A DNA stretch of 63,912 nucleotides, the filler included, from Octopus bimaculoides (Eukaryota), in the NCBI RefSeq assembly GCF_001194135.2. It is 11 parts of 11 records of this genome, joined end to end, with 100 filler letters (N's around TTAATTAATTAA, not from the genome) between each part and the next. Parts side by side here need not be neighbours in the genome. Positions count along the whole stretch, not along the records: positions 42,595 to 45,123 come from NC_069005.1; 10 more parts are not named here. One strand, given 5' to 3'. Position numbers and translations under genes: made by a program. Below the pieces are notes generated by a model, which worked only from the letters and a program-made list of their open reading frames with translations, searched no databases and was not told the origin of the DNA. Below are positions 1 to 63,912 of the stretch, in pieces (positions within the stretch are counted from its first letter, which is position 1; each line of letters begins with the position of its first letter).

Positions 1-225
<225 letters not shown>

Positions 226-645
226 GATAATATATGCAAACAGGTACCGTTATCATCCAAGTTATGTATAACCGCATCGAATGGTAAGGAACAATCTAGG
301 ACTATCCAAGGTAAACAATCCCAATGTATTTCATCTGATGGATAAATCCTGGGTTCGCTTCGTTGGATTATAAAATGTTTATTGTGTGTATATCCATGAC
401 AATTCAAATAAAGAAAGGAGAATACTACATCTCAATTTTTATCATTACAATCAATTATTACACAACATATTTAATTCAAATCTGTCCGACATATGTTTCT
501 GTTGCATGGATATCTCGCAATCTGGTTTACATTTGCATCCAGTTTGTTCATCTCGTTAAGCTTTATTCAAGGTGTTACCACTCTTGTAGCTTGAAATGAA
601 CTAGAAGTATGATGGTTTATTTTTGAGTGCAAAAAGTCTCTCTGG

Positions 646-2018
646 GTCAGAGTCGTCAAGTATGAAATTTGTAGAAAAGAAAAAAAAAAGCTTGCTAATG
701 ATTTATAAATACAGGGAATAGTTTTACTCATCAAAGTATGCACCCATATTGTCAATACACTTTTACTATTTCAGAGGTAGCTTGTCCAGCCAAGAACTAT
801 ATAAGCCTGGCAATCTAGCGTCAATACAATCTTGGACGGCCTGTTTTACAGTATCGTCGGAATAAAACATTTTTTCCTATTAAAAAGTTATCCAAATTCT
901 GGAAGAAGTAGTAGCCAGTGGGGACTAGATCAGATGAGTATGGTGGATGATGGAGAACTTACAATTCCAACTCCTGTAGTTTTGCCAATTTCATTTTTGC
1001 GATGTGTGGTCTGGCGTTGTCTTGCAATAAAATAGGAGTGGATCAACTGATTTGCATGAAATCACTTGCATATTCCAATCTCTGGCCCACAAAGGACCTG
1101 TTACTTCTCTCTCTTCTCAACTGCTACTACTAAGCAGTTTTTTTGTAAGTTTCTGCATCATTTGGTCCAGTTAGCTGCAGTATACTTCGGCCGTGATTGA
1201 TAAGCCAGGTTTAATGAAATCATAGTGGATCACACCTGCGCCAGACCACCAAATACACACCATCAGCTTCTTTTGATGAATTTTGCTTTTTGGACTGTGT
1301 TTTGGTGGCTCGTCTTTGTCCAACTATTGTGCTGAACATTTACGGTTGTTGTATTGGATCCATGTCTCATCACATGTTACAATTCGATTCAAAAATGATT
1401 CATTTTTGAGACGAGAAAGTAGCAAAATGTAGGCTTTCCAAACGTTGCTGTTTCTGATTTTCATTGAGTTTATATGGAACCCACTTATCCAACTTTTNNN
1501 NNNNNNNNNNNNNNNNNNNNNNNNNNNNNNNNNNNNNNNNNNNNNNNNNNNNNNNNNNNNNNNNNNNNNNNNNNNNNNNNNNNNNNNNNNNNNNNNNNNN
1601 NNNNNNNNNNNNNNNNNNNNNNNNNNNNNNNNNNNNNNNNNNNNNNNNNNNNNNNNNNNNNNNNNNNNNNNNNAACGTGTTACTTATTTCTGAGGTCAAA
1701 GTTACCACAACGAAATTTCGCAAACCAATTTGATATCGTCTGTTGTGTAATAACATTAGGATGAAGTACTCCATTAATATTCCGAGCTGTCTGTGACGCT
1801 GTATTTCCAAGAAAGAACTGATATTTCAAAACTGTACGAATTTCCGAGTTATCCATCTCTAAACAAAAATACCAAGCGCAAAATGAGTTAAAATAAAGAA
1901 ATAGGTGTGTCAGCTTTCTAACAAAAAATATTGTCAAAATATAATAATGGCGCAAAATGAGCAGCTGTCAAAGTTTACCATATACCTTACTACAAATTTC
2001 ATACTTGACGACCTAATA
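646..2018 (-). mobile_element. Decayed mariner (DD34D-type) DNA transposon, near full length
   Basis: 23-bp perfect inverted repeat GTCGTCAAGTATGAAATTTGTAG at 652-674 / 1990-2012; right end ...GACCTAATA followed by TA. Minus-strand translation gives an N-terminal HTH (MDNSEIRTVLKYQF...TISNWFAKFRCGNFDL), the WVPYKL linker, RIVTCDETWIQY, LLQDNARPHI, HPPYSSDLVPTGY (third D replaced by G) and C-terminal KCIDNMGAYFDE*. It has stops, a gap and a 90-bp insertion. Confidence 0.92.
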
Positions 2019-2779
2019 TATTATTTCATCCACTAATTTTAAGTGTAGTAAAAAGGAAAACATCTCAGAGATAAATGTGTGCAATTAAGGGTCACTGAGT
2101 TAAATATAATTCAGAAATATGCGATATGCAGAATTTACTTGTGAGGTCAAGATATTGTACGCAATATGTTACAATACTTCGAACTAAAGCGAAATCCAAA
2201 TTTTTAGCTATTCAAATCAACCTTAAATCTGCATGTAGATAATATCCTCGTAGATATAGAATAAATTATTCCATATGTGAAATGTTACATACAAAGAATA
2301 TTAATTATCTGGAAGGCAATTACTACAAGGATATAGGTAAACTAGATGTTGCACTAATATTTACCATGAAAAACTCTTGTACCTCCATTCTTCGTGATAC
2401 TTAATTAAAAATCTTTTCTTGGGAAATATTTGAATGTTTTTCTGTGAAGGTGCGCATATTTTAGGCTAATTCCTGTTTATTACCTAATAACTGGTATTTA
2501 AACGTGAAAATATGGAATATTTTCCAGACATAAAATGCATTTCTTACTCCCGATTACGTAAGGCTCTGCCTCATCTATAATTTCCCATTCTGTATTAAAG
2601 TTAGTGCTTCTATCCTTTAGAAACCGAATAAACTTATCTTGTACTATACATTTTCTCTCTATCATTAACGGAAGCTATATGATTAGCTAGTCTCGCTTTG
2701 AATCTCTTCAATGCAAGATTAGGTAATCATCTAGTGAGATTAGCGAGAGAGAGAGAGAGAGAGAGAGTGAGAGAGAGAG

Positions 2780-2827
<48 letters not shown>

Positions 2828-2984
2828 GTTGGTGCAATCTAACAAGAAAGCACCGACCCAGCAGGCAAAAGGTGGATGGTCCCTATTTACCAGGAAGGTC
2901 AGATATGGTCGAAAAGTTTTCTAAGGTCAAAGTTAACAACATTGTTTTCACTAAACTTCTCTCTCTGTCTCTCTCTCCCTCCTT

Positions 2985-3292
2985 TTAAAGACTCCCAGTA
3001 CAGCTTTCATATGGCCAAATGCATTGATTTCCCAGCAGGCTTGACGAAATTTTGTATAATTCGTGTTTTTGTTGCCATCGAAATCAGCAATGCTTTCGAC
3101 TGAGTCTGGCATATGAATCTCCTGGCAAAACAACTCGCTGTTTCTCGTCCTTTGTGTTGATGGCTTTCTGTTACATTGCACCATGCCAGCATGTGCTAAG
3201 GGGGTCTATCTTTAAGCAGGTGCGCCCTTGGGTTCGGTTTTGTCCCCACGCCGTTCCTCCTACACATCAACAATCTCCTTTTCATCACCTCC
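2985..3292 (+). mobile_element. Non-LTR retrotransposon (CR1/L2/Jockey-like) reverse transcriptase fragment
   Basis: Frameshifted RT motifs: VAIEISNAFD*VWHMNLLAK (cf. DISKAFDxVxH) and AGAPLGSVLSP...FLLHINNL (cf. GVPQGSVLSPxLFxxxINDL). Confidence 0.75.
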
Positions 3293-4272
3293 AGTGATCC
3301 ACATAAAACACTAAGATAAAATATTTTTCGTGTTAATTCAAATGACATTGGAGAGGATTAAAATAAATAGGGGCGGGAGAACACACGAATTTATCAGACA
3401 GCCTAATATACCACAAAGTCGTTTTATTTATTTATTTTTTTTTTTTCAGTAGTAGAAACTTCTCCCCTCGAATCCCAACAACTACTAGCCATCTGAAAAA
3501 CAGAGGTAAGACCCACATTGGAAACCAGCTCGCACAGTTTTGCTACCCACGCACGCATACATACTAAACTGTATCTTAAAAAAAGCTCAATCAACTGATT
3601 TGCATGAAATCACTCGCATATTCCAATCTCTGGCCCACAAAGGACCTGTTACCTCTCTCTCTCTTCTCAACTGCAACTACTGTGACCTCACTGGTTCAAA
3701 GCTAGCTGGACTCAAACCTTCATCACTCGGGCACTCCTACTCATTCATCTCTCCTCTTGTCACAGATATTGTGCATCCCCCACCTCCATCTCATAAGTCT
3801 TCTTCCGCCAGAACGTCGTCCATCTGAGTTTCCTTTCCTGCACATCTTTTCCTGTTATCGTCAACTGTTCAATAATCACACTAACCCTATCGATTTCATT
3901 GGTTTCAAAGACCTGAGATGGCTATGAGCGCAGATCTTTCCTGCTACCCAAATCAATCAGTTATACATCTCCTCCCTCCACACCCACGTCACATACTTCG
4001 GTTCTTCTCTACTCAACCCTACAATATCTCAAACCAAACATCGAACTAAGAACTTAACCCACTCATTCAGCCCCACACCTTCAACTGCCAAAAATACCTT
4101 CCCATTTTATGTTGATAACATTTTTGTTTAGCCCTAGGTCAATCCGGATTAGAAGAATAAAAGTGTTCCAAGTGTGATCATCTGTTTTGGGTTTTTTTAA
4201 TACTTTTTTAATTTTACAAAGTGAGTAAAGGGTATCAGTGACTAACTATATCCAACTTGCTGTTCTTTATAG

Positions 4273-4380
4273 CAGTGCTTCTCAAACTATCAGATGTGGC
4301 GCACCGGCATGTTTTCCACCCCACCCCCCAAATGTGCCAGGGACCGGTAATATTTCTTAGTAATATTAATTTATACTGGA
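4273..4380 (+). mobile_element. hAT (Charlie-like) element terminus, truncated by gap
   Basis: Begins CAGTGCTTCTCAAACT, a typical hAT-Charlie-type TIR start; the other end is not visible. Confidence 0.5.
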
Positions 4381-4504
4381 NNNNNNNNNNNNNNNNNNNN
4401 NNNNNNNNNNNNNNNNNNNNNNNNNNNNNNNNNNNNNNNNNNNNNNNNNNNNNNNNNNNNNNNNNNNNNNNNNNNNNNNNAAATTCTACCACATATGTTG
4501 AAGG

Positions 4505-6130
4505 AAATTATGTAAGAGCTTCTGGGTAAAAAACATTCTTTGTTTTCTGGTTTGGAGCATAGACAAATAAGTTTTGCAAACAACCTACCCTAGAGCAACC
4601 AACATAAAGTTGACCATGAGAAATTCAAGCCAGTAGATTTCAAAAACTGACTTTGAGCTTTATTAATAGACATTGCAAAGCAACGTCACACTAGGAATTG
4701 TGTTCGTTTGAAGTCAAGCGGCATGTCTGTTGGTTTGATTGGAATTCTTGGAATGAGAACCCCTTCCTCATAGGTACATTCAGTGATTATGGTAGCTTTT
4801 GTCACATTAGGTGATAATGCCTTCACAATCAACCTGGTCCCATTGCATAATTTAGGAGGATCTAAATTTCTTAGAAGCATTATTGGGACTCCTACTTTCA
4901 GAAAAAGTTTATGTGGAGAAATTCTAGGTGGCTCAGGAGAACTAAGGAACTCTGTTGAGTAATGGACAGCTTGATTTTCATCAAGGATTGAATCAACTGA
5001 ATGGTACTTTTTAATGACTATTGGAATCTTATTCATTAATTCATGGTTAATCCTTGCTACTGTTTCATTTTTTGGAGTAAGAATTGCCCTTTCACACAAC
5101 CATTTATGTGAATTATAATTATTACTTAAGTCTAGCAATACCCTGTTCTTCAATTCAGTTGGGGAATTCAGCATGACAGCAATATGAGCTAAACTGATGT
5201 CACTATTCCCATCAAATGGTACTTTCCCATTTTCTAATTGGAGGAGCCAGGTTGAAAACTGTTTTGCACATTTTATTTATGCGCCCTTTCAAAGCCTAGC
5301 CAGGCTCATGGGCCCGGTTTCCCGGTTTCTATGGTGTATGTGTTCTCCCCAGCTGGACGGGACGCCAGTCCATCGCAGCGTTACTCAGGAAACGGGAAGA
5401 AAGAGTGAGAGAATGTTGGGGCGAAAGAGTACAACAGGGGTCCCACCACCCCCTGCCGGAGCCTCGTGGAGCTTTAGGTGTTTTCGCTCAATAAACACTC
5501 ACAACGCCCGGTCTGGGAATCGAAACCGCGATCCTCCAACCGCGAGTCCGCTGCCCTAACCACTAGGTCATTGCGCCTTCACTTTTGCACCTTGGTCCCC
5601 ATGTAATGAAGCTCGCACGTTAGTATTGAAGGAGAATTTCAGTACTTCATTCCATAGGTGTGAAGACTTAATGCATGCTTTTATTTCATCAGATCTTGTT
5701 CGTCTCAGAATGACTGATAATGTCTGTCTGAAGTCTCCTGATAAAATGGAGTTATAACTCCTCCCATAAATTTATTGTTGCCTCTGATGTCCTGTAAGGT
5801 CTTACCAAGAGCTTCCATTGCACCTCTGTGTGACATGGTGCATTCATCCCAAATAACAAGGTGGTATTGGCACAACACTTCTACTGAACCTGAAACTTTG
5901 CTTATGTTTACAAATTGAACTGTCATTTGTGACCAGGTTTAGTAGTAATTTAAAAGCAGAATGAACTGTTCGTCCTCCTGGGAGATGGTAGCAGCAAAGC
6001 CAAATAATACTACAACAACTGCAATGCTTTTTTGTTGCCTTACCTTGGAGAGAAGCAATGTTGTTACAAATGTTTTACCTGTGCCACCAGGAGCATCAAG
6101 AAAGAAAATTCATCTGCTTTTTTCTAACGA
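4505..6130 (-). mobile_element. Helitron PIF1-like helicase coding relic, interrupted by a SINE
   Basis: Minus strand gives FLDAPGGTGKTF (Walker A), LVIWDECTMSHR (Walker B), WLCERAILTPKN, HKLFLKVGVPIMLLRNLDPPKLCNGTRL, LIPRIPIKP, FKRTQF and AMSINKAQ; multiple frameshifts and stops. Confidence 0.93.
5270..5582 (-). mobile_element. tRNA-derived SINE (head type D) with V-SINE-like 3' segment and 8-bp TSD
   Basis: Minus strand GGCGCAATGACCTAGTGGTTAGGG (A box) ... GGTTTCGATTCCC (B box); internal GCTGCGATGGACTGGCGTCCCGTCCAG; flanked by TTTTGCAC at 5262-5269 and 5583-5590. The V-domain label is from recall. Confidence 0.85.
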
Positions 6131-6179
6131 TTGTGGAACGGTGCACGCACACACAGTATCAAATATCAGATGAAATGTG

Positions 6180-6180
6180 C

Positions 6181-6242
<62 letters not shown>

Positions 6243-6360
6243 ATGCGAGTGAAGGAGTATGTTGTCATGTATACGTACATACATAAATAAATAAACAGAC
6301 ATCTTTCTTGTATGTATGTGTGCGTGTGTGAGAGAGAGAGAATGACCCTTAGACATATCT

Positions 6361-6397
<37 letters not shown>

Positions 6398-8072
6398 GCT
6401 CACACACACATACATACAAAAAAGATGTATGCATATGTATTTATGTATATACGTGTACATGACAACACACCCCTTCACTCACTCACACACTCAGATACAC
6501 ACACATACATAAATGTATACAAACGTANNNNNNNNNNNNNNNNNNNNNNNNNNNNNNNNNNNNNNNNNNNNTTAATTAATTAANNNNNNNNNNNNNNNNN
6601 NNNNNNNNNNNNNNNNNNNNNNNNNNNCACTGGTAGTAGTTTCAGCTGTGGTGGTTGTAATAGTAATCGTAGTCGTGGTTGTAGTTGTGGTTTATGGTGG
6701 TGGTGGTTTGTTGTCGCTGTGGTGGGGACATAGTGTTTGTAGCACTGGTAGTAGTTTCAGCTGTGGTGGTTGTAATAGTAATCGTAGTCGTGGTTGTAGT
6801 TGTGGTTTATGGTGGTGGTGGTTGTGCTGATGTGATTGTAATGAAGATGTTGACAGTATAGGCAGTGGTGGTGATGGTGGTTATCAGAGGTTGTAGTGGC
6901 AAAGACTGTTGCTGATGTGTGTGTGGTGGAGGGGTGATGGTGATGGCTGTAGTGGCAAGGATAGTAGCCATGGTTGTTGCTGTTGTTGTTGTTGTTGTTG
7001 TAGCAGAGTTGAGGTGGTAGTGGTGGTAGTAATAGTGGTGATGTGGGTGGTTGTGGTTGTGGTTGTGGTGGTGCCAACAGGTAGAGGATTGGAGAGAGAG
7101 CAAAGAAAAAGGAGAGACATTCAGACACACCGACGATGACCACCACCACCACCATCGTAATCATCACCACCATCACTATCATTATCAGAATCATTACCAA
7201 CACCAACCCCACCCACCACCATCCCTGACATCATCATCATTGTCACTATCATCAAGGCAGTACCAGAGAGACCAGTACCACCACCACCACCTCCTCCACT
7301 ACCTTTGGCATTGTCTCCCCTCTTCCCCTAATCCTCCACCTCCTCCTCATCATCATGCTCATCATCATCATCAGCGTGGTCATCATCATCCTCCAGTTGT
7401 TCCTTTAATCATTCATCAATATGTTCTTGTCTCACTCTCCACCCACCACTTTACCCGACCTTCATCCCCTCCCTCCTTTCCTCTTCTTGTCACACATCCC
7501 CCTCCTTCCAGCTTTCCCCTACCCTCTCCCATGCCATGCCCCATCCCCTCCATAAAACTTGACATTTTAATGAGTCTATTCCAATGAATTAAGGATCAGA
7601 TGGGGTCAATTCACAGGGTTAATTTTCCTGGAGTTAATTTTCCCACATTAGCCTCTTGTCTAGTACACACACAAACAGACACACACATATATGCACACAC
7701 ATGTATACACACACATACACACATAGACACATACACACACACATATGCACACAAGCATAGACACACACACAGGCATGCACATATGCACACACACACAAAC
7801 ACACACACACAAACATACACACACAAACATACACACACATATATGCACAAATATATGTATACACAAGCACACACACATACAGGCATGCACATATGCACAC
7901 ACACACAAACACACACACGCACACACACACACACACACAAACAAACACACACACACACGCACACACACGCACACACACACACACACACAAACAAACACAC
8001 ACACAAACACACGCACATATATGCACACATACATGTACACACAAGCACACACACATACAGGCATGCACATAT

Positions 8073-8107
<35 letters not shown>

Positions 8108-9042
8108 TAGGTTCATATCACATGCACACACACACACTCATATAACTACACATAAACACATAACACATGCATTTCTGAAACATTAGATCTGTAAATTTCC
8201 CTCAAAGGTTGGACTGTCACACTTTGTGCCATGGGCTGTCACAACAGCACCATATAAATGTGACATACATTTCCTTTCTATTTACATTTTTAACTGATAA
8301 CAGTTACAAAGTGACTCAGGGGCCGAAAGTTTCGTGCATGGCGCTTACCAAATCTGCTTCAAAGTTAGGGAGGCTGTTTTTCTATAAATTGGTTTACAAT
8401 TATAATTACATTTATCTGCAGAATGTACAAGAAGGTCACATGACTAATATTTTTTACTATTTTTTTTTCTTTGGAAATAGTTTTCCTGTTAAACAGTTCA
8501 ATAAAAACAAATAAACAAATGGAAAATATAAGAATTGAAAATGAAAATAAAAACGAAAAAAGAAAACGTGCACGTGAACACACTCGTGTACGGCCATACA
8601 CGTGCACATACGTAAGTCCACATGCAAAATATACACATCATCATCATCATCATCATCATCATCACCACCACCATCACCACCAGTATCCATGACAAACTCC
8701 ATCTGATGCGCTACATCATAGAAGGGCAGTTAAGGACCTTGGCATGGGTGGGGCACTGATCAATTTGAATCTATCAAATATACACGCACGCACACACATA
8801 TATATTCATATATATATATATGCATATAAAGAGAGGTACAGAGAAAGATACTTAGCTAGCCAGACAGACAGACAGACAGAGAGCCAGACAGACAGGCAGG
8901 CAGGCAGGCAGACAGACAGACAGAAAGACAGACAGGTTGATATATGCACATGTACAAATACACACACACACACACAAATTCTAAGAAAATAGCAAATAAA
9001 GGAATAAATTCTACTCCATGTATTGATTGTTATTTCTTTCTC

Positions 9043-9085
<43 letters not shown>

Positions 9086-9207
9086 TTCTCTCTCCCTCTC
9101 CCTCTTTCTCTCTCTCTCTCTCTTTTTCTGTTAAGTATACGTACAACTTGATATGTGTGTGAGTACATGCATGTGTGTTTGTGCATGCGTATAGGTGTGT
9201 GTACATG

Positions 9208-9251
<44 letters not shown>

Positions 9252-9260
9252 TGTGAGAGA
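6180..9260. repeat. Cluster of microsatellites and low-complexity tracts (GT, GA, GGT/CCA, CA-rich higher-order repeat, CAT, GACA)
   Basis: Directly visible; accounts for the poly-H/T/C/V pseudo-ORFs in the track. Confidence 0.9.
6528..6627. other. Assembly placeholder gap (44N + TTAATTAATTAA + 44N); same linker at 14291, 17250, 21910, 42539, 45168, 53241, 55696, 59359 and 62710
   Basis: The identical 12-mer, with stops in all six frames, is always centred in N runs. Confidence 0.95.
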
Positions 9261-9666
9261 GAGAGAGAGAGAGATTGTCATATCTGCCCCCATAATTTAC
9301 CAAATTAATGGTCCATAAGATATAAAATATATACCTGCCACCCTGAGAGCGACCCATGGGTGGGGCATGAGGCAAAGCAGGACACAGCACCACCACCCTC
9401 CTCCACTCTTACATTACTTTGTCATCATAAACTCCATATTTTGTTTAACACGATCCTTCCCCAACAAAACATACCAAAGTCTTTGATAGTTCCTGCTGTT
9501 TTATTAAGTTATATGAAGTATTTATAGGCAAAGAGGCACCCAACCTCACCAGCCCCCCACACGCACATAAGTACATTGTTACTTCTCACTCTCTCCATCT
9601 CTCTCTCTCTCTATTTTTCTCTGTACACCCCACGCAGAGAAATATGACATGTATAGCTTTGTGTGT

Positions 9667-9702
<36 letters not shown>

Positions 9703-9799
9703 ATATATATACTCACTCACATATATATATGCATGTGCACACACATTATCCTCATCACCATCACCATCATCACCACCACCATCATCATCATCATCACCA

Positions 9800-10087
9800 T
9801 CGTCATCATCATCATCACGTAACGTCTGCTTTCTATGCTGGCATGGTTTGGATGGTTTGACTGGAACTGACAAGGCCATGGCCCACACCAGGCTCCATGT
9901 GAGTGGATTTGGTAGAAGGAAACTGGAAGAAGCCCATCGTATATATGTATATATATATATGTATGTATGTGTGCGTATATGTTTGTGTGTCTGTTTGTCC
10001 CCCCAGCATCACTTGACAACCAATGCTGGTGTGTTTACGTCCCCATAACTTAGCGGTTCGGCAAAAGAGACCGATAGAATAAGTTCT
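9800..10087 (+). mobile_element. RTE-type 3' tail fragment joined to a partial family-A SINE
   Basis: 9800-9890 resembles 11090-11180; 9895-10087 matches the GTGAGTGGATTTGGTAG...ACGTCCCCATAACTTAGCGGTTCGGCAAAAGAGACCGATAGAATAAGT body seen in other copies in this window. Confidence 0.75.
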
Positions 10088-10545
<458 letters not shown>

Positions 10546-10559
10546 AGATCCTACACGTG

Positions 10560-11085
10560 ATGAGTTTTTTCTTGCAATCTCACCTGAACACAATGCAGCT
10601 ATGCATTGTCACTTGGCAACTCAAGCTGATTATAAACAGGTGCATCACTGTACATTCTGGGAGGAAAATCCTGGAACTTTCTGACATCCTCTACAGCACC
10701 AATCTAAAGAAATCTATTGGTTGATGTAACCAAGACATTATTGTCAACAACGGTTAGCATCAGTTGAACCATATTTCTAAAATTGTCAAAAAAGCCAAAG
10801 GTGTTGAGACACCTTTGGCTCAATAAGACCTTTATCTGCCACTCAACCAGCCATCTATTTAAAAGGTATGGGTGGATGTGGTACATCCACACTTACGGTT
10901 TGCAACTCCAATCTGGAACACCTGTCCTGCCCAGAATATCGATCTGCTAGAAGTTGTCTGAAGACATACAACCAGACAAATTCCTTCTATCAGTCACCAT
11001 ATCTTGAACATCTTGATTCTCTGGGCACCAACACAAAATCTTCAAACTTTAGCAGCTGACTTGGTAGAATCCCACAAAATATCAT
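10560..11085 (+). mobile_element. CR1-like LINE, post-RT (thumb/C-terminal) relic
   Basis: VHPHLRFATPIWNTCPAQNIDLLEVV*RHTTRQIPSI (cf. VRPHLEYAxxVWxP...LExVQRRATRxIP) and AADLVESHKI (cf. RxDLIxxYKI). Confidence 0.8.
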
Positions 11086-11390
11086 CATCATCATCATCGT
11101 TTAATGTCCGCTTTCCATGCTGGCATGGGTTGGATGGTTTGACTGAGGACTGGTGAACCAGAAGGCTGCACCAGGCTCCAATCTGATTTGGCAGTGTTTC
11201 TACAGCTGGATGCCCTTCCTAACGCCAACCACTCTGAGAGTGTAGTGGGTGCTTTTTTATGTGCCATTGGCACGGGCAGAGGGGGCTGGCATCGACCATG
11301 ATCGGACGGTGCTTTTTATGTGCCACCAGCCCAGGAGCCAGTCAGCTGGCACTGGCATTGGCCATGCTCGAATGGTACTTTTTAAAATAG
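11086..11390 (-). mobile_element. RTE-type LINE/SINE 3' end with (GAT)n tail
   Basis: Contains GCTGGATGCCCTTCCTAACGCCAACC; minus strand ends AAAGCGGACATTAAACGATGATGATG; internal GGTGCTTTTTATGTGCCA is duplicated. Confidence 0.65.
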
Positions 11391-11600
11391 GTTTCAAATT
11401 TTGGGACAAGGCCAGCAAGTTCACGGGAAGGGGTAAGTTGATTACATCAACCCCAGTACACAACTGGTACTTATTTAATCAACCCTGAAAGGATGAAAGG
11501 CAAAGTCAACCTCAGCAGAATTTGAACTCAAAACATAAAGATGGACAGAATACTGCCAAGCATTTTGCCAGACACTAACAATTCTGCCAGCTCACTGCCT
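11391..11600 (-). mobile_element. tRNA-derived SINE, family B
   Basis: GAGCTGGCAGAATTGTTAG head, GAGTTCAAATTCTGC B box and GACTTTGCCTTTCATCCTTTC body, shared with 20445-20655 and 41700-41912. Confidence 0.8.
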
Positions 11601-11899
11601 TCCGGAAGACCACAAAATTATCCACTGTTTTTCCAACAAGAACTTTGGCCACATTTTTTAATTCAATATTTCTACAACCCATAAATATGCTTCTAAAATC
11701 AAAAAACAACACAGCACCCGTGACTTTCAGAAGCATTTTTTCATGCTCAGAATTGTTGAATCCTGGATAAACTGACCAAGTCAGTTGTTTGTTGTCAGGA
11801 CAATACAAACGTCAAAACTTTATAAACAAAAATAACAACAGATGAGGAAGCATGTCTTTGTATCAAGGGATAACGTGTGATAAGTATAAGGTCACTGGG

Positions 11900-12172
11900 T
11901 GAAGACACGTAGCTTAGTGGTTAAGTCATTCAGCTCACAATTGTAAGGTTGGGAGTTCCATTCCTGGTGGAGCAAGACACTTTATTTCACGTTGCTCCAG
12001 TCCAATCATCTAGCAAAAATGAGTAGGACCTGTTTTTCAAAGGGCCAGCCTTGTCACACTCTGTGTCGCTGAATCTCCCTAAGAACTACGCTAAGGTTAC
12101 ACATGTCTGTGGAGAACTCAGCCACTTGCACAGTAATTTCATGAGCAACCTGTTCCAGATCAACTGGAACCA
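11900..12172 (+). mobile_element. tRNA-derived SINE, family C (CORE-like head + shared 3' module)
   Basis: TAGCTTAGTGGTT A box, GAGCAAGACACTTTATTTCACGTTGCTCCAGTCC, then the GCCTTGTCACAC...GATCAACTGGAACC module shared with 31680-31810, 36470-36780 and 43397-43580. Confidence 0.75.
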
Positions 12173-12817
12173 ACAGAGTGCCAGTTTTCATCATGACCCT
12201 GTCTTCTAGTGAGTCTGATTGTTTTTAAAAAGGGGTACAAATAGGCTAGGGGTTAGATTCATTAATATACATCAAAGAATAGCCAGTTGTTAGGGTAATT
12301 AATTCTAATTACATGAACTAAAGAAGAAACCCTTATGGAGCTGGTCACTCCATCTGCTAGACATAGCAGCTAAATATCCCAGAAGTAATTTTATAAACAC
12401 AAATTTTGGATCAGAAATTAGCAAGAGATCCACTCAAAGGATTTGAACCTTCAAAGTACATGACTCTTGTTTGTTACTGATTATGGAGATAAAGCAGAGC
12501 AGTTAAAAATAGCTGCAAATGGATTTGTGATATCGGATTAGACAAAGGAGATTGACAGGTGGACAGGTGGTTCATATTGTAATTAGTGATGTGGTTACCA
12601 TGCAAGCGGTAGATGATGTCTAAGAGAGTTTCAGGTGGAAACTTGTAGTTGTAAATTCATTCATAAATTAATAACTTTGTTTTTATAAATGTGTGAGTTG
12701 TGTAATAAGATTACGTAGGAAATGGTAAAACATGGGTTATATTCATAGAGTGTTAGCGTATGAGAGAGAGATGGCTAGTGAGGTAGAAGAGAGAAAGATA
12801 GATAGGTAGATAGGTAA

Positions 12818-12849
<32 letters not shown>

Positions 12850-12850
12850 G

Positions 12851-12898
<48 letters not shown>

Positions 12899-13269
12899 AG
12901 AAACAGGCAGAGAAAGTGCAATAGAAGAAAAGAGGAAGTGACAAAATGTAGGAGAATGACAAAGAAGATGAAAAAGAAGAATCATATAATACTGATGGGG
13001 GTGCGAAGAAAGAGAGAGAGAAACAGAGAGAGAGAGAGAGAGAAAAACAGAGAGAGAGAGAGAGAGAAACAGAGAGAGAGAGAGAGAGAGAGAGTACCAA
13101 AGATACACCACACACAAATACACAGATATACATATATATATATATATACATGCATACATACATACACACACCATGCATAAATATTCATATACACATACAT
13201 GCATATATCATCATCATCATCATCGCCATCATCATTTAACATTCATCTTCCAAGCCAGCATGAGTTCTG

Positions 13270-13300
<31 letters not shown>

Positions 13301-13819
13301 GCCTCTTTCTCTCTCTCTCTCACTCTCTCTCTCTCTCACTCTCTCTCACTCTCTCTCTCTCTCACTCTCTTTCTCNNNNNNNNNNNNNNNNNNNNNNNNN
13401 NNNNNNNNNNNNNNNNNNNNNNNNNNNNNNNNNNNNNNNNNNNNNNNNNNNNNNNNNNNNNNNNNNNNNNNNNNNNNNNNNNNNNNNNNNNNNNNNNNNN
13501 NNNNNNNNNNNNNNNNNNNNNNNNNNNNNNNNNNNNNNNNNNNNNNNNNNNNNNNNNNNNNNNNNNNNNNNNNNNNNNNNNNNNNNNNNNNNNNNNNNNN
13601 NNNNNNNNNNNNNNNNNNNNNNNNNNNNNNNNNNNNNNNNNNNNNNNNNNNNNNNNNNNNNNNNNNNNNNNNNNNNNNNNNNNNNNNNNNNNNNNNNNNN
13701 NNNNNNNNNNNTATATATATATATATATATATTTGTATCTGGAATCAGATTCACAGTTAAAACTACAAAGAAAGAAAACTCCGAAAATGAAACCCCTACT
13801 TACTTGAAGTTATCCTTTT

Positions 13820-14020
13820 TTGGGGATCCAAAGCTGAGCAGAAGCCTCCTCGGCCAGAACCCCTGCTTCCGGTCATCCTGTTCTTACTTGGAGACCAGCA
13901 TAGATGCTGTGTCATCGTGTCGTACAGGCGTATGTCACCATAATCCAATCACGGACAGATGCCTCATCACCTGATTTTCCAATAAATAGCAGAACGGTTC
14001 TCAACAGACAGGATGAAGTA
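13820..14020 (-). mobile_element. Degenerate CR1/L2-like LINE fragment
   Basis: Frameshifted DTASMLVSK*EQDDRK...RRL resembling LDYASxVWSP..QD..LExVQRR. Confidence 0.45.
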
Positions 14021-27730: not shown

Positions 27731-28694
27731 CATATACATTAGATTATTTTATAGTGTTTACATTGCATTCGTATATATGGCCATGAGAAAAACCTTTTGT
27801 ATTTAAACAACTTTCCCTTTAATATTGTTTATACCCCCTTTTTGCTCACCCCCTCACAACTGCTCTATCGTAAATTTGGCTGCAATTTACATTCATCATC
27901 ATTTAATGAGTTTAATAATTTCAAGTAATTTTCTATCATAGTCAATTTCGGTGCAATTTTATCATCACTTAAATCATAATCCTAAAAATTATTCATATAT
28001 TTTTCATTCAGTTACGTAGCAGATGATAATAATCAAAAACTGCATACATTACACTCTAGCATTTTACGTCTGCTTGTACTGAAATAAATGGTGTACTTTC
28101 AACTTCAGTTTGAATTATATTAACAATTACTCTATTATTTGCAAGTACAATAGAGTATTGAATTTTACTTGAATTTCACGAAAAATGCTTTCATTCTTCT
28201 TTGGAAGAAATTCTAGATACAACAAAATAAATCTATTTCAGCAATATAATTCAATAATCTAGTTATAATTACCTTTCCCTCATATCCACGCAATGGCAGA
28301 TTTGTTCGCAAGCATAAAAGAAACGTTTATGAATCATCTTGAATATGATCTATTTTCTTCGACTAATTTGTTACGCTGTTCTTTTCCATATACAGCGAAC
28401 ATATTTTAAACCTTTTCTAACTATTTAAGTGGTTGATAAGCATAAGAATGATATTTGCAATCACTCAGAAAATGTTTATACATATTATAACCTCATTCGG
28501 TTACTACTTAACCCGATTTCAACTGCAAAAGAAAAAAAAAATAAATAAACAAAACAAAACAGAAGGAATCCACCATGGGCAACAATAAACTTTTTGCCGA
28601 TGCATATGTGCATAACAATCATTTTATTAGTAACATCTCATTGAAACATAACCTTTTGGTGGGACATTTTCGTTTCCATGTACACTGTAACTGT

Positions 28695-28840
28695 ATGGTA
28701 AGAAGCTTGCTTCCCAACCACATGGTTCTGGGTTCAGACACGCTGCATGGTACCTTGGTGTCTTCTACTATAGCCACAGAGCCGATCAAAGCCTTGTAAG
28801 TGGATTTGGTAGACAGAAACTGAAAGAAGCCCGTCGCATA
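28695..28840 (+). mobile_element. Family-A SINE, 5' half
   Basis: GGTAAGAAGCTTGCTTCCCAACCACATGGTT...GGATTTGGTAGACAGAAACTGAAAGAAGCCCGTCG. Confidence 0.85.
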
Positions 28841-30669
28841 TGTAATAGGATTTTACTCTCTCCCTATATATATATATGAATAAAAACATAAATTAACAGG
28901 GACCTGAATCGTCTGAAGAATGCCGATGGAGAATTCTTAAAATTGACTTCAGTTACGGCAATTTCTGTTGCCTCATCAGTTAAGCACGCTCGATTCTTCA
29001 GCTTTTTTTTTATATATATATCAAAATTATTATTATTATTGTTATCATTTAAAATAGTTTATTCGGCTCCAAGCGACTTAAAGCTTTGCGGGCTTCTAAA
29101 AGAAACCCATCTCCTTCAGGTTCAGATTACCGAATCTAAACCCTCTCAAGGCGAAAACCTGTAAGAATCCAATGAAACTTAAAGTCGCATAGAGCTGAAT
29201 CAAACTTTAAATAATAATACCTGTAACTCTTAATTAATGTGCTGAGTGTCCTTTTCTTTCGTTTATATAATACACACGCACACGCACACACACAGATGCA
29301 TACATAACTGGTGCGCTGACTGTTTTGTTTTGCTTCAATACTGTATCATACAAATTTTATAGATTTCCACATTAATGTCGTATGTACACATGAAAACAGC
29401 TTCTCTTTAAATACAACATATTGATAGTGAGATCTAGATAGATCAGCGAAACAAGTTTATGGAAATGCAATGGCCATCGAGTATCGTCTTTACCTGTCAA
29501 CGGTGATAATATTTATTGTTCTATTACTGACTTCAGTAAATAGAATGCACTGATTTACTTATAACGCTTTCTTGTCAACTATTTCGAATAACAAATTACT
29601 GGTATGTTAAAAGACCATTGTTTTAATGCTTTTCTATAATAAAATGCATATCTATAGATTTTTACTTGCACCTAGTGCAGTATGTTCATATTGCCAACAC
29701 AAATAAATTTTCTGTTGTTGTTCCTGTTGTTGTTCCGGTTTTGACTCTCTCCTCGGTTGCGCATATTCTAAGATATTAATATGGGCCCCCGAGTGAGAGT
29801 TGGCTGCTATTTCTACCAGATTGTGCATTCACGTAGAAGCATTCGGTTTGCATCTGGCCAATTATTATTTCTCACCTACAATGAACTACACATGTGGCCT
29901 TAAGTACTACGATTGTGTTCTTAAGTGCCGCATGAACATCAATCATTTATAGCGAGACGCGGATGGCAGAATCGATAAAGGGTTGAACAAAATACTTTGA
30001 GGTCCCTTAGTGATATTCTCAATTCATACCCCTCCAAGGTAATATTTACATTTCATTCCTCCAAGGTAGGGGCGATGAAGTTAAGGTACTAAATTCATAT
30101 TAAATTGAGAAATCCCTCCTCCACAAAATAGTGTGTAGTGAAAAGTGTATACACTTATATCATAAACTAAATCAAGTATAACATTGTGGGTATACGAGAT
30201 TGGTTTAAAATCCGCTACAAGCTATGATTTGGAAGGGGATGTTCGAGGTGCGAGGACAAGATCATTAAAACTTTTCTTTAGTATTTCAACGAATCAATTA
30301 TTTGTGGGAGATCGACTATAAGAAATGATGAATTTTAACCAAGAGTTATTCAAACTTGCTGGAAATAGACTAAATTGGAGATGTTATTTCTTTATTCAAA
30401 ATTAATAAAAAGAATAAATAAATTAAAAGCAAAAGAAACTTGTTAAAAAGTTGTTTTTTTTTTACTTCTTGTAACTGATGAAGAATGGCTAATATTGGCA
30501 ACGTTAATCTTCTGAATGACTCAAAATTCACTTCACACGAGCAGACCCAACAATTTCTTCTCGTCCATTTCCTTCCGTTTTCAACAGACTTCCTGTTTGT
30601 GACATCACGGCCTTTGATAAAATAGCATGCAACTTTTCAGATGTTTTTGCTTACGTTAAGTTTCTAATT

Positions 30670-31920
30670 CTCAATACCATCGTGGTTGATGATCTTGTCC
30701 ATGTTTTTGTTGTAGCTGCAGCAGTTGTTGTTGATGTTGTTGTTTTATTGTTGTTGCTGTTGTTGTTGTGGTGGTGGTGGTAGTAGTGGTGGTGATAGAG
30801 TTGTGGTAGTGGTAGGGGTTAGTAATATCAGTATTTAGAGTGTTAGTAGTTTTCTATTCTGGTGGTGTCGATATTTGTGCTAGGAGCGGAATTAACGATG
30901 ATGTTCGCGATGGTGTTGGTGACAGTGGTAGAACAGGAATGGGTTGGTGGGCATTACTACAAGAGTGTTAGTGATGGTGCTAATACACGAGTGGGTTAAT
31001 AAATGATGTTTATGAAGTTGTTGGTGATAGCAGCATATACAGGTGGGTTGATGGCCATGGTCATGGTAGTGTTGGTGATGCAGTGTATTAATATAGGAAC
31101 GTTGGCATTGGTAGAGCATTAATGGCGTCAATGAAAAAAGATGTTGACGGTGAAGATTGCATGATTATAGTCCTCATAGTAGTAATGGTGGTGTTGGTGA
31201 GTATTATGGAATGGGTGTACTTCAGGTTCATTAGGATGGCATTTGCGCTTGGAAGTACCGTATTATAGAGAAGCTTGCTTGTCATGGTGATAGCGTTTCA
31301 TGTAGTGAGTATCATGTTGTGGGAATACTTATTGGTCATTAGGATAGCAGTTGTGTTAGGAAATACCATGTCATAGAGAAAGTTGCTGGTCGTTGTGACA
31401 GATCTTCCAGTAATGAGTATCATGTTGCAGAAACACTTAATGGTCACTTGTGGTTGAGGTCATGCTAGAGAGTATCAAATTATTAGAGTACGTAATTGAT
31501 ATTGTGATAGTGATCGTGAGGAGTATCAAGCTATAAGAGTACTTTATGTTCTTTGTGATGAGGCTTGTGATAGAATCCTTTTTATAAAGGTACGAAGGGA
31601 TTATTTTGTGATGAAGAGTATCATCTTATTGGTGATCATTGAGATGGTGATCACGATGAGGAGTATCATATTTATTGACACACCTAACAGTTATCGACGT
31701 ACTGCCTGGTGGTGTTCGTAAATTAACTTGCACGTTAATTTCACGAGCAGGCTGTTCCGTTGATCGGATCAACTGGAATCCTCAACGTCATAAGCGACGG
31801 AGTGCCAACAACAATGCTCCTTGTGGCTGACGTTACTTTCGAGTAATTTATGTTATTGTTGATAATCTGTTTGTTCCACCTGTTCTTGTTGTTATTATTG
31901 ATGTTTGTTTTGTTATTATT

Positions 31921-31965
<45 letters not shown>

Positions 31966-32330
31966 GGTGGTGGTGGAGGTGGTGACAATAGTTAGGTGAT
32001 AGTGGGGGGTGGGGGTGTTCATGAAAGTGATGAAGCTGCTGTTGGTGGTGGCGTTGTTAGTATTAACTGTCTTTCAGAGTTGTTACTCCTTCTCCTTCCA
32101 TCGTTGTTCTTGCTATTGTTGCTGATGTCGTTGCTGATGGTAGAGGTAGCAGTGTATCTGGTTCTATTATTATTGCTGGTGTTTGCAGTGTTGATGGCGA
32201 TGCTATTAATGGTTACGGCGTTAATGGTGGTGGGTTTAATGGTAATGGTGCAGGTGAGATTGTCTTCATTTTTGTTCCTGTTGATGCAAGTAGTGTGAAA
32301 GGGTTGTGGTGCTGGTAGTGGTGATAGTGA

Positions 32331-32393
<63 letters not shown>

Positions 32394-32460
32394 CATTATT
32401 GTTGTTGTTGTTGTTGCTGATTGTGTTGGTTGTTGATGTTGTTATTGAGAATATTGGTAT
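30670..32460. repeat. GGT/GTT/GAT/ATT trinucleotide-rich low-complexity region containing a SINE 3' module at ~31680-31810
   Basis: Directly visible; the module TTGCACGTTAATTTCACGAGCAGGCTGTTCCGTTGATCGGATCAACTGGA is shared with other SINE copies. Confidence 0.8.
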
Positions 32461-32667
32461 TGGTGAGTATGCTTGTGGTGTTACGGTTTTACAGGAAATT
32501 TAGTTTCCGATCAAAATAAAATCCATTCCAAATTGGTTTTTGGTTTTTCGTCTCATTTCTTAAATTCTCCGTTCTATCGGTTCTCTCTTTCCTCCACCTA
32601 TCTTCTTCTCCGTCTTTCGTTCTCTGTTTCAATTTTTGTCCGTCTGTCTTTCTGTGTGTGTGTGTGT

Positions 32668-32733
<66 letters not shown>

Positions 32734-33464
32734 CTGTGTCTCTGTTCCCATCAATACACAGCGTAATGGTCAACAATACAAATTAATGCTCCAAGAAGAT
32801 CAAGGGACATTCAGTAACTGTTTGGAAAGTTATATACTTATATACACTGTCTTCAGTAATAACAAGCCTAAACCTTTTTTCCAAGGTCTTACCTTTAATA
32901 ATGTTCTTCATTCTTACTTTTAAAGGAAAACAGCAAAAACAAACAAAGACAGCAAGGAATAGCAAATGAAACTATTGCTTTCACGACAAGGTTTATGAGA
33001 AGGGCGGGAAGGAAGAACATCGTACATGAGTGCTGGGATATCCTGAAATCTCTGGAAATAATGAAGAGTTGAATTCACAGATACAAAGATGCTCCATCAC
33101 GAAACATTGTACCTCTTGAGAAAATTCTATTCACAGGTTTTTAGTTGTTTGCTATGATTCTGCAGGACTACATGTACATCATTAGTTACTCGTCTTGTTG
33201 CTTTTAAGGCAATGCATATAGCGAAATCTTTTGAACGTACGGAAAACTGCTTTGCAATATTTATTCCTGCTCATTACATCAAAGATCAAATCCTGCCTTG
33301 GTTATTGCTACCTTCCATCTTTCCGATAAAGTAAAGCGCTAGTGAAGCACTGCAATCGATTTAATTGACTGACCTTTTCCTTCAAATTTTAGGCTACATG
33401 CCTATGTTGGAAACAGTTACACCGGGGAGCATAAATTTAGTCGAGTTAGAATTGATACTGGATT

Positions 33465-33990
33465 TTGACTAACTTTTGGCCTCTGAATCCAAAACTAATC
33501 CCATTTTCTTTGTATCACATCTACTTTTTGAGCTACAAGATACCTTCACTTTATCTCAAAAACAAAAGCAACACAAAATTGCTGAATCTAACAATTTTGA
33601 ACTCAGTGTATACAATATTTAAAAAATTTACAAACAATAGAAAATAATAGAATATTATTTGACTTTAATGTTTGTATAAATTTATTTTGTTCATAGAAGT
33701 ATATTGTTACTGCAAGATAAATTGTGTGAATGTATTTTAGATAAAAATTGACGCTTATAGTATTTCTTGGAGTGTTCAATCTGTGGACAATTTCGCTTCA
33801 TATTCAAACAATAGTCAACCATCATATTTACATCCCATTGACCCTGATTTTGTTCCTCTATAACCAATTGAGGACGCAAGTAATATTGGCAAACAGAGTC
33901 AAATGATGAAATGACCGTGACACAGCGGCACCGAACACAAGGAAGAATGCCGATTGATTTGTTGTATCTCATACTAGAAGTCTCCAAGTA
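33465..33990 (-). mobile_element. DNA transposase C-terminal relic (resembles CMC-Chapaev-3 type)
   Basis: EEQNQGQWDVNMMVDYCLNMKRNCPQIEHSKKYYKRQF resembles the MExRYQGxWxxxMMADYCW.LxRD terminus. The family name is from recall. Confidence 0.5.
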
Positions 33991-34121
33991 AATAACATTC
34001 CTCTTTAATATCCGTTTCCTAAGTCAAGCAATGATATAAAATATAGACATACACAAACCTGCATATATACATATCCATACACACGTACAAACCTAGTTAC
34101 ATGAACAAACCCAAACACGCA

Positions 34122-34170
<49 letters not shown>

Positions 34171-35479
34171 ACACGCACAGACACACACACACTCACTCAC
34201 ACACACATACAGATACATAACTATAAGATGACAATTGTAGGGTCGTTTAAGCGCTAATCGTTTCAACTCGATATGCTGTGACTTAATGTCTGCCGAGGTC
34301 AATCGTGCCATCTATCATTTCATCATTTCGGTGCCTATAAATAACGGGTATATCTTTTAGTGGGACCTATTCTTGCCTTTTCTTCTCTCTAGTTACGTCT
34401 GGCTTTCTAATATTTGAAGGAAATCAACTGTAGCAAGACTCGAAGCACGATGGCCAGCTCCACGGTGTCTAAAAACGCCCAAGGCACACCGGCATGTTAG
34501 CCATCACTATGATTCCATCATGATCCTAGGTATACATGTATAAGTATGTATGTACCTAAGAATCTAATCCGCTATCTTTTCTGCCTTATATTCAACAGTT
34601 CAAGGGGAAATAGCTTTGATTCTCTCCTTTTGTTTCTTTCTGTTTTCTTTCTCGTTTTCGGTTGTTTCAACTTACCACCATTTATATCTTCTTTATTCTC
34701 GCCTTTTTTCGATTTTTCTCTTATTCTATCGTTCTATTTTTAGTTTGTTAGGCTATGTAGGCAGTGCCTGAAGAATGTGCTAGGACCCCAGATATGTTAA
34801 ACATTACTGCCGGCATGCTTTTATCACATAAAGCTAATAGTAGTACATAAAAACATACAGTGTGCTCATTAAATAATATTTATATTTCACCAGATGCAAT
34901 TCATTTTCGTTGATCTTACCATCACTGAACAGCAGAGAATATGTGAATGTGAAGTAGATACGTAGGTGTATGCAAATACATAAGCACGTGCTTTTAAAAT
35001 CATGCAGTATGTGAGTGTTAGTGCTTGTAAGTTTATATTAATGTGCGTACTTATGTACTTAACATTTCTAAGTGATATTTGTAAGACACCTGTTCATATA
35101 CAATATGCAGATGCTTTGTATCACATCACTGACCTATTTCTGAGATTTCCAACGTATGACACATTTTTAACAAATGGGGAAGAAGATAAAGTCATTGTTG
35201 CTATGTATCATGCTAAATAAATCGCTCTGATATATACTTTCGCACATTAATTGGGGTTCATCTTGGACATTTTTCATTCGGTATATTTTTACGATTGAAG
35301 TGTCTCATTTCTACCTCCCTTAAGATTCAGAGACATAGCTTTGTATGTGTGTGTTCGCGCGCGAGCGTGTTTGTGTGTATGTATAAACATATAAGAAAAG
35401 TAGCTAATTAGAAAATCTCAATAAGAGATGAAAGTAGTAACTATACTGAGAAGTAATGTTTATCGTGACAACAATATGG

Positions 35480-35610
35480 CTACTTATTTTATCCAGCTCG
35501 AAAGAATGAAAAGCAAAGTCGACTTCGACAGGATTTGAACACAGAACGTAAAGACGGACAGAATGCTAAGTATTTTGCCAGGACTGTTAACGATTCTACC
35601 AGCTCACTGT
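35480..35610 (-). mobile_element. Family-B SINE, partial
   Basis: GAAAGAATGAAAAGCAAAGTCGACTTCGACAGGATTTGAACACAG...AACGATTCTACCAGCTCAC. Confidence 0.7.
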
Positions 35611-35654
35611 TGAAAATTCCTCTGTTTTTCTCACCACTCATTAACGCGCTAGAA

Positions 35655-35709
<55 letters not shown>

Positions 35710-36130
35710 TATATAACTTAGGAGAACAGAGATTTACATATCCAGGTTCAATTACTCAGTTAATCACATCTAAGAATATGTGAACAAGGAATTGTATTCC
35801 GAAATATCATCGGACTATAGATAACTACAAGTATATAGTCCATTTTTTTGTATTATAGTGCATTGTTGTACCATTCAAAACTTTTTATTCTTTATATNNN
35901 NNNNNNNNNNNNNNNNNNNNNNNNNNNNNNNNNNNNNNNNNNNNNNNNNNNNNNNNNNNNNNNNNNNNNNNNNNNNNNNNNNNNNNNNNNNNNNNNNNNN
36001 NNNNNNNNNNNNNNNNNNNNNNNNNNNNNNNNNNNNNNNNNNNNNNNNNNNNNNNNNNNNNNNNNNNNNNNNNNNNNNNNNNNNNNNNNNNNNNNNNNNA
36101 TACGAATTTACCTTTATATATACATATATA

Positions 36131-36411
36131 TATACAAAATATTCTATAATTATATACATACTTATAATTAAGGGTCAGATAGGTGCCTCGCCAGGTACTG
36201 AATTAGAAATAGATGCTAATGTCTTTTCAACTACCACAAAAATCTCCGAGACAATAACACGTTTTTATGCAGGTAAAATGTGTGTTATTGCCTCGGAGAT
36301 TTCTATGTTAGTTGAAAGGACATTAGCATCTATTTCTAATTTAGCACGTGGCGAGGCACTTAGCTGACCTTTGATTATAATTATGTATATAATTATAGAA
36401 TATTTTGTATA
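36131..36411. repeat. 281-bp fold-back palindrome
   Basis: 130-bp ungapped inverted arms with 13 mismatches (manual alignment) around a 21-nt centre. Confidence 0.9.
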
Positions 36412-36469
36412 ATTCACCTAAATTTTTTTTTTTAACGGATTTACTACTTGGTAAATTATTACTAATTTT

Positions 36470-36780
36470 ACCCTTAGTGGTTGGGTATTCCTAGCAGTGC
36501 GTTGAATCCTTGAGCAAGAAACTTTGCTTCATGTTGCTTCAGTTCACTTAGTTAGCAAAAATACGTTGTACCTGTATTTCAAAGGGTCAGCCTTGTCACA
36601 CTCTGTGTCACGCTGAATCTCCATGAGAGCTACGTTAAGAATATGCGTGTCACACTGTGTTACGCTGAATATACACGTGTCTGTGGAGTGCTCAGCCACT
36701 TGTACGTTAATTTCACGATCAAGCTGTTCCGTTAATCGGATCAACTGGAAACCGCGTCATCATAATCGACGCAATACCAA
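36470..36780 (+). mobile_element. Family-C SINE with internal duplication
   Basis: CCTTGAGCAAGAAACTTTGCTTCATGTTGCTTCAGTTCAC head; GTCACACT(C)TGTGTxACGCTGAAT occurs twice; GATCAACTGGAAACC end. Confidence 0.75.
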
Positions 36781-37702
36781 CAGACTCTCACATCTATGTA
36801 CACATGAATATATCTATGAGTATTATTAATATTTTGTTATTTTATTAATCGAACTAGCTACCAAAGATGCCTTATTTATGCAAATCGGTATTATGTTTTA
36901 ATAAATACATAACAATAACGACTACAGATACAATATCACCATGGACAGTTAGAAATGGTTACTTAGTTACTAATGAAATCTCATGAAAGTTTGATAAAAG
37001 TCAGCTTCTCCCTTCATCTCTTCATATTGATATTGTGTGTTAGATTTTAAGACTGTGCAGTGATTTTAATTAAAATTAAGTTAATCACGCAGTGTTGGCT
37101 GGAATGTGTGGACGTATGCAAATGTGCATATAAGTATGTATGGGTGTGAGTGTGCATGTTTGTATATATGTATGTATGTATGTATGTATACGAACAGATA
37201 TAAGTATGTATGTGTACTGTAGTATATTATAGAAACAAACATTTCTAGTTTCATTAGTTATCTAAGTTTACAATAATATGTGTGGGTGAGAGTGCGTGTG
37301 TGTATAGACATAAATATATATGAATATATATAAATATATATATATATATATANNNNNNNNNNNNNNNNNNNNNNNNNNNNNNNNNNNNNNNNNNNNNNNN
37401 NNNNNNNNNNNNNNNNNNNNNNNNNNNNNNNNNNNNNNNNNNNNNNNNNNNNNNNNNNNNNNNNNNNNNNNNNNNNNNNNNNNNNNNNNNNNNNNNNNNN
37501 NNNNNNNNNNNNNNNNNNNNNNNNNNNNNNNNNNNNNNNNNNNNNNNNNNNNNNNNNNNNNNNNNNNNNNNNNNNNNNNNNNNNNNNNNNNNNNNNNNNN
37601 NNNNNNNNNNNNNNNNNNNNNNNNNNNNNNNNNNNNNNNNNNNNNNNNNNNNNNNNNNNNNNNNNNNNNNNNNNNNNNNNNNNNNNNNNNNNNNNNNNNN
37701 NN

Positions 37703-37737
<35 letters not shown>

Positions 37738-37810
37738 GTCGTCGTCGTCGTCGTCGTCGTCGTCATCATCATTGCAGTCGTCGCCACTACCACCACCACC
37801 ACCATGATCT

Positions 37811-37841
<31 letters not shown>

Positions 37842-39109
37842 AATCATCATCATCATCATCATCATTGTAATCATCGTTATTTTCATTATCATCATCGTTG
37901 TCGTCGTCTTTTACTTCCAGCTCCCTCCCCCATTCCTCCTCCACCTCCTCCTCCTCATCATCATCATCCTCAAAATTTTCGTCGCCGTCATTATTATGGT
38001 AATCGATTATTCAATTCTAGACTATTCCTAGATTAGTAAAAAATACTTCTGTAACTAAATACGGAAAAACTGCACCTTATGTTCACCGCAGTGTTACAAC
38101 GAAATGTTAATTCGTTTTACCAGAATCACATTCTTTCTTTCCTTCTCTTTCTCATTCTCCCCCTTCGTTCTATCTCACGTACACACACTCATGCATGCAG
38201 ATACAACAAGGAAGTGCAATATGATGGCTCGCCCAGCAAATAATAACAGTAAAATCTACGTTCTGAACTAAACAAAGGTTACGTTTAACTTTACATTATT
38301 TATAAACAAAAAAGGGGTCAACATTTATTTCCGAGCCGTCATGGCCATTAATCCCTAAGGGAACATTCTACGGTTATGTTTTCCCCTCTTCCCGTCGAGT
38401 TATCACAAAGAGATATAGACTTTTGTGACTCATTACTGTTATACGTTTTTCCTACCGAGACGTTGTCTCCGTCCAATTTTACTTACTGTAGGCAATAGCT
38501 GTTAAGTTACTTGCATTTACAATCTTCTATGTGCGCTCGTGTGTGAGTGCTGTTGGAGGCTTAACTTGATGTTGTTTAATTTTATGTGTGTGTTGCAGTT
38601 CTTATTGCTAAGCAAGTCATTGAAACTATTCTCTGTGTTGTTATCAAGAGTAAAGTCATTATACTTTCTATTTAAATTATATTTGTTCCGCTGCAAAACA
38701 TTCTTGTTCATCGAATATTGTTTTTTTTTTGTTTTTTATTTTATTTTTTACTTGTTTACTGTCTGCAGAAGCATAGTTTGCTTCCGTTCGAGATTTAGGT
38801 GTCCCCTCTTAAAGAAGCCATTTTATCATTTAAATAAATGAAAAAGAAAAGCTTCTTTTTAAAGTAAGTCTTCTTTTTTTTTTACTTTTTTGTCTTAAAG
38901 ATGGCGGAGAGGATGAAATAAAATGCAAACAATTAAGCAGATACTTTCTTATGTTGTAGCTTGACATAAAGTAAACACAATTTGATTAAATCCTACTCCA
39001 AATATTCAATACTTGAAAATTCCATGACAAAAGGTTTCAAAAATACAAAACAACGACAACCTCAAAACATGATAAATAGCAGCAATACTGCAATAATAAT
39101 TATGGTTTC

Positions 39110-39260
39110 TGATAAAAGCAAAGGACCAGAATTTTTTAAAGGAAAGGATTAGTCGATATCAACACTCACACTACTTCGCTGCTACTTTCTTCCATCGACA
39201 TTGGAAGAATAAAAGACAAAGTAGACCTTAGCAGAATTAGAACTCAGGACATCAAAAACC
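39110..39260 (-). mobile_element. Degenerate family-B SINE
   Basis: GGAAGAATAAAAGACAAAGTAGACCTTAGCAGAATTAGAACTCAG resembles the family-B body. Confidence 0.55.
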
Positions 39261-39807
39261 AGAAATGCCGTTTCTACCAATAATAGTGTTCCTATGGAAA
39301 ATCCCTTGCAGGATTAAGATACATCCTCTAACATTCAACGTTGAAATGCAATAGAGATATCTTAAGAAGTCATTTCTCTTTCTTCTTACAGACAGCTCTA
39401 CATTCAATGTTTGAGATAATTATAATTTAAAATTAGAATTTAGAATAAATTCAAGCACCTGTACTGAAAAAGCTGTAGAACGAACAGTAATATAGTGCAA
39501 GGTGTGCGGAGGGGTGGAGCACACAAAGAGGTTATTTTAATATATGTGAGTGTGTTTGTGTCTGTGGTGGTGGGTGAGTGTTGTAGTCGGAGGTGTGCTA
39601 CCTTAGGAAAGAGGCAGGCAATTTAGCTACCGCACAAGATGGCAATTATCCACGCTACGCAACTAAAAAAGAAGTAACCATTGACTAATCAGATTTGATT
39701 TGTTTGTTTATATAATTACATCAGATTTTGTCCTACAGATATCTGCAAGTGTCTCCATCTGGTATTGACCAGTTCTCCATATATGGAAAAAAGATTACTT
39801 CGGTTTT

Positions 39808-40051
39808 TTCGAAGGAAATTTTAAAAGCTGTAATGCAAACCACCAGTTTCTTTAGTTGGCTAACTATGTATGGGATGTGAAGTCCAAATGTACACTACAT
39901 GCAATCAAGTGGAGGATCGTAGAGAAAGCTACGCAATATATGAATGAATCAAAGTGATTCAAGTTAGTTGAATGATAGCACACTACATAATTCCAGATGC
40001 GAATGTTCTAGCAGATATTGGCACATAGAAAAGTTTCTGTTTTTGAACTGG
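39808..40051 (+). mobile_element. Penelope-like element GIY-YIG endonuclease C-terminal relic
   Basis: FEGNFKSCNANH; LANYVWDVKSKCTLHAIKWRIVEKATQYMNESK* (cf. LSKYIWxLK...IKWxI..KAxxYxNxxKxC); SRYWHIEKFLFLNW (cf. CRHxxKFLLxN). Confidence 0.65.
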
Positions 40052-40282
40052 AGGTCACCAACTGCTTCGCATTGAGTAGATATCTCATATACTTTGACTC
40101 ATCTGCCTAATATTCTACACCAATTAGATTAATCATGACTTCTACAAACAAAGAGAACGAAAATCTTGGGTTATTATTAAATTTTCTTCTGTTTATTCTC
40201 GTTCCACTTTTTGCATCAATCTCCTTCATGCTTCTTTCTCGTTTTTCTCATGATTTTGCAAGAGTCATGGTTTACAAATAGG

Positions 40283-40350
<68 letters not shown>

Positions 40351-40581
40351 ATGTATGTATATATATAACATATGTATATAATATATATGTGTGTGTAATA
40401 CTTAGAGAGTTACACACATACACTCACACATGTATGGAGATTAATGCGTGTGCGTGTATATATACTCTTTTTCCTATGTAAATTTATATACGCGTGTGTG
40501 AATGCGTGCATGTGTATTGTATACGTGCTTATAACCACAAACACACGCACAAACGCAGAGACACACACAGTAACACAGAGA

Positions 40582-40627
<46 letters not shown>

Positions 40628-41039
40628 TATATAATTGTATGTGTATATGTGTGTCTATCGAAAATGCCATAAATAAACTCTTGAATGAAAAAAATAATTT
40701 GAATAAAAGAAAAAAAATTCCTTTCCATCAAATTTGACGAGTTTCCTAATTCTAGACCTGAGACACGAAAGCAGAAAGAAAACAGTATGTAGTAAAAGTA
40801 GTATAGTTGTCATATAAAACACTAGATAGCCTAATTAGGTCCATAGCAAACCGCCTATTATCTGTCTCCTCTTTAGGTGAACATTCGTCAACTGATGCCG
40901 TATAAATTATTTTCTGACCTTCTAGAATAACTTAGTTGTCTGTGTGTCTGCTGTGTCTTCAGTCTTAACCGGCATAGTTGCTGCGCTGCAGATCAGTTTT
41001 CAATTCATGGGTATAAACCATTATTTTCTTTTTTTACTT

Positions 41040-41215
41040 AGACATTGTTCTGCGGCCATGGTGGGGCATAGACCTATCGGATTTCGTCGAATAAATGGAT
41101 TTCGGTACTTGTTTTTTAAAACCTGGCATTTATCCTATCTCTAGCTTTTGCTGGGCCACTAAGTTATGGAGGTAAACAAACCAGCACCGGTTGTCAAGTG
41201 TTGGGTGTGAGGTAA
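41040..41215 (-). mobile_element. Family-A SINE, 3' half
   Basis: CTGCGGCCATGGTGGGGCA...CACTAAGTTATGGAGGTAAACAAACCAGCACCGGTTGTCAAG. Confidence 0.7.
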
Positions 41216-41241
41216 ACGCAAAGCATCACGCGCGTGCTCAC

Positions 41242-41285
<44 letters not shown>

Positions 41286-41559
41286 GAACAAGTTTTTTTG
41301 TCGAAATGGAGGACATCAGCCGCTCAGGAACGTGTAACTAACACCCTGATTTTGGCCTCCTCCGGGTTGTATTATTCTACACCAGCTACATTGATTATGA
41401 TTTCTACAAAGGAGACAAAGACCTTGTTTTTTTTTTTTTATTTTCATTCTTTGTACTCCAGCTTTTGCATCAACCTTCTTTGCGTTTATATCTTCATTTT
41501 TTTTTTCTCATGTTTTCTCATAGACCAGCGTCCTGGTTTTAAATACATCGAGACTGAAA

Positions 41560-41912
41560 TATTAATTGCCTTTCATTCTTTCGGATGGATAAAAAAAATA
41601 CCAGTTGAACACCGGCGGCAATGTAACTGATCAGCTTTCAATCCCAAAACTTCTGACCTTGTGCTAAAATTTGAAACCAGTATTGTGACGGACCATTAGA
41701 CGGGAGAGCTGGCAGAATCGTTAACACACCGGGCAAAATACTTAGCGGCATTTCGTCTCTCAACGTTCTGAGTTGAGATTCCGCCGAAGTCAACTTTGCA
41801 TTTCCTCTTTCAGGGTCGATAAAATAAGTACCAGCTTAATACTGGGGTAGTTGTAATTGACTGATACCCCTCCTCCGAACTTGCTAACCTTGTGCTAAAA
41901 AGTGGAAACAAT
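41560..41912 (+). mobile_element. Two adjacent family-B SINEs (3' part of one, then a near-full copy at 41700-41912)
   Basis: Both end in CTTGTGCTAAAAxxTGxAAAC; the second begins GGGAGAGCTGGCAGAATCGTTAACACACCGGG. Confidence 0.75.
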
Positions 41913-42412
41913 ATTTTGACCGACTATAACACTGTGACAAATTCTTCTTTATGACTATATTTCGCAACATTAATCCGTTTAGAACGAAAGAACGATACAA
42001 TTTTTATTTCATTATTCATCTCTAAAATTCGCTACAACATCTGACCCTAGCAACACGAAATCCTATAAATCCAAGATACATCATTATCCATCTCTTTAAG
42101 TATATATTTTTTGATATCCAGGAAGTTATTGTTTTTTCTTTCAGCTATATTTCTCTAAAACACATCGTTACACATAACATTTGAATATTACCGACTTTGT
42201 ATATTCATGTGCGGGTAAAAACAGTGTTGTACATTATATGTATTCAGAGGTGTATCAGTTTCTATGCATTTATGTCGGTATATATGCCGGTATACATACA
42301 TTCATATACATACATTCATATACATACATATATACATGAATATGTGCATATGTGTATATATATTTATCAATATCAACGTCTCTCCCTCTCTCTCTATATC
42401 TCTCTCTTTCTC

Positions 42413-42443
<31 letters not shown>

Positions 42444-42447
42444 CTCA

Positions 42448-42494
<47 letters not shown>

Positions 42495-42594
42495 NNNNNN
42501 NNNNNNNNNNNNNNNNNNNNNNNNNNNNNNNNNNNNNNTTAATTAATTAANNNNNNNNNNNNNNNNNNNNNNNNNNNNNNNNNNNNNNNNNNNN

Positions 42595-42819
42595 CCGTAG
42601 ACAGCAAATACTTTTTATGGGCAATTTGATTTTATATATGTTTTTTTTAATCGAAATCTTTTAATTGACAATAAACCTATTTGTTAAATAAATAAATGTA
42701 AAAATATATGTTATTTTAAGCAAATATTTATGTATAAATTTCATAAGCGTTTATAAGGTCCCTAAGGTAAAGCCTGAAATATAAAGGGGTCCGCAAGTCA
42801 AAAAGTTTGAAAACCCCTG
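42595..42819 (-). mobile_element. hAT (Charlie-like) element end
   Basis: Ends AAAAAGTTTGAAAACCCCTG (reverse complement CAGGGGTTTTCAAACTTTTT), a typical hAT TIR; the other end is lost in the gap. Confidence 0.6.
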
Positions 42820-43396
42820 CACTAGAATATTGTAACTAAGCAAAACGATGACTAAAAAGCGAGATACTTATTTAAAAAGTCACCTAAGGAGACGGACACA
42901 ATCTACACCTATGATGTAAGACAATTGACTGTACAGTATCTCGCCTGTGAGGTACAGGGATCAGGACGAGTCCAAACGATTGTAATGGTTTTTGATAAAG
43001 TTCTCGTTAATTCCCTTTTCTGTTTCTGCTCGCTCTATCCATCCACCGGTCCATCCAAGACCGACCTACCGACCTACTTTCCTGTCTGTCTGTCTTATAT
43101 GCATGCTTGTGTAATTATGTCATGGGTGCGTTTGTATGAATGTAAATGTACGCACACATACACTCCTCTATATGTGCCTATGTATCTGTATATACATATA
43201 CTACTTTATATATGTGTATGCACACACACACACACACACACATAAGCATTATTTATAGAAACACACTTCTGCATAGAATATAGAATATAGTATATAGTAT
43301 ATTCCTTTGAGAACTGACGACACAAACAATATTTCTGTGACCCTCGTTGTAAAACATTAAAACCTCAAAAATTGTTCTTTCTTCTCATTTCATGGT

Positions 43397-43775
43397 TGTC
43401 CTCACTCCGTCGCTTACGACGTCGAGGGTTCCAGTTGATCCGATCAACGGAACAGCCTGATCGTGAAGTGAACGTGCAAGTGGCTGAGCACTCCACAGAC
43501 ACGTGTACCCTTAACGTAGTTCTCGGGGATATTCAGCGTGACAGTGTGTGAGAAGGCTGACCCCTTTGAATTACAGGCACAACAGAAACAGGAAGAAAGA
43601 GTGAGAGAAAGTTGTGGTGAAAGAGTACAGCAGGGTTCGCCACCATCCCCTGCCGGAGCCTCGTGAAACTTTAGGTGTTTTCGCTCAATAAACACTCACA
43701 ACGGTCTGGGAATCGAAACCGCGATCCTACGACCGCGAGTCCGCTGCCCTGGCCACTGGGCCATTGCGCCTCCAC
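43397..43775 (-). mobile_element. Full-length chimeric SINE (head D + family-C 3' module) with 11-bp TSD
   Basis: CATTTCATGGT at 43386-43396 and 43776-43786; the 5' ~200 nt match 5270-5582, the 3' part matches the module at 12030-12170 and 36570-36770. Confidence 0.85.
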
Positions 43776-43833
43776 CATTTCATGGTACGGCTGCATTGAA
43801 AAACTGTTGTCTCGCATGTCTGTTCCATAAAAG

Positions 43834-43882
43834 GAAAACTGAAAGCATTAAAAAGAACGGAACTACTTTCACTTTAATTTCC
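43834..43882. promoter_or_regulatory. Pair of IRF-element (IRF-E/ISRE-like) motifs in opposite orientation
   Basis: GAAAACTGAAAGC (43834-43846, +) matches G(A)AAA(G/C)(T/C)GAAA(G/C)(T/C) exactly. ACTTTCACTTT (43865-43875) reads AAAGTGAAAGT on the minus strand, preceded there by GGAAATT. Confidence 0.55.
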
Positions 43883-44279
43883 ACGAAAAGCATCATCGCG
43901 CGCGCACATCTGTATGTATACACTGTCTAGTTCTGGTGACGCATTCGTTACATATTACTGCAAGTCTTTACTCGCAATTGGGATTATACAGACTCATATC
44001 TCAACAAGTCTTCACTTCTACAATATTATATTTCAATCAATCACTTCGGATACTCTCGAACATTAATTAAGACTTCTAAACACTACATTAATCGAATTCT
44101 ATGCATTAAGTATCGGCAATTTTCCTTGATTACGTTCCTTCAAATGACATTTCTCGACCGAATTTAGAAATCCTGGAAATATACTTATTGTGAGTAAACT
44201 TCCCTTTCTTGAATTATTTTCAATAACATATACGGTATTTCTTTCCACCTGGTACGAAAACTATACATTCACAAACACA

Positions 44280-44654
44280 ATGACCCTTCAACTCAGTCCA
44301 AGTGATATCCGCTATACTCAAGATTCAATTGGCAGCAGGTTCCGTAACGGAATAACATTAAGTAGAACCATTTCAGATTTAGTCAAAGGTACAATCACGC
44401 CTGACAGCTTTCCTACAATTACAGTTTACCAAAAAGATGGGAAATACTACAGCTATGACAATAGGAGGCTATACGTTTTCAAAGAGTTGCAAAGGCGGAG
44501 TCAACCAGACTTGAAGATAAAGGTTTGCCTTACGTCGGCGGCACTATCACCATTGAAGTTCACGACGCATAACGATGGGCAAAGTATAATGGTCCGAGGA
44601 AATTCATCAACATTAGACTTGTTAAGCATGTCTTTTGATGACTTATTCTTGTAG
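44280..44654 (+). CDS. 124-aa ParB/Sulfiredoxin-superfamily-like protein (DNRRL type), apparently single exon
   Basis: Uninterrupted non-repetitive ORF: MTLQLSPSDIRYTQDSIGSRFRNG...FPTITVYQKDGKYYSYDNRRLYVFKEL...KFTTHNDGQSIMVRG. ATG in ACAAACACAATGA context (A at -3); AATAAA at 44679-44684, 25 nt after the stop. The IRYTQ and G.YY.YDNRRL pattern parallels the ParB/Srx GxxR motif region. The track starts the ORF at a GTG (44190), which is unlikely in a eukaryote. Confidence 0.8.
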   Translation: MTLQLSPSDIRYTQDSIGSRFRNGITLSRTISDLVKGTITPDSFPTITVYQKDGKYYSYDNRRLYVFKELQRRSQPDLKIKVCLTSAALSPLKFTTHNDGQSIMVRGNSSTLDLLSMSFDDLFL

Positions 44655-46544
44655 AATTATGAATTTAAAAAAAATAATAATAAATATCCCATTGCTAAAG
44701 GATATAAAAACAACAACAAAAACCAAAAAAGCTGCCGAATTTACTGTTCAGAAAACAATCTATAAACTTTAAATTTGCCCTTATGTCACCGACAGCATGT
44801 CTTCATTTAGAGAAGTGTCAAAAAACCCAAGTCTGTTGTATTTTATTTCAATAACCAACTCGCAAACCAAGTTATAATATAATTGCCATCATGCAAGAAA
44901 AACAAAAAAACAAAAACAAACAAACAAACAGACACTACACTGGAAAAGTTAATTTGGTCGGAGTTTGGTTTCCGTGAGTAATTTTTGCAAACTTTTACTT
45001 CCGACTTTTTAAAAACTGTAAATCTGAAAATGGCCGAAAGCGAAAAAGTTGCAGAAAGAGTGTGGAATAAAAATAAATAAATAAAATAAAAAATATAAAA
45101 AAGAAGTTTTTGCAGATTGTTTANNNNNNNNNNNNNNNNNNNNNNNNNNNNNNNNNNNNNNNNNNNNTTAATTAATTAANNNNNNNNNNNNNNNNNNNNN
45201 NNNNNNNNNNNNNNNNNNNNNNNATATATATATATATATATAGATACATACACACATATATATACAAGTATAAAGATATGTACGCGTATGAATGTGTATG
45301 TGCATTTTTGTGTGTATGTGTGCGTGTATGTATATGTGTGTGTTTGTCTGTCTATCTGTGTTTGTGTGTTTGTGAAAGTGTGTGTGTGTAGATAAAGATA
45401 TATCTAAAGATTAACAGGTACATTTATACAAATATATGTACATATATGGATGGATAGATGGATGGAGGTGTTTATATATATGTATACACACACACATACG
45501 CAAATACAATTATGTATTTGTGTATGTTTGTAAGTATATAGACATATATATATGTATACAACTATGTCTATATGCATACATACTTATGTGTATATAAGTG
45601 CACATACATATATATAATTATATACTTACATACATATACACACATGCATGTGTATGTATATATATATACACACACACATAAACATATATGTATCTATGNN
45701 NNNNNNNNNNNNNNNNNNNNNNNNNNNNNNNNNNNNNNNNNNNNNNNNNNNNNNNNNNNNNNNNNNNNNNNNNNNNNNNNNNNNNNNNNNNNNNNNNNNN
45801 NNNNNNNNNNNNNNNNNNNNTATATATATATCAATATTGTTATGTATAAGTACACACACACACATACACATATAGAGCAATATATTTCCTATATAGTATA
45901 CATATCAACATATGTATATGTAATATATCATACACGAGATATCGTTAAATCTGCGCACACCAACCAAAAATACACACATGTGGATGTATGTATGTATATA
46001 TGTATGTATGTATGTATGCATGCATGCATGTGTGTATGTGTGTATGTATGCATGTATGTACGTACGTATGTATATATACATATATATAGATATGTACTCC
46101 CATGTATTAATAGCAACCCTGCTTTATATATTATCATTAAATGCGATAATCTATCCATCAGTTTATTTTTCTTTCCCAGCCATTCTTATTAGCGGAGTGT
46201 GAATATGTGCCTCTATATATATATGTGTTTTTATGTGTTTGTGTGTGTGCATGCGGTTGTGTGTGTGTGTGCGTGTGTGTGTGTGCGTGTGTGTGTGTGT
46301 GTGAGAAAGAGAGAGAGAGAGAGAGAGTTCATGTGAGTATGTTGGTATGTATGTAGTATATACATTTATATATATAGTCCTTCCTTATATACATGTATAT
46401 TTAGATATATTTTGTTTAGTATGTAAATACATTCATATACATAAACGTATATATGAATGTACACGCATATAAATATATACATACATGCATGTATATATAT
46501 ATATACATACATATATATGTATATATTTATATGTCTATACATTC

Positions 46545-46596
<52 letters not shown>

Positions 46597-46890
46597 CATC
46601 TAAATATATCTACGCACACTGAAACTTTGATGTACTTAATGTCAAAGAATATATCAAATAGTTATATGCCTGATTTTGTTGTAAATTCCCAATGTATAAA
46701 TATATATATGCGTGGGTGTAGGAGAACGAAATAAAATTACTTTTAATAGAAACATTTCAACGGAATAGTATATATATATCCATTTCTACAACTATATGTC
46801 CGTGTGTTTATTCTATACACACACACATACACTCACACACTCATGTGTATGTATATACATATTCATTTATATATTGACATATGCATATTG

Positions 46891-46925
<35 letters not shown>

Positions 46926-47139
46926 ATATACTAACCCATATATGCTCTCTTAAAATGGTGTATTGAAACATAACATTGGTCATCGTATCTCATTTGGCTT
47001 TGTTCTCCTGCTGGATTTGTAGCGGCTGTCATGGTGGATACCTCGACTGACCAAAGTCGCTTTGTTGTAAAAGGAAGAATGTGAAATCGCTAGAAAAACA
47101 TGAGAGGAAGAGGAAACTGACCACTCTACAGGACTGTCA

Positions 47140-47280
47140 CTTTATATTTATCAACCACTCCCCGGACAATAGACTGCACACTTGGTCGCGTTGGGATTCG
47201 ATCTCAGAACGTAGAGAGCCGGCCCGCTTGCTGTAGATAGTGTTATGCGAAGCTGTAACGATTCCGCTAGCTTGCTGCAT
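47140..47280 (-). mobile_element. Degenerate family-B-like SINE
   Basis: GGGATTCGATCTCAGAACGTAGAG...AACGATTCCGCTAGCT resembles the family-B head. Confidence 0.45.
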
Positions 47281-49274
47281 GACTTTATGCTTTATAACTT
47301 TGGTAACTAATTCATTATCTTCTCAAATGGTGATGACATTGCTCATATGTGACTTCTATGTCTAGCAAATGTCCCAGCCATTTAATGACTTGATTCATCA
47401 TTTGACACATACAAATGTACTCAAAACAGTAGACTATACAATAAGACCGATGTGGTTATCACTACTAAGAGAAGGAGCGTACACTGAGATGTCAGAAAAG
47501 CTTTATCTCATCTATCGCTTTTAAAATGGGAAACGAATGTACGATTAGGGCTTCAAGCAGCAGACCAACATTATGCAACAAGACCTTTTCAAGCACGTTG
47601 GGCGTGATTTGGGGGACATTTGACGGCTATTGACTACAGGCCGAATGAATAATTGTTGTGTCTTGTGTTCAAAGGTTGTTATTCCTTTTGTCAGTGTTTA
47701 GCGCCTGGTCAATAATTGAAGGTGTTCCGATTGTGACCATCAAGAGTTTTTCTTATATCTATACTGGTGATTTGTATATGTTGACTTGTGTGTGTATGTG
47801 TGTGTGGAATGTTTTCTGTTGATTTCAATCTATAGAAGAAGCAGACGACAAATAAGAAATTTGGATTGAAGAAACGCATTCACTTAAGGAGTAATACCCA
47901 CAACGCCACTGTTTAATACAGTAACTTGCAGTTTACAAACATAAACATTAGACTAGACACACACACATACACACACGTACAGTATAATGTTTAATAGGTG
48001 AAGATGCTACTTTTCACGCTGTAAATATAAACATATGAGTCACACTTTTACTTCTACACATAAGCAATCTACACGTTTTTGATAAACTCATATAAATACA
48101 GAAACGCACACACATGTGCACACTCATACATACACACATGCATGTACAACTGACTCGCATACACACACGAACATATTAATGCTTGTTTTCATGTTAGGTT
48201 ATATATGAAAACAATTTTACGTTAGACTTAAGAACTACTCAATAATTTTAGTTTATTAAACTTCCACAAGGAAAAAATTTCGAGTTACTTCGAACTTTAT
48301 GCTTGCCTTCGTCATATTGCGTCTCTCTCTTTTTATTTCTCTCTCTCGCTGTAAGTATATATATGTATATATATATACATATATACATATATACATACAT
48401 ATATATGTATGTATATATACACACACATGTATATATATACATAATACGTACATATATATATAATACATATATACTTACATATATATATATATACATATAT
48501 GCATGTATATATATNNNNNNNNNNNNNNNNNNNNNNNNNNNNNNNNNNNNNNNNNNNNNNNNNNNNNNNNNNNNNNNNNNNNNNNNNNNNNNNNNNNNNN
48601 NNNNNNNNNNNNNNNNNNNNNNNNNNNNNNNNNNNNNNNNNNNNNNNNNNNNNNNNNNNNNNNNNNNNNNNNNNNNNNNNNNNNNNNNNNNNNNNNNNNN
48701 NNNNNNNNNNNNNNNNNNNNNNNNNNNNNNNNNNNNNNNNNNNNNNNNNNNNNNNNNNNNNNNNNNNNNNNNNNNNNNNNNNNNNNNNNNNNNNNNNNNN
48801 NNNNNNNNNNNNNNNNNNNNNNNNNNNNNNNNNNNNNNNNNNNNNNNNNNNNNNNNNNNNNNNNNNNNNNNNNNNNNNNNNNNNNNNNNNNNNNNNNNNN
48901 NNNNNNNNNNNNNNNNNNNNNNNNNNNNNNNNNNNNNNNNNNNNNNNNNNNNNNNNNNNNNNNNNNNNNNNNNNNNNNNNNNNNNNNNNNNNNNNNNNNN
49001 NNNNNNNNNNNNNNNNNNNNNNNNNNNNNNNNNNNNNNNNNNNNNNNNNNNNNNNNNNNNNNNNNNNNNNNNNNNNNNNNNNNNNNNNNNNNNNNNNNNN
49101 NNNNNNNNNNNNNNNNNNNNNNNNNNNNNNNNNNNNNNNNNNNNNNNNNNNNNNNNNNNNNNNNNNNNNNNNNNNNNNNNNNNNNNNNNNNNNNNNNNNN
49201 NNNNNNNNNNNNNNNNNCATGTGAATCGTTGGCGATTTTTTCCCTTCGTCTTCCTTTTCATTGGACTTTCCTCT

Positions 49275-49309
49275 GTTTCTGAAGAAGAGCTTTGCTCGAA
49301 ACATTAAAC
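49275..49309 (+). other. Degenerate hammerhead-like motif (extra-A class)
   Basis: GUUU-CUGAAGA-A-GAGC-UUU-GCUC-GAAAC-AUU-AAAC; AACATT is one CpG-type transition away from the AACGTT palindrome at 10474-10479. Confidence 0.45.
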
Positions 49310-49954
49310 CATCTTTCTTTCCTTCTCTGAACGTCTGTTGTTATTTGTGTGTTTGTTCTTCGTTTTTTTTTTTGAGGGGGGTGGGAATTTACTATATATA
49401 TATTTACCCTAAAAAGGAGAGAGTTTTATCTTACAAATTCTGAACCCGCAGAGCACTGATCCGGTTTTCACCCATGGTATGCTTAATGCGGCCCTTTTCG
49501 CATCCATTATATGTGAATACATACACATGGGTCGTAGGTTATTCATGAAAATTTCATTCTAGTACAGAGTGAAAATAAAATGAATTCGATCTTACATATG
49601 TCTGTTCGTTTTCTTTCACTATTGCTAAGCGCTACTAGCCATATGTATAGAGAGTAACCAGATAAAAGAAGTCAAAATGTTCACTACATTAGATGACAGC
49701 TGTTTCGTAATCTTTGTTACTAACATAAGTGTGGTTGCATTATCTGTCACTCATATATAAATGAACACACATATGAATACACATATAAACACCCATAAAT
49801 GTTATTGAGGTGTAGCATAACGAACAGACGATACTTCAGAACATTTTGTAGCAAGATAAACACCAGATTATAGGTGTGTGCATGTGTGTGTATGTGAGTA
49901 TGTGTGCACGCACGCACACACGTGCATGCACACTCATGCACAGACACATGTGAA

Positions 49955-50200
49955 GATACATGGCCTAGTGGTTAGAGTGTTTCACCCTAACCTGGACTGA
50001 GTGGTGCATTGTGTTCTTGCGCAAACAGTTCATCTCCCGTTGCTGTACGCTTACTTCGACACCTGACGTGTTGTACTCAGTGCACCTCCTCAGGCAGCAT
50101 TGTTTCCATTGTTGAGAGTAAGCTAATGAACATCACATCCATTTGATCACTATAAACAAATCATATGTGCTGGGTCTTCAACATGAAATTGCAGAACCGT
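49955..50200 (+). mobile_element. Degenerate family-C-like SINE
   Basis: CATGGCCTAGTGGTTAGAGTG A box and CORE-like TTGCGCAAACAGTTCATCTCCCGTTGCT. Confidence 0.45.
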
Positions 50201-50484
50201 ATTTCACAGACTACGAATGACAACCATTATATATACGCACACAAAAATATATACGCGTGCTTGTAGATGTGTATGTTTATATCATTATACTGTTTACATA
50301 ACTGACATTTTCCTTCCAGAAAATCAAAAACAAATGACTGTTTCTAAATGGCATATCAAATCCAGAGAATCCCCTGTTCTTGTGATTGAGATTCGTTGTA
50401 TTGCTGAGTCAGTCGTAATTGTCCCTAGGCAATTATTTACCTCTTCTCAAAGTAATAATATTTTTCATCTTTTCTCGTTTACCT

Positions 50485-50835
50485 GTTTCAGTCCCTGGAG
50501 TGCGGCCATGCTGGTGCACGACGTTGAAAAGTTTAGTCGAAGGAATCGACAACAGAACTTTCTTCTTAAAGCCTCGTACTTATTCCGTGGGTTACTTAAA
50601 AATAAACCAGCACCGGTTGTCAAGTGATGGTGGTGGCCAAACACAAACACAAAGATATACACACAATCATAGATATGTATATACAGATAGGCATACACAC
50701 AAGTACACATACAAGCAAACATACATACATACACACATACATACGTGCACACACATACACACATATGACGGGTTTCTTCGAGTTTTCTATCCAGCAAATT
50801 CTCTCACAAGGCCTTGGACCATCCGGGTCTATCGT
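50485..50835 (-). mobile_element. Family-A SINE
   Basis: TTTCAGTCCCTGGAGTGCGGCCATGCTGGTGCAC...CCAGCACCGGTTGTCAAGTGATG...(CA)n...GACGGGTTTCTTCGAGTTTTCTATCCAGCAAATTCTCTCACAAGGC. Confidence 0.75.
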
Positions 50836-51180
50836 ATGAGACACCAACATATGCATATGTATGCATACATGTATATCTATATATGCAAGTATATCTATGC
50901 ATTTATAGTAAATTTTTACAACAAAATGTTGACAGTGACGTTGCAAATATTGTTCAGTCACTTTCGTCACATATAATTGTACATGCATGCGCATCTCTCT
51001 CGCCACCCTAGGCTTTCTCTCTATTTATCTTTTTACCTGTCTATCAATCTCTCTTTCTCTCTCTATCTATCTATGTATCTATCTATCTATCTATCTATCT
51101 ATTTACCTATCAATCTCTCTCTCCTCCTCTAAATATATATATATATATGCACATATATACATACATACATGTATATCCAT

Positions 51181-51211
<31 letters not shown>

Positions 51212-51342
51212 TATATATATATATATATACATACACACACACATAGATGTATGTGTATGTGTGTGCCTGTTTGTGCTTGTACGCTTGTTTTCCATTTTAC
51301 TTCTAAGCGTCCAATGGTAATACTACGAACAGACTCAACACG

Positions 51343-51408
<66 letters not shown>

Positions 51409-51788
51409 AAACACATTCACGTAGATTTATACAATCCCACTCTACAGTACAGGCGATAAGACATATATACATCCGCACACAACTATATACACGCATCCCC
51501 ACTTGTACACACACACAGAGGAATCACCAAACTTGGCGCGTGCTGTTAAAAAATTAGGGAATCGAGGAATTTCATTTCCTCAGTGTTTCTCTAACCGATG
51601 TAAGCTGTATCGCATTCGCACGTGCTAATGAGGGAAGCCTTTACGCTAGCTAGAAATAGCAGCTCAGTTTCCTTAAGAAAACTTTGAATAGTATGTGTGC
51701 CTGTGTGTCTATCTGTGTGCGTCTGAGTTTGTGTGTGTGAATGTGTGTGTGTGTGTATGTGTGTGTGTGTGTATGTGTGTGTGTGTAT

Positions 51789-51833
<45 letters not shown>

Positions 51834-53118
51834 TCTAAGCACTTGCACGTAATACGATCATCTCTCACGTACAAATGGTTAAAATATGAAATGTTTTTAT
51901 GGGTACGCTTTGTGTAAGCGTTTGAACATGTAGTGTGAAATACATCCACTTACATACATCCTAGGCGGCACGCATTTATACACACACACACGCACACACA
52001 TATATATACACACACACACATACACACACATACACACATACACACACACACAAGGTTTACACACTCAAAATACACACGGATATAGTATCACTGAACAGGA
52101 ATGACCTTATAGAAATGTATATATACATTTACATATATAAATATATATATATATATATATANNNNNNNNNNNNNNNNNNNNNNNNNNNNNNNNNNNNNNN
52201 NNNNNNNNNNNNNNNNNNNNNNNNNNNNNNNNNNNNNNNNNNNNNNNNNNNNNNNNNNNNNNNNNNNNNNNNNNNNNNNNNNNNNNNNNNNNNNNNNNNN
52301 NNNNNNNNNNNNNNNNNNNNNNNNNNNNNNNNNNNNNNNNNNNNNNNNNNNNNNNNNNNNNNNNNNNNNNNNNNNNNNNNNNNNNNNNNNNNNNNNNNNN
52401 NNNNNNNNNNNNNNNNNNNNNNNNNNNNNNNNNNNNNNNNNNNNNNNNNNNNNNNNNNNNNNNNNNNNNNNNNNNNNNNNNNNNNNNNNNNNNNNNNNNN
52501 NNNNNNNNNNNNNNNNNNNNNNNNNNNNNNNNNNNNNNNNNNNNNNNNNNNNNNNNNNNNNNNNNNNNNNNNNNNNNNNNNNNNNNNNNNNNNNNNNNNN
52601 NNNNNATATATATATATATATATATATATAAGTATGAATGAATATATAAATGTATATATACACATTTATATGTATATTCAGATATATGTGTCTGTATGTA
52701 TACATAAAATACTTACGCATACATATAAACACACACACAGACACACACAGGCACACACACACAAACACACACACACACACACACATACGCACACACACAC
52801 ACTCACATATATTTATATATGTACATATATATATGTATATATTTATATGTACACGCATTGCTACATACATTCAGATACGTGCATACATACATATATATCC
52901 GCAATCACATATGTATATTTACATATATCTACATACATTTATGCACATACCTACATTATATCTATCTACCTATCTACCAATATAACCATATATATGTACG
53001 TACCTTTCTCTCTCTTTCTGTCTGTCCGCCTCTCTCTCTCTCTCTCTCTCTCTCTTGCATTCATTCTCTGTGTGTACGTATAGATATGTATGTATGTATA
53101 TGTATATATATTAATATA

Positions 53119-53156
<38 letters not shown>

Positions 53157-53296
53157 CACACATATATTTTACATACATACATGCATATATATATATNNNN
53201 NNNNNNNNNNNNNNNNNNNNNNNNNNNNNNNNNNNNNNNNTTAATTAATTAANNNNNNNNNNNNNNNNNNNNNNNNNNNNNNNNNNNNNNNNNNNN

Positions 53297-53476
53297 CACC
53301 ATCGCTTGACAACCGATGATGATGTGTTTACGTCCCCGTAACTTAGCGGTTCGGTAGAAGAGATCGATAGAATAAGTACTACAAAGAATAAGTCCTGGGA
53401 TCAGCTTGTTCGACTAAACGCGGTGCTCCAGCATGACCGCAGTCAAATGACTGAAACAAATAAAAGAAAAAAGAAT
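53297..53476 (+). mobile_element. Family-A SINE, 3' half
   Basis: CATCGCTTGACAACCGATG...GGTGCTCCAGCATGACCGCAGTCAAATGACTGAAACAAATAAAAG. Confidence 0.85.
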
Positions 53477-53487
53477 ATATATATATA

Positions 53488-53830
53488 CAGGGCTGGCTAA
53501 AAGTCAATTGACAGTAAATCAAAACCATTTAATTCCAAGATTTATTTATGTTTAGCAACTGAATGGATTTAATAAAAGCATCTAAATATGAACGGACATA
53601 TTAAAAGTAGAGACAATGTTCAATGGATCCAAAAGTTTCTTCGACGGGCCATTTCGGAGACGTGTCAGTTAATATGACATGAATTTCATATTTTTAAGGA
53701 ACAAGACACTCTCCTCATCAGGATGCTCCACATTACGAAAGACACCATGAAGACTACAAAAAAGGACAACTCACATAATCACGTTCCAGCGAATTCGAAA
53801 AATCTTTGACATTATAGTTATTCCCTTTAT
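53488..53830. mobile_element. Possible Tc1/mariner-type terminus
   Basis: TA followed by CAGGGCTGGCTAAAAGTC resembles Tc1/mariner ends; no convincing ORF or second TIR was found. Confidence 0.3.
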
Positions 53831-54568
53831 ATAATAGTTTTGCATATTAACCCATTAGGATGAATCAGTATATCCAGTTAAAGGCCTGTGCAAAGTCTCT
53901 CCGTTTAAGGCTGTAAAATGTCTTACTTTCTACTTGCCACACGCTTTGTGTTCTAACTTGAAATCTTTAGTCCTTATAACATATCATATGAACTTATAAT
54001 TTACTATATCCTATTTCATATCAACGTCTTCTATTTTAAAATGCCCATGTATTTATAAATGTTTTTATATATTTTTGAATATCTAAGTGTTTTTAAATAT
54101 TCTATGTGCTTGTATTCTGACCTCTAAATTTTTATTCCTCTATAGTATATCGTGTGAATTTATAATTCACTATGTTTTATATACTATCGACGTTTTTATA
54201 TCTTATTATGTGTATATTTTGTACTTATTTTACTTATACATTCTTAAAAATGTCTATGCATTTATAAATGTTTGAAAATATTTTTAGATATTTGCGGGCT
54301 TATAAAAATATGTATATGTCTATATGCTTGTATCTTATTAATATTCTATTAAGTTGAGCTTTATGCCGCTTTATTAATGTCAAAGTAAGTGTGCATATAT
54401 ATTGAATATTCTGCTAGATAACAGGTCATGTTCCTCTAGTTTTCCACTCGTATTGCCTCCACTCAAATTATANNNNNNNNNNNNNNNNNNNNNNNNNNNN
54501 NNNNNNNNNNNNNNNNNNNNNNNNNNNNNNNNNNNNNNNNNNNNNNNNNNNNNNNNNNNNNNNNNNNN

Positions 54569-54869
54569 GTCCCATGAAGGGAATAATACTATTGCTATTT
54601 AGCCCTAGGAAGCAGCACTGATTCCTGTCGGTCTTGACACATTTCCTGTGTCCTTATGTTTACAAGGGGGAGAGAAATACCTGCATCCAGAGACATGTTT
54701 CTGAGTCTTTGCTCGTCATCAGTCTGGAGTAGCAATGGCCTGCTAGTTGGAGATGCCTGTCAAGCTCTCGTAAACATATAATGATTCTAGTGAAACACAT
54801 TCACTGATTTCAAAAATAGAAATAATACATTTCTAAATCTCAGCAGTAGTATTATTCCCTTCATGGGGC
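54569..54869 (-). mobile_element. Retrozyme-like unit with inverted terminal segment
   Basis: 28-bp inverted repeat (26/28) at 54569-54596 / 54842-54869; TATTGCTATTTAGCCCTAGGAAG...GACACATTTCCTGTGTCC is homologous to 57045-57105; contains a hammerhead. Confidence 0.65.
54686..54728 (-). ncRNA. Minimal type I hammerhead ribozyme
   Basis: Minus strand UCCAGA-CUGAUGA-CGAGCAAAGACUCA-GAAAC-AU-GUC-UCUGGA: perfect 6-bp stem I, intact core, GUC triplet, palindrome ACAUGU; stem II GAG/CUC with a C.A closing pair. Confidence 0.72.
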
Positions 54870-55086
54870 TGTCACATTAAGTTGACAGCATACAACTACT
54901 TTATCGTATCACTACTGCATAAATCTCTCTGATATTTATGCAGTAGTGATAGAAAATAGGAATAATACATTTCTAAATCTCCCAGATCATGACTTGCATT
55001 CGTTGTTAAAAATTTCCACGTATCTTCTATAATACGCGGGAAACATTACACCCTCCTCCGGATTATACATAAATTCAGAAATCTCA

Positions 55087-55455
55087 GGGATTTATGGTGG
55101 GGAGTGGGGTGCAAAGTTGGTAACAAAAACAGGACAGTGGAGACATGCAAAGAAACCGAACGAAAACAAACAAGAAGGGTCGTTAAACAAGACGAAGGCA
55201 AAATAACGAATGCTGGAGAATTATTTTGTTTGACAAGAGAAAAGATAGAAGAGATAGATAGATAGGGTATGTGCAGTCTTTACGACAGCCCTCACGTATC
55301 CTATCTCTCTCTCTCTCTCTTCTATCTTTTCTCTTGTCATAGAAAATATTTCTCCAGCGTTTGCTATTTTACTTTCGTCTGGTTTAACGAACCTCCATGT
55401 TTGTTTTCGTTCGGTATCCTGTTTTTGTTACCAACTTTGACCCTCCATAAATCCC
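55087..55455. repeat. Long imperfect fold-back (arms ~160-185 bp)
   Basis: 55087-55271 is the reverse complement of 55295-55455, apart from ~20-nt and ~9-nt insertions in the left arm and scattered mismatches. Confidence 0.8.
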
Positions 55456-55798
55456 AAATTTTATTTTGGCTTTTGTGGGAGCAACTGCCTTCGAAGACTC
55501 ATATTGTCGTTCAGTGCTCGAAATGAAATGTAGATGGACAGCCGAAAACTGATGAACGGTCGTTCTTTATGTTACTTGTCTTGTTTTGAATTTGCTTCTC
55601 GTTGTTTTCGTATTTCATGTTGTTTACGGTTTGTGATGTCCTGTACCCATANNNNNNNNNNNNNNNNNNNNNNNNNNNNNNNNNNNNNNNNNNNNTTAAT
55701 TAATTAANNNNNNNNNNNNNNNNNNNNNNNNNNNNNNNNNNNNNNNNNNNNTATATATATATATATATATATAAAGAAATAAATATATCAATAAATAA

Positions 55799-55831
<33 letters not shown>

Positions 55832-56944
55832 TATGTATATACATAAATAAAAATATAAATAAATAAATATATATATACATAAATAAATATATATATAAAT
55901 AAATATAGATATAAGTATATAAATATATATAGATGTAAATAAATAAATATATAAATAAGTAAATGCATATATAAATATATAAATAAATATATAGATGTAA
56001 ATAAATAAATATATAAATAAGTAAATGCATATATAAATATATAAATAAATATATATATATAAATAAATAAATATATATTTAAATAAATTTATAAATTAAT
56101 TAATATATAGATAAATAAATATGTCAATAAATAAATATATAAATAAATAAATATAAATAAATATATATATATATATATATAAATATATATATAAATCAAT
56201 ATATAAATAAATAAATAAATATATAAATAATCATATATATAACAATAAATAAATATATATAAATAAATATATATATATATATATAAATAACTATATAAAT
56301 AAATAAATATATAATTTAATATATATACAAATAAATATATATATATATATAAATAAAAAGATATGTATATAAATAAATATATAAATAAATAAATAAATAC
56401 ATAAATATTTAAATAAATAAATAAATATATAAATAAATAAATAAATATAAATAAATATATACATATATATATATAAATGAATAAATAAATAAATAAAAAT
56501 ATAAATGAATAAATATACAAATGAATAAATATATAAATAAATATATATATAAATATATAAATATATACATAAATAAATATATATAAATAAATATATATAT
56601 ATATATATATAAATAAATATATAAATAAGTAAATAAAGATATAAATAAATAAATAAAAATATAAATGAATAAATATATATATATAAATGAATAAATATAT
56701 ATATAAATAAATAAATATATATATAAATAGGTTATAAATAAATATATATGTAAATAAATATGTAAATAAATATATAAATAAATAAATATATAAATAAATA
56801 AATATATATATAAATAAATATATATATATAAATAAATATATATATATAAATAAATAAATATTTATATAAATAAGTATATAAATATATATATAAATAAATA
56901 AATATATATAAATATATATATATAGAAATAAATAAATATTTAAA

Positions 56945-57303
56945 CAATGTTAAATCTCTGAACGAGGTATTAACAGTAACTGCACGATAAAGTGAAGTAT
57001 ATTTGCCACTTAAATGTGGCTGACCACGAGGGGTAGATGTTACTGTTGCTTTTAGCCCCAGGAGGACATCTCCTGCAGCTGGCTATCGACACACTTCTGT
57101 GTCCTGTCTGTATTTGCCAAGGGAAGTTATCCTCCCGATCTTGATCTACGATACGTACGTACTCGAGTTTCAGGGTTATTTCCCTTCTTCAGCGTATGAC
57201 GATCGCCAGTGAAATTATTCGCTGATATCGAAAAACTGAAAACAAGCAATGTTAAATCTCTGAACGACGTATTAACAGTAACTGCACGATAAAGTGAAGT
57301 ATA
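56945..57303 (-). mobile_element. Retrozyme-like element: 302-bp unit with 57-bp terminal direct repeat
   Basis: CAATGTTAAATCTCTGAACGA(G/C)GTATTAACAGTAACTGCACGATAAAGTGAAGTATA at 56945-57001 and 57247-57303 (1 mismatch); no ORF; intact hammerhead inside. Confidence 0.8.
57156..57196 (-). ncRNA. Minimal type I hammerhead ribozyme, fully canonical
   Basis: Minus strand UACG-CUGAAGA-AGGG-AAAUAA-CCCU-GAAAC-UCGA-GUA-CGUA: 4-bp stem I, perfect 4-bp stem II, intact core, GUA triplet, palindrome ACUCGAGU. Predicted cleavage between 57160 and 57159. Confidence 0.85.
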
Positions 57304-58485
57304 AATATATAAATAAATAAATATATATATAAATATATAAATAAATAAATATATATATAAATATATAATTAAATAAATATATATATAAATAAATAAATAT
57401 ATAAATAAGTATATATATAAATAAATATATAAATAAATATACATATAAACAAATAAATAAAAATATAAATGAATAAATATATATATAAATAAAAAAAAAT
57501 AAATATGTAAATAAATACGTATATAAATAAATAAATATATAAAAATAAATATATATATATATATATATTTAAATATATATATACATAAATAAATATATAA
57601 GTGAATATATATTTAAATAAATATATATATAAATAAATATATATGTATATAAATAAATAAATAATTTAAAAAATAAATAAAAAAATATATATATATAAAA
57701 TAAATAATTATATAAATAAATAAATATAAATAAATATATACATATATATGAATGAATAAATAAAAATATAAATGAATAAATATATACATAAATAAATATA
57801 TATATATAAATAAATATATAAATAAAGATAAAAATAAATAAATAAAAATATAAATGAATAAATATATATATAAATAGTATATAAATAAATGAATATATAA
57901 ATAAATGAATATATATATAAATAAATATATATGTAAATAAATAAGTATGTAAATAAATATATAACTAAATAAATATATAACTAAATAAATATATATATAA
58001 ATAAATATATATATATAAATGAATATATATATATAAATGAATATATATATATAAATAAATAAATATAAATAAATATATATATATAAATAAATGAATATTT
58101 ATATAAATAAATACATAAATATATATATAAATAAATAAATACATAAATATATATATAAATAAATAAATATATATAAATATATATATAAAAAATAAATATG
58201 TATATATAAATAAATCAATGTATATATAAATAAATATATAAATAAATCAATATATATATAAATAAATATATAAATAAATAAAAATATGTATAAATAAGTA
58301 AATATATAAATAAATATATACATAAACAAATAAATACAAATATAAATGAATAAATATATATATAAATAAAAAAATGAATAAATAAATATATATATAAATA
58401 AATAGATATATATAAATAAAAATATATATAAATATATAAATAAATATATAAACATAAATATATGAATAAATAAATATATGAATAA

Positions 58486-58536
<51 letters not shown>

Positions 58537-59590
58537 TATAAAAAAATATATATGTATATAAATAAATATATAAATAAATATATATACAAATAAGTAAATA
58601 AAAATATAAATAAATAAATATATATATACATAAATAAATATATAAATAAATATATATACGAATAAATATATATATATAAATAAATTAATATATAAATAAA
58701 TAAATTAATATATAAATAAATAAATAAATATATATAAATACATAAATATATAAATAAATATCTATATAAATATATATATAAATAAATATATATATAAATA
58801 AACATATAAATATATAAATAAATAAATATATAAATAAACATATATATCAATAAATAAATATATATATATAAATAAATAATATATAAATAAATAAATAAAT
58901 ATATAATTTAATATATATACAAATAAATATATATATTTAAATAAATAAATATGTATATAAATAAATATATAACTAAATAAATATATAATTAAATATATAT
59001 ACAAATAAATAAGTAAAAATATAAATAAATAAATATATATATAAATATATATATATAAATAAATAGATAAAAAAATAAATATATATATGAATAAAAAAAT
59101 GAATATATACGTAAATTTATTTACAAATAAATAAATAAATATGTAAATAAATAAATAAGTATATATAAATAAATATATATATATATATACATAAATAAAT
59201 ATATAAGTGAATATGTATTTAAATAAATATATAAATAAATAAATACATAACTAATTTAATAAATAAATAAATAAATATATAAATAAATAAATATAAATAT
59301 ATATATATATATATNNNNNNNNNNNNNNNNNNNNNNNNNNNNNNNNNNNNNNNNNNNNTTAATTAATTAANNNNNNNNNNNNNNNNNNNNNNNNNNNNNN
59401 NNNNNNNNNNNNNNATATATATATATATATATACATATATAATGTATGTATTATATACACTCACACAAACGAAAAAGGAAGAAACAAAGTTGCCGCTTTA
59501 CCTTGTGTTTCTATATTTCGGGGAGAAGACGACTTCTTCAGGACATTTGGAAAAAGCTGTAGTTGGGAAAAGTGGCTACACCAAAACTAC

Positions 59591-59628
<38 letters not shown>

Positions 59629-60064
59629 TTGTAGTTTATATGAGCATATTTATAGTAACAGAAATAATACTAACACATTTCAAGGAATATACATATGTGT
59701 GTGTGCGTGTGTGTGTGTGTGGGCGTGCTTGTGTCTGTGAGCACGCGTTTGTGTGCGCGCAAGCGCGTTTGTATAATGTATTTACCTGACATAAATTATA
59801 TTTCATTTGTAATACATGTTAGCCCGAAAATCCGCTAAACTCAAACAGCTGTAGGAAGTATACAAACCACTAGCTAGGCAGATATTTGTGGGGGCGTGAT
59901 ACACAGACTGAAGTAATCACAATAGATAAATTGAAAGAGATGTGTGAGTTCTTTTCTCCTCAATCTTCCTGTCTCATACACGTGTATACATATTTATTCA
60001 CGCATACATATATATGTATACGTATATATGTGTCTATGTTTCTGTTTATATGCATATAAACAGA

Positions 60065-60222
60065 GGTGGTAGTGTGGTATAAAACTGGCTTCCCAACCAC
60101 ATGTTTCCTGAATCAGTCCCACTGCAGTGCACCATGGGCACGTGTTTTCTACTATAGCCCCGGACCGACAAAAGCCTTGTGAGTGGATTTGGTAGACGGA
60201 AACTGAGAGAAGCTCGTCGTTT
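60065..60222 (+). mobile_element. Family-A SINE, 5' half
   Basis: GCTTCCCAACCACATG...GCCTTGTGAGTGGATTTGGTAGACGGAAACTGAGAGAAGCTCGTCG. Confidence 0.85.
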
Positions 60223-60909
60223 GTATGTATGTATGTATATATATATATAAATATATATATNNNNNNNNNNNNNNNNNNNNNNNNNNNNNNNNNNNNNNNN
60301 NNNNNNNNNNNNNNNNNNNNNNNNNNNNNNNNNNNNNNNNNNNNNNNNNNNNNNNNNNNNNNNNNNNNNNNNNNNNNNNNNNNNNNNNNNNNNNNNNNNN
60401 NNNNNNNNNNNNNNNNNNNNNNNNNNNNNNNNNNNNNNNNNNNNNNNNNNNNNNNNNNNNNNNNNNNNNNNNNNNNNNNNNNNNNNNNNNNNNNNNNNNN
60501 NNNNNNNNNNNNNNNNNNNNNNNNNNNNNNNNNNNNNNNNNNNNNNNNNNNNNNNNNNNNNNNNNNNNNNNNNNNNNNNNNNNNNNNNNNNNNNNNNNNN
60601 NNNNNNNNNNNNNNNNNNNNNNNNNNNNNNNNNNNNNNNNNNNNNNNNNNNNNNNNNNNNNNNNNNNNNNNNNNNNNNNNNNNNNNNNNNNNNNNNNNNN
60701 NNNNNNNNNNNNNNNNNNNNNNNNNNNNNNNNNNNNNNNNNNNNNNNNNNNNNNNNNNNNNNNNNNNNNNNNNNNNNNNNNNNNNNNNNNNNNNNNNNNN
60801 NNNNNNNNNNNNNNNNNNNNNNNNNNNNNNNNNNNNNNNNNNNNNNNNNNNNNNNNNNNNNNNNNNNNNNNNNNNNNNNNNNNNNNNNNNNNNNNNNNNN
60901 NNNNNNNNN

Positions 60910-60971
<62 letters not shown>

Positions 60972-61658
60972 TGGGTTTAAAGCTAGTTCTAGATACGTAA
61001 TTTAAAGGAGTTTCATGTATTGAAATTTTCAATGCAGAAGCAATGCACAAAACCAGCCTGATATAGCGTCAGAGCTCAATGAAGAGAGACATTTACTCTT
61101 GAGTATTAAGCTCCATTTCTTTTCTGTGAACAACGAAGCCTATACATTCAATCTCACAAACACACCCATATGTCTATATGTATTTACCATATACTCTCTG
61201 TCTGTCACACACACACACACACACAGACACACATATGTGCACATATAAATGTGTATGTGTTTGTGTGCTAGGGTGTATGTTATGACCGAAATACATGTCA
61301 AGAAAGAAAGGAAACAAGCGTTTTTCAATACGAGATTAAGCCTTTTATCAAATTGCCTGTAAATTTCACTCACCCTTACGGCAATTTCACGTTTCTGATC
61401 CGATGTATGAAATTTGTAGTAACGGTTGATAAAATTTTTACAGCTTATAATGTGTGTGTGTGTGTGTGTTTAATTATGAACGTTCTAGTTGCAAACAAAT
61501 ATACATTTTGAAAAACTGCTACTTTTAACCTTTAACCGTTCGCTGCACAGAAGATGACAGAAACAACTCTAGGTCATCTTGTACACAAAATGTAAATAAT
61601 CGACCGCCACAACTTGTGTCTTAAGCGAAAATGTGGGGCCAGTGGTGTTGATGATATC

Positions 61659-61820
61659 AAGAAGTGTCACACCGTTATGTTGAAATTTAAGCTGGATATT
61701 ATAAGACGAAGTGAAATAAGAGAAGAAATGATAAAATGATAAACATGACGGGTACACACGATGTGAACCGATCTACTGTTGCGCGAATTTTAAAGGAGAA
61801 AAAGTGGATTATGAATGGTT
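61659..61820 (+). mobile_element. pogo/Tigger transposase N-terminal HTH relic
   Basis: KKCHTVMLKFKLDIIRRSEIRE, then DVNRSTVARILKEKKWIM (cf. KRKxITLExKLDIIKRxExGE...NRSTVxTILKxKxxI). Confidence 0.6.
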
Positions 61821-62039
61821 CCTTACCATTTCATCGCCGATAATTGTCAACCAATGTAGAAGACGTTATAAACCTTATAAAACTATTCTTAGCTCTTGTG
61901 TCTCAGATCTCGAAGACATTTTTCACTCCCTTATCCTGATCTTTTCAGACAATGTCTATATCCTCCAGACAATATCAGCAAACAAGGTAGTGTTACGAAA
62001 AAAAAAAAAAATACGAAACTGCAATGACATTAAACGCTG

Positions 62040-62235
62040 TTAGGAAAGTTAGAGCATCAGTCAAAATGCTTTGCAGTATTTGTTCCGGCTCTTTACATAC
62101 TGAGTTCGAATACTGCCGAGGTCAACTTTTTCTTTCTTTCGATGTCGATAAAATAAAATACCAATCAAATATTAAGGTTAGTGCAATCGACTAATCGACT
62201 ATCCTCAAAATTCTTGTCCTTTTACCTAAATTAAA
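62040..62235 (+). mobile_element. Family-B SINE
   Basis: CTGAGTTCGAATACTGCCGAGGTCAACTTT...GTCGATAAAATAAAATACCAATC. Confidence 0.65.
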
Positions 62236-62766
62236 AACTGTTATTATTTTGCTATTCATTCTATCAGGTCAAAAAAAAAAAAAAAAAAAAAAAAAAAAAG
62301 CACTAATTCAGGGTGGTGCACCGCTGGAACTGTTAGAGTGTTGGAAAAGGTACCTTACAGTATTTGTTCCGGCTCTTTGTGCCTTGCGGATGGGTCTAGA
62401 GTCAAACTATATCGGTCTTGTTTTTCGCCTGGAAACCATCGGTTACAGGGACAGGAGAGACATACATGAGCAACTGCTAGTCTTTAATAAAAGGCCTTGC
62501 TCAGACCTGTAGCATTGCGGGAACTATCTAGCTGAAAAAATACATAGTCAGCCTTGACCGAAGCGGACTCTAAATATGTACATTAAAATATAGTTTAAGG
62601 TTTCTAAAGTATAACTGCTTTTAATCTTAATCCATGTAGTATATTTGTGTAGAGACTGCTTACGTNNNNNNNNNNNNNNNNNNNNNNNNNNNNNNNNNNN
62701 NNNNNNNNNTTAATTAATTAANNNNNNNNNNNNNNNNNNNNNNNNNNNNNNNNNNNNNNNNNNNNA

Positions 62767-62797
<31 letters not shown>

Positions 62798-63845
62798 ACT
62801 AGCTGGTGTACCCGGTAATTCCCGGGGGGTAAAGATGTTCTATTGAAACACCTTATTACTCTGATATAAGAAAGCAATTTCGTTATAACTGCCACAAAAT
62901 GTACAAAAAAAACCATCAGCTGAAGGCGAGAGAGATTGTTGGAGGTTGTTAAGAGAGGTTGTCGAGAGGCAAAGACATTATTCTGCCTAGTGAAGGCATC
63001 TAGGAAAGAAAAGCGCTGTTGAAGTGTTAAGTGAAATTTAGCAGTCGAGGATCGAATCCACGCTATGCCTGCATGAAGCCACTACAAATACATTGTGGAA
63101 TAGAAAATTTATCTACTGTCGTGGAAAAAGTGTATCTGTAAAAATGCAAAATTATCAGAGTAATGGGCATTAAAAAAAGGTATGTATAGAAATGTATATA
63201 ATGAAGTCTTTGAGGTTTAAGATTCAATTTAAGGAAGTGTAATAATACTGTTTAGCAGTTGAAAACTGTGAGTAGTGAAATGCAGAATTATGTTGGCTGA
63301 TAGTGAGAATCAGATATTGATCGCTTCACTAAAATCTGCAGGTGGTATGGGTTATTTCCCTTGGGTTGTTTAAATAAAGTATTAGTAATATGTAGTAGAT
63401 AGAAGGATCCATTGGAAGGGCCCTATTTCAATAATCTAAGTATATCACGATGTTTTCAGACATGAGTTATACTCATGTCTCAAATAAAGAATAAAAATGA
63501 TATTGTATGCAAAAATTAGAAATAGAATACACAAAAAATAAATATTCAAAGTAATTTAACATAAACAATGAAATGGGTTATTTCCCTTGAGTGTTTAAAA
63601 AATATTGTACAGGTGCTATGAGTTATTTCCTTTGGGTGTTTAAAAAAATTAGTTACATGAGGTAGATATAAAGGTCCCCCCAGGAACTGTATTATCAAAT
63701 TTTTTTTCAACAATCTAAGTATGTCAAAAGGTTTCCAGACATGAGTTCTACTCTCGTGTCAAGTTTCATCAAAATCAATAACACGATGTAGGAGCTAGCT
63801 ATCAACGCCACAAACAATCGCACATTTTCCACATATGTAGTAGAT
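62798..63845 (+). mobile_element. Non-autonomous Helentron/Helitron2-associated (HINE/DINE-1-like) element
   Basis: 5' ACTAGCTGGTGTACCCGG-TAATTC-CCGGG short hairpin; 3' AAGTTTCATCAAAATC...CACATTTTCCACATATGTAGTAGAT; internal tandem repeats; inserted in a (TA)-rich tract. Confidence 0.65.
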
Positions 63846-63912
63846 ATATATATATGTGTATATATGTATATATATGTGTATGTATATATGTGTGTATATG
63901 TGTATGTATATA

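Follow-up and report, generated by a model that had tools for sequence, protein, structure and literature searches.

An intact octopus gene for a ParB/sulfiredoxin-fold domain related to the tips of bacterial polymorphic toxins

The toxin domain Tox-ParBL1 has been described as a predicted ParB fold with a conserved [ST] towards its N-terminus and a [NT][RT][RT] motif, its prototype being the C-terminus of the MafB protein NGK_2271 of Neisseria gonorrhoeae (Zhang et al. 2012, Biol Direct 7:18). The same account lists HINT, RHS and FilH as its partners and Imm-SUKH and Imm44 as its immunity proteins, already includes metazoa in its distribution, and holds its eukaryotic acquisition to be independent of that of sulfiredoxin. 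Among ParB-fold toxins, only ToxB has been characterised biochemically: it is a CdiA tip with the ParB-CTPase fold which binds and hydrolyses ATP (bioRxiv 10.64898/2026.05.05.722872). ToxB needs the arginine of its GNHR motif to bind ATP, to hydrolyse it and to be toxic; the site is occluded by its immunity protein, and ToxB itself is without DNA-binding capability (bioRxiv 10.64898/2026.05.05.722872).

Here we compare with these systems a gene of Octopus bimaculoides. All positions are counted along the window, that is, the whole stretch of DNA presented (63,912 nucleotides, filler included), and the piece of genome analysed is 42595-45123, A+T-rich DNA of about 2.5 kb. Our best explanation, which we hold with a probability of roughly 60%, is that this piece carries a genuine, intact and intron-less octopus gene whose product is a toxin-tip-derived ParB/sulfiredoxin (ParB/Srx) NTPase or phosphotransferase, probably serving as an effector in host conflict or stress.

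The single-exon coding sequence occupies 44280..44654 on the plus strand and encodes 124 amino acids followed by a TAG stop. As the earlier note had read it, the frame is open from ATG to stop; moreover it has an orthologue in Octopus sinensis, LOC118767871, which is also its closest protein (77% amino acid identity, E = 2.4e-49), and it is far from a chance frame. The first in-frame ATG, at 44280, has an A at -3 and is kept in four of four O. sinensis copies. Upstream of it, the window and these copies differ by non-triplet indels, which support 44280 as the true start and indicate that a GTG-initiated upstream extension of the frame is not coding. The polyadenylation signal noted earlier carries little weight: an AATAAA recovered by pattern scan is present at 44679..44684 (plus strand), 25 nt past the stop, and is weak evidence because the piece holds 11 copies of this hexamer.

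Family matches span residues 4-108 or thereabouts and, together with the confidence of the structural model and its Foldseek matches described below, delimit a ParB/Srx-fold domain at 44289..44603 (plus strand, as are all features of the gene). The octopus protein retains all the positions that at least 60% of 162 domain segments of the family have in common, among them P7, I10, R11, Q14, D15, S16, I17, F21, G37, P45, I47, D60, N61, R62, R63, L64, F67, K93, F94, T95, T96, N98, G100 and R106. The motifs on which the original proposal was built are found at residues 10-17 (IRYTQDSI), at P45/I47/V49 and at residues 60-64 (DNRRL). In the first of these, I10-R11-Y-T-Q14-D15-S16-I17 (44307..44330), the arginine, glutamine, aspartate and serine are conserved in 78-91% of the 162 segments, with S16 at 78%. 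The predicted phosphate-binding motif D60-N61-R62-R63-L64 (44457..44471), at the N-terminus of a helix spanning residues 61-73, is close to invariant (N61 99%, R62 95%, R63 97%, L64 100%). Towards the C-terminus lies a family-specific motif, K93-F-T-T-x-N-D-G-x-S-I-x-V-R106-G107 (44556..44600), with K93 conserved at 78%, T95 at 85%, T96 at 87%, N98 at 78%, G100 at 96% and R106 at 85%. The protein stops 16 residues past the domain, in a low-confidence tail (residues 109-124, 44604..44651, pLDDT about 50) with the acidic and hydrophobic ending SMSFDDLFL.

Profile collections do not recognise this protein: it matched no Pfam family at E <= 10, PF02195 (ParBc) included, and no NCBIfam entry. Its fold was approached through an AlphaFold model built on an 86-sequence alignment, which reached a pLDDT of 89.8 and a pTM of 0.81, with 10-residue block means of 84-98 over residues 4-108 and only the last 16 or so residues uncertain; a single-sequence AF2 model (pLDDT 32.8) was of no use. 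When the predicted structure was compared with the PDB by Foldseek, the top 22 matches were all ParB/Srx proteins at probabilities of 0.8-1.0 (Noc, plant and human sulfiredoxin, ParB, Atu1540, Pfu-392566, SbnI and KorB), with unrelated folds appearing only below them. Against the viral library BFVD, every named match among the best 50 was likewise ParB/Srx. Query-normalised TM scores were modest across the two libraries, at 0.38-0.52; values of 0.38-0.48, short of 0.5, count against the fold. The model supports the ParB/Srx fold that had been proposed for the protein.

In the model, the D60-L64 motif follows a strand pair (47-52/55-58). Profile alignment with hhalign places it on the active-site motifs of two known branches of the fold. 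Against human sulfiredoxin (the sequence used is identical to that of PDB 1yzs/1xw3), the family profile scored a probability of 62.5% (P = 7e-5) and paired "YSYD-NRRL" with "YSFGGCHRY", such that N61-R62-R63 corresponds to C99-H100-R101. Against four PDB ParB N-domains it scored 36% (P = 4e-4), with N-R-R falling on the E-R-R of GERR. Two independent alignments therefore put R63 on the arginine of the GxxR motif and N61 at the position of the sulfiredoxin catalytic cysteine, while the glycine of GxxR is replaced by Asp60. DNRR is thus supported as the GxxR variant it was first taken for, each of the sequence-based tests being weak on its own. A single-sequence phmmer search of the PDB gave no match for the octopus protein, and a family-profile search of PDB sequences returned only matches to CTLA-4, which we rejected as spurious.

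An exhaustive HMMER scan places the protein in a large family: 1,915 clusters, formed at 50% identity, match with E <= 1e-3, and 356 of them reach E <= 1e-10. In many of these clusters the match is the last 100 or so residues of a long protein, and the octopus protein is 44-50% identical to such bacterial toxin tips. In bacterial relatives, Pfam models for PT-HINT, RHS, YD-shell and PT-TG match ahead of the domain, and no model covers the domain itself in 20 relatives. The homology to bacterial polymorphic toxins that had been proposed for this gene is evident in these architectures, with the domain C-terminal to RHS, PT-HINT or PT-TG; the scattered animal members mentioned with it were also found.

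The neighbourhood of the bacterial domains was surveyed with a narrow bacterial alignment in one genome per species, a scan that covers the sub-clade with the signature LDNRRLx[VA]F[QK]. It gave 80 bacterial and archaeal loci from Actinomycetota, Pseudomonadota, Bacteroidota, Firmicutes, Planctomycetes, Leptospira and the archaeon Methanolobus; no Neisseria locus was among them. Throughout these loci the domain forms the end of its reading frame, and in many cases that frame stays open over more than 1,300 codons ahead of the domain. Directly downstream lies a small ORF of about 85 amino acids, in many loci with a 4-nt overlap of the stop. Of these small ORFs, 64 can be aligned as a single family with the signature WEN...FLEA...W...AA..YE, and all 64 match the Pfam family DUF7660 (PF24693), for example at L003:4183-4443 and L004:4309-4566, whose proteins end in YE. 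Three longer downstream ORFs also match, bringing the total to 67 of the 80 loci. As it follows the toxin domain in these 67, often with the 4-nt overlap, we predict DUF7660 to be an immunity protein family. Judged by gene order, domain and DUF7660 form a classic toxin-immunity arrangement, and DUF7660 is probably the immunity protein of the domain. A literature search found no paper mentioning DUF7660. In the octopuses, six-frame translations gave no match to the DUF7660 profile, either in the piece or in the corresponding 38.8-kb O. sinensis locus.

Among animals, the domain occurs in cephalopods (O. sinensis with two loci, O. vulgaris with two proteins, and O. bimaculoides), bivalves (Tegillarca, with three tandem domains, Mya, Mactra, Dreissena and Mytilus), tunicates (Styela, with two domains, and Clavelina) and the hemichordate Glandiceps, and all of these holders are annotated as uncharacterised. 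A neighbour-joining (NJ) tree joined the window protein to LOC118767871 (95/100) and set the 80 bacterial sequences apart from those of animal type (76/100). A single clade of all the octopus paralogues received an NJ bootstrap of only 10/100, and their monophyly is not claimed. An apparently eukaryotic contig, ctg30305 of ENA ERZ25067590 (L083, 1.33 Mb), encodes many paralogues of about 127 amino acids, and sister contigs of 0.57-1.37 Mb carry several each, which points to a large expansion of the family. The tails of animal paralogues differ: some are acidic and aromatic, as in SMSFDDLFL, MDFDDLYMDFDDLYMDSDDEF, NAFFDMDDLFD and DSDSNFFY, while others end in a hydrophobic, tail-anchor-like helix or in a CaaX-like CCVIL, the latter seen for instance in one O. 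vulgaris protein. Such variable tails hint at tethering to membranes or partners.

The octopus locus itself is best read beside its O. sinensis counterpart. Window positions 43778-45098 align at about 82% identity to the LOC118767871 locus on a 28.9-Mb O. sinensis chromosome, and upstream blocks at 42820-42961 and 43171-43396 are collinear with the same chromosome. The region directly upstream of the gene (43778..44279, plus strand) is 86.6% identical to the O. sinensis units and holds long invariant blocks; it may comprise a promoter and 5' UTR. Further upstream, Rfam matches to mir-466 and mir-297 at 43148-43260 fell far below gathering scores and were discarded as composition artefacts, this stretch being TA/CA-rich low-complexity DNA with a (CA)n run. 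Between these lies a SINE-like element of 380 bp (43396-43775, minus strand, with a tRNA-like head at its right end), flanked by a 10-bp direct repeat, CATTTCATGG, at 43386-43395 and 43776-43785. In the O. sinensis units the CATTTCATGG site is single and the element is missing, which we read as a lineage-specific insertion about 500 bp upstream of the ATG; related copies, 87-91% identical, occur elsewhere in the O. sinensis locus. ARAGORN called no tRNA in the piece, the SINE head included.

The O. sinensis locus is an array of four such units, arranged head-to-tail with a spacing of about 9.2 kb (CM016883.1:20759171-20797989, referred to here as L001). Only the copy at L001:10001 retains a full frame, of 136 codons; those at L001:447 and 28412 have two small deletions each, and that at L001:19201 has a 1-bp deletion near codon 85. 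The annotated O. sinensis product, of 151 amino acids over 18.8 kb, seemingly joins pieces of different units, so that the public gene model may be chimeric.

The state of this array raises the question of whether the window gene, as part of a tandem family evolving by birth and death, has itself recently died or is dying, its frame open by chance and of no use to the animal. We consider this unlikely, and the evidence divides as follows. Three of the four O. sinensis copies are frameshifted, although assembly errors may account for some of these frameshifts, which sit in short homopolymers, and in the lineage of the window a SINE has landed about 500 bp upstream of the ATG. Over 107 domain codons, comparison of the window with the intact O. 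sinensis copy gave dS = 0.161 and dN = 0.120, hence an omega of 0.75 with a bootstrap range of 0.37-1.77 for this single pair, and the coding sequence (88.2% identical between the species) is no better conserved than its flanks (86.6-86.8%). As the omega interval includes 1 and the coding sequence resembles its flanks, constraint is not demonstrable by such overall measures. On the other side, the 124-codon frame is open here and the orthologous copy is open in O. sinensis, and the 36 family-conserved positions are untouched by any of the 22 amino acid differences between the two (hypergeometric P = 3e-5). That all 22 changes avoid these positions shows that the core is constrained. A dN/dS near 1, which the earlier note would have counted against the gene, thus lies within the interval, but the conserved core positions are unchanged. 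Such a distribution is consistent with a catalytic core that is conserved while the surface over it changes rapidly, without thereby proving current function, and in combination with tandem duplication and decay it is as might be expected of fast-evolving, conflict-type families.

What the conserved core would do is suggested by the fold. We envisage a cytosolic protein, free of a signal peptide and consisting of one ParB/sulfiredoxin-fold domain, in which a basic pocket formed by R11, N61-R62-R63 and K93/R106 is predicted to bind nucleotide phosphates, with D15 and D60 as candidate Mg2+ ligands. From the fold, the most likely chemistry would be hydrolysis or transfer of phosphate, that is, an NTPase or phosphotransferase. 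ATP hydrolysis by ToxB, for which its GxxR arginine is essential, speaks for this chemistry. SbnI, one of the Foldseek matches, is a serine kinase, so phosphotransfer also occurs within the ParB/Srx fold.

We doubt that the domain is instead a nuclease acting on DNA or RNA. That activity was favoured for both Tox-ParB and Tox-ParBL1 on the grounds that nucleases dominate polymorphic toxins and that ParB domains occur in restriction-modification-like nucleases (Zhang et al. 2012, Biol Direct 7:18), and the very basic pocket (R11, R62, R63, K93, R106) would suit it. However, the same authors note that the original assignment of ParB as a nuclease was built on wrong assumptions (Zhang et al. 2012, Biol Direct 7:18), the only tested ParB-fold toxin is an ATPase lacking DNA-binding capability (bioRxiv 10.64898/2026.05.05.722872), and in the 124-residue octopus protein no ParB-type helix-turn-helix module follows the domain.

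We consider it very improbable that a multi-copy transposable element is the carrier of this ORF. The gene is indeed present four times at regular spacing in O. sinensis, and each unit contains decayed reverse-transcriptase fragments. The multiplicity that the earlier note had named as damaging is therefore real, but it takes the form of a tandem array rather than a transposon: the copies stand head-to-tail at one locus, as expected from segmental duplication in tandem. The reverse-transcriptase fragments are broken, lie several kilobases from the gene and, where they retain clear motifs, are on the opposite strand; they are a decayed LINE duplicated along with the gene and not its vehicle. 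The ORF has its relatives among bacterial toxin tips and among ordinary cellular genes of bivalves, tunicates and a hemichordate. Bacterial contamination or misassembly, which the bacterial identity of the closest functionally interpretable relatives (the toxin tips at 44-50%) might suggest, is effectively refuted, in agreement with the earlier note's rejection of contamination, by an octopus SINE with its 10-bp target-site duplication in the flanks, by 82-87% identity of those flanks to an O. sinensis chromosome over about 2 kb, by the absence of a DUF7660 gene after the ORF and by the separation of bacterial from animal-type sequences in the NJ tree.

Returning to a toxin-derived NTPase or phosphotransferase as our preferred reading, we infer nucleotide binding, catalysis and any immune role of the octopus protein, whereas the gene with its homology and fold, the equivalence of the motif, the setting of toxin and immunity gene in bacteria and the constraint on core residues are shown directly. 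The protein has no cognate immunity gene nearby and belongs to a fast-evolving, duplication-prone family; the host would probably employ it as a regulated effector during some form of conflict or stress. Its ancestry and mode of evolution make an immune or conflict role plausible. The more specific proposal of an IRF-regulated antiviral effector found no support: the only exact GAAANNGAAA ISRE cores, two against 0.28 expected, are placed one 1.26 kb before the coding sequence and the other 380 nt after it and, as neither is in the proximal upstream region, they are not taken as evidence of IRF control. A GAAA-rich element, AAAGGAAAACTGAAAGC, resembling an IRF-E with one mismatch, is present at 43830-43846, about 440 nt upstream of the ATG; the equivalent O. 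sinensis stretch is purine-rich and related but non-identical, and the element is only loosely conserved.

A bolder scenario, which we regard as a long shot, is that marine invertebrates (octopods, bivalves, tunicates and a hemichordate) have domesticated an immunity-less NTPase of bacterial polymorphic toxins as an inducible, cell-autonomous effector, tethered to a membrane or a partner, which acts on the nucleotides of infected or stressed cells by depleting or modifying them. If true, it would be an animal counterpart of bacterial abortive-infection enzymes, evolving by tandem birth-and-death. To our knowledge, an activity has yet to be assigned to any protein of this ParB-like toxin clade, whether from bacteria or from animals. 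The occurrence of fast-evolving, duplicated and immunity-less genes in several marine invertebrate phyla makes the family a clean case for the taming of a weapon domain, and the octopus gene offers a compact member of 124 amino acids with an intact predicted active site, an orthologue and, in R62 and R63, evident targets for mutation. A by-product of the comparison is a probable immunity role for an uncharacterised Pfam family, DUF7660.

Set beside known systems, the octopus protein shares its N-terminal nucleotide-binding fold, and the correspondence of N-R-R to the E-R-R of GERR, with the ParB and Noc clamps (6sdk, 7bm8, 7ol9). It differs from ParB, Noc and KorB in having no helix-turn-helix, dimerisation domain, ParA-binding motif or Box III, and, lacking the first two of these, it is not a ParB clamp. 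Sulfiredoxin (SRXN1, 1xw3/1xw4; Arabidopsis thaliana, 6ky4) is likewise a minimal single-domain ParB/Srx protein of similar size, with Foldseek probabilities of 0.97-1.0, target-normalised TM scores of 0.50-0.56 and an hhalign correspondence of PxIxV...Y-S-x-(G/D)-x-x-R across the active-site strand-helix junction. However, the catalytic Cys99 of its FGGCHR motif is replaced by Asn61, and the octopus protein therefore cannot be a sulfiredoxin.

The likeness to ToxB lies in a ParB fold at the tip of a polymorphic (contact-dependent inhibition, CDI) toxin with a small immunity gene next to it, and in an arginine-containing phosphate-binding motif at the equivalent place. Yet ToxB was found through PF02195 and carries G-N-H-R, whereas the octopus family goes undetected by that model and carries D-N-R-R; the immunity family and the C-terminal half of the domain are also different, and ToxB is rare (52 species) compared with the 1,915 clusters of the octopus family. 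We conclude that the two are relatives in fold and not one family.

The remaining comparison is with Tox-ParBL1. Its conserved [ST] corresponds to S16 of the octopus protein and its [NT][RT][RT] to N61-R62-R63, and a ParB fold is predicted for both. Bacterial relatives of the octopus protein, which itself stands alone, form the C-termini of HINT and RHS polymorphic toxins as Tox-ParBL1 does, and both families are distributed over Actinobacteria, Proteobacteria, Firmicutes and euryarchaea, with stand-alone members in metazoa. The difference concerns the immunity partner, published as Imm-SUKH or Imm44: the sub-clade sampled here pairs with DUF7660, and no SUKH or Imm44 was found downstream of the domain in its 80 loci. 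Neither Pfam nor NCBIfam holds a curated ParBL1 profile. The match to Tox-ParBL1 suggested in the earlier note thus stands for motif, fold, partners and phyletic spread as published, and fails for the immunity partner in the sub-clade sampled. Compared by its published signature rather than by the sequence of its prototype, the family appears to fit the Tox-ParBL1 type, and the octopus gene adds a member to an already described kind of system rather than a new kind.
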